NCBI GenBank assembly: GCA_951406725.2
Contig: OX597826.1
Coordinates: 42,036,001-42,100,000, forward strand
DNA length: 64,000 bases
Direction of reading: 5' to 3'
From: Octopus vulgaris
Lineage: Eukaryota
The position numbers and the translations under genes are program-made. Below the pieces are notes generated by a model that had not been told where the DNA came from, searched no databases, and saw only the letters and a program-made list of their open reading frames with translations. Below are positions 1 to 64,000 of the stretch, in pieces (the stretch's first letter is position 1; each line of letters starts with the position of its first letter).

Positions 1-38
1 AGTAAACCAGGAGAAAATTTAAAAACATTTACCCTGTA

Positions 39-145
39 ATTTCTTATACGATATACCGTTTCATCTGCTGATTAATGGTAAACTAACCTGATTAAATTAA
101 ATCAAGCCAATCTTCCACAGGCCCTCAGATTCTTCAGTAAGAAAT
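39..145 (-). ncRNA. Type I hammerhead ribozyme (array 1, copy 1)
   Basis: Reverse complement of the 897-1003 motif with intact core and stems. Confidence 0.85.
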
Positions 146-534
146 AGCCCAAGACGGAACAGATATTTTCACGAGGCATTTCCGACGTTGTCAAGTTAAT
201 ATCTGACCTAAAATTTTCAAATCGTCGCACTCGCGCCAAATTTATCGGCAGCAAATAAATATAAGCCGTCGATTCATTACGGAATTAACCAGAAAATTCA
301 TAATTAATCAATATAGGGTGGCAAAAAAAAAAAATTTTGTAGAATTCTTTTTGCCACCAGCGGCCTAGTAGGAAAAAATTAAAATAGTCAAAGACCATTT
401 TTAAGTTCAACATCAACAATAAAGGAACGGCCATAATAGGCCATTCACCCACTAGAAATAACAGCCAAAGCTTCAACCGCAAATAAAAGTTAATTCAGTA
501 AACCAGGAGAAAATTTAAAAAACATTTACCTGTA

Positions 535-641
535 ATTTCTTATACGATATACCGTTTCATCTGCTGATTAATGGTAAACTAACCTGATTAAATTAAATCA
601 AGCCAATCTTCCACAGGCCCTCAGATTCTTCAGTAAGAAAT
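535..641 (-). ncRNA. Type I hammerhead ribozyme (array 1, copy 2)
   Basis: Reverse complement of the 897-1003 motif, 496 bp from copy 1. Confidence 0.85.
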
Positions 642-896
642 AGCCCAAGACGGAACAGATATTTTCACGAGGCATTTCCGACGTTGCCTAGTTAATATCT
701 GACCTAAAATTTTCAAATCGTCGCACTCGCGCCAAATTTATCGGCAAATAAATATAAGCCGTAATGGAATCGACGGCTTATATTTATTTGCTGCCGATAA
801 ATTTGGCGCGAGTGCGACGATTTGAAAATTTTAGGTCAGATATTAACTTGGCAACGTCGGAAATGCCTCGTGAAAATATCTGTTCCGTCTTGGGCT

Positions 897-1003
897 ATTT
901 CTTACTGAAGAATCTGAGGGCCTGTGGAAGATTGGCTTGATTTAATTTAATCAGGTTAGTTTACCATTAATCAGCAGATGAAACGGTATATCGTATAAGA
1001 AAT
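897..1003 (+). ncRNA. Type I hammerhead ribozyme with 58-nt stem II insert (array 1, copy 3)
   Basis: Stem I ATTTCTTA/TAAGAAAT (8 bp); core CTGAAGA 905-911; stem II ATCTG/CAGAT; GAAA 980-983; stem III ACGG-TATA-TCGT; GUA cleavage triplet ending at 995. Confidence 0.9.
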
Positions 1004-1392
1004 TACAGGGTAAATGTTTTTTAAATTTTCTCCTGGTTTACTGAATTAACTTTTATTTGCGGTTGAAGCTTTGGCTGTTATTTCTAGTGGGTGAATGGCC
1101 TATTATGGCCGTTCCTTTATTGTTGATGTTGAACTTAAAAATGGTCTTTGACTATTTTAATTTTTTCCTACTAGGCCGCTGGTGGCAAAAGAATTCTACA
1201 AAATTTTTTTTTTGCCACCCTATATTGATTAATTATGAATTTTCTGGTTAATTCCGTAATGGAATCGACGGCTTATATTTATTTGCTGCCGATAAATTTG
1301 GCGCGAGTGCGACGATTTGAAAATTTTAGGTCAGATATTATACTTGGCAACGTCGGAAATGCCTCGTGAAAATATCTGTTCCGTCTTGGGCT

Positions 1393-1493
1393 ATTTCTTA
1401 CTGAAGAATCTGAGGGCCTGTGGAAGATATTTAATTTAATCAGGTTAGTTTACCATTAATCAGCAGATGAAACGGTATATCGTATATATAAAT
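1393..1493 (+). ncRNA. Hammerhead ribozyme, array 1 copy 4, 3' strand of stem I damaged
   Basis: Core and stems II/III intact; TAAGAAAT replaced by TATATAAAT. Confidence 0.6.
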
Positions 1494-1615
1494 TACAGGG
1501 TAAATGTTTTTTAAATTTTCTCCTGGTTTACTGAATTAACTTTTATTTGCTATATTGAAGCTTTGGCTGTTATTTCTAGTGGGTGAATGGCCTATTATGG
1601 CCGTTCCTTTATTGA

Positions 1616-1617
<2 letters not shown>

Positions 1618-1708
<91 letters not shown>
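1618..1708. repeat. (TA)n microsatellite between array 1 and the PLE 3' end
   Basis: Direct reading. Confidence 0.98.
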
Positions 1709-1711
<3 letters not shown>

Positions 1712-1802
1712 AAGTTTACGAAAATAAACAAAAGACGAAGGCAGGTGGAGGACAAACAAACAATTGTATTAGTATGGCGCTCAGGAATAGAAATAAAACA
1801 AG

Positions 1803-1840
1803 TCTTTTACGTTTCGAGCCTACGCTCTTCAACAGAAAGA
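1803..1840 (-). ncRNA. Minimal PLE-type hammerhead with variant core
   Basis: Minus strand TCTTT CTGTTGA A GAGC-GTAG-GCTC GAAAC GTA AAAGA; CUGUUGA instead of CUGAUGA, so it may be inactive. Confidence 0.65.
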
Positions 1841-2570
1841 TACACAGAAAAGAAACAGGGAGAGAAACAAGGAAAGAAAACAAATGCGTGCAGGGGCTAA
1901 CGATTCAACATGGCGTTCTGATTTCAGCCAGAAGTCAGAGATCAGACGTTAGACGCTAGAGGGATAGTAGGGGAGATAACAGGGTCAAGTGACCTCGCCC
2001 CAACATAAGGGTGCGTGTGTGTATAAGAGAGTATGTATATGCGTATGAAAGGTCTGGACGTGTGTATGTATGTATGTATGTATGATGTGATGTGTAATGT
2101 CGTATTGTTTAGTGTAGTATGGTGTAGTGTAGTGTAATGTCGTATGGTGTAGTGTAGTGTAGTGTAGTGTGGTGTGATGTTGTGGGGAGGTGGGGGCGAG
2201 AGTGGGGAAAGCCCATGTGGGGTGTGGGTTCGGCTGGGGGTTGGGATAGAGTGGGGGTTGTGGGGAGAGTGAAAGGGGGAGAGAAGAGAGAGGAGGGGAG
2301 GAGGGAAGAGAGAGGAGGGGGAGGGGAGAGAGGAGATGAGGGGGAGAGAGAGGAGAAGGAAGGAGAAGATGGAGGGGAGGGGAAAGGAGGGGAGAGGAAG
2401 AGGAGGGGAGGGGGGAGAAGGGGAGTGAGGGAGCAGAGAGAAAGAGAGAAGAAAAAAGAGGAAAGAAGAAGAGGGAAGAAGGGAAGAGGAGGGAAAGAGA
2501 GTAGGGGTGAAAAGATGAAGGACTGAAGAGAAGTAGGAGTCGGGTGGGAGGTTAGATGATAGGGGGAGGT

Positions 2571-2872
2571 TAGATGAAAAGGGGGGGGGGGGGTTGAGAC
2601 CAAATGGCGTAAAAGAGCGAAGAGAGAAGATTAATCCCTGTTCACGGCGCAAACGGGAATCCGGATGGCCTCTGTTCCAATCCGAACACAGATAGGTGTT
2701 GCAAAGAGTGACCGGTGGAGCGGAAACGGCGTGAGACCGGTGTGTCATTGGCAAGGCGGATGTCACGGAGGTGTTCCGCGAACTGGTCAACCAAGCGGCG
2801 TCCCGTTTGTCCGATGTACAGGGAATGGCAGAGATAGCAGGAGATGCAATAGATGATATTGCTAGAGGTGCA
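2571..2872 (-). pseudogene. GIY-YIG endonuclease domain of a Penelope-like element, one frameshift
   Basis: Manual translation: CTSSNIIYCISCYLCHSLYIGQTGRRLVDQFAEHLRDIRLANDTPVSRRFRSTGHSLQHLSVFGL, then shifted RLRREQGLIFSLRSFTPFGLN; IY..YIG, R, H, E and GLN motifs. Confidence 0.9.
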
Positions 2873-3049
2873 GATATATATATATATATATATATATGGA
2901 TTAACTTTTCATTAAAGAGTGAAGCGTACAATTTCCTGTAAGCAGATCAAGAAGTTAATTCAGAGGGCATTGACAGGTACCATCATTAATAATAAATGGT
3001 GGCACGCCCTAAAAAGAGCCATAAAATATGAGTCTATTAGGTTTAACAT

Positions 3050-3280
3050 AAGTATGCCCTGAAGGATGGCGAAGGGGATGGACTAGAACAGCCATTCTGA
3101 ATCACGGGGCTCACACTTGCGGACAGGCATCTTTGCCTCGATAGCGTTAAGCAGGGACATGGTACGGGTGTCGAGAACGCCGGAGGTCTCCACTGACACA
3201 AGCTCGACCATGAACCTGTCAGAGAGCGACCGATAACTTGACAGGCTTTTCTCAGCCTGACGAGCAGCGCAGAGGAGCCT
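3050..3280 (-). mobile_element. CRE-like non-LTR retrotransposon C-terminal (REL endonuclease) remnant
   Basis: Translation AARQAEKSLSSYRSLSDRFMVELVSVETSGVLDTRTMSLLNAI...EPRDSEWLF resembles the CRE-clade C-terminus. Confidence 0.55.
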
Positions 3281-4048
3281 GTAAACTATCGTCCAATATC
3301 ACTTATCTCTCAAATCATTAAAATACGTAATCAACTCCCCCAAAAATGTAGGATGCCTCATGTCGTGTTCAACTTTCAAAATACTCATACTGGAGATGTT
3401 AAAAGATTTTTATGAGAGATTTAAGTGCATAAGCTCCACTATTAGCAATGGTAGGTGGGCAGAGATAAGGCAAACAAAAACGGTATTGGAAGGAGAAGCC
3501 CATCTCCTCTACATTCAACTAATGCTCATAATTCTTTGCAAAACAAAGAACTAATAAGACCTATTGAAGGAACTGAAGGAAGACGAAGGAAGGAGTAGTT
3601 ATGTGTTGGAACAGCTAAATGCTAGTCTGCAAATAAACACTGCACTAGTAGTCTATGATGTTTTAATGTGCAACCTCTTAAAGGATGGGGAAATTTTCTT
3701 GTCCAGTCAGACACTCAAATGATCACGGAGGCTTTCCTGTAGAGCAGGATGTCAGGCAGTCTACGTCGTGGGGTGATTAAGCACCACTTAAGTTGTGAGT
3801 TCTCACTCGTGTGTGAGTGGGCTACTCTCCTGATCCTCATGTTTTATTTATGTTACATCTTTTGCTATTTATTGTGTATCTATATATGTGCATAATTTAT
3901 ATTTAATTGCTTACTTATATTTAATTGTATACAGTCTCTGGCATTCTCTACCTTTGTATATAACTTTGTTTTAGCCTTCCACAAACGTTCGTACATGTAT
4001 AACATGTTTCTGGTATGTTGTGAAGGGTCCTGACGGCGTAATAAAATA

Positions 4049-4102
4049 GTCATCATCATCATCGTCATCGTCGTCGTCGTCGACGTCATCATCATCATCG
4101 TC

Positions 4103-4194
<92 letters not shown>

Positions 4195-4216
4195 TATCAC
4201 CATCATCATCATCATC
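4049..4216. repeat. (CAT)n/(CGT)n microsatellite
   Basis: Direct reading; explains the poly-M and poly-D ORFs. Confidence 0.97.
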
Positions 4217-5082
4217 CAAAGATATCAGCATTTATCATTGTTCATCTCGATCAACGTCATAATTATTAAGCATAATTCTTATTTTCATTATTTTCGGCAG
4301 ACGTTGTAAAAAAAATATTATCATCATCATCATCATCACCGCCACCACTATCAGCTCCACTATCTTTCATTTCTCTTCAATCACCTCATCTACCGTTCCT
4401 CCAACTCCTCGTTTGCACCCACCACTACGGTCGACACCACCAACACTACCACCATCTCCACCAGCATCACAACAATCACCACCACCACCACAACCCTCCA
4501 CCACCACCAACAACAACAACAATAACAGCAATAACAACAGCTGACAACAATAACAACATAATCAGAATTATTTGGGTTTTCTGTTGAAGAATTATGTCTT
4601 GATATAAATCAAAATTCCTGAAGGATGCGAAAGCTTTGAAAAAAATTTGCTTATTACGTGAGTAAGGAATTAAAATTGTTATATTCTCCTTTTCTTGCCG
4701 CTGGGATATTTACATATACAACTAAATATCCCAGAAACTAATGAAATTAATTTTCAACTAGTAAAAATTATTACTATTAAATATTTTAATAGATCTTCGG
4801 TGAAAGGAAGAAAGACAATTAGGAGGAGAAAACAAATAAGTATCGTGCGAATCATGAACATTTGCTAGTTTGTCTAAACCAGTTGTTCTCGACCGGGGAC
4901 CAAATGGCCCCTGATGGTCTATATAAGATTTGGGAGAGGGTGGGGTAGGGTCAATGCAACAAAATAGTAAATTGGGGATCTTCAATAGTATTTGAAGAGC
5001 CCCTGAAAAAAATTTTGTTTTAGATGTATGTATTGGTAAGTATTGCAAAAAACAGCTAGGTTTGTTTCTCTAATATTTTACA

Positions 5083-5489
5083 GGCGCAGGAGTGGCTGTG
5101 TGGTAAGTCGCTTGATTACCAAACACATGGCTCCGGATTCACTCCCACTGCGTGGCACCTTGGGCAAGTGTTTTCTACTATAGCCTGGGGCCGAGCAAAT
5201 CCTTATGAGTGGATTTGGTAGACAGAAACTGAAAGAAGCTCGTCGTATATATGTATATGTATAAATATATGTGTGTGTATTTGTGTGTCTGTGTTTGTCC
5301 CCTCAGCATCGCTTGACAACCGATGCTGGTGTGTTTACGTCCCCATAACTTAGCGGTTCGGCAAAAGAGACCGATAGAATAAGTACTAGGCTTACAAAGA
5401 ATATGTCCTGGGGTTGATTTTCTCGACTAAAGGCGGTGCTACAGCATGGCCGCAGTCAAATGACTGAAACAAGTAAAAGAGTAGAAGAG
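5083..5489 (+). mobile_element. tRNA-derived SINE family A, full length
   Basis: Head GGCGCAGGAGTGGCTGTGTGGTAAG with A/B-box-like motifs, internal TA/TG tract, tail GACTGAAACAAGTAAAAGAG; many copies in window. Confidence 0.85.
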
Positions 5490-6503
5490 AATTCAAACTG
5501 CACATGCTAATGTGTGAAAAACTGAAACTGAAAGAAGCCGAAGGAAAATAACTGAACTGCGACCACGCTCAATAAAAGGAGCCCGAGTTATTGGCTGAAA
5601 TTACATACTTTAAGTCAGTGAAAATACACCACGTTCACTTTACTAAATTTATACTCAGGCTAAGCCCGAACAGCCCGAGTGCCGGAATCGCCACTGATAT
5701 ATATATATATATATATTATTCAGCCGAAATTTCGAGGATGATCCGGTTCTTCACTGAAGATAAAAGGCTTCGAATGACCCGTCCGTGTTTTTTTTTGTAT
5801 CGTCTATCTATATGTTTATTGTCCCGTTTTGTGTTCTTGTCCCATTTTGTATTTTATTATATATATATACATACATACATGATGGCTTAGGAGTGCCCTG
5901 TGTCAGAAAATATCATTCGTAGTGGATTTTCACTCGATATCATTCACACGCGCCTCACTCGGTCTCAGAAGTTACAACCCGAGTTGTAATCTATAATCGT
6001 AAAAATTAAAAGTAATTCAAATTCAATGTTTTCTTGAGAAAATAAATTTCTTTAGAGATTAGGATTTAAACTCCAATCTATGAAAAATTTCCGTTCTACA
6101 ATATTCTTAAAGGAGAGAAAAATTATCCAGCAACTCGGGCTAATACGAACGAGCCTGGTAAAGTATAAGAGACCAACTTGTATCTCTTATCAAGAGTACA
6201 GACGACAGCCAGATCACTGATGTTTGTTGTGCACTCTGTCGTCGTTATGTGATTGCTGTTATTCTGTGTGTTTGTGTGTAATGATCAGTTGTGTTTTGCA
6301 GGGTGGGTTTATTTTTACCCCTAACTTAGAAATGGAGAAAGCTATAGTGCTAGATATAGAAAAGATAAGCCATTTAGGGTTAGAAATATTGCTGAAAAAA
6401 CGTGAAGCTCTTCGAGCAAGCATGTGTCTTATGCAAAATCTGTGTGAGCTCGAGTGACGCTGATGACCTGGAGTCGCCACTGATATATATATATATATAT
6501 ATA

Positions 6504-6919
6504 TCAAATGTGAGGATAAAAATATCGCCACTGTCTGTAAGCGTTCACTTCCGAACTAACTCACTCTGTGAGAGTCTCAGTTCAAATCGTACGTGCCTCG
6601 AATGGGCTGGAGTATTTCTATTTTGGATGTATTTGGGGTACTTAGTTGTGCACATGACTTAGTATTTGCTTCTTCCATGGGTATGAGTAAGTATCTCATT
6701 TATTTCTTTTGCCACATGTATCACTGACGAAGAGAGGGCTCTTAGTAGCTAACTCTGAAATCGGTCCGATATGGTAATAATGGAATTTTTTAGAAATTTC
6801 TGTCGACCTTTTTTCGGGTAGCATGTGTATTGTGAAAAAATTATATGGTTAATGGACAATATGTCCAATTTTTCGGCATATTTGGCATTAGAATTTTTTT
6901 TCCTTTGCCCTCATTTATG

Positions 6920-6922
<3 letters not shown>
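6504..6922 (+). mobile_element. Monomeric ~420-bp HHR-bearing element between two (TA)n tracts
   Basis: TA tracts on both sides; HHR 6719-6776; 3' end TTTGCCCTCATTTATGAATTATA resembles the array unit ends. Confidence 0.7.
6719..6776 (+). ncRNA. Type I hammerhead ribozyme
   Basis: Stem I TATCA/TGGTA; CTGACGA; stem II AGAG..CTCT with 18-nt insert; GAAA; stem III ATCGG-T-CCGAT; AUA triplet. Confidence 0.8.
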
Positions 6923-6970
<48 letters not shown>

Positions 6971-7254
6971 CGTGTGTGTGTGTGTATGTCTTTGTGTGTG
7001 TGTTCATCCCGCTCCGCCGCTGGACAACTTGTGTTGGTGTGTCTACGCTCCCATAATTTAGTGGTTCGGCAAAGGAAACTGATAAAATAAGTACTAGGCT
7101 TACTACATCAAAAGTACTAGGGTCGATTCCTTCGACTAAAAGTTCTTCAAAGTGGTGCCCCAGGTATTCTAAGCCGACGCTTTAACGACCCAATAGCAGA
7201 AACAAGATTTAGGCTGTTGTTGTTGTTGTTGTTGTTGTTGATGATGATGATGAT

Positions 7255-7289
<35 letters not shown>

Positions 7290-8035
7290 TGATGATGATG
7301 ATGATGATGATTATCTATGATGATATCGAGCAAAGAAAAATGAGATGATTGTTTAGAACAAGAACAAGGTACAACGAAATTTTTTTTTCGGAATTGTAAC
7401 AGGAAGCTTGTTACTACAGTGAGTTACATGTACGACGGCGACCGATATCGAAAGAGCAGGACTGAAATATATTGCTTATATAATAAATGTTACCACAGAA
7501 TAACTTGGTAGTACTGTTGTTGATTTAGAAGGTGAGACAAAAACAGAAAACGATGAATAAACAACGAGAGAGAGGGAGATAAAGAGAGGGATAGGGAGAG
7601 AGAGAGAGAGAGAGAGAGAGTAAGAGAGAAGGGCAGATGAGAAAGAAGCAGGTAGAATAATAATAGTAACTGTGAGTTTATACAAACCAACCGAGCCAAC
7701 GTATGGAAGCCATTAAGGAACAAGAAAAAAAAAAGAAGGTAAAAAAAAAGAGAAAACGTTTTAAGACTGACAGTGAAAAATAAACATTTCAGCTGCATTA
7801 AACGGAACCTGTGAATATTTCATATGTTAAGGCAAGAAGGATTCACCAAGCGTATCGTGTGTCTGAAGATTATTTCTTTATTTAATATTTTTGTTTGTCT
7901 GCAAACTACAGTCAGTCTTATTGGCTTAAATCTAGGTCGCAGTTCTATTTGCAGAAGACTTCCAAAAAGTCTTTTGGTAGGTGATAGAAATTAGAAAATA
8001 AGTTCTGTTCAAATAAGAACAGCAATCATTTCTTT

Positions 8036-8048
8036 TAATAATAATAAC

Positions 8049-8119
<71 letters not shown>

Positions 8120-8124
8120 TGATG

Positions 8125-8203
<79 letters not shown>
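8036..8203. repeat. (AAT)n microsatellite
   Basis: Direct reading. Confidence 0.97.
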
Positions 8204-8207
<4 letters not shown>

Positions 8208-8344
8208 GAAAAGGGTTTGGGTTACTTTTGATATCCAACACGCTGTATATTATAACTGCTAAGATCAGTTAAAATGATTTCCACCGTGTCATGAAGAAGA
8301 AAGAGAATATTGTTTGTGTGTATATGTGCTTGTGTGTACGTATG

Positions 8345-8375
<31 letters not shown>

Positions 8376-8604
8376 TTATGTATGTATGTATGTATGTATT
8401 TAGGTATGAATGTGTGTACATTCATACATGAACGCTCCCTCGCACACGCACATACATACCTATATATATATATATATATATATATACATGTGCTCACACA
8501 TACATTGGCATTTTGTGTGTGTAAACTCATGTATAAAAATATATTGTTGGAAATATATGAGTGTGTCTGTACATAATTACATACACGCATACATACATAT
8601 TTAT

Positions 8605-8635
<31 letters not shown>

Positions 8636-10189
8636 CATTTATATATACACACACCAACTTATATATATATATACATATACATATATACTTATATATATAT
8701 ATGTATATACATATACATATACATACATACATATATATACATATACATACAAACACACACACACACACACATACATACAAATATATATATATATGTATGT
8801 ATGTATGTATGTATATATAAAATATACATGCAGGCACACAAACAGCGGCAAAAGTATTCATTCATAAATATATACATATATAAATAATTATATGAACACA
8901 CAAAAGGATTCATTCACATACACAACTGCACACACACACACATACACACACACATGCACACTGATATATATATATAAAGGAACGAAAGGAAGTTATGAAT
9001 AGAGGCAGAGACAGAGAGAGAGAGGGTGAGAGGAGGAGGAGGAGAGAGAGATGAGGGTGAGAAGAAGAAAAATGATATTGTTGGAACTAAATGTAAAAAC
9101 ACACACACACACACACAAAAAAAAACAAAAACAACAACACAAGCAAAAATAAACGAACGTAAGCACAAATGCAAGAAGAAGTAAGAGAAAGATAGCCAGG
9201 ATGAAAGAAAGTAAACATCAACAAAAGGCCACAATAACAATAACAACCGAATTTTTTTATTAAGCGATTTGTCTCTATTTTGATAATATAACTATTTTCA
9301 AGTGGGACAGAAATTCATGTGAGTGGGGGGTGTTAATTAGCGAGGGGTTAAGTGAATGTTATAAGCAAATACAGTTGTACTCGAGGGACGATGATTGATG
9401 GAGCAAACATTTTTCACTCGATTTTTCTGGAGTGTCTAATGGGTAAGTGACAGATCTTTTGTCACCGCTCCCATGGCCAAGATGAAACCCTAATTATTGG
9501 CCAACGAATGAAGCTCCTGCATGACGTTCAGTCTGCTAGAAATAGCTGTCATACCTCCCCCAACTCACACTGCTCCATCTTAAAGAGATCAGTAAATAAA
9601 TGTACGATATACTGGACATCAATATTACTTTTTTCAAAAAATATATATTTATTAGATACTGTGCTCCAGATGTACTAATTTTGATAAAAAATAATTTAAA
9701 AGAATACAACAGAAAATGGGATGGTCATGGCTGGATCGCGTAAGCTTAAGAATTTGCTCGATCGGGTTTGACTTGAGGGTAAGAAATACCAAAGTCATAA
9801 ATAAAAGCACGTGTCGAAAAACAATCGCTTTATTCCAGTAAAATGTCCAACTTCAGCATACGAAGCATAGCTGTCAACGTCCGTAATTTATTGCATATGG
9901 CTGCCGGCTAGACTTCAATCAACGTGTACTATAATGTATCTTGACTGGAAGTAGCAGTTTAGAGCAACGAATAATTATAAGAAGGTCAACAACAAGAACA
10001 ACATAGTTTCATACATTGCTTGAAAGCTCCGTATTCGTAGAAATGATGAAATCGACACAAATCTATATAACATGGAATGTTTTTGCTGATAATACTGGAG
10101 TAAAAGACAAATCTATTCACTTTAGTATCACATGTAGAATTAGAGCATGGAACACTACAGAGGTTTTAGATTATATTACATACAGGAAC

Positions 10190-10330
10190 AGCATGGCTAT
10201 GTAGTAAGAAACTTGCTTCCCAACCACATGGTTCCAGGTTCAGTCCCACTGTGTGGCATCTTGGGCAAGCATATTCTACTGTAACCTCTGGCCTACCAAA
10301 GCCTTGTGAGTCGATTTGGGAGACGGAAAG
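10190..10330 (+). mobile_element. SINE family A 5' fragment
   Basis: CATGGTTCCAGGTTCAGTCCCACTGTGTGGCATCTTGGGCAAG matches the 5083 copy. Confidence 0.7.
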
Positions 10331-11087
10331 GCAACAGCTATGATCTTCTTTTGCAGGGACTGGGAATATTCGATGACAGAAGGGCTGTTTTCTATGGATA
10401 TATATATAAAAAAAATCATTTGTGGTTCACGTCATCAAGCAAAGCTTTTGAAAGGCAATCCAGACATGAGACAATCAGGATTTTGAAAGACCCTTTAGAA
10501 AATAACGTTGGCCACGCAAGCATAACATCAAGTTCAAGAACCTGAAACTTAATAGAAGTTGAGAACGTTTGTCAAAAAAACTGCCACAATCTTTCTACAT
10601 AACATTAAGGGGATGACGAAAAGAAATTTCTGGAAAACTAGAGTTTACACAGCATCGTTATTTCATTTACATATAAATACACACACACTGACAATATGCT
10701 GTCATAACAAAACGCAAACATGAACACGCAAAGCTATCATGGCTTATCAACTTGCGATAAAACCTGTCTTCTCTTCAACCAAAAAAAAGTTCATAATGTA
10801 AAAAACACATTGAACTTCTAACGTTAATGTTTTCATGTTTATTCATTTTTTACTGACAATGTTTATTACAGTCACCAAGATATGATGAATGAATGCGATA
10901 ATAAAACTTAAAATAGAAAATTAGCTTTCATATTCATCACATTTCCTATCTTTTCAATTTTTTTTGCTGATCCTCAAACTTGCACGGTCTGCCTGACTGC
11001 CTGTCCGACCCCTAATACATACGCGCGCACGCACACATACTCTTATGTATATACTTACACATATACGCACACACACACACATATATG

Positions 11088-11144
<57 letters not shown>

Positions 11145-11196
11145 GATAGATAGATACGTATGTGTGTGTGTACACACACACACACATATACATACA

Positions 11197-11231
<35 letters not shown>

Positions 11232-13014
11232 GTTTGTGTATGTATTCTTGTGTACGTGCCTATATGTATACACACCATCATTTCCTTTTCCTCTTTCTTT
11301 ATACACATACACAAACACAAGCTTATCTTTGATCTCCACATTCGAACTGTCTCTTTGGTAAAAGACACTCAAGATATCGCTCACTGGGATTGAACTAAGA
11401 ACCTCATTGTTGTGAAGTGAACGTCTTAACTATTGGCTACTACCAGTAATATACTGACAATACCACTTCTGTCAAAACTGTTTCTGCTTTTGTATCAAGC
11501 CCAAAAGGAACCAATGTAAGCAATTAGCATATTAGTAATTAGTTATCAAGATTAATTTTTCGTGGAGTAAGAAGACTAATTAGTCTCATGGATAGATTAT
11601 AACCTGCTGAATTAACTCAATCATTCTTATTTTAATGAACCCTGAAGAAATGAAGGATAATGTATCCCCTGTAGGGATTCGAATTTGCATGTAGTGAGAC
11701 GTTTAGTCCGGTGCTCTAACGACGACCTAATTATCGTATTTGAACTGATTTATTTATTTATTTATATAATTTCTGCGTTTTTACAGTTTTTCAAAACCCA
11801 AATCGATGTGTTTGAAATGAAATAAATTTTGAGATACTGAAGTCCAAAAGACCAGCGATTCTGTCAAGTTGCCGCCCTTACAAGATCACTACTCTTTAAT
11901 AATTGAGAAAGCTATTGCAGTTTTGGGACTTGGAAGCCGGCAAATGAACGTTCTTACAATAAAGCAGGTATGTTGGTGCTATGAATGGTAATTTATTTTC
12001 TCTTAATTCGTTTTGTTTTGTTTTTTTCTCACACTTGTTGGCCTCATTTAATTTGCCAAGGTTCACCAAAATCAAATGCAGTTTTTATTCTGCGTAAAGT
12101 TCATATGTGCAAACAAAAAATTCAATGAAGGCTATAAAAAAATAACAAAGAAACAAAAATGTATGTCAGTCAGCTTATTCAGCAATCTAATGAAACTCAC
12201 TTGGAAAAAAGCTCTACTACAAGGTCATTGTTATTGCTAGTGCTATTCAAGCCATTTCTGACTGAATACATCTCAGATAAAAGGTATTCCAGCCACGATC
12301 ATCACGATTATTTAACGTTATGTAAGGGTTGATCATCTTGTATAGCGGCCTTATTTCAGTGTGTGTGTCAGTGTGTGTAAGGGAGTGTGATTTGAGGGAG
12401 GTTTTCCAGATGATAAAGCGACGAGTAAAAGTTTTTGTCGTAAGTTTGTCTTGGTCATATTTTTTAAAAGGACAAAGTTTATAACCGACCGATATCGTGT
12501 CTCAGTATATAATAGGAAGTTTTTCATAAATGCATTCAGTTGAGAGGATCGAATCGTTTCGGTTTAATATCTTTTTCATATTTTGGTTTAAAAAACAATG
12601 TGTCTTACTCCTGACTTCCACTCCTTCGAAACCCAGCCATTGTTAAAAGAAGGCTTGGATGCAAAATTAATATTTATATTTTGCCATAATTAGGGAGAAA
12701 CAAATCTCGATAGTCTTGAAGGATAAATTTAAACACTACAAAGGATTTAATCCAGAGGTCAAATCTTTTGGCTAATTAAGTGGTCACTTGAAGAAGCAAA
12801 TACTTTCTTCACACATTATGTAGCATTGTTGCTGGTGTTAACCCATGTCTATAATCAAATTCTTTCCTGCAGTAACAATCACCTCTCTTTATCCTTGACA
12901 TAGTGTACCTAGGATTACATTATCCAACGCACTCTTCTTTTTGTCAAGATGGTAATAGGGTATTATAAGATGAAGCGTCAATTATTATTTCTTACACATA
13001 GAATAACCATATAT

Positions 13015-13242
13015 ATTTCTTTATTACCCACAAGGGGCTAAACATAGAGGGGACAAACAAGGACAGTCAAAGGGATCAAGTCGATTACATCGACCCCGGT
13101 GCGCAACTGGTACTTAATTTATCGACCCCGAAAGGATGAAAGGCAAAGTCGACCTCGGCGGAATTTGAACTCACAACGTAACGGCAGACGAAATACCGCT
13201 AAGCATTTCGCCTGGTGTGCTAACGTTTCTGCCAGCTCGCCT
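13015..13242 (-). mobile_element. tRNA-derived SINE family B
   Basis: Minus strand GGCGAGCTGGCAGAAACGTTAGCAC...GAGTTCAAATTCCGCCGAGGTCGACTTTGCCTTTCATCC; about ten copies in window. Confidence 0.85.
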
Positions 13243-15392
13243 CTATATGGTTTTAGAATAACCATACAGAGGAAACTATGTTAGATTGTAAAACTTCAGA
13301 ATCCAGTGCTACGAAGGTGTTAAAGGTACAATCGGCACCAGACAGATGGAGAGACAAAACATACTTATGAACAAAACGAAATTCAATGGTGCATCTACCT
13401 CGAGTCATTCTCCAGTCTCAACCATCATTGCTTACTTTGTCAGTCTTAGTTACGAAACGAAACTTGCATAAGCATACGCAGAATATAGTTCGAGTCGTAA
13501 TCACTGTAGCTTAGCGAAGTTTCATTTTCATTCAGTCTTATGCTACAGATCCAAAAGCAGCGACGGGGGGCGGGGAACCCTTCCCACTACCACCTCCGCT
13601 ACTGATTTTGATTTGATTGTCTGTTGGCTTCTGTTTGTCGTATTGCAAGAAATGATTTTCAGGAACTCGAAAGATGGTAAATATCTCGACGTGTTCACTT
13701 TTTCTCGTCTTGTTCGTTCAAATTCTTTCGTAGTTTCTAGTAAACCAAATTAAATCGACACCGATCAAGCGCTGGTATCGATATCTCGTCATAGAATCAG
13801 ATTTGAATTCAGAGGAAGAACTATTGCAAGGCAGTTGTTCGTTTCTCTGACGGTTCTGTCAATCTAATAACCAAAAATTTACGTGATCAAATAATTTGAG
13901 TCCTTCAAAATCTCTCTGTCGGTAAATCACATGGACGTTAAACATAAGAAACAGTGGAGGATTATCCGTCGATTTCGACGATGAACATTCAGTTGTTCAG
14001 TCAAATGGATTCCTACAAATGAAATCGTGTGAGTGGCTGAGCATGTTACAGGCTCGTATCTTAACATAACTCTCAAGCGAGCGGAAATCGGCATTACACT
14101 GTGAAAGGAGTTGAACCTTCGAGTTGTAGGTACAGAGTAAGTGAGGGAGAGGAAAAGCAAGAGAAAGAGGGAGAGGAGAGAGAAGAGAGAGGGAAAGGGA
14201 ATGGGAGGGAGAGATAGAGAAGAGAAGAGAAGAGGGAGAGTGGGGGGGAAAGAATCGACCTCAATACTTTACTTATTGATCGCGAAGCGATGAAAAGTAA
14301 AGTTGAGTTCAAATCTGAATTCAGATCTAAATCAGAACAAATACCTCAAAGTGACTCAGCTAATTCATTGTGCCCCAGCATGGCCACAGCTCGTGAGCTG
14401 AAACTAGATAAAATAAGATTAAAAAAATTAAAATATTAAAAAAAAATGATTGCTACGAGGATGAAAGATAGGCAAAAGCTCATTATAACGATCTAACTAA
14501 TGAACTACTAGTGTCCTGTTTTTCTTCTACGGGAATTAGAACTCACAACGCATGAGTTTTAATATATACTGCAAGGCACTGTGCTCAGCCTTCATCCAAC
14601 TCTGCCAAATAAAAAATATCAGCCGTACAAGACTGAAATAAAATACATAAAACGAAAAGCTTTAACTAAAGTATATATAAAAAGCAAAACTATTTTATTC
14701 TATGGAGAATTGAACCATTTATATCAGATTCCTGTTACTGTGGACAGAAATCTTGGTTTTTTTCATTTCATTTTTTTTCAGTGGAGGATTTTAATTACGA
14801 AATATATATATAAAAAAAACTTAATGCCTTTATAACTTATTGAAGTGATAGCTTAATAAAATGAATTTCGTGAAATCTCAAAACTTTTCGCAAATTAATT
14901 ACCTACACATACAAAAACATACATATAAATAAGCAGGAATACACATACATATATAACCACATGAAACGAGAAATGAGATTACCCAAAGGTACAGAACAAC
15001 ACACTAAATAACACAAAATGTCCCACATGTATATTTACACCCGTTTCTATGTTTAATTATTGAAAATTCACATGTATGTACATACATATACACTTATTGA
15101 ATTATGTTTACCCATACATTCACTCATGTAACGAAAGGTTCGTATGAAGAGGTGTATATATACACATACATATATAACTGTATTCAGTATGAGGGTATGT
15201 AAATAAATATGTATAGATATGCACACACATACACGCACACACATGATTTCTTTAGTCGCCATTAGTCGAACAAATCGACCCCATGACTTATTCCTTGTAA
15301 GCCTAGTACTTGTACTATGTATGTATGTATGTATGTATGTATGTATGTATGTATGTATGTATGTATGAATATATGTATGTATGTATATATAT

Positions 15393-15461
<69 letters not shown>

Positions 15462-15817
15462 ATAAACTCACTTGGAAATGTATGCGTAGCGTTCAATCAT
15501 ATCATAATAATAATAATAGTAATATATGTATATATATGCATATTTGTGTACAGGACGTCACAAAGCGTAAACAACATGAAATACGAAGACAACGAGAGAA
15601 ACAAATGGAAAACAAGCCAAGTAACATAAAGAACGATCCTTCATCAGTTGTCGGCTGTCCATTTACTCCTCATTTCGAGCAATTAGCGACAATATGTAAA
15701 ATTTGTTTCACCGCATACCGAAATTTAGAAATAGTAGTTAAAACTACTATTTCTTCACTACCATAAGAAAGCAAATTTTTGCTGAACCCTAATTATAATT
15801 ATACTCATAATTATAAA

Positions 15818-15848
<31 letters not shown>

Positions 15849-16283
15849 TTATAATTATGAGTATAATTATAATTAGGGGTCCTTTCAGTTTCCTTATGCC
15901 ATCCAATCACAAGGCGTTGGTGGGCTTGAGGCTATAGTAGAAGACAATAGCAGAAAGTGCCATGTAGTAAGACTGAACTCTGGACCATGTTGGTAAGCAA
16001 GCTTCTTAGCACACATCCACGAATGAGCCTTCACACACATACACACAGCATGCACACACACACACATACACACACACATGATCGCGCGCGCACACACACA
16101 CACACACACACATACACACACACACAACAGGAGATTACAAAACATTTTCCAGTCTCCAGTTTTAATAAATGATTATTCTGTAAAAAATATTTTTCAGCAT
16201 CAACGTACAACTTTGGAGTAGCGGAATAAACAGATATTCTTCAAAAGGACGCAGCTTGGGTTAGAGTCCTATCAACATAAATG

Positions 16284-16535
16284 GTGGCTGTCTGTTAAGT
16301 AGTTTGCTACCCAACGATATGGCTCCGGGTTCAGTCCCACTGTGTGACACATTGGGCAATTGTCAAACTGATTGAAATAAGTAACACAGTGACCGTCTTC
16401 CAAATCCGCTGAAAAGATTTTGGTCGGCCCGAGGCTATAGTAGAAGACACTTGCCCAAGGTACCACGCATGAGATCGAACCCGGAACATTGTGGTTGGGA
16501 AGCAAGCTCCCTACAAAACAGCCACACCTGCACCC
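16284..16535. mobile_element. Two SINE family A 5' fragments in opposite orientation
   Basis: Plus fragment ~16284-16360 and minus fragment ~16395-16535 match the family A head. Confidence 0.65.
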
Positions 16536-16821
16536 ATACGTAGTATACATATATATCCAAAACATGGACCAAGAAACGACAATAAAACATCCGGAGAGAT
16601 AGTCGATACGAAGACGGACAGGATAAAACAAGGATGGGCCATTCATGGCCTTCTCTCTTCAGTCAAGTTTCTAGATCATCCTTTCATTTTCAACCGGTTA
16701 TAATTCAGACTTTTCAAATCTGGCTGTCCCCAAAAATCTAAGTTAAGAGCATTAAATATTTTGGGAGAAAGCAAGCGAATGTGTGCGACAACATAAATAA
16801 ATCGAAGATAAAAAAAACGGA

Positions 16822-16889
<68 letters not shown>

Positions 16890-16964
16890 AGGTGAATGAA
16901 TAATCCTCCTATGTTTACCGTCAACATGGAAAATTCGGTGAACCGATACCAGGGTAGCAAATTC

Positions 16965-17048
16965 ACTTTCCTGATGAGAAGATTGCATCTTGCACCGTTT
17001 ATTCCTTTGGAATAAAACCATGTTGTCTTCGAAACATATGTTGAGAGT
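16965..17048 (+). ncRNA. Type I hammerhead ribozyme with 43-nt stem II insert, in a ~215-bp element between (TA)n tracts
   Basis: Stem I ACTTTC/GAGAGT; CTGATGA; stem II GAAGA/TCTTC; GAAA; palindromic stem III ACATATGT; GUU triplet. Confidence 0.85.
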
Positions 17049-17130
17049 AAAGGAATTTTGTTAACATCTTCGTTCAACTCCATTTATTTATTTATTTATT
17101 CATATATATATATATAAATATAGCGTATAA

Positions 17131-17200
<70 letters not shown>

Positions 17201-17283
17201 CGTATATACTTAGATATATGTATAGCGTGTATACAAAATGCTTTCGCTAATTGACGTAATATAATAGGTATGTACAGTATCTG

Positions 17284-17317
<34 letters not shown>

Positions 17318-17720
17318 CGGTAATTCAAAAATAGAACCCAAATCAACAAAAGTCAAATCAAAAGGACGTACTTAACGATATAATACATACATACATACAT
17401 ACATACATACATACATACATACATACATACATTCATACATACACGTATCTACATATAAATCACCATTCACACCTGCACCACCAACAACATGTCCTACTCG
17501 CTCGGATGAACTAAAAGCAATACGAACCGACTCATACCCACTACCAGCACCTCCATTAGAGACCACAGAAATTTAACGACTTCCGGCAAAATTCACATAT
17601 TCTGTCGCATTTATTTGATTTTTCCTTTGAAATGAACCTTTTCTTCTTAGTATTATCAATCTGACAGGCACATACGCATGCGTACGCGGCCATACGCATG
17701 CATACATGCACAGTTGCATG

Positions 17721-17752
<32 letters not shown>

Positions 17753-17815
17753 CATATGCATTTATACAGACACACACACATATAGATATATACATAAATG
17801 CATGCACATACACAC

Positions 17816-17866
<51 letters not shown>

Positions 17867-18356
17867 TAATACACAGTACACACGTGCATGTACACGCACA
17901 AAATTTACATGTATTCATATATACACGCACTTTATATATGCATGCATAGCTGAGTGCAGAGGTTGTGATTGCTTTGCCCATTGTCTGTGTTGTATGATGG
18001 AGACATGGATACATGCATATGTGTATATATATATATATACATACATACGTACATACATACATACATACATACATACATACATACATACATACATACATAC
18101 ATACATACATGTTATATAACGATATTATTTTTTACAATGGGGACTTAGAATTTCTGGTTATTCCCCAGGCTTCCATTAATGAGCATCAATGAAAAATTTC
18201 TGGTTGCAGTTGTTTTCTGACTGCTATTTTTAGCTTGCAAGTGCTACCTGTAGTACTCTTAATCATCAATACTTGTGTGTGTGTATCTTTTAAAATGTGA
18301 CCTCGTTGGCGATTTTTTTTCTCTGTCTTCCCTTCTCTAGATCTTTCTTCTCCTAT

Positions 18357-18391
18357 GTTTCCGACGAAGAGCTCCGCTCGAAACGTTAAAC
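18357..18391 (+). ncRNA. Minimal PLE-type hammerhead, CCGACGA core variant, in pLTR remnant ~18290-18495
   Basis: GTTT CCGACGA A GAGC-TCC-GCTC GAAAC GTT AAAC; identical copy at 24840-24874. Confidence 0.7.
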
Positions 18392-19049
18392 CCTCCTTCT
18401 TTCCTTCTTTCCTGAGTGTCCAATAATACTATATTTGTTCCACGTTCTCGCGTTGTTGTTTTTTTGTGTTTTCTTATTTGGATTAACTTTATGTACACAT
18501 ACATACGTGCTTGCATACATACATACATACATACATACATACATACATACATACATACATACATACATACATACATACATACATACATACATACATGTCC
18601 ATGTACTCGCACCTTAATTAACATACGCATACAAACCTACATAAAGCACCCACATACATAGTTCTCTCTTTCTCTCTTTTTCTCCCCCCACACGCACATA
18701 CACAAACACATATACACGCATATTCTTATACACAAGCACACATGCAAACATAAATATATACGTACGTAAAAACATACACAGGCATCAATATATACATACA
18801 TACAAATATACATACATACAAACAAGAGTAATGACGACCACACACTCTCTTGGCACACACACCCCTCACGCCCATCCCCCCAGCAATGGTATGTATAATG
18901 GCATTTACACATCTACACACTTGCTATTATCAATCAAAATATTATACACAGCAGTTAACTATTAACTATTTTGGGACGCACGTGTACATACACACATTCC
19001 TACACCAACATAGTTACATTCACAAACCTTTCGGTATATATATCAATAT

Positions 19050-19265
19050 ATTGGATTCAAGTTTTGGCACAAATTCAGCAAGTCTTTTGGCGGGGCTGAG
19101 TTAATTAAATCGACCCCAGTGTTCAACTGGCTCTTATGTTATCAACCCCGAAAGAATGAAAAGAAAAGTTGACCTCACTGGAACTTGAACTCAGAGCATG
19201 AAAAACAGACGAAATGTCGCTAAACATGTTGCCCAGTGCGCTAAAGATTCGGCCAGCTTACAGCC
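19050..19265 (-). mobile_element. SINE family B, diverged
   Basis: ATCGACCCCAGTGTTCAACTGG...GAACTCAGAGC...GACGAAATGTCGCTAA. Confidence 0.7.
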
Positions 19266-19559
19266 TTTATATGTATCAATATATTTACAAGTTTTTCTCA
19301 TGTTCTTGTCTTTCATTCTTTCGTGGTCGATAAAATAAATCTAGGGTTGAGGTAATCGATTTACCCTCTACCCAGAAATTGGTGACTTTGTGGCAAAATT
19401 TGAGATCAATATATTACAAGTTTTTCTCATTTTTTAAAACTATATCAGGTAATACATATATATATAATATAATACAGATATCATCTAACACGTACATAAT
19501 GGGCTAGATAGAAACACGTATAGCAACCCCCTATCCATCCATCCATCCGTAAATAGTTT

Positions 19560-20460
19560 CCCCATCAAGAGTGGCGTAACCGACTCTCTCTAAAACGAAA
19601 ACATCAGGGGCAGAGGTTTAAAATCGATTTAGACAGCTTTTGAATGCCACATCATATCCATTCGGCAATACCTTTTAACCACCAACAGTCGAAGCTCATC
19701 CATTGACCAAATATACAGGTGACATCATGATACTAGGAGGGCAGCTCCTCGAGAAACATTCCTTGTCTGATAACGTCGAATACATGCCCAAAGAAGTTGC
19801 TCAAATCTACTGCAACATAAAGATGAAAGGAAGAATAGATATCAGCAGAAAACTATGCAAGGTAGAAAGTAGTAGAACGGTCCAAGATGACAGCATGATT
19901 GATAACCAAAGCAGTCTATCATGGATGAACAACCGGATCATAACTCCCACTTTCAAGGTTATGCATTTGTAGCCCAGGAACAGGATATAGCTACCAATCC
20001 CTAAACACTAAAGAAACAAAGACGCAGGGAGAACACCGATACAAACTCTCTGGAGTTATTAGCAAAGATATCACCTACTTAATAAGCAGTTACTCAAAAA
20101 TGTCATCGCGTTATTAACTACCAATACGACATGATGTTCTGGCTGAACAATTAGCTCCAACGGAATGATAACCCTGAAATCAAATATATAAAAACCCAAA
20201 GCGGGGTGTAGACCAAAACTACTTATAATACACCAGGGAACAGGTGGAATGCCCCAGTGAAAACTTCAATAAAATGCAAACATAATACAACCATATATAA
20301 TAAATAATTTGGGACAAAGAAGTGAAAATGTGTAACAGTGATGGAAATCAACTGCTCAGCAGATGTTAACATAAAGATTAGCGAAAAAGAAAGCACCTGC
20401 GCTGAACTACTGAGAAATTCACAGCTACTTCAAGCGGAACTGTCAAAATATGTAAAACTT
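19560..20460 (+). mobile_element. R4/Dong-like REL-clade LINE 3' remnant
   Basis: Broken frames give DNQSSLSWM..ITPT, AQEQDIAT, PIRHD, WNAPVKTSIKCKHN, IWDKEVKMC, SADVNIKISEKES. Confidence 0.6.
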
Positions 20461-20551
20461 AACGAATTTTTAGCATATCCATATGAAATGCATATATATA
20501 TATATATCTATATATAACAAATGAACCCTGATTATAAAGTATATCTATATC

Positions 20552-20599
<48 letters not shown>

Positions 20600-20875
20600 A
20601 GTATGTATATATGTGTGTATAGATATATATATATATACACACACATACATATACATACATACATATATATATAAATTAATAAATAAATAAAACATATGCA
20701 TATATACATACATATATGTACGTAGCTACCTCTACATGTATATATACATGCATATATGGGTACAGGACACCAAAAAAACGTCGAACACAATGAGAAACGA
20801 AAACATAAACACAAAACCAAGGAAATGGACATTTTTCTTAACGAAAAAATAGAGTACAGGGCATACAAAACAAGG

Positions 20876-21009
<134 letters not shown>

Positions 21010-21014
21010 TATAT

Positions 21015-21508
21015 AATATTCTATAGTTATATACATAATTATAACAAGGGGTAGGCTTTATGCCTCGACAAGCACGGTAAGAAATAGACGCCAAAGGATT
21101 TTTTACTACCTTGATATCTCCGAGTATAACACACTTTATTGTAGGCAAGCAAAAGAAAAATATTGAATCAATAAGAAAGATATGAATTATGCTCGGAAGC
21201 ATAATTTTACGAGTGTGGATTGATATCGGATATACGATGACGGTGATCGCGTGCATATTCTGAAATACTCGTGAACTTATACGAAATACTATGCTGAAGA
21301 GTAACAGTGAGTAAAATTATCTTTTACTTTAAGTTCGAAACGTGTCCATAGTTTATCAGCCTTATTGATTTGTTATTTTTCTTTTACTTGCCTATTCTCG
21401 GAGATTTTAAGATAGTAAAAAAGTCTTTAGCGTCTATTTCTTACAGTGCATGGGGAGGCATAAAGCCGACCCCCTGTTTTAATTATGTATATAATTATAA
21501 AATATTTT
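21015..21508 (+). mobile_element. HHR-bearing element with ~150-bp imperfect terminal inverted repeat (inverted pLTR), next to (TA)n
   Basis: ~21015-21175 is the diverged reverse complement of ~21360-21508; HHR lies between them. Confidence 0.75.
21288..21352 (+). ncRNA. Type I hammerhead ribozyme
   Basis: Stem I ACTATG/CATAGT; CTGAAGA; stem II G(T)AAC/GTTC enclosing hairpin AGTAAAA/TTTTACT; GAAAC-GT-GTC; GUC triplet. Confidence 0.8.
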
Positions 21509-22335
21509 GTAAAATTTACCTATAAAGTTTTTAATTCCGCACTGGTTACCTGGTAAAATTATTATTGATTTTACCCTTTATTATTAAAATAATATTTGTA
21601 TATGTATGTGTATGTGTCTAGACGTGTAACTATATGTATGAGTATACAGAAATAAAGCAAAACATACAGACCTACGCATGAACTGACTCGAAATCGCTTT
21701 TCAGTTTCATACCAATAATTACCGGAGTAACAGGATATGTACGAACCCTGCCTGGACCAAATTATGGCTGAAATCAGGTTCTTGGAGCGGGGAATGCTAC
21801 GCCATAATTCACACGATACAAATAACAACAATATCACAACTTCAGAGATAAAGGACGATGAGCAAAAAAATATACTTCTTTCACAAACTTACTGCCAAAA
21901 AGGTGGCCAGTCAAATTTAACACAAAAGTAAAATTAGAAAATGAAGCATATCTACATGCACGCATGTAAGTATGTACACATTCATGCATATTCGATGAGA
22001 TGCGGAGTACTGATGTTAAAAGCCTGAAAACTGATAACCACTACCGAAATTTTTCAGAATTAGGTAATACAGTTGACTCAACAGGTAGTCGGTGTTTACT
22101 TGCTTCAAGATAAGATAGCATATCTAATAACATATAAATTCAGGAGAATTATTAGTTCCCCTTCTCCCTCGAGTCAGTAGCAATCACTAGGTGTTTGTTT
22201 GACGCCTCTCGAATTTCAATAAAAGAAGAGTCCATCGAAGATGAACAGTAATATGCGCGTTTCATCGTCTTCAGTGCTCAAATCCATGCCACTGACGAGC
22301 TTGAGATACCACTATGTGCCCGCATTTGTGTGTGA

Positions 22336-22384
<49 letters not shown>

Positions 22385-22391
<7 letters not shown>

Positions 22392-22552
22392 ATCAAAACT
22401 GTTTGATACAAACTCGTGGGTACTCTTGAGTTTCAATCGTGATGCTAGTTGTCAGCCATTTTAAATGCAAATTCAAAATGGCTGACGACTAGCATCACGC
22501 TTGAAACTCAAGAGTACCTACGAATTTGAATCAAACTGTTTTGATCCATACA
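22385..22552. repeat. ~165-bp imperfect palindrome with an HHR-like motif in each arm
   Basis: TATGGATCAAAAC...GTTTTGATCCATA; right arm GG CTGACGA..GAA ACTC-AA-GAGT A CC. Confidence 0.7.
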
Positions 22553-23082
22553 TGTAACTCCCAATAAACTGCTTTGTCTACTCACTCGTATGTATATATG
22601 TATATGTTGATGTATAATACACACACACACACACACACACACATATGTATATATATATATACGTATAATTAATAAAAAAAACGGAGAAAAAAGACAAGAA
22701 AAGCAACAATGCGAGACGTGGTACATGCAAAGTATTAATAAAACGCTCAGAGAAGGAAAGAAAGAGTGGTTGTTTTACGTTTTAAGCCAACAGGAGACAC
22801 AGAAAAGTCCAAAAGAAAAGGAAGGAGGAAAAAATCGCCAGCAGTCCTGTGTAGTATGTATATATGCATGTATATATTGTTGTGATCTCCTTCGGTCATG
22901 AATGACCATGGGATTGCACCTAGAAAGTTACCCTCCGAGGCACAAGTCTGGGCAAGGGTGTTTATGGAAGACCAGCAGTCACTCATGCATACCAGCCTCC
23001 CCTCTCCACGCCACCGATGTTATCCAAGAGAAAAGCAAAGGGGCCGATACAGCTTGGCGCCAGTGACGTTGCAGCTCATTTA

Positions 23083-23340
23083 TTAACGTGCAAGTGGCTG
23101 AGCACTCCACAGACACGTGTGACAAAGCTGGCCCTTTGAAATACAGATATAACAGAAACAGGAAGAAAGAGTAAGAGAAAGTTGTGATGAAACAGTACAG
23201 TAGGGTTCACCTCTACCCCTTGCCAGAGCCTCGTGGAGCTTTAGGTGTTTTCGCTCAATAAACACTCACAATGGGAATCGAAACTGCGATCCTTCGACCG
23301 CGAGTCCGCTGCCATAACCGCTGGGCCATTGCGCCTCCAC
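23083..23340 (-). mobile_element. tRNA-derived SINE family C, deleted copy
   Basis: Minus head GTGGAGGCGCAATGGCCCAGCGGTTATGGCAGCGGACTCGCGGTCG; matches 33366-33751. Confidence 0.8.
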
Positions 23341-23371
23341 GCATATATATATATATATATATATGGATGTA

Positions 23372-23457
<86 letters not shown>

Positions 23458-23636
23458 ATAGTTCAAAATCGACCTGATATTATATACTCATATACACTCT
23501 TACTGAGGCAGAGAATTTAAGAGGATTGCTAAAGACATTATTTCAATTCTAATTTATTTATTCATCAAAATATCATATTACAGAAGTATTTCTGCGTGAT
23601 CTATATACACAAACACGAGCGTGCGCGCACACACAC

Positions 23637-23690
<54 letters not shown>

Positions 23691-23730
23691 TGCAAACACA
23701 TACATACGACCCGTTATCTCACTATCTATC

Positions 23731-23766
<36 letters not shown>

Positions 23767-23965
23767 TATATATATATATACATACATATATATATATATG
23801 GATATAGATATATGATTTATATTTGAATTTATATATTATATATATATATATATATATAGATAGATAGATAGATATAGATATATCCAACTCAGACGCGACA
23901 GTGATGAGAAACACACGCTTAAATGCGTGTAAGCTAGCATGCGTATACGTGTGTTCATGTGTTCA

Positions 23966-24057
<92 letters not shown>

Positions 24058-24437
24058 TGTGTGTGCGCGTGCACGTACACAGTTTTGACTAAGCATAAAA
24101 TGAATGTTATAAAAAAGATTAGATTGAAACTGTAAGCGTTACACTTTCCCCAAGAGTATTGGTGGCATAAGAAAGCGAAGTCGGTCAACGTTGTAATGAA
24201 ACTATGTCGCTGCCTCAACTAGCAGAGAGCTTCTTTTACTTTAGACAAAGTTCTCTTCATTAAAATGGCAGCTTAATTATTCTCTAGACGTTTATACAGG
24301 CGCACACACTCATGCACGCACACACACACAGACACACACACACACATACATGCACGCAGTAACACAGACACACATATTTGTAATTATGTATGAATATATG
24401 TACCCCCTCTCTCTCTCTCTCTGTCTGTCTTTCTCTG

Positions 24438-24504
<67 letters not shown>

Positions 24505-24839
24505 TGAGTGAGTGAGTGAGTGAGAGAAAGAGAGAGCGGTACATATATATATATATATATGTATGTATATATATATATACAGACACATACGTAATTAAAT
24601 ACACTCTCTCTGTCTCTTTATATTTCTCACTCTCTCTATATATATCATATACTATAATATAATATAAATAATATATAAATAATATATAAATATAAATATA
24701 TAAATAATATATAATATATACGTATATATGTATATATTTAGTTAATCCAAACATGAAAGCACAAAAAAAACACAACAACGCGAGGACGTGGAACAAATAT
24801 AGTATTATTGGACGCTCAGGAAAGAAGGAAAGAAGGAGG

Positions 24840-24874
24840 GTTTAACGTTTCGAGCGGAGCTCTTCGTCGGAAAC
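24840..24874 (-). ncRNA. Minimal PLE-type hammerhead, CCGACGA core variant, in pLTR remnant ~24740-24945
   Basis: Exact reverse complement of 18357-18391; flanks also homologous. Confidence 0.7.
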
Positions 24875-24946
24875 ATAGGAGAAGAAAAGATCCAGAGAAG
24901 GGAAGACAGAGAAACAAAATCGCCAACGGTACACGCGCGGTCACAC

Positions 24947-25597
24947 ATGCATATATGGGTTCAGGACATCACCAACGGTTCAAATAACATGAAATACGTA
25001 AACAAGCGAATCAAATATGTAAACAACGAGGAAAAAATGGAAAACTGGACAAGTAAACACAGAGAAAGGGCTCCTCATCAGTTTTCGGTTGTCTATCTAC
25101 TCCTCATTTCGAGCATTCGACGACAATATGTGACTTCAAAGACGTTTGCTCCCATAAATTCTAAAATAAAATTTAGGATTTATGGAGGTCAAAGTTGGGA
25201 ACAAAAACGTGACAGTGGAGACATACAAGGAAACCGAACGAAAACAAACATGGAAGGTCGTTAGATCAGAACGAGAGGACCATAGCGAATGCTGTCAGAT
25301 ACATTTCTTTTTGAAAAGAGAAAAGATAGAAGAGAGAGGGAAAAAAACACGTCCTAGCTTTTGAACGTCCGAGCCGGAAAAGGAAAAGAAAGATGGACGA
25401 TGGTCACCTGTGAGCAACGAGAGAAAGAGAGACAAAAAGCGGAGTAGATAGACAGCCGACAACTGATGAAGGGTCCTTTCTTTGTTTACTTGCCCTGTTT
25501 TCCATTTCTTTCTCGTTGTTTGTGTACTTAACTTGTTTGTTTACGTATTTCTTGATATTTGCATCATTGGTGAAGTCCTGTACCCACATATGCATGT
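24947..25597. mobile_element. Element with ~150-bp imperfect terminal inverted repeats, probable PLE end with inverted pLTR
   Basis: ~24947-25100 is inverse to ~25440-25597; related single arm at ~15535-15700. Confidence 0.55.
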
Positions 25598-25665
25598 ATA
25601 TATTATATATTATTTACTATTTATTATTTAATTGAACGCGACGCATCGACTTCCACATGTGTGTG

Positions 25666-25766
<101 letters not shown>

Positions 25767-25819
25767 AGGAGTATCATTTTTACAAAGTAAACAAGTTGTA
25801 CATAGCGCTGCATGGATAA

Positions 25820-26850
25820 ATCAAATGTAGAACAGAAAAAAAATATAACATCGGAAAAAAGGACGGTAGCACGACAACGGCAAACAGGACAAAACAAGAT
25901 AGACGGAACATTCGCAGCCAATTGCCTCCTCAGTCGGAACCGGACTGTTTACGTAGTTTTGACCACTTATATCCGGTACTACTCGAAACCGGCTGGATCA
26001 GTGACTTGAGCTAAAAGCATTAAGCGGCTGGGCAAGGCAACCGAATGTACATATACGAAAACAAATAAGTAAACAACTGTGGAGGCCTTTCGACTATCGG
26101 ACGAACGTAACATATGAAATAGAATTATAAATATACAATGGGCAAACGCCTTTCAGCTATACAACAAAAGGAAAATAATTATACAATTATTAAAAAATAA
26201 AACAAAGCAAACAGGATCTTTCGACTATCAGACGAGTGTAGTAAGGTAGCGCAAGGAAAATGGAAATGGAAAAATCTTAGCAGACCGGGCGGCAGGACAG
26301 AACAGAGGTGACCGACTTCAAAGGCGGCCGGCCGAAAAAGGACGAAAATGCCTGAACCGGTCGGTGATCACGTGGTAGGGGAGGGGAGGAGTTGAAGAAG
26401 ACAGAGGGACTAAGGAATAGGAGAGAGGGGAAAGAAATCAGAGTGACCAAACAATGAGAGGAAGGGAGAGAGAAAGAAAAAGGTACAAGGGAGGTAAGTG
26501 AGGAAGGAAAGCAAGATAGATTGAAGAATAAGAGAGAGGGGGAATGGGATAGACGGAGAGGGAAAGAAAGAAAAAGAGAGACAGAGGGAGAGAGAGGAGG
26601 AAGGAATAAGGGAGAAAGGCGAGGAAAAGAGGGTGAGAGTCGTACATAATATCCAAGATGTATGTTTTTTACAAAGTAAATAACAAGTGAGCGAAACTAC
26701 GTAGACATCCTGGACTCCGACTGAAGAGGCAATTGGCTGCGAATGATCCGTTATCTTGTTTTATCCTGTTTGCCGTTGTCGTGCTACCGTCCTGTTTTTC
26801 CACGTGTTTGTGTTTTGACGGTTTCCGTTTCTTGTGTTTTTTCCGTTCTA
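25820..26850. mobile_element. Element with ~150-bp inverted arms around a purine-rich tract, probable PLE 3' end with inverted pLTR
   Basis: GGACGGTAGCACGACAACGGCAAACAGGA (25861) is inverse to TCCTGTTTGCCGTTGTCGTGCTACCGTCC (~26764); purine tract ~26375-26640 resembles the one in 1709-2874. Confidence 0.6.
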
Positions 26851-27679
26851 CACACACACACACACATACGGTAAATGAAAGACGGAAGATGGAACATAAG
26901 AAAACTTTTGTTATTGATAACGACAATTGTTTCGACACATCTAGCATTGATCCCTCTCGGATGGGTCACTTAACAAATGGTTCAGGAGCATCCGGCGGTG
27001 CAGATGTATCTGACCGAGTAATAAATAGATACAGCTCGTTAAAATAACAGTTCTGCAATCTACAGCAAAACGAAGGAAATATCTTCATTTATACAGAAAA
27101 ATAAAATCACAGATGCAAAAAAGAAACGAACAAACAATATATATACACACTGAGAGAGAGGGGGGACACATATAAACATACATAATTAAATGCACACACA
27201 CACACACACATCAAAAAGATTTCAGGATAATGAGATGCAATAACAAAGAGAACATTTATAAATACATTTCTTTTACGTAATAACTAAGAGGTTAACGTTT
27301 CGGGTTGTGATTCGTTGTGAAGAAACAAAGACGAATGGCTTTTAATCAAAAGGGAAAATGTGTCTGGCAGGTAAGGCTGCTTTTTATTTTTCTCTAACTT
27401 TGTAGAGGGAGTGGCATTCAGTAACGATGGTGAAATGAAGAATATCGGTTTATTGAATGAGTTTGCTTTCGAGTGCCTTGTAGATGTGAGGTGCCGGTTT
27501 TTGGTAATGATTGATGCACAGAAGGACGGAAAAAGAAAGCACAACAGCACGTGTTTCGATTGAAGATTATAACGTTTTGGGGGCTAAAGTTTTACTAATG
27601 AACGGAGCGGCTTTTTAGTTTCTATGTGTATGCTTAGCTATGACAAACACACACAAAAAAGTATTTATACATAGACACA

Positions 27680-27889
27680 TACGAGAGGGTGTTGAAAAGT
27701 TTCTGGCCTTAAGGGTATCGCGAAAAGCCTGGCTGGAGACCCAACCTTCCGAGTTCTTTTACAGGACTTACAAAAACTGAAGGACCGTTGCAATAAGTGT
27801 GTGAATATGTTGAATGAAATCATAATTATCTGATCCTCCTGTATTTTCTTTTCCTCAAAACCAGGACCTTTTCAGCACTCTCTCGTGTA
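27680..27889. mobile_element. Mariner-type MITE
   Basis: TIRs TACGAGAGGGTGTTGAAAAGTT / CCTTTTCAGCACTCTCTCGTGTA; homologues at ~30315 and ~53572. Confidence 0.75.
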
Positions 27890-28164
27890 TGAATACACAC
27901 ACACCACACACACCACACACACACACACACTTGTGAACCAAAATTTTCTCAAAAGTTTTTGGTGAAGGAACGACTACATTAGAAATCTCTTAAGTTGTTC
28001 AAGTTGTTCCGTAGAATTGAAATCACAACCTTGTGGTTGCAAATTAATATTTTAGTGACACACCTAATATCGATACCCCCATGATGTTTCATTTCTGTTA
28101 ATCTCGCTAAATGTTTAATCTCGCTAAATATTTATTTTACAATGATTGTAGCATAGAAAACAAC

Positions 28165-28378
28165 ATTGGTTTCAAATTTTGTCACTAGGCCTGAAATTTC
28201 GAAGAAGGGTAAGTCGATTACACTGACCCCAGTACTCGATTGGTACTTATTTCATTGGCCCCGAAAGGATGAAAGCAACGTAGGCCTCAGTGGAATTTGA
28301 ACTCGGGACATAAAGACGGACAAAATGCTGCTAAGAATTTCTCCCGTCGGGCTAACGATTCTGCCAGTTCGCCACCTT
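28165..28378 (-). mobile_element. SINE family B, diverged
   Basis: CCGAAAGGATGAAAG...GGAATTTGAACTC...CTGCCAGTTCGCCACC. Confidence 0.7.
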
Positions 28379-29707
28379 TATGGGAGACACATATTAACCC
28401 CAAAACTGATAATTTCAATTAAGCATTATTTGTTATTTTGTGTCAACGTTATTTTAAAGACATTTATTAAATCAGGCTATTGGCAAGATATAATATATTG
28501 ATAACATACATCCACACACACAGTCAAAGAACTGGCAATCTGAACATTGCCTGGTAGCAGTGTTTGAGTTCCATAAAAGATACTTCTGATTGCATTTTTA
28601 CTAAAGATCCATCTAATTCTATCACAATCCTCAACATCCTAATCATCTCACAGACAACACTTCTTATGCAATACAGTGTGTGCTATATACATTTCAGGTA
28701 ATTTAATGACACTTATATAATTCATGGGACATCCTAATCTTCGGTGTTATGTCTTTAATATACAAATGAATGATGGAATGGCTGGAACGTTATATGCCTT
28801 CTAAATAATGATTTCTCTCCGTCTGAAGAACAGTTACAAAAGACTAATCGAGTCAATATATGCCCATTTGACGGAGCTCACCCTGCGGCAAATATCAACG
28901 AAATCCGCTCCATGCCGCATTTTTCTGTCATAAGGAGAACATGTGATTGAAAGAAGCGATGATTATGACTGTAAAGTCTTTAATCAAAGGTTTCAAATAT
29001 CAAGGTGAATTTAGAACACAAATAAATGAACAAAAATAATAATGCAAAATAAAAAGTTGCTTTGTCGTTGTGGCCTCACGCTCAGGTAGAAAGTAATTTT
29101 GCATACAAACTTGAAGTACACTATGTTTGCAAAATGTTGGCAATGGTTGGGGCGGGGGGAATTGGTGGCCATTATAAACTTAGATTTTGAGAAACATTAA
29201 AAGAAAAAGAACTGAGGTTTGAAAGCTTTGAAGAAAGAGAAACACAGCTGTTGTGTAAAACAGGATGTCTACAAATAACAACATCACACTTCTAGATGCA
29301 GCTGCTGACATGTGATACAGCTTTTAGTGAATCAGCTTGATCTACACAGATGAGCTTTATATGGCAGCAAACACAACTGAAAGCTATATATCTATAATCA
29401 TTCACAAACAGATAGAGTCTGCGAAAAAATAGACAGGCAGATAACGTACATACACACAAATATATGATATATAAGGATCGTATCGCAAGTATTTATATCT
29501 GTAACTAAAACATTGAGCAAACTTTTGAATTAATCTAAAATAATAGTAAAATCTGTGAGGTATATATGGCTAACCACTGAGGGTGGGTGTTACTGTAGCT
29601 TGTAGCCCCAGGAGAACATCGTCTCCAGCTGGCTAGTGACACATTTTCTGTGCCCTATCGGTATTTGCAAAGGGAGGTCATCCTTCCCTCGTCAACCTAA
29701 GTGATAC

Positions 29708-29750
29708 GCACGGACTGCAGTTTCTGGGTCTTGACCCGTCATCAGCGTAC
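29708..29750 (-). ncRNA. Compact type I hammerhead ribozyme
   Basis: Minus strand GTACG CTGATGA C GGGTC-AA-GACCC A GAA ACTGCAGT C CGTGC; palindromic stem III, GUC triplet, C-A mismatch at stem II base. Confidence 0.8.
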
Positions 29751-30259
29751 GACAATCACCGGTTTTCAAATTCTCCAATTTTGATATATTTTCATGAAAC
29801 TGCTGCTTTTATGGTTCGTTTTGGACACCGTCTTTGCTCAAAATCCAAGGCATTGTGCAGACCTAACAGCTTTCATTTAATGTGTTCTTCTCTTCTCGTA
29901 CTTCCTTTTTACTTTTTATATTACATTTAAATTCACTGTGTTGTCACTTCCGCCCGCCTAATTGACTTAGCTTAGCTGGCATAGAAATAACGCTCTAGCA
30001 ATTAATTTTAAAGAAATCAAGATATTTTTCATGTATAGTAAGGTGAACATATAAATTACTCTCATTTTTTTACAGTTTTATGATATTTGATTCCTCTTAG
30101 AAAGTTATTTAATATTTTCAAGTTATTTCCTTTTTGAAAGTTCGTTCCTCTTTTGAAGTTAAGAATGGCTCCATTACTCAACGTCATCATGTATATACAA
30201 AAAGACAAGACGATTCTCTCTCTCTCTCCCTCTCCCTCTTTCCCCTTCTCCCTCTCTCA

Positions 30260-30312
<53 letters not shown>

Positions 30313-30314
30313 CA

Positions 30315-30518
30315 CACAAGGAAGTATAGAAAAGTTCCTGACTTTAAGAGTATCATGGAAGGCCTGGTTGGAAGCCCAACCTTCCAAGTTCTCTTGCAGA
30401 GCTTAGGAAAACTGAAGCACCACTGCAATAAGTGTGTGAATTTGAGAGGGGAATATGTTGGGAGAAATGATAACTGATCCTCCTGTATTCTCTTTTACCC
30501 TAAGCCAGGAACTTTTCA
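30315..30518. mobile_element. Mariner-type MITE, diverged
   Basis: Colinear with 27680-27889 (AAAAGTTCCTG...CCAGGAACTTTTCA). Confidence 0.7.
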
Positions 30519-30702
30519 TATATATATAGCATAGATATACAAATGTTACACTCATACATGGGTACACACATACACACACACACATATGTAAAGGAGGAGA
30601 AAACAGCAGAATAGTGTTCTTAGTTTATACAAGTACAGTATAATATACGTCCATACACACGCATCAGCCGACACACTCACGCATATACAAAACCAAACCT
30701 GC

Positions 30703-30777
<75 letters not shown>

Positions 30778-32609
30778 ATCAACTTGAATGATTCCGGTCA
30801 ATAATCTTTGAAATGCCATAAATGAATGTGTACTTTAGCGAGATTCGAACTCAAACCACTGACTTTGGAAATAGAATGTAGTTCCTTCCATGTTTTGTTT
30901 CCTATATTTCTCCGGTGATGGTTCCTTATAGAGTTGACACCTTTGAGTTCCAATATAAGAGTCTGAAAGACATCAATGTAGTGATGTTCATTCTATTCCA
31001 CAAGAACACTCTTAGTAAAAAGGGGAGCTGGCTTCTCGCGGAAATTGAAACCGTATTGGTTACACAACTCAAGGGAATTCTTACATATTTGCCTATCAAT
31101 ACCAGATATGTTTTAAATTATTGGGTTATGGTCAAGAAAACATGAAGGCTCACTCGTCTAGAAAAAATGTGACATTGTGGTGTGCATCAATTTCCGAAAT
31201 CTGACATCGAAATAAATAACTTGTCAAAGAATTCTTGAGAGCCAACGACCTTAATATCAAGGGGTGATGGGAAGATGGGAACCACCAGGATTACTAGAAA
31301 CATTCAAATGGAAGCTAAACCAATATTTAGACCTATTACAGACCATTACATTTCATGAAGAAAGACCATACCAAAGAGGACCAAAATATTGGTTTTAAAA
31401 GATTCTGATGTCCCAAAGACAGGAAATTTATGAGAAAGACTTGACTTGATATAACAGTTATTATATTGTCGTCCCCGAAGAAGTTAAATGAAAAGACAGT
31501 GGTTTAAGTAACTGAACTCAGGACTTTGGGAGAATATTTCTTGGGTAATAAGAATTTCTTAGATTGACAAAAGAACACACATCATTTGTAGTAGAATAAA
31601 TGGACAAACAGTCTATTTAGACGACTCCACTTAATAACAGTTTTTTTTAATATTTTACCGATCTCTCCCACTACCACAAGAAGAAAAAGCGAAATATTAA
31701 AATTACATTTAATAAGGCGTTACATCGTTACAGGGAAACCATCGTCAGTGTATACAGAAATATTTATTAATTGTAATGAAGTCACGAAGATTTAATAACA
31801 ACGAACTGGGTAACCTACTGATGCGTTGTTTATTTAAGTTTTTGCCTAATTGTTTATTTACGTACACACACACATACATACACATACATATACTCACGCA
31901 TATATATTCATATATATATATATACATACATACACATATGTACGCAAATACTTTATCCATACTTATGCGTGTGTATGTGTGTATACACACTGAGAGGTTT
32001 CGAAAAAAAAGGGTTCGATTTTATTTTTTCTGACATTGAAGGAAGAAGTGTAGAGTGTGATATTTTGAGGGTAGGTCATGGAAATCCGTGACAGAAAGTC
32101 TAGTCTCCAAATACTTGCAACGGAGCAAACTTCGTGAAAGACAACCAAGTTCAAGATCGTGGCATTAAAGCGGGTGGTGTACGTGTTAGATACGCATGTG
32201 CTTCAAAGTACACGACTCAGTATTTTTTACTGAAAGTAAAATTGTTAAAATTTTAAAAAATTTATTATTTAGAAGTTGTTAAAGAATACTTAGAGCTATA
32301 ACAGCATAGTCTAGTAGGTGAAGGAAATTGGCTGAATTCTGAATATATCATACATAGCAGTTACGTAAATGCCGCTTTATCCACGGCATAAGCATAGTTC
32401 ACTATGTTTTGGGATGTGTCTCACCATCCAGTAGACAACATGGCGCACGAGCAGTTATACAGTTGAAAACAACTGGATCGATATAAGGCAAACGGAACTA
32501 ATGTAGGGGATGGAACAAATATGTTATATACGTGTACCTACATTTTCCCTTACTGGAGTTGTTTATTCAAGTTTTTACCTATTTGTTTATTTACGTAAAA
32601 TATACTTAC

Positions 32610-32653
<44 letters not shown>

Positions 32654-32825
32654 AGTGTGTAATATAACCAGTTGAATACTAAGGTCGATGTAATCACCTT
32701 ATACCTTGCCCTAAACTTCACTGCGTTTCATCTAAATTTTTAAAAAAGCATTAACTAATTTAAGAATATATGTATATATACGTACACACACACACATACG
32801 CATACTCACACATACGCATATATGC

Positions 32826-32897
<72 letters not shown>

Positions 32898-33365
32898 GTA
32901 TATAATTATGTGTACATACATACATATAAAAGGATTTTCCTGGATTCAAGAGAATCAGGTACTTAGCAAAGTACTAAGGTCAGGTTGGTGATAGCGTTAT
33001 CGTGCGCAAAAAATATTTAAGGACACGTTCGCGGCCGCGCGCGCGCGTGTGTATACGTGAGTCCGTGCATGTTCTTTGAGCGTATGTTAATTGCTAGGAA
33101 ATTGGGAGGGATTCAGATTCGATTGTCAGTATAATAAATGAAAGCCATACGTTTATTTAATATAAAGCCTTTTTACTATAGATGCAAGGCCTGAAATTTT
33201 TAGGGATGGACTAGTCGATTATATTAACACCTTTGCTCAACTGGTTCTTATTTATCGATCCCGAAAGATAGAAGGCAAACCTCCGTGGAATTTGAACTCA
33301 GAACATATAACGGACGAAATGCCGCTAGAGCATACCAGCTTGCTGCCTTATATGTTTATTTCATA

Positions 33366-33751
33366 TGGAAGCACTCCGTCGGTTACGACGACGAGGGTTC
33401 CGGTTGTCTGAATCAACGGAACAGCCTGCTCGTGAAATTAACGTGTAAGTGGCTGAGCACTCCACATACACGTGTACCCTTAACGTAGTTCTCGGGGATA
33501 TTCAACGTGACACAGAGAGTGACAATGCCGGCCCTTTGAAATACAGGTACAACAGAAACAGGAAGTAAGAGTGAGAGAAAGTTGTGGTGAAAGAGTACAG
33601 CAGGGATCACCACCATCCCCCTGCCGAAGCCTCGTGGAACTTTTAGGTGTTTTCGCTCAATAAACACTCACAACGCCCGGTCTGGGAATCGAAACCGCGA
33701 TCCTATGACCGCGAGTCCGCTGCCCTAACCACTGGGCCATTGCGCCTCCAC
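33366..33751 (-). mobile_element. tRNA-derived SINE family C, full length
   Basis: tRNA-like head with A box TGGCCCAGTGG and B-box-like GTTTCGATTCC, then conserved body shared with 23083-23340. Confidence 0.85.
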
Positions 33752-33777
33752 GTTTTTTTCATATTACACCAAAGAAT

Positions 33778-33990
33778 AAGGTGGTGAGCTGGCAGAATAG
33801 TTAGCACGTCGGGCAAAATGCATAGCGGCTTTTCGTCCATCTTTAAGTTTTGAGATCAAATTCTGCCGAGGTCGACTTCACCTTTTATCCTTTCGGAGTC
33901 GAAAAGATATCCAGTTGAATACTAAGGTCGATGTAATCAACTTACACCTTACCCTAGAAAGTGCCGGCTTTGTACTAAAATTTAAAGCCA
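33778..33990 (+). mobile_element. SINE family B
   Basis: GGTGGTGAGCTGGCAGAATAGTTAGCACGTCGGGCAAAATGC head. Confidence 0.75.
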
Positions 33991-34254
33991 ATCAAGGTAG
34001 GACCGTCTTCGTGAGCGAAGATGTATGAGTTGAGCGCGGCTCCACTTGATAATTCCAGGAACCCTGTTATAGATAAATGTTATAAATATTTGTTTCCTAC
34101 ATTTCACTTACATTTTCTTATTTTTCATTTCACAAAAGTGGCAAACTGGCAGAATTGTTAGGGCCTCGCAATATTTCTGTCAGGCTCAAATCCCGCTGAA
34201 GTCAACTTCATTTTTTAACCTTTCGGGATCGATTAGATAAAGTATCATGTGCTG

Positions 34255-34565
34255 GGGTCTATGGTATAAACTAGATGCCTATAATTGTCACTCGACTGTA
34301 GAGGTTGTATTGCCAAGCTATTCACTTTCAGGTTTTCAGTGGAAGCCACAACTTTTCCATGTTTTATTATCATACATGCACATCTGGACTCAACAAATTT
34401 CATTCCACTGTCTGTAGAAAATTGGGTATTGAGATTCAATTGCATTTTTGTAGTCGATATTTGGCCTATAAAGTTTCAGGTCATCTACAAAGAAAATATA
34501 GGAAATACTTCTGAATCTGTTTCTATGGTCACTATGTTTGTAAGTAGGTATGATAGTGGGGTTTA
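34255..34565 (-). mobile_element. REL-clade (R4/Dong/NeSL-like) reverse transcriptase remnant
   Basis: Translation ISYIFFVDDLKLY, then shifted TQFSTDSGMKFVESRCACMIIKHGKVV...DNYRHL. Confidence 0.75.
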
Positions 34566-35440
34566 ATGATTTTGTCTATTTACTGATATTTGTATTTCTT
34601 TTTCAAAATAGACAATGATCTGCTTGAAAAGTTTGGACACCAATATAGAAATATTCGTATGTAATCTCACTGCACTTTGTAGCTCATCTTTTCCAAAAAT
34701 TGGAACAGTAATTACACACGTTTGAGTATCCGACTGACCACATCGGTCACCATCGTATGTATGTATGTATGCATGTATGTATGTTTGCTTGTTTCTTTGT
34801 ACGTAGGTATGCATTAATGTACTTGGTTCTATGTGTGTATATACGCATACATATGATGCTGTTTTCCTTCTATTTTCCGTTCCTTATTGTCCATTCCCCA
34901 TGTTCGTTATTATTTCAAACTTATAAAGGCTTCTTTATAAACCAGATTTAATAGTTATTCAGTTACAAGATAAACCCATCACTGCGCAGCTGTGCCAACA
35001 GAGCCTTGTACGAGATAAATCCGAAGGACAGAAGCATGTTTACCGCATCCACCCGTTTATCCTGATCATTCTACCCGTTATCTCCAGAAAATCATATGAA
35101 GGAGAGCGAATGATTAACAACAAGCTGAAATACGAGTGTATATTGTTAGTTAGTACGGGGTGAGGTGTTGTTGATATTGTAGTAGTATTAGTATTTGTTA
35201 TTGTTGTTGTTGCTGTTGTTGTTGTTGTGGTGGTGGTGGTGAAGTTATTGATGTTGTTAGTGACATTGCTGGTGTGATGCGACGGGGGGAAAATAAGTGA
35301 AGATAAGAGAAAGTGTCATATAAGTTAGGAAGTGACATTATTATCAAACTGACTGTTTCGGTTGGGTTTTTTAAATGAAATTTAGTAATGGCGACTATGA
35401 CAAGAAAGAGAAAAACAGACAGATGGTTATTATCGTGAAA

Positions 35441-35486
<46 letters not shown>

Positions 35487-35744
35487 GGACGACGACGAGA
35501 AGAGAAATTAGGTGGCTGTCGATGATGGTCAGGATGTTGGTGACGCTGCTGGTCGCAGAGTGCTTGGTCGGGAAAAGTATTCATAATACACAGAATACGT
35601 GAATTCATGGATTATGCCGTCCTTCTGATGCAATAAAACCCTCCAAAGCTGGATGATCAAAGAACGCCAGATATCCAAGTTCACCGTGACCATCAAGGAT
35701 AGTCACCCCCACTGTCGTATTTCTGGCCTATGACATAAAATTTT

Positions 35745-36596
35745 TGTGGAGCAAGGGGCTAGTTGATTACATCAACCCCTAGTACTCAAGTGGTACGTAT
35801 TTTATCGATCTCGAGGGGATGAAAGGCAAGGTTGACTTCGGCGGAATCTGAACTCAGAACGTAATAACGGACGAAACGCCGCTAAGAATTTTGTTCGGCG
35901 TGCAAACGATTCTGCCGGCTCATTAATAATGATCATAATAATTCTTTCTGCTAAAGGAACAAGACCTGAAATTTCGAGGGAAGGGACTACTCGATTACAT
36001 CGACCCCAATGCTGGTACTTATTCCATCGACCTCGAAAGGATGAAAGGCAAAGTCGATTTGAATTCAGAACGCAAATTCGGACGAAATGCCGCTAAGCAT
36101 TTACCCGGCATGCTAACGATTCTTATTTCTTTATTGCCCACAAGGGGCTAAACATAGAGGGGATAAACAAGGACAGACAGAGGGATTGAGTCGATTACAT
36201 CGGCACCAGTGCGTAACTGGTACTTAATTTATCGACCCCGAAAGGATGAAAGACCAAGTCGACCTCAGCGGAATTTGAACTCAGAACGTAACGGCAGACG
36301 AAATACGGAAACGCATTTCGCCCGACGTGCTAACGTTTCTGTCAGCTCGCTGCCCTTAAATACCTATTTCTTTACTACCCACAAGGGGCTAAACACAGAA
36401 GGGACAAACAAGGACAGAAAAACGGATTAAGTCGATTATATCGAGCCCAGTGCGTAACTGATACTTATTTAATCGACCCCGAAAAGATGAAAGTCAAAGT
36501 CGACCTTGGCGGAATTTGAACTCAGAACGTAGCGGCAGATGAAATACCTCCAAGCGTTTCGCCCGGCGTGCTAACGTTTCTGCCAGCTCGCCGCCT
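35745..36596 (-). mobile_element. Cluster of four co-oriented SINE family B copies
   Basis: Repeated GGATGAAAGGCAAAGTCGAC...GAACTCAGAACG blocks at ~35815, ~36040, ~36245, ~36485. Confidence 0.85.
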
Positions 36597-37659
36597 TTGA
36601 TAATAATAATGATAACCACAACAGCATTAACGAGGTTACTGATTTAAAATGATATATTTCAGAAATATGTCAATTTTTTTTTCTAACGCGGCATCAGTAA
36701 AAGAACAAAGAATCTATTCTTAACTGTCTCCTTCCTTGTCTCAAAGTTCATAACCAGTTTATTTTCTATCGTGTTTCTAAAAAAATTCTCAAAAAAATGG
36801 AAGCCAGACACCAAAAGAAAAAAACATACACACACACACACACACAACACACACTGACGTCGTTCTTTTTTCCCTTCTGCTGACTCTGCAGTGTTATTTA
36901 GTATGTGTTAGGGTGATTAAAATAGTTCTTTATTTTAAGTTCACATCACTTCTTTATCATAAGTTGAGTGCTTTATTACAATCTAGCATAACAGATGTTT
37001 ATTCTTTTTTTTTTTCTTCTTTCGTATGGCAAGTACCAGAAAGTCAGAGGTAAGTTCCTGCTAAACTAGCAGAATGCGACTCACTTGGTGCTAGTTCAAA
37101 CCACTTTAGTTGGAAACGAACCATTGAGACGACACCCTTAACATGGTTCCCGTCCTGCTGATAACAGAAGTTAAATTTTCTGAAATCACATCACACCTAC
37201 CGTCTTACAGAAAAGAAACAACATATTGTGCAATGCACTAGAAATACAAATTAAAGAGAAAGTCATGGTTGGGACGGCTGAATACACAGGTTTCCTTAAA
37301 GGGAACTGACATGCGATTAAACAACAACAAACTCTACTTAAGTTCTTTGGGAAAGCATGAAATTCTCTGCGCCCGCTTACCCCATGTTCTGTACTCGGTC
37401 GAGAAGGAAGCTGAACTTGATGGACGCTATGGTTCAGTGATTCTCAACCATTTTCTGCCTATGGACCCCTTTGGTTCCTCTTTTACGCTATTGGACCCTG
37501 ATAGCCATTAGCTGTATATATTTAAAAAAATCTTATTGTACTTTTATAATTAAATATTATTGAGAAGTGTACAGTTCTGTATTTAAGAGATGGGGAATTA
37601 TGTACATTATTTACATTATTTACGTTTGACGGATATTTGTCCTCATCTTGTTTGTTGTT

Positions 37660-37705
37660 AACACAACGTTTTGGCTGATATACCCTCCAGCTTTCATCAG
37701 ATGTC
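37660..37705 (-). ncRNA. Degenerate minimal hammerhead (GAAA mutated to AAAA)
   Basis: GACAT CTGATGA A AGCTG..CAGCC AAAAC GTT GTGTT. Confidence 0.55.
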
Positions 37706-37762
37706 TTGGGAAAATTTCGAACCTGGGCTCTCATTACTAATGTATTTTTCGATGTTGTTGTT

Positions 37763-37838
<76 letters not shown>

Positions 37839-37896
37839 TAACAACAACATCGAAAAATACCTTAGGAATGAGAAGCCAGGTTCGAAATTTCCCCAA

Positions 37897-37934
37897 GACG
37901 CCTGATGAAGGAATATCAGCCGAAACGTTGTGTT
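37897..37934 (+). ncRNA. Minimal hammerhead with a deletion in stem II
   Basis: GACGC CTGATGA AGG..CAGCC GAAAC GTT GTGTT; stem I GACGC/GTGTT. Confidence 0.6.
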
Positions 37935-38008
37935 AACTACAAACAAGATGAGGACAAATATCCGTCAAATGTAAATAATGTAAATAATGTATACATTTTA
38001 CACTTTAC

Positions 38009-38328
38009 ACTTTTACTTGTTTCAGTCATTTGACTGCGGCCATGCTGGAGCACCGCCTTTAATCGAACAACTCGACCCCGGGACTTATTCTTTGTAAGCC
38101 CAGTACTTATTCTATCGGTCTCTTTTGCCGAACCGCTAAGTGACGGGGACATAAACACACCAGCATCGGTTGTCAAGCAATGCTAGGGGGACAAACACTG
38201 ACAAATCCACTCACAAGGCATTGGTCGGCCCGGGGCTATAGTAGAAGACACTTGCCCAAGGTGCCACGCAGTGGGACTGAACCCGGAACCATGTGGTTGG
38301 TAAACAAGCTACTTACCACACAGCCACT
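38009..38328 (-). mobile_element. SINE family A with internal deletion
   Basis: Matches head and tail of 5083-5489. Confidence 0.85.
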
Positions 38329-38593
38329 AATTGTTTTTAAAAAATAAAATGTTTTGAGTGTTGTAGAAGTAAAACAAATTTATGGCACATAGATTTGAGC
38401 AACAAAATCTTGTATGGACCCCACGAGTCATATGAACCCCTGTTGGGAACCACTTCTAGAGATAGAGGACTATTATAGCAGTAACTCTACTGTTTGCATT
38501 TTATACAACAGACGTCCCTGAGTATTCCTACATGTTACTCTTCCAGTGGCTGACTTCTATGCAAGATCAGAACTGTCTATAGTGGGGGAGATG

Positions 38594-39254
38594 GGATCTT
38601 TTCCTTTTGAACGGCAGATGTCAATACAATTTCTAGTTAACTAAACACTTTTAAACTTCGTATACTGGTAGAATGTGTTTATGAAACATCATTTTCTCTT
38701 GGTTTTATTGAGAAAATTCTATAGTTTGTAAGATATTTCGTCTGAAAATCCGAGCATTTCGGCAATTTTAACCAATCGATTACTTCCATTCAACTAAAAT
38801 CATTTGCTGCGTCTAAAACTTAGACAACATCCTGTAACTAACCCTAAACCTCCCTCTAACCCTAACCCTAACCCTAATTTTTTTTTCTCAATTGTTAAAT
38901 TAATTTAATTCCATTACTTTAGTTTTTTTTACACACGTAACAATTAAATTAATTTAACAATTAAGAAAAAAAATTTAGGGTTAGGGTTAGGGTTAGGGTT
39001 AGGGTTAGGGAGGAGGTTTAGGGTTAGTTACAGGATGTTGTCTCAGTTTTAGATGCAGCAAATGATTTTAGCTCAAAAGAGAGCATAGGATTGGTTAAAA
39101 TTCGAAAATTAAACTACGTTAAACAAACAAATTACAATTTTCTCAAGAAAGCCAAGAGAAAAAAATGTTTTATTTTGACACATTCTACCAGTATACGAAG
39201 TTTTAAAGTGTTTAGTTAACTAGAAATTGTCTGCCGTTCAAAAGGAAAAGATCC
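38594..39254. mobile_element. Foldback MITE with 8-bp TSD (Merlin-like) carrying telomeric repeats
   Basis: TIR GGATCTTTTCCTTTTGAACGGCAG; GGGAGATG duplicated at 38586-38593 and 39255-39262; (CCCTAA)n ~38839-38877 and (TTAGGG)n ~38975-39024. Confidence 0.85.
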
Positions 39255-39767
39255 GGGAGATGAATACGGGACATTTATGATAATTCATTTTACCTAACCG
39301 AGGAAATATTAAATTGAAAGTTGACACGGGAGAGATTTGAACTCAGAACGCACAGAAACGAAACTAAATACTGTTTGACATTATTTCATACTTGAAACAA
39401 GTTTTGTAATGCTTTTACTGCAAGTAGTACAGCACCATTAGTTAGGTTAGTGGATAATCTTTAGGAGGTGGTGGTCGTTGATGGTTAGGGTTACCCAAAA
39501 CCTTGAATAACTCGAAATGCGACATTTTAAATAACGGGACAGTGAGGAAGGTGGAGGAGCTGGTGGTGGTGGTTGTTGTGGTGGTGGTGTGAGAAGGAGG
39601 TTTGGTCGGTGGATTCCCTCTGTCTATTAATAAACTTGTGTGGCACATGTTGCAATGTTAGGCTGTTGACAGTCGGCTTGCAAAAGAGCTGCTAAGTGAT
39701 ATATGAGACATAAAGAAGGGGAAAGTAGAGAAGGAAGGGTAAATAGATAGAATGAACGACTCTGAGG

Positions 39768-39800
<33 letters not shown>

Positions 39801-40364
39801 TGGAGAGAAGAGTTAGTGGTGGTGATGGGGGCCATTGTAAAAGACCTTATTACCATCGTAGTCACTCTCACCCCAGTTCCTCCTCCTCCTCTGCTGCTGT
39901 TGTTGTGTCCTCAATTTGTCATACGCCTGCACAAATAGAAATAAATTCACACATTCAAGCCAGCCACGCACATGCAATTACAATGACAAATAAACGCACA
40001 TACACACACTCAAGACATGCATATAAATATACATGGATATGTGTGTATATAATTGTATGCGTGTGTATGTATGCATTGTATCTTTATGTTGGTGGGTGCA
40101 GGCATAACAGGATGTTTAAGAACTATATTGCATAATCATTTGGTTCTCAGTTCGATCCCACAGCTCAACACTATGCAAGTGTCATCTACTGTCGCTCGGT
40201 TCGACCCGATCCATTTCAGTGAAATTAGATGGAGGTAAAATAAGGCGGAGGCTTGGCGCATGGACTGGATCACACAATGTGACACACAGAGTAGTCCTGG
40301 GGTTTAAATTAGAGGTACATCTACCTGAGGTATACACAACCAGTTACACAACAACACAATCAAT

Positions 40365-40627
40365 ATTTCGATTTTGTATTTCGTTTGCAAGATTCTTTAT
40401 GTGAATTCGTGTGTTGAAGCATATTTTGTTGTGTCTGGGGAGAGTCATTCTCTTCTGGTGCCTTATTATTTAACACACGCACCGGTTCGATTTTCTAAAA
40501 TTTTCGTTGCGTCTTGCAACCTTTTCAATAGTCGTTGACTCTGTTATCAGATCTGCTTTCTTTTTGTTTGTTTGTTTGTGTGCATGTGTGCGAGTTAGTG
40601 TGCCTGCGTATGCACATATGTATACAC

Positions 40628-40658
<31 letters not shown>

Positions 40659-41005
40659 TGTATGTATGTATGTATGTATGTATGAATGCATGTATCTATG
40701 CATGTCCGTGTATGCTTGTATGTGTCTGTGTGTGTATGCATTCATTTATATATATATGCATACACACCGAGACACATACATGCATACTCACATCCATCCA
40801 TCCATCTGTGTATGTATACACATGAACACTCACACACACACACATGCGCACAAACAAACAGACAAAAAGAATGTGGCTCTGATAAAGAACAGAGTCAAAA
40901 CGCAACGAAAATTCTAGAAAGAAAAAATAAATGAGTGGAAATCGAACCGGTGCGTGTGTTAAATAATAAGGCACTAAAAGAGAATGACTCTCCTCAGACA
41001 ATACA
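40365..41005. repeat. Inverted repeat arms flanking a TATG/CA microsatellite; same family as 42785-43025
   Basis: GTCTGGGGAGAGTCATTCTC...TTAACACACGCACCGGTTCGATTT (~40432) is inverse to ~40938-41000. Confidence 0.7.
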
Positions 41006-41399
41006 ATCAATATTGTGTCATGCTAAAACAGTTACCGTCAAAAATCCACCATATATCAAAGAACATTCCTGTATCGTGTGTATATACAGGTGTGTCTGTG
41101 AACGCACAGATGTATGTGTATGTACATGTATTTGTGTAAATGTCGTCATCATAATCTAAAATGCATTTCCCTTCACTCCCCCCCCAAGAAAAACAAAAAG
41201 CACTTGCCACACCAACACTTCGCGCCAAACATATACCAACACACAGAGCATTGCATAACCTTCTAGACAAATTGTCAGGCATAAACAAATCCAGTCATTG
41301 CATACATGCATACATACATACATACATACATACATACATACATACATACATACATACATACATACATACATACATACATACATACATACATACATACTT

Positions 41400-41765
41400 A
41401 TATGATATATTCAGTGGAGCAGGTGCCCAATAGAATCTGCTCGCTGTTATCCGATGGGCCATAAATAAAACACAACATCCCGCTGAGAATAAATTTGAAT
41501 TAATCCACTTCGGTAAAAAGGCTGCATTTGATTTACCATTCACTCTTCCCTCGGGCGAAAACCTCGTAGCATCAAATACCGCTACGGACCTCAATGTAAC
41601 TTTCGACAAAGCTGGAGTGCGCACATAAACAACAATGTCGACATGGCTCGCAGAGCATACGCTGGATCCTCAAGACTTTTCGGTCTAGAGACCATTGTCC
41701 TCTTCTTCACCTTGGCCCGTCCTCACCTTGAATACTGTTGTCTGCTTTTGTCTTCCTACACGGAA
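41400..41765 (+). mobile_element. CR1/L2-like LINE ORF2 remnant
   Basis: NKFELIHFGK and LFFTLARPHLEYCC motifs. Confidence 0.7.
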
Positions 41766-42784
41766 AAAAAGCACTCAGAAGGAAAACAAACTAATATTCG
41801 GCATAAATCTAATACACTCTTTGTTTTTCCCTCTTCCTCGTGTTTATAATTAGTTTTTTGCTTGATTGCTTTATGCTCTTGCTTGATGGGGCCGGGATCA
41901 TCTCAGGTTAGTTGTCTTAGAGATTTCATCATGTCTAGAGTCGACCAGGTCCACTAGTGCTCTCCATCGCTGACAGACCCGTGCCACTCCCTCTGCATCC
42001 TTCAAGATGACGTCGACTCTCTGGAGAACTTCTCCAATAACGCCCAGGCGTCTAGTAAGGGACCTGCCACGTGTTCCAGTCCATAGCTGCTGCTTCGAAT
42101 GACAGTAAAGCCCTTGTAGGATGATCTAGCGGGAGACAGAAGACATCCGTACCAGCGCATGAACCACACACACACACACGCACACGAATGCTGTGTGTTC
42201 AATCTCGGGCGTGTAGTCCGGATGAAACAATACGTCGATTGTATGTATACGCTATGTATAATGTATGATATGAATTACTACATAAAATGTTTTGTTCTCA
42301 ACCTGATAACGACATCTAAAACATACTCATGTATATGTAGTAAATAACTCATATAGTAAAAACTATATGAATAAATGTGTAGTACTTGATTTGATTTACC
42401 CGATCGTGAAACCTGGTCTCGGTTATATATTATTGCATTGATATCTGGTGTCTATATGTCTGGCGTCTACAGATGTAAACAAGTAGGTGCCTTAATTGCA
42501 GCAGATTTGCAATATTCGCTATTGTAAAGTATTTTGATTCAAAGCATTTTCAATTAAAAACCAAATTTTGAATATTGGCTTTGGACAGGCGTTTCTTAAT
42601 TAGAAAAATTTTAGTTTTCTTTTCATCCTTAATAACGAATACATCGTATACCTTCCATTTTAAAATGATTATTAGCTAAACTAGTTAGGTAGTATGTGCG
42701 TGTATACATGCATACATACATTGTAACATATATAGTATCCATATACACGCAACAAATATGAATATTATCTGCATATATATATCG

Positions 42785-43025
42785 TTTTTGTATTTGGTTT
42801 GCAAGATTATTTATGTGAATTCGTGGGTTGAAGCATGTTTTATTGTGTCTGGGGAGAGTCATTCTCTTTTAGTGCCTTATTACTTAACCCACTCATCGGC
42901 TCGATTTCCACTCATTTACTTATGCATTTTAGGAAAAATAAATAAGTAATTGAGTGGAAATCGAACCAGTGAGTGTGTTAAGTAATGAAGCATTGAAGAG
43001 AAAGACTCTACCCAGACACAATAAC
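42785..43025. repeat. Hairpin repeat, same family as 40365-41005
   Basis: GTGTCTGGGGAGAGTC..CGATTTCCACTC / GAGTGGAAATCGAACC..CCCAGACAC. Confidence 0.7.
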
Positions 43026-43349
43026 ACACACACATATATATAATATGATATAATATAATATATATATATATATATATACATGAATACATCTATAGGCATA
43101 TATATAATACACTTACACACACACAGACACACACGCACATAGATATGCATATATGTATATATATATGTATATATGTACATCAATATGTGTGTGTGTATGT
43201 GTATATATATATGTATATATGTATCCATCTATCAGTCTGTAAATATGTATATATACATATATATGTGTGTGTATATATGTATATATATATATGTATATAT
43301 ATATATATGTATATATATATATGTGTGTGTGTGTATGTATGTATGTATA

Positions 43350-43401
<52 letters not shown>

Positions 43402-43499
43402 CATACATACATACATACATACATGCATACATACATACATTCATACATACATACACATACACTTATATATTCATATGGTGGTTGTCTACTCTTTATGCA

Positions 43500-44151
43500 G
43501 AGTTTGACCACCTCCTGTACCTACACTTTAGAACCATTATGACATCTGATGTGGCTTTTTAAACCAGACAATGTTCTGAAAAGACACCCACATAGATTGC
43601 ATATCCGATTTGGACCACCAAGAGCTGCAGATAAGTTCTGATCTTTGTGGATCTTAAAATGTCTTTCCCATGGGTTCGCAAATGAAATTTGAGCCCAGCA
43701 AAATAAAGGCATAGTCTGTCACAAACTCTGCACACAAAATGGTCGTTGTGATTCACTTTAGCGATCGTAGCATTCTTCCTGAAATCTTTTTTGAGTCTTG
43801 CATGCATTATCCTGGCCTTTGCAAACGCTTTCCCTCTACTCCACACTTATGTTCGCCACCCAGCTCGATCCGAAGCAAAGGTTTTTATGTCTTCGGAATC
43901 CATTCCAAGTGACTTCATCGTAGTCCTTATGCTATCCTTAAACCTTGTTTTTGTTTTGTAGGTTTACGCCGATAGCGCTCCCCCTCTGCAGTTTACCATA
44001 AAACAGCTGTTTGGGCATGCGTTCATCCGCCATTCGAACAATATGGCCGCACCATCTCATTTGGTTTCTCAAAAATCACAGATTTAATTGAGGTGATGCT
44101 TGCAGATGTCAAGACAGCTGTGTTTGCTATAAAAGAACTCCATTTAATGTA

Positions 44152-44152
<1 letters not shown>
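43500..44152 (-). mobile_element. RTE-clade LINE 3' end with two C2H2 zinc fingers
   Basis: [66 protein letters not shown]. Confidence 0.85.
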
Positions 44153-44234
<82 letters not shown>

Positions 44235-44510
44235 ATTAATAAGGGTGAGAGAATTAGATACTAATTTAATAGTATATTTATTCAACACCAAGTGGCCTAG
44301 TGCTTCGAGAAACCTGGATTATTATAATATTTTATAACATATTATAATATTTTTACAAAATAAATATAAGAGAGTGGTCACTATATTGCTCACTCTAGCA
44401 CCAGTTAATCCAAAAGGTTTCAACCACGAAAATACATGCTTACCATGAAAGTCAGTACGATTGTTAGCTCACACGGACAGGGCAAATAAAAAATAAGAAA
44501 AATACAGATT

Positions 44511-44595
44511 ATTTTGGGACAATTGTTTCGCTATTAATGAATTAAATGTAATTTTACTTACAAAAAAAATCCATTTGTAGCTCGTCAGCCAAGAC
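44511..44595 (-). ncRNA. Type I hammerhead ribozyme (array 2, copy 1)
   Basis: Reverse complement of 46192-46275. Confidence 0.85.
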
Positions 44596-45046
44596 TATCT
44601 GGATGAAATCCACTCAATCACACGCCAGATTTTACCATAACGATAAATACGCGTGTGGTTCAATTGATTACATCCGACGTTATAATTCAAATGCCCCAAC
44701 CAACAGCGCGCCAAACTCTCACGGAAAACAAATACAGCATTTAGAAATAAATGCAGCATAATTATAATTAATTAATAAGGGTGAGAGAATTAGATACTAA
44801 TTTAATAGTATATTTATTCAACACCAAGTGGCCTAGTGCTTCGAGAAACCTGGATTATTATAATATTTTATAACATATTATAATATTTTTACAAAATAAA
44901 TATAAGAGAGTGGTCACTATATTGCTCACTCTAGCACCAGTTAATCCAAAAGGTTTCAACCACGAAAATACATGCTTACCATGAAAGTCAGTACGATTGT
45001 TAGCTCACACGGACAGGGCAAATAAAAAATAAGAAAAATACAGATT

Positions 45047-45130
45047 ATTTTGGGACAATTGTTTCGCTATTAATGAATTAAATGTAATTTTACTTACAAA
45101 AAAATCCATTTGTAGCTCGTCAGCCAAGAC
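45047..45130 (-). ncRNA. Type I hammerhead ribozyme (array 2, copy 2)
   Basis: Reverse complement of 46192-46275. Confidence 0.85.
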
Positions 45131-45581
45131 TATCTGGATGAAATCCACTCAATCACACGCCAGATTTTACCATAACGATAAATACGCGTGTGGTTCAATT
45201 GATTACATCCGACGTTATAATTCAAATGCCCCAACCAACAGCGCGCCAAACTCTCACGGAAAACAAATACAGCATTTAGAAATAAATGCAGCATAATTAT
45301 AATTAATTAATAAGGGTGAGAGAATTAGATACTAATTTAATAGTATATTTATTCAACACCAAGTGGCCTAGTGCTTCGAGAAACCTGGATTATTATAATA
45401 TTTTATAACATATTATAATATTTTTACAAAATAAATATAAGAGAGTGGTCACTATATTGCTCACTCTAGCACCAGTTAATCCAAAAGGTTTCAACCACGA
45501 AAATACATGCTTACCATGAAAGTCAGTACGATTGTTAGCTCACACGGACAGGGCAAATAAAAAATAAGAAAAATACAGATT

Positions 45582-45666
45582 ATTTTGGGACAATTGTTTC
45601 GCTATTAATGAATTAAATGTAATTTTACTTACAAAAAAAATCCATTTGTAGCTCGTCAGCCAAGAC
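45582..45666 (-). ncRNA. Type I hammerhead ribozyme (array 2, copy 3)
   Basis: Reverse complement of 46192-46275. Confidence 0.85.
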
Positions 45667-46191
45667 TATCTGGATGAAATCCACTCAATCACACGCCAGA
45701 TTTTACCATAACGATAAATACGCGTGTGGTTCAATTGATTACATCCGATTTTTGTTATTTTTTATTTGCCCTGTCCGTGTGAGCTAACAATCGTACTGAC
45801 TTTCATGGTAAGCATGTATTTTCGTGGTTGAAACCTTTTGGATTAACTGGTGCTAGAGTGAGCAATATAGTGACCACTCTCTTATATTTATTTTGTAAAA
45901 ATATTATAATATGTTATAAAATATTATAATAATCCAGGTTTCTCGAAGCACTAGGCCACTTGGTGTTGAATAAATATACTATTAAATTAGTATCTAATTC
46001 TCTCACCCTTATTAATTAATTATAATTATGCTGCATTTATTTCTAAATGCTGTATTTGTTTTCCGTGAGAGTTTGGCGCGCTGTTGGTTGGGGCATTTGA
46101 ATTATAACGTCGGATGTAATCAATTGAACCACACGCGTATTTATCGTTATGGTAAAATCTGGCGTGTGATTGAGTGGATTTCATCCAGATA

Positions 46192-46275
46192 GTCTTGGCT
46201 GACGAGCTACAAATGGATTTTTTTGTAAGTAAAATTACATTTAATTCATTAATAGCGAAACAATTGTCCCAAAAT
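46192..46275 (+). ncRNA. Type I hammerhead ribozyme with 43-nt stem II insert (array 2, copy 4)
   Basis: Stem I GTCTTGG/CCAAAAT (one mismatch); CTGACGA; stem II GCTA/TAGC; GAAA; palindromic stem III ACAATTGT; GUC triplet ending at 46268. Confidence 0.85.
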
Positions 46276-46428
46276 AATCTGTATTTTTCTTATTTTTTAT
46301 TTGCCCTGTCCGTGTGAGCTAACAATCGTACTGACTTTCATGGTAAGCATGTATTTTCGTGGTTGAAACCTTTTGGATTAACTGGTGCTAGAGTGAGCAA
46401 TATAGTGACCACTCTCTTATATTTATTT

Positions 46429-46491
<63 letters not shown>

Positions 46492-46761
46492 TACATATAT
46501 ATACACACACACACACACACACATATATATCACATATATATATATATGTATGTATGTATGAATATATAAACTTTTACAGTATGAATATATGCATTTTATG
46601 CAATCTGTCTGGTGTCTAGAAAGGTAAAAATATTATTATTTCAACGTCAATTGAAAACTGTTTTATTATAACGTTTTTAAAAAGGAATGGAATATTTCAT
46701 TATAAGCATATAGTTTATAATAATAATATTGTGGTACGACTATCACTACCCCACATTTTAG

Positions 46762-46803
<42 letters not shown>

Positions 46804-46956
46804 AATAGATTATTTCACACGCTATTATACTTCTCGACCGCCATCATAATGTCCAGTTAATTGCACATACGCATGTGCACACGCCATCAGCCCACCACAT
46901 TTAGGCATTCACTTACTTATATCTTCCTTATTATTTATTACTATCACTATTACTGC

Positions 46957-47002
<46 letters not shown>

Positions 47003-47327
47003 GTTATTGTTGTTGTTGTTGTTGTTCTTGGTGGTGGTGGCGGTGCTGCCTTCTGTGTCCTCTTTTATCTGGTTTTGTCAACAGTTCTCTTTCATACTGT
47101 CATGGCGGTACATTCTCCGCCACTCCCGCTCTAACTCACACTCTCCTCCTCTCCCACACTCTCTCCTGCTTTCTCTCCTTTTCGCTCCCCCGTGCCATTT
47201 TATCTTTCATATCCACTTGCCGTTTATATTATTCTTTACAATATATTTGCTATCTGTTCATCATCAGTTTTGCTCTCCACATTTTCTTTCTTCTTCGGTG
47301 GTGGTAGTGGTTTCCTTTTCTTTTCAC

Positions 47328-47360
<33 letters not shown>

Positions 47361-47392
47361 CATTATTATTGTTGTTGTTGTTGTTGTTGTTG

Positions 47393-47463
<71 letters not shown>

Positions 47464-48126
47464 TATTTTATTTCTCTATTTTCTCGGAGTTGTTTTGCGA
47501 GATTTCTGCGTTTTCTTAGAGTTGTCAGAAATCATTTATACTGGAAGATAGGACGCGACGGGCGGTGAGCGGGGCAGGGGAGTAGATTGAAAAGAAAAAG
47601 AAAAAAAAACTCGGTTAACATGACAAGGACCTAAGATGGCTAGAACTAACCAGCCAGCCAGGAAACCAACCAGCCTACCAGCTCAACCATTCAACAGACA
47701 CTTTTCGGTAAACAGTGAATAACCAACCGTCCATCTACCCCACTACATACCCTACATACCTACCTACCTACCTACCTACCTACCAATCCACCCCTTACAC
47801 ACCCGTTTCTCTAGCTTTTATCATCAATTCTTGTTTGAGATTTCTTTTCACTTTAGTATATATTTCGTCTTAATTTTACTTTTGTTATAGTTTTTTTGCT
47901 GTCTTATTTTATTAATTTTCTTTTGTGATTCGTAGAACACACACACACACATATATATATATACACACGCGCGCGCACAAACTCACATACATTCACACGT
48001 CTACATATATGCACATACATATGTATACACAGAGACGCGCGCACAAAACTGTTATTAGCGTCTGATTTCGTCCCAGATATCTGTAAGGTTTCATACAGTT
48101 CTGTTATATCTCTCTAGGAGTCCCTG

Positions 48127-48184
<58 letters not shown>

Positions 48185-48491
48185 TGTATGTGTGTGTGCG
48201 TCTGTGTGAGTATGTCTCTGTGAGTATGTCTGTATGTATAAGTGTATGTACACATGAGTATGAGTGCATATATATATATATGAGCATGTGTATGTGAGTG
48301 TGTCTCAGCGTGCACATGTGTGCTTATACTGTAGAGATTCACATATATAAGCAGACAAAATACACATGGCAGTCACATGTCTTTGCCAAACCCACATACA
48401 AACACACACATACACGTATATTCAAATATAGTATATATATATACACACACATATGTTTATGTGTGTATACACACATGTAAATGCATTTATG

Positions 48492-48522
<31 letters not shown>

Positions 48523-48561
48523 ATACATGTTTATGTGTGTATACACATATGTAAATGCATT

Positions 48562-48622
<61 letters not shown>

Positions 48623-48689
48623 TTATGTATATACGGCTATATATGCATATATATACATATATACATATGCATATGTACATTTGTATTAA

Positions 48690-48725
<36 letters not shown>

Positions 48726-50051
48726 TACATACATATATACATATACACATATGCATTCGATATACAGTCTTTTAACTTAGGATATATATGTACCTTTTTA
48801 TTAGACAGTGAATGCATATATATGTTTACATTTTTATAAAAGCAGTCGAGAGATGCAGACATACAGACTACATATTACGTATAAATGTCAGCGAGGAGTC
48901 GCGAGTTCTGTCCCAACGGGTGCTTATTATATTCTCGCATATAAATATACTTCCTTTAAAGCTAATTTTTGATAAAGCAAGAATGCTTCCTCTACAGGTC
49001 GCATGACACGCTAGAAATAAGCTGTGAAATGTTTTCAACTTATATCTCACCGTTTCAGAAACAGATATGTTGCTTTTCCTATGGAAAAAGCGATTGCGAC
49101 TTCCGGTATATTGGCAATGGGGACAATTGATTGATAAACTTACATAACGTTAAAGCTCAGAATGTGTTTTATTATCAATTTTTAGAGGAAAATTAATGTA
49201 ATTTTCGTCACCACCATACAAAACTACATTAGTGTAGGAAATTCCGACGGTAGAAAGAAATTTAAAAGACCCTATTCTTGGGCACTTTCACAGGAGAAAA
49301 TGGCGTGATGGTTTCAGCTGGAGTACTTTTGATCATAATCCTTGCTCTTTTAGCTAAAAACAAACAACGACATCGACAGCAGTAACAACAATAGCTACAA
49401 CAAATTTAGGGATGAATTCACATTGACTTTGTGTTTTAAGATTTTCGCTTCTCAATCACTTAGTTCCGGGTTCGTACCTGATGTACGTCACGCTTAACCT
49501 GGGACTTGTAGCTTCGAGTTGACAAATGCATTTGGTAAGCAGAAACCCATCGTATGATCATCAACGCACACGTTTAGCTTGGACTAGATGTTGGTCTCGC
49601 GATCAAAAAGTCATAGTATGAGTACTCGCCGAGTTCTCACGAAGTGTTTTCTCCTTCGTGCTTTCATATATTTGATGTTCCTGTGAGTTCCCTGTGGGAG
49701 GACCGAGAGGCTATGAGCACGCGATTGACTGGGGGCTTCAGAGATTTAGCAAAAGCATGGTATATGCTACCAAGTCCTACTCGCTTGCGAAAGACAACTA
49801 TGAATACAAACTGTGAACGATCGTCCTCTTGTAGTGCGTATTCTTCATATAAAAATTTGGTATTCTCCATTCTTGTTCATGTTATATACTCCGAATTTCT
49901 TGAAATTCTTCTAAACGATATCAGGATATACTTATCATACACCGGTATGTTAATTCTACTTGAATTTAATGGTATCTGATAGTTTGATATAATTTATCAA
50001 GTTTGCTTAAAAATAGAGTGCTTTCTAGATATCAAATCCCTTTTACCTATT

Positions 50052-50161
<110 letters not shown>

Positions 50162-50162
50162 T

Positions 50163-50231
<69 letters not shown>

Positions 50232-50473
50232 TAATCTAAATTTGATATCGTTTATCTTGTAGTTTTTTTCGGTTATTGAACTGCGGTCATATTGGGATAC
50301 GGCCTTGAAAGGATTATTTGAACAAATCGACCCAAGTAATTATTAATTTTTAAGTCTGGTACACACACTCACACAAACACACAGAACAGACGTATACACA
50401 CAGACATACAGACACATACACACACATACATGCATACATACATACATACATACATACATACATACATACATAC

Positions 50474-50504
<31 letters not shown>

Positions 50505-50520
50505 CATACATACATACATA

Positions 50521-50748
50521 CTCTTTACTCTTTTACTCTTTACTCTTTTACTTGTTTCAGTTATTTGACTGCGGCCATGCTGGAGCACCGCCTTGAATCG
50601 AGCAACTCGACCCCGGGACTTATTCTTTTGTAATCCCAGTACTTATTCTATCGGTCTCTTTTGCCGAACCGCTAAGTAACGGGGACATAAACACACCAGC
50701 ATCGGTTGTCAAGCAAATGCTAGGGGGACAAACACATGCACACAAACA

Positions 50749-50790
<42 letters not shown>

Positions 50791-50934
50791 TACGTCTACC
50801 AAATCCACTCACAAGGCTTTGGTCGGCCCGAGGCTATAGCAGAAGACACTTGCCCAAGGTGCCGCGCAGTGGGACTGAACCCAGAACCATGTGGTTGGTA
50901 AACAAGCTACTTACCACACAGCCACTCTTGCGCC
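50521..50934 (-). mobile_element. SINE family A
   Basis: Near full match to 5083-5489 with (AAAGAGTA)n tail. Confidence 0.85.
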
Positions 50935-50982
<48 letters not shown>

Positions 50983-50988
50983 CATACA

Positions 50989-51038
<50 letters not shown>

Positions 51039-51570
51039 TACATGTAACAGTAGATGAGTTGGGTTTTCAAAGTTGTTTGCTTAAAAGTTGCGCGTTGCTG
51101 ATTTTCAAAACATATTATTTTAAATTGATATTTTGATGTTTATTAACCTTGTTTTCATTCATTGGCTAATTAACATGTATCAAAAGTAAAATGTTTTGAA
51201 AAGCAGCACCAAGAGACTCTAAAAGCTGTAAGGCTAAGTGTAAATAATTGTATCACGGAGTAAACAATTTTTGAAAATCAGTTCTTTTACTTGCTCTTAT
51301 AGTATCTAATCATAGTCTACTCTACTTTATGTACTGAGTACCATCGTCTCACATTTTGTCAACAAATTTATATGTATACGCATATCTCTGTGTGCGTATA
51401 TGCGTGTGTGTATATGTGTGTATATGTGTGTGTGTGTATGTGTGCATATATGTACATACATGCATGCATACATACATACATACATACATACATACATACA
51501 TACATACACACATGCATACCTACAAATATATATATATAATCAAAATAAGGAACAAGGATATCCAGAAGTA

Positions 51571-51658
51571 ATGCAGCACGATCGTTTCAAGCAACTCCAT
51601 TTAATTGAACACCGCAATCATTACATCGATTTAAATGCAGAGCAATCGTCAGCTGCAT
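51571..51658 (-). ncRNA. Degenerate long-stem-II hammerhead near (TA)n
   Basis: Stem I ATGCAG/CTGCAT; CTGACGA; GAAA; palindromic stem III ACGATCGT; position 17 is G and stem II base is unpaired, so probably inactive. Confidence 0.6.
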
Positions 51659-52338
51659 AAAGACATAGAATTTAATTAAATTAAAACAGATGGACACATT
51701 AGTATAATTTTACCTAAAATCTCCAAGAAGGTAAGGAGATAGACAAAAATATGCTGCCTTCACTTCAGCTTAGAAGCTACTAAGGTATCAGGAAGAAAGA
51801 CTTGTTACAGATTTTGCTTGTCACTGTTTTATGGGGTCAGTTTTAATTTATAGACTAGTTTTATCAAATCTTTGTATATCTAAGGCCGAGAGAACAAGGA
51901 GCAGTCTGAGGCTATTATAAAATAATAAAATAATAAAATAATCAGGTAGGGCTGAACATCATAGAAAAGGATATTTTATTATAGCCTTTATTTATTTATA
52001 AAATAAATATATGCATACATATATATACATACATATATAAAGTACATACATATGTATATATATATGTACATATATATATGGTGGTGCTATTAAGGTGGTG
52101 CTATTAAGTTAGACATGGCATGGGCCAATAATGGCCGAAACCTATCAAAGTAAAGTATATGCATATATACATATATATATATAGCTTTCGACATTCATTA
52201 TCTCATGGGAAATGCGAAAGGTACTTTTAGCAGTGGAACTTTGTTTCCTTGTGTGAAACCAGCTTCTTTCTCATAAGTATTATTCTAAGAAAAGAAAAGA
52301 AACACACACAGCCAGACACAGACACAAACGCAGACACA

Positions 52339-52374
<36 letters not shown>

Positions 52375-52429
52375 AACACACACACACACATGCATACATA
52401 ACTCGCGCCGGGTCCCATTGCAAGAGCGG

Positions 52430-52850
52430 TAGACATTAATGTTTCGTCACCTTTGTGACTTATCAATATCACTTACCGACTCATCTACAATTTCCAAGTG
52501 TTTTAACGCCGGACACATTGACGAGAAAGTACTCTCTTACACCTACGAATCGCAGCCTGCACACGAAATGGAAAAACTTATGCCTTGTGTATTTATGTTC
52601 GATATTGTTTACAAGAAATAATGGGGGAACATTCCTGTTAGAATTCCTGCCAAGTGCAAACATAACGGACCAGACATAGTTATTTGGAACAGAAAAGACA
52701 AGCATGTACAGTTTTAGAGGTTAGCTACCACCTACATGTGAAACATCCCAAATCAGCGAGATGAAGAATATCTTACGATAACCATTCCGAATCCTGCTGA
52801 ACTTCGTCTTTATAAATTTATATTTATATCAATAAGTACACTGTGAAACA
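52430..52850 (+). mobile_element. R4/Dong-like REL endonuclease remnant
   Basis: WGNIPVRIPAKCKHNGPDIVIWNRKDK (NxPD motif); related to 19560-20460. Confidence 0.6.
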
Positions 52851-53258
52851 CGATTTTTGTCCTTGGGTAGCAACTGTTATTTCCTGTTCGCTTACCCACT
52901 AGAAAGTATGAAAAATGGCTAATATTTCCTTCAAATTTTGCTTTTGTTACATTTCTTCAAACCCCTAAGAATCCCTCTCAATACATAGCTATGATGTTCA
53001 CCACTACTCCTGGTCATGATTAAAGAGATGCACATATTGTCAGCCTCTAAGGGACATACTCAAGTTGTTAAGGTCAAGCAACTGACAAGCAAATCTGTAG
53101 TATATCTACTTCAGTAACTCAGCGTTGTAATGTAATGGAAAATAGGTCAGTTTCAAAAGCAAAGTTTGGAGGTAATAGTTGTCATTTGAAATAGTTGTCA
53201 TTTCCTTTGATTTCTAGATAGAAGCAAATAGGAAATAACACTTACTATCCAAAGACAA

Positions 53259-53289
<31 letters not shown>

Positions 53290-53571
53290 GTAAAAATTAA
53301 AATTTTGTTACACAGTGCTATTTGTGCATTTGGCGATGCTAATAAATGTCTGAGCCAGAAACTGGAGAGGCTAAGAATTTCAAGTAAAGGAGACCGGCAA
53401 ACTCAAACTTAACAAATGCAATCTCTATATAGAACTTTAATAGAAATGCAACACTTTCTTCAAGATCGATGTTTAAAAAGTATCGTTGTTATGTACGTAC
53501 ATACGTACATACATACATACATACATACATACATACATACATACATACATACATACATACATACACACATA

Positions 53572-53793
53572 CATACAAGGGGCTGCTGAAAAGTTCCTGG
53601 CTTCGGATAAAAGAATATACAGGAGGATCAATTAGTTGTGATTTGATTCAACATATTCCCCTCTCATATTCACACACATATTGCAGCAGTCCTTCAATTT
53701 TTCTAAGCTCTGTTAAAGAACTCGGAAGGCTGGATCTCCATCCAGGCCATTCACGATACCCATAAAGCCAAGAACTTTTCAGCACCCGTCGTA
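53572..53793. mobile_element. Mariner-type MITE
   Basis: TACAAGGGGCTGCTGAAAAGTTC / GAACTTTTCAGCACCCGTCGTA TIRs with TA termini. Confidence 0.8.
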
Positions 53794-54229
53794 CATACAT
53801 GCAAGCATACATATAGACATATATCATATACATGTACATACATACATACATGCATTCATGCATTCATACATACATACATACATACATACATGCTTACATG
53901 CATGCATGCATGCATACATACATACATACATGCATACATACATACATACATGCATGCATACATACATACATACATACATACACACACACACGTATTCATA
54001 TATATATATAAACGAATTCATACAAGCATCTATGCATACATAAGGCACTTCCTGTCAATCCAGTATGAGATTACTAAAACAATATACAGAGCCAGCCGTA
54101 AGAAAGACTACCCTAAGATAAATATAGAAAATATTTTTGTTGTATAGTACATCTACATACATTCCAATACAAAGGATATTAGCAAAACATTCACGTCACA
54201 ACTTCCGCTAAATGCCAGCATAACAGGCT

Positions 54230-54560
54230 TCATTTAGTTGTTTTGGAGGGAAAGGGATTAAATCTTGTAGAGTTATAGGGGCCAGCTGCCCTGCAGATGT
54301 GAGCATTTCTTTCATAATATCTGACAATGAAAATATTTTTGGACAAGCTATTTCGGAATATAATTCTTCTCTATCTTTTGGTTATAAATTCACATTTTTA
54401 TCTGTAATTATCGGCGCACTTGAATATGATAATAAAAGCCTAAGTGACGATCTCAAAGATTTTTTGGTCAAAAACGTGACCAGCTAACATATACTTAAAA
54501 AATACAATCTGTAAGTGGTACCGTAAAAATATGGAAGAATTTCTCAAGTCAAAAATGTAA
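54230..54560 (+). mobile_element. R4/Dong-like LINE C-terminal remnant
   Basis: SCPADVSI..YKFTFLSVIIGAL..SVSGTVKIWKNFLK. Confidence 0.55.
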
Positions 54561-54778
54561 CTCTTCACCATTGTATTATCCAAATTCCAATGCTAACGTT
54601 TTAGTTCTTCGTTAGAAATTAGGTTCCTCTTTATAGGAAGGAGACAAATAAGTAAATAATAATAATAATATGCAGACGTATATTAATATATATATAAAAA
54701 TGCGATAGCTATTATTGATAAATGAGGTATGATTTAGCAATATGTACCATGCTTTGGCTAATTGTTTTAGGTAATTAT

Positions 54779-55351
54779 ATTGGGTTGTAATTATATTGGA
54801 TTCGTGCCGATTTATAGTAGCTTACCTTTCGATTTATTTTAGAACATGGTTGAGTCCATAAAATAGGATTTTACTACACCTCCATTTAGAGTACATTTAA
54901 GCTATCTTTTCGTGGAAGAAGGTTTATGTTCCTATAACCTGTGTTAATTCTGTAACCCTTTAAAATGGAAGATAAGGAAGATCATTTTCGGCACTAGATA
55001 CTTTGGGAACCAGGCAAAAATTGCTGCAGCTCGGCTGGGATGTATTACCCCACCCTCCGTATTCACAAGATATTGCTCCTTCGGATTTCCATTTATTCAG
55101 GTCTCTGCAGAATAGTCTTAATGGTAAAAATTTCAATTCTTTGGATGACGGAAAAAGATACCTTGATGAATTCTTTGCCATGAAACCACCTCAATTCTAG
55201 GAAGAGAGTATTTTGAAGTTAAAGGAAAGATGGAGGCGCAATGTGCAACAAAATGGTTCACATTTGGTTGATTAAAAATGTAATGGCAAGTATTTATTGA
55301 CCTTTTTCTTTCCTTTAAAAATCGGCACGAAATTTCCGGACAACCCTTATA
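54779..55351 (+). mobile_element. Internally deleted mariner transposon with both TIRs
   Basis: TRQKLLQLGWDVLPHPPYSQDIAPSDFHLFRSLQ (YSPDLAPSD motif) at ~55003-55270; TIRs GGGTTGT..TTCGTGCCGATTT / AAATCGGCACGAA..ACAACCC. Confidence 0.9.
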
Positions 55352-56051
55352 ATCGCTACCAAACATAGATAACTCCCGCCTATGACTCAGTGAAACATCG
55401 AGGATGTAACAACTGGAGAATGAGAGAGGAGAGAGAGGGAAGGGGGAAAAGAGAGAGAGAGAATGAGACAGAGAGTTGCATCATAGTCTGGTCGGTGCTC
55501 ACTTTCAGGTAAGAAATCTGAAGCAACATGAACTGAAGTTCCTTGCTCAAGGATATAACATGCTGCTCGACCTCATAATTGAACCCATGGTCTAATAATC
55601 ATAAACTCAACACACTAACCAGTAGTACACGTGCTTTTAAATTGCATGCATATTTCCATGCATGTCCATACGCTCATATACACAGAAAGACACACACATA
55701 TATAAACAAACACACAGAAAGACAGGCACATATACAAACAAACAGACAGAAAGATAGACAAACAGAAAGACAGACAGATATATCCACATAAATACAGACA
55801 GACACGTGCGCACATTCACATAGACATACACACATGCATAATACATAATACACATATACTGACAGACAGACGCACATACAAAACAGCTGCATTGGATAAC
55901 AACATTATCAGCTGGAGTAAAAACGGAATTTTACTGAAGGGAATATTTATACTTGATGACTGAACGTACAACTAACCCCTATTTTTAATGTGAAAAATAA
56001 CATAAAAAACCAAAAGCAAACCTCATCTAAGTGGTTTCTTTATCCTTTTTA

Positions 56052-56461
56052 TCTCTCTATATATAAACGGCAGTTTGTCTGTCTGTGTGTCTGTGTGTCT
56101 GTCAGGTTGTACCCTCACCCTGACCACGGCTTTCAACCGATTCTGATGAAACTTGACACACACATAGCCCAATGTCATAATTCAAAACTAACGCAGCGAA
56201 AATTTTGAAAAGTTCCCCCAGTTTTGAAAAAAAAATCGATAAATTTGACATGGGGTCGAGAATCTAAGCTTTTTATATGCAACACATTTTCTGTCGGGAG
56301 ACAGCTAGGAACATCGTATACATAGAAGTGATCGAGTGAAGAGAAGACGTTGCAACCTACACATGCGCCTTCGTTCCCTAGAGGGAAAGAACTAGATTGG
56401 GATTAGTCGTTGCCTACTAGGGGCTCTTACATACCTGGGCAACGCCGGGCTATGCTGCTAG
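56052..56461 (+). mobile_element. Non-autonomous Helitron
   Basis: A|TC start, 3' hairpin CCTGGGCAACGCCGGG, CTAG|T end, no TSD. Confidence 0.8.
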
Positions 56462-57479
56462 TTTATTCTAAAACTGCAACGAATACTTTGGTACTGGAAA
56501 TCTATGATATATAGGCAATGAGGATCAAAAGAAAGTAATTAAGGAATATTATACAGATTTTAAAACAGGTGGATCTCTGAGTTGTCCTTTTATTTTTTAC
56601 AAGACACAAGCAACAACTAAGTACTCAATAATGTGTTATGTGTGAAGCACTCAGACGGTTCTTGAAAATGTCTCATGCAGCTCCAGAAGTATTGAACCAG
56701 TCTCTCTGAACAAAGAGTTGGAAGAGAAAAACTCTGTATACAAACAAAATGTATACTTTGTTCTATGTATATTTTTCGGAAAGTAAGAACGATGTCAGGA
56801 CCTCACTTAGACTAGATACAAAATTTAGAAGATTTTACTTATATAATCATAGCACAAAAGATTATCTAGAGAACTGGATTAAGTCATAATCTACAGAGAC
56901 ACATTTTCGAACCCCTTCATTTCAAAGGCTGATATTTTTCAAGAAAAAAATATATTTCAAAAGGTCTCAAAGGACATTTAAACGGGGGTTATATATTTGT
57001 GAAATATGTTAAAACATTTACTTTAAAAGTAACTTGTAAATGTTACAATGATAGATAAAGGGCAAATTTACTGAGGGAGTCTATAACATCTTATTGAATT
57101 TAAAGATCGTTACAATTATATTTTAAAATCTTATATCGCGAGAATTTCTTTTGTTTTACCCCTTTCTTTTAGAGCATGGTCTTCCACAGAGTATACTTTC
57201 ACTTTCGTTTAGCTTGGCTCTTTTTGAGAAAGTTCAACATTAGAACACTCTCTATTCAAGTCCATCTCCATCGTCAAGCTTCATTGCTGTTTCAGGTTCG
57301 CGGCAATCCAGTTTGCATGTACACATCCGTTGACCACAAACCTAGCAGTTATAATGTTGCTGAGCTGACAACACTAGAGTCGTATAGTTTATTCGAAACC
57401 AGTCAATAACTTCTTTAACCACAGGTAAATGAAGCTTCAATAAATTTCTAAGCTGTTGGAATTTTACTCAGAGCAAAAT

Positions 57480-57636
57480 GCTTAGCGGCATTTTGTCCGT
57501 CTTGACGTCCTGAGTTCAAATTCTGTCGCGGTCAACTTTCGGTGCCGATAAAATAAGTACCAGCTGAATACTGGAGTCGATGTAATCGACTCTCTCTCTC
57601 CCTCAAACTTGCTAGCACTGCGCCAAAATTTGAAAC

Positions 57637-57640
<4 letters not shown>
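57480..57640 (+). mobile_element. SINE family B fragment
   Basis: CTTAGCGGCATTTTGTCCGTC..GAGTTCAAATTC..GTCGATGTAATCGAC. Confidence 0.7.
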
Positions 57641-58355
<715 letters not shown>

Positions 58356-58739
58356 CATCATCATTGTTATTATTATTATTATTAAGCTATTTAATTAACA
58401 GTAAGAAATTAAACAGGCTGGCGTTACACTTACTTGATTTTTGCTTTAATGAATAAACTAATAAAAATTAGGAAATGTGAAATGAGAAGAAAATTTATCT
58501 ATTTATTTTTTCTTTTCAACAAATTAGGGTCAGTTCTGTGCAGTACATTAGTACCTCGGTGTACCATTACTGCAATGATACTAGAAGGATTTTAGTATCA
58601 AATAAATACACAAATGGAAAAAAAATTTTAACAAGAGTAATCATCAGCAAAAAGCTCAAAAGAAATTATTTGAAACCTTTTTGCGAAACTTTTTTTTTTA
58701 ATAAATAAGAATTAATGTGTTTCTGTGTGTATGTCTATT

Positions 58740-58777
<38 letters not shown>

Positions 58778-58800
58778 TCTGTGTGTGTATATACATATAT

Positions 58801-59208
58801 ACTCCTTTACTCTTTTACTCGTTTCAGTCATTTGACTGCGGCCATGCTGGAGCACCGCCTTTAGTCGAGCAAATCGACCCCGGGACTTATTCTTTGTAAG
58901 CCCAGTACTTATTCTATCGGTCTCTTTTGCCGAACCGCTAAGTGACGGGTACGTAAACACACCAGCATCGGTTGTCAAGCAATGCTAGAGGGACAAACGC
59001 AGACACACAAACATATACATACACATACATATATATATATATACATATATACGACAGGCTTCTTTCAGGTTCCGTCTACCAAATCCACTCACAAGGCATT
59101 GGTCGGCCCGGGGCTATAGCAGAAGACATTTGCCCAAGATGCCACGCAGTGGGACTGAAACCAGAACCATGTGGCTGGTTAGCAAGCTACTTACCACACA
59201 ACCACTCC
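58801..59208 (-). mobile_element. SINE family A
   Basis: Match to 5083-5489. Confidence 0.85.
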
Positions 59209-59360
59209 TATATATAAACGTACGTATTAAATGATTTCAAAATATCACTATTTGGTTTGACTCCATTATTATAAGGCGGCGAATTGGCAGAATCGTTCGC
59301 ACGCCGGGCGAAATGTGTTTATCGCCACTGCATGTTGAAATCTTAAAAGTAAATTATTAA

Positions 59361-59754
59361 TCTTTATATATAAAACTAAAGTTGTGTGTCTGTCTCCTAC
59401 GATTTAGATTCCTAACTACTCCCACATTTTGCGGTGCAGTGTAACCAAAACCGGCTATCTTATAGTCGTGATTCATATCGAGTCCTGGGTATTAGCGCGC
59501 GTCTACGATGAGTCTACGATTTAAAAAAAAAATTACCATCACTTTTTTTCCATTTTAATGCATTTTTTCGCTATTATATAAGGGAAGTAACTCTCTAAAA
59601 ATGTCTACGATGAGTCAACGATTTAAAAAAAATTTACCATCATTTTATTTCCATTTTTAATGCATTTTTTGCTATTTTTTGGCTAAAACTCTCTAAAAAT
59701 GCTTATATAGTTATTTCCCTTACAAACCCGAGCAACGCCGGGCGATACTGCTAG
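59361..59754 (+). mobile_element. Non-autonomous Helitron with internal tandem duplication
   Basis: A|TCTTTATATATAAAA start; hairpin CCCGAGCAACGCCGGG; CTAG|T end; GTCTACGATGAGTC block repeated at ~59501 and ~59603. Confidence 0.8.
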
Positions 59755-60205
59755 TGTATTATATAGATGTAATTTTTGACGCTGAATCCGAATTTGTTAT
59801 TTATTTATTCCAAAAGTAATTTTGCGAAAATGTAACAGGTGTTCAAAGTTTGATAATTTTCCGAGTTTTCAGCCAATCAGAAAACGGCGCCTTCGCTGCC
59901 TCTTCCATCATCTGTCACAGTAGGAAGAAAGCGGCGGTGGGGGGGGTGGGGTGCACCGGAATGTCAAAACAATAAGCTAGCAGCAGTAAAGAGTGAAAAA
60001 AAACATTAAAAAATTCGCGAGCAAATTAAATATTTAAAAGCTACGAGCAAACCAACAAGAGTTGCAAGAAATAACAGTCAAAACATTACTTAAAACAGAT
60101 ATTTATTAGTTTAAAGAATTCGAGAACGAATGTTTGCAATACATTCTAGGATTTTATAAAATTAATTATCTTTCTCATATCTCCTTCTGCACATAAATTC
60201 ACATA

Positions 60206-60609
60206 GGCGCAGGAGTGACTGTGCGGTAAGTAGCTTGCTTACCAACGACATGGTTCCGGGTTCAGTCCCACTCCGTGACACCTTGGGCAAGTGTCTTCTA
60301 CTATAACCTCGGGCCGACCAAAGCCTTGTGAGTGGATTTGGTAGACGGAAACTGAAAGAAGCTCGTCGTACAAATGTATATAGATATGTATAAATGTATG
60401 TGTGTGTATATGTTTGTGTGTCTGTGTTTGTCTCCCCAACATCGCTTGACAACCGATGCTGGTGTGCTTACGTCCTCGTAACTTAGCGCTTCGGCAAAAG
60501 AAACCGATAGAATAAGTACTAGGCTTCCAAAGAATAAGTCGTGGAGTCGATTTTCTCGACTAAAGTCGCAGTCAAATGACTGAAACAAGTAAAAGAGTAA
60601 AAGAGTAAA
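60206..60609 (+). mobile_element. SINE family A
   Basis: Match to 5083-5489. Confidence 0.85.
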
Positions 60610-60619
60610 GATAAGAACG

Positions 60620-60838
60620 GTGTGTCCCACACTGGCATTTGTTTCCACGCTTTAAAGATGCCCAGGCACTCTCATTTTGTTGAGTGTGAGTCCCATCTTT
60701 TGAGTCTATAAATTCAGTGCTATGGTTCACAGTTTTATGTTTGAAATCATAGCCCACGATTTCCGGGATGTGATTATAAGCTCGCCACAGATCACTGAAG
60801 ATAGTGGTTCCTGAAAGAACTGAGTGTCGTATTGCAGT
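60620..60838 (-). pseudogene. Merlin (IS1595-like) DDE transposase fragment
   Basis: GTTIFSDLWRAYNHIPEIVGYDFKHKTVNHSTEFIDSKDGTHTQQNESAWASLK fits the SDxWxAY...HxTVNHS...HTQxxESxW pattern. Confidence 0.85.
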
Positions 60839-61154
60839 CCTTGTTTACACTCCTTGTGCGCATGCGCAACCTCTTTGGTTATTATGGAAACAGAGTTATT
60901 CGCAATCTATGGAACACGCGGTGCTTCTTTGCTTACTATGCTAACAGAACTTCACGGTGATGTGTAGAATACTCGCTTCTGATTGGCTAAAATTCTCAAA
61001 TTTTGCAAATTTTAGAGGCAGATAAGTTTTTGATAATGAATTTATAGGAAAAATTTTTCCTTTTCATAATTAGTATACAAAACTCAATCCATACGCCAAA
61101 TTCGAAAACAATTGGAGCAAAATTGTAGACTGTGACGATAACCACAAATATCAT

Positions 61155-61520
61155 AGAAATGCTTAACGGTTTTTCGTCTGTCGCTACATTCTGAGTTCAA
61201 ATTCCGCCGTGGTTGACTTTGCTTTTCATCCTTTCGGGGTCGATAAATTAAGTACCAGTTACGCACTGGGGGTCGATGTAATCGACTTAATACGTTTGTC
61301 TGTCCTTGTTTGTCCTCTCTATTTTTAGTCCCTTGTGGGCAATAAAGAAACAGGTATTTCGTCTGTCGCTACGTTCTGAGTTCAAATACCGCCGTGGTCG
61401 ACTTTGCTTTTCATCCTTTCGGGATCGATAAATTCAGTACCAGTTACGTACTGGGGTCGATATAATTGATTATCCCCCTCCCCGCAAAAATTTCAGGCTT
61501 TGTGTTTATGTTACAAAGGA
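61155..61520 (+). mobile_element. Tandem SINE family B copies
   Basis: Two TTCTGAGTTCAAAT..GACTTTGCTTTTCATCCTTTCGGG blocks. Confidence 0.8.
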
Positions 61521-62278
61521 TAATTACAATTTTATATATATATATATGTCTGTAATTCACACAAAAATGTGTTAAAGAAACAACACAAATGGTAACAACA
61601 ATAACATCAAAGAACACGAATTAGTAAAACTGATAAATAAACAACAATTTTTTGGGGGCTTTTCTCATTTCTGAATTTGCTGGCACCGAAATGACCTGGT
61701 CGTAATGACACAATTTCGTAACCTAAAGTTCTTTTATATTCTAGGTCGCTGTGATGACAACGTTGGCAGCAACGGTGACGCTGATGGTGGTGGTGGTGGT
61801 GATGGTGGTGGTGTTATTGTTGGTGGTGGTAGTAGGAATGATGTCTTTTAGAAACCAAGATGTGAGCACAAACAACAAGTACACAAACACAGATAAACAC
61901 AAACATACACACACACAAACATACATACATTCCTTCCATTTTACTGAGAATTTGTTTTTTTCTTTCACTTCATTTTTGCATGGTTTTAATTTCTGTCTGC
62001 ATACATACATACATACATACATACATACATACATACATACATACATACACACATACATACATACATGCATACATACATACATGTATACATACATACACAC
62101 ACATGCATACATATATCCAAACATGCATGCATACATACCTACATGCCTATATATATATATATACTTATAAATATTCAAACATTCATATATATATATGATT
62201 GTGTGTGTGTGTGTGTATGTGTGTGTGTTTGTGTGTGCATGTGTGTGTATATATCTATATATCTATATGCATGTATGA

Positions 62279-62335
<57 letters not shown>

Positions 62336-62419
62336 CATACATACATACATACATACATAATATAAACACTGACACACTCAACAGCAACAAAAACAACAGC
62401 TCACATACACACACACATA

Positions 62420-62492
<73 letters not shown>

Positions 62493-62807
62493 ATATATGT
62501 ATGTATATGTATGCGTTTGTCGAAATCAGTACATAAGCACGACCAAACAAACATCTGAAACATCTAAAGATTCCTGTAGATATCTTGTGATAGGGTATGG
62601 TTTGGCGCTGTGTTGTGGTGGTGGCGGTGGTAGTGGAATCATGGTGGTGGTGTTGTAGTGTGGTATGATGATGTTGCCGTGCGGTGTCTGGTGTAGAAGA
62701 AATGTTATAAGTTTATAAAGGTAAAGATGAGAAATGATGAAAGCGAACTAACTCGAAGTAAAAACGATTTGTTATTCTGAGTGACCGTAGAAAGCATTTG
62801 GGAGGCT

Positions 62808-63003
62808 AGAAGAAGAAGAAGAAGAAGAAGAAGAAGAAGAAGAAGAAGAAGAAGAAGAAGAAGAAGAAGAAGAAGAAGAAGAAGAAGAAGAAGAAGAAGG
62901 GCAAGGAGAAGTAGGAGGAAGAAGGAAAAAGAAAGAAGACGACGATGAAAAAAAGAAAAAGTAAAGTAGAAGACAAAGAAGAAAAAAGAAAGAGAAAAAG
63001 AAA

Positions 63004-63048
<45 letters not shown>

Positions 63049-63051
63049 AAG

Positions 63052-63083
<32 letters not shown>

Positions 63084-63240
63084 GAAGAAGAAGAAGGGCA
63101 AGGAGAAGAAGAAGAAGAAGAAGAAGAAGAAGAAGAAGGGCAAGGAGAAGAAGAAGAAGAAGAAGAAGAAGAAGAAGAAGAAGAAGAAGAAGAAGAAGAA
63201 GAAGAAGAAGAAGAAGAAGAGCAAGAACAAGAACAAGAAC
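62808..63240. repeat. Compound (GAA)n/(TAG)n microsatellite
   Basis: Direct reading. Confidence 0.97.
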
Positions 63241-63269
63241 AACAACAGCAACAATAACAACAGCAATAA

Positions 63270-63483
63270 TTGTTTCAGAATTTAGCACAAGGCCAGCAAC
63301 TTCGGGGTAGACGTAAGCCGATTCGATCGACTCCAGTACTCAACTAGTACTTATTTTAACGATCCCGAAAGGATGAAAGGCAAATACGACGTCTGTAAAA
63401 TTTGAACTCAGAACGTAAAGACGGACGAAATGGCACTAAGCATTTTGCCCGGCGAGCTAACGGTTTTGATAACTCGTCGCCTT
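63270..63483 (-). mobile_element. SINE family B, diverged
   Basis: CCCGAAAGGATGAAAGGCAAA..TTTGAACTCAGAACGTAAAGACGGACGAAATG. Confidence 0.75.
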
Positions 63484-63559
63484 CATAACAACAACAACCA
63501 CAACAATAATAATAGCACTACCACCATCACCAATACCACCAATAATAGTAATGATAACA

Positions 63560-64000
63560 CTTTCTTTTATTGGCCTTTAAGGCCGATCACAAAACAAATA
63601 GGAATGACACAATACAAGGGACAGGTGGGGTGTTGAACAATGCCGTGTATACAGTAAGTAACAAAAACAATTAACAAAACAATCAAACAATGAAATTCCC
63701 CAAAAGTGGAGAGTTCCTCACGGGGACAACCGAGGAACCTCACACATTCTGGTTATCTCGACCTCTAGATGCACCTCAGCATACACCTCTCTCCTCAAAC
63801 TCCTTTGGTTTACAAACGAAAGTTCAGAGAGGGCCCATTCACATGGGCCATCCTCACCACATTCACCCTTCTTTCAACAAATTTACTGAGGAGTGGTGAG
63901 GGAAGAGCTTTCCTCTCTAATCTCACCTTCCTTTTCAGGTGGAACTTGAAAAAGTCAATGAGGGTTTGGCCGAAGAGGAAAGTATCTGTCTTCAGCCCTT
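63560..64000 (-). mobile_element. Probable Tx1/L1-like LINE 3' end, continuing past the window
   Basis: Open stretch GLKTDTFLFGQTLIDFFKFHLKRKVRLERKAL..., stop, T-rich UTR, AATAAAAG before the microsatellite; clade is inference. Confidence 0.45.

What the first reader, a model, noticed from the sequence alone, without database searches (positions are those of the whole stretch)
790..1255. The two array units are distant homologues with colinear conserved blocks
Seen in the same order in array 1 and array 2: TTTGGCGCG; ATTTGAA; AACGTCGGA; the HHR; GGTTGAAGCTTTGG vs GGTTGAAACCTTTTGG; CTAGGCCGCTGGTG vs CTAGGCCACTTGGTG; CCCTATATTGATTAATTAT vs CCCTTATTAATTAATTAT. Intervening sequence and all HHR stems differ but still pair. 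Both arrays also end at about the same mid-unit position on the right. Inference: these blocks are selected cis-elements for transcription, RT recognition or target priming.
Basis: partly seen in the sequence, partly recalled or inferred. Interest (0 to 1): 0.7.

Follow-up and report, generated by a model that had tools for sequence, protein, structure and literature searches.

The report
Retrozyme clade: E2F-like promoter, twin-start fold
The two repeat arrays are distant cousins in a large clade of protein-less jumping elements that carry a hammerhead (self-cutting RNA) motif; three of their shared blocks are strands of a predicted RNA fold, kept by compensating changes, next to the two fixed points where inserted copies end and a borrowed Penelope-type enzyme likely starts copying, while two others match cell-cycle (E2F and CHR) promoter words and may time their transcription.

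Summary
The homology is real (global alignment z=4.6, 0 of 500 shuffles). Both units belong to one clade of at least seven non-coding hammerhead retroelement families (animal non-LTR retrozymes) with Penelope-type insertions in (TA)n. The blocks are of three kinds. (1) The three 3' blocks are helix strands of one RNA domain: 13 adjacent pairs are kept in 176 of 182 cells, with two-sided changes at 7 of 13 pairs. The 8-bp core is paired in 38 of 40 cells of five copies found by chance. Two hairpins of this domain lie 11-17 nt upstream of two fixed insertion ends; 67 of 74 two-armed insertions use each end once. (2) TTTGGCGCG and (T/C)TTGAA are kept without a common pairing partner and match E2F and CHR words. 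The spacing is not canonical, and no start-site evidence was found. (3) AACGTCGGA is a chance match, lost in close relatives. The autonomous partner was not found. The scan noted the two-armed, two-ended architecture before on other DNA of this genome; one word search of its notes for the helices plus the E2F reading found nothing.

The parts
1..1617 (.). Array 1 (family F1a): head-to-head insertion. The minus arm runs 686 nt past the window's left edge and ends at E1; the plus arm 762-1617 ends at E2; both ends abut (TA)n
   Evidence: L061
762..1256 (+). One 495-nt unit of family F1a; longest ATG ORF 58 aa
802..810 (+). TTTGGCGCG, E2F-consensus-like word; no common RNA pairing partner across families
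   Evidence: E2F consensus TTGGCGC in PMC3287175
821..826 (+). TTTGAA, CHR-like word (CTTGAA in F3 and F4)
   Evidence: CHR variants in PMC4176359
853..861 (+). AACGTCGGA: variable hairpin loop; chance match to array 2
897..1003 (+). Type I hammerhead: core 905-911, GAAAC 980-984, predicted cut after 995; short, near-palindromic stem III
   Evidence: arm 5' ends enriched just after the cut
1059..1063 (+). Helix P-B 5' strand (start of the GGTTGAAGC block); pairs with 1175-1179
1084..1091 (+). Helix P-A 5' strand; pairs with 1167-1174
1093..1114 (+). Hairpin H2, just upstream of end E2
1115..1127 (+). Linker to fixed insertion end E2 (unit position about 366)
1167..1179 (+). 3' strands of P-A and P-B (the CTAGGCCGC block)
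1181..1219 (+). Hairpin H1, closed by GGTG/CACC
1220..1236 (+). Linker to fixed insertion end E1 (unit position 470-475)
44233..46432 (.). Array 2 (family F2a): minus arm ends at E1 (about 44233), plus arm 45748-46432 ends at E2; in (TA)n
45824..46023 (+). Same RNA domain in F2a: P-B 45824-45828/45955-45959, P-A 45847-45854/45947-45954, H1 base 45962-45965/46004-46007, E1 linker 46008-46023
46072..46101 (+). E2F-like word 46072-46080 and CHR-like word 46096-46101 of F2a
46195..46272 (+). Type I hammerhead of F2a with a 2-bp palindromic stem III; predicted cut after 46268

Best explanation
The two arrays are young insertions of two distant families of one clade of non-coding hammerhead retroelements (animal non-LTR retrozymes), likely copied by a borrowed Penelope-type RT-endonuclease, and the shared blocks are what selection likely kept for that life cycle. 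Steps: (1) Inferred, untested: each unit carries an internal Pol II promoter whose conserved words are TTTGGCG(C/G)G and (T/C)TTGAA, 80-120 nt upstream of the ribozyme, so tandem units give multimeric RNA. (2) Indirectly supported: the hammerhead cuts in vivo, since arm 5' ends pile up just after the predicted cut. (3) Helices shown by covariation, role inferred: the 3' half folds into a domain in which two stacked helices (P-B, P-A) enclose hairpin H2 and are followed by hairpin H1. (4) Shown: insertions end 11-17 nt 3' of H2 or of H1, one end per arm, in (TA)n. Inferred: a PLE protein, probably a dimer, cuts both strands of TA DNA and starts one cDNA behind each hairpin; the two cDNAs are then joined head to head. 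The E1-E2 interval (about 90-130 nt) would be an enlarged version of the PLE 'tail'.
For: Homology: z=4.6, 0 of 500 shuffles. Five more families found with the same architecture, plus chance copies in flanks and in 400 kb taken at round-number positions. Structure: P-B 70 of 70 cells paired and P-A 97.3% (106 of 112 cells counted per pair); two-sided changes at 7 of these 13 pairs; whole structure 87.2% paired vs 79.0 shuffled (0 of 500) and 35-43% when slid. RNAalifold predicts P-B, P-A, inner H2 and the H1 base unprompted. Five out-of-sample copies: P-A 38 of 40 cells, all helices 83 of 105, vs 33-40 when slid. Ends: one E1 plus one E2 in 30 of 33 F1a and 12 of 15 F2a two-armed loci and in 25 of 26 F3 loci (recount rows); never the same end twice. 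Arm 5' ends: 18 of 170 in the 20 nt after the cut, 2 before, 6.9 expected (p=2e-4). PLE precedent: both strands cut and extended, RT starts at two internal sites, tail between them, dimer predicted (PMC11167929). E2F-like word ranks with the hammerhead GAAAC as the best-kept 6-mer among copies not found through it; E2F+CHR+core pattern 28 hits vs 1 control.
Against: No autonomous PLE with this domain was found in three PLE families examined. No raw RNA reads were available, so transcription, cutting, circles and start site are not shown. Arm 5' ends show no peak near the CHR-like word (7 and 7 in the two 20-nt bins, 6.9 expected). The E2F-CHR spacer is 10-15 nt, not the canonical 4 (PMC3287175). 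Family F6 reads mostly TTTAGCGCG (9 copies vs 3 TTTGGCGCG). The post-cut enrichment is not significant in F3 alone (4 of 68, p=0.32). The structure was read by eye from these families before counting, and sequences are related, so control (a) is not a probability; the number of pairs with two-sided change was reached by 26 of 500 shuffles. Outer H2 and inner H1 pairs shift register between clades (76-77% paired). F5-F7 were found with the E2F+CHR pattern and cannot test it.
Confidence: 0.65

Rival explanations
1. The 5' words are not a DNA promoter. They are an RNA-level or protein-binding signal (export, ligase or RT loading), and the units are transcribed by read-through or from another, unrecognised promoter.
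For: Non-canonical, variable spacer; F6 departs from TTSSCGC; no 5'-end peak; both words lie inside the unit-length RNA.
Against: No common pairing partner across four monomers or in the alignment fold. The change that spread in F4 gives TGGCGG plus CTTGAA, both listed as CDE and CLE/CHR words (PMC5716687 Table 1). Two CpGs are kept although old copies lose them.
Confidence: 0.3
2. The blocks are neutral remnants of common descent or AT-rich chance matches, with no shared function.
For: True for AACGTCGGA; pairwise signal is modest (z about 4-5).
Against: The same columns are kept across at least seven families at about 50-60% identity, with compensatory changes, and they coincide with the two insertion ends.
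Confidence: 0.05
3. The RNA domain serves circle stability, ligation or ribozyme silencing rather than RT recognition. The two ends are set only by local U/A-rich tracts that anneal to the TA target.
For: Both ends lie in A/T-rich linkers that blend into (TA)n; the unit has many other hairpins; circular retrozyme RNAs must keep the ribozyme off by an unknown means (PMC7229834 Discussion).
Against: The units hold many other AT-rich tracts that are almost never used as ends. The two used ends keep their distance to H1 and H2 in every family, and are used strictly one per arm (67 of 74).
Confidence: 0.2

Closest known systems
Animal non-LTR retrozymes (Cervera and de la Pena 2020, PMC7229834: abstract passages, Discussion read; Li, Clavereau and Pollet 2026, 10.64898/2026.07.22.740005: parts 1-3 of 5 read, i.e. 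all main text)
   Same: Short AT-rich tandem units, one type I hammerhead each, no protein, many dispersed copies, PLEs proposed as mobilisers.
   Different: What I read of these papers names no promoter words, no conserved RT-start domain and no two-armed, two-ended insertions. Units here are 474-535 nt, and no pLTR match was found for this clade.
Poseidon PLE of Anolis (Frangieh et al. 2024, PMC11167929: parts 1-2 of 4 read) and EN+ PLE insertion structure (Craig et al. 2021, PMC8557442: passages and supplement excerpts seen)
   Same: Tandem and inverted arms, AT/TA targets, two internal RT start sites 3' of a hammerhead, both DNA strands extended.
   Different: No ORF. The interval between starts is about 90-130 nt rather than 30-40. 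Starts lie 3' of two hairpins of a covarying multi-helix domain, not in one AC-rich stem-loop.
E2F, E2F/CLE and CDE/CHR promoters bound by DREAM/MuvB (PMC3287175, PMC4176359, PMC5716687: passages seen)
   Same: TTGGCGC or TGGCGG followed by TTTGAA or CTTGAA, same order and strand.
   Different: Spacer 10-15 nt instead of 4; located in a mobile non-coding repeat; no binding or expression data. One family has A at the third position of TTSSCGC.

Membership tests
Animal non-LTR retrozyme | Tandem units of a few hundred nt, each with a type I hammerhead | tested here: met
Animal non-LTR retrozyme | No protein-coding capacity | tested here: met
   longest ATG ORFs within the units 52-58 aa
Animal non-LTR retrozyme | Dispersed multi-copy mobile family | tested here: met
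   995 and 1870 first-look candidates; scored copies 97-100% identical on many contigs
Animal non-LTR retrozyme | Ribozyme self-cleavage | tested here: inconclusive
   indirect only: 18 of 170 arm 5' ends in the 20 nt after the cut vs 2 before; not significant in F3 alone
Animal non-LTR retrozyme | Expressed as linear and circular monomer RNA | not testable with these tools
   only contigs, none on record as RNA
Animal non-LTR retrozyme | Homology to the pLTR of an autonomous PLE (Li et al. 2026: 24 of 57 Xenopus families matched a known TE, nearly all PLEs) | tested here: inconclusive
   no match in three PLE families of this genome; other PLE families not examined
EN+ Penelope-like element | RT plus GIY-YIG ORF | tested here: not met
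   non-autonomous
EN+ Penelope-like element | Tandem/inverted insertion with two alternative 3' ends (tail), microsatellite target | tested here: met
   67 of 74 two-armed loci use E1+E2, in (TA)n; interval longer than the usual 30-40 nt
E2F/CHR (DREAM) promoter | E2F or CDE word | tested here: met
   TTGGCGC in F1, F2, F3, F5, F7; TGGCGG in F4; mostly TTAGCGC in F6, which does not fit
E2F/CHR (DREAM) promoter | CHR word TTTGAA or CTTGAA | tested here: met
   in 598 of 611 5'-module hits over nine clusters, with overlapping loci counted more than once
E2F/CHR (DREAM) promoter | 4-nt spacer between the two | tested here: not met
   10-15 nt in family representatives; shorter only in single variant copies
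E2F/CHR (DREAM) promoter | Next to a transcription start and bound by E2F/LIN54 | not testable with these tools
   proxy (arm 5' ends) shows no peak
snRNA-type (PSE) promoter | Match to this genome's U2 PSE | tested here: not met
   best scores 4.1 and 5.8 bits vs at least 21 for U2 genes and a shuffle 95th percentile of 6.6-7.0

The most novel reading that the evidence does not exclude
A protein-less retroelement clade carries its own E2F plus CHR (DREAM/MuvB-type) promoter, which switches it on in cycling or germ-line cells. It also carries a conserved RNA landing pad whose two hairpins position the two subunits of a hijacked Penelope RT at two start sites about 100 nt apart, one for each strand of a cut TA repeat. 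That would be a defined cis-acting template structure for PLE reverse transcription and a cell-cycle-timed source of ribozyme-made RNA circles.
Probability: 0.3. Interest if true: 0.8.

Novelty: new variant of a known kind. Interest (0 to 1): 0.6.

Why it matters
How PLE enzymes choose their template and their two start sites is open: the one in vitro study outlines it only broadly. Which promoter drives animal retrozymes was not stated in the papers I read. This clade gives a natural mutagenesis series of at least seven families at about 50-60% identity. It marks a 13-bp covarying helix pair and two hairpins at fixed distances from the start sites, which are ready targets for disrupt-and-rescue tests. 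It also offers a concrete promoter hypothesis (E2F plus CHR) that one reporter assay can test.

Tried and rejected
Rfam: no match at gathering score in the window, and only weak unrelated matches by E-value; the hammerheads were read by hand.

ARAGORN: no tRNA. By inspection the 5' words lack the invariant A-box and B-box positions and spacing (consensus recalled), so a tRNA-type Pol III promoter was rejected. snRNA PSE was rejected.

Pattern E2F+CHR+ACGTCGGA with other spacers: 0 hits. The pattern was mis-specified (it fits neither window family) and is not a valid negative.

Partner search: the PLE beside array 1 and two younger PLE families with 776- and 781-aa frames share no domain with the clade. 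The Hydra-1_Obim hammerhead row in the PMC8557442 supplement differs from these.

RNA: no RNA holder listed; contigs cannot show starts or circles. A transcription-start peak among arm 5' ends was not seen.

Corrections: one search used the array 1 cut site one base too early (corrected). The E2 class limits were set too narrowly, so those rows were recounted by eye. L091 was dropped as a duplicate of L090, and 5' ends read as unit position 1 were dropped as BLAST artefacts before the counts.

Literature: 'retrozyme'+'E2F' gave 2 unrelated papers; E2F sites in MITEs gave 0; searches listed nothing on such a domain or promoter by title or abstract; one search was uninformative. Subscription journals and bioRxiv supplements (including those of Li et al. 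2026) were not seen.

Full report
Observation. The window lies in a 2.8-Gb, microsatellite-rich animal genome; earlier notes of the scan call it octopus, which I did not establish myself. Array 1 (1-1617, 495-nt unit) and array 2 (44233-46432, 535-nt unit) are both head-to-head tandem arrays in (TA)n. The units align better than dinucleotide shuffles: z=4.6, 0 of 500; colinear 7-mer chain 100 vs 56+-9. Each unit has a type I hammerhead with an intact core and different, pairing stems, and no ATG ORF above 58 aa. Both are young, high-copy families.

More families. Two sequences cannot show which blocks are selected, so I looked for relatives. A 91.5% subfamily of array 1 and two more distant families, F3 (474 nt, 169 pattern hits) and F4 (60 hits), were found through anchors unrelated to the 5' words. 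F5, F6 and F7 came from a pattern of E2F-like word + CHR-like word + hammerhead core (28 hits vs 1 control), so they cannot test those two words. Further copies turned up by chance in flanks and in 400 kb taken at round-number positions. In the 3' domain F1a and F2a are 57% identical; identities of F1a to the F2, F4, F6, F7 and chance copies are 47-61%.

AACGTCGGA is not conserved. In array 1 it is a hairpin loop that close subfamilies have replaced. It occurs only in the F1 and F2 clusters. In the family alignment array 2's copy lines up with array 1 positions 833-843 instead.

The three 3' blocks are helix strands. The start of the GGTTGAA block (1059-1063) pairs with GCCGC of the CTAGGCC block (1175-1179; helix P-B). 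The sequence 1084-1091 pairs with 1167-1174 (P-A). GGTG (1181-1184) pairs with CACC of the last block (hairpin H1). P-A encloses hairpin H2 (1093-1114). On 14 real copies from seven families, P-B is paired in all 70 cells and P-A in 97.3%, with two-sided changes at 7 of these 13 pairs. The whole structure is 87.2% paired vs 79.0% shuffled and 35-43% slid. RNAalifold finds the same helices unprompted. In five copies that were not in the alignment, P-A is paired in 38 of 40 cells and all helices in 83 of 105, vs 33-40 when slid. Limits: I proposed the structure by eye from these families; relatedness inflates shuffle controls; the count of pairs with two-sided change was reached by 26 of 500 shuffles; outer H2 and inner H1 shift register between clades.

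This domain frames the two insertion ends. Arms end either 11-13 nt after H2 (E2) or 12-17 nt after H1 (E1) in F1a, and at homologous places in the other families. Two-armed insertions use each end once in 30 of 33 F1a loci, 12 of 15 F2a loci (two of the exceptions were cut by the fetch edge) and 25 of 26 F3 loci (recount). None uses the same end twice. The scan had noted this architecture before in other copies. It matches the Anolis PLE in vitro: both DNA strands cut and extended, RT starting at two internal sites, the stretch between them being the tail, and a dimer predicted (PMC11167929). The interval here is about 90-130 nt rather than 30-40 (PMC8557442). Arm 5' ends are enriched just after the predicted hammerhead cut: 18 of 170 in 20 nt, 2 before, 6.9 expected, p=2e-4; F1a 9 of 69, F2a 5 of 33, F3 4 of 68 (not significant). 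This suggests that some templates were linear RNAs cut by the ribozyme.

The two 5' blocks behave differently. TTTGGCG(C/G)G ties with the hammerhead GAAAC as the best-kept 6-mer among seven copies not found through it. It has a different predicted partner in each of four monomers and none in the alignment fold. TTGGCGC is the E2F consensus and TTTGAA/CTTGAA are functional CHR words (PMC3287175, PMC4176359, PMC5716687). F4 carries TGGCGG plus CTTGAA, both listed motifs. A looser E2F+CHR composite occurs 2 times in 800 kb of background sequence, both strands counted. Against this reading: the spacer is 10-15 nt, not 4; F6 reads mostly TTTAGCGCG (9 vs 3); arm 5' ends show no start-site peak; the match was noticed after the fact. 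The genome's U2 PSE does not match the units. I put about 45% on a real E2F/CHR-type promoter.

Partner. Three PLE families were examined: the one whose fragment sits beside array 1 and two with many near-identical 776- and 781-aa frames. None carries the domain or the 5' module. The 781-aa family shows an ordinary 35-37-nt tail and a 3' repeat rich in CCAAT-like and CRE-like words (labels recalled). The mobiliser remains unidentified.

Verdict. A real homology within a known class, animal non-LTR retrozymes. New here are a covarying RNA domain tied to the two start sites and a candidate cell-cycle promoter pair. My literature searches and one word search of the scan's notes listed neither. 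Function of both is inferred, not shown. Interest 0.6.

Noticed in passing
window 1709-2872 (- strand): A 5'-truncated PLE (GIY-YIG end, minimal hammerhead near 1810-1835) shares the TA run at array 1's right end. Its family is very abundant (11406 first-look candidates), but its 3' end lacks the retrozyme blocks.
   Followed up: partly
window 45748-46420, run X2: Contigs of a run guessed to be RNA show 12 A>G places on the hammerhead-sense strand, against 2 in a large unlabelled run. Possible A-to-I editing; low depth, other organism label, unverified.
   Followed up: no
L088:3880-4790: An F1 array and an F2-type (93%) two-armed insertion sit side by side in one TA run.
   Followed up: no
L288-L297, L302 (781-aa PLE family): The 3' repeat holds several ATTGG and TGACGTC words and a TATA-like word; two 3' ends lie 35-37 nt apart. 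A TTTTTTA run lies at the start of the RT frame in this and the 776-aa family.
   Followed up: partly
L222, L241, L167 (just 5' of the E2F-like word): F4, F6 and F7 keep TTCCG(G/T)GA(A) directly upstream of the E2F-like word; it resembles a STAT site (label recalled). Not kept at that place in the F1 clade.
   Followed up: no
arm 5' ends of F1a, F2a, F3: A second excess of arm 5' ends falls inside hairpin H1 (27 observed, 14.4 expected), suggesting that RT stalls at the hairpin or at a bound protein.
   Followed up: partly
window 6560-6990 and 16900-17080: Two further hammerhead-bearing elements of other families lie between TA runs in the window.
   Followed up: no
L118-L129: U2 genes of this genome fall into at least three upstream types sharing an ATCAGT-centred PSE-like word at about -57 to -61.
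   Followed up: partly
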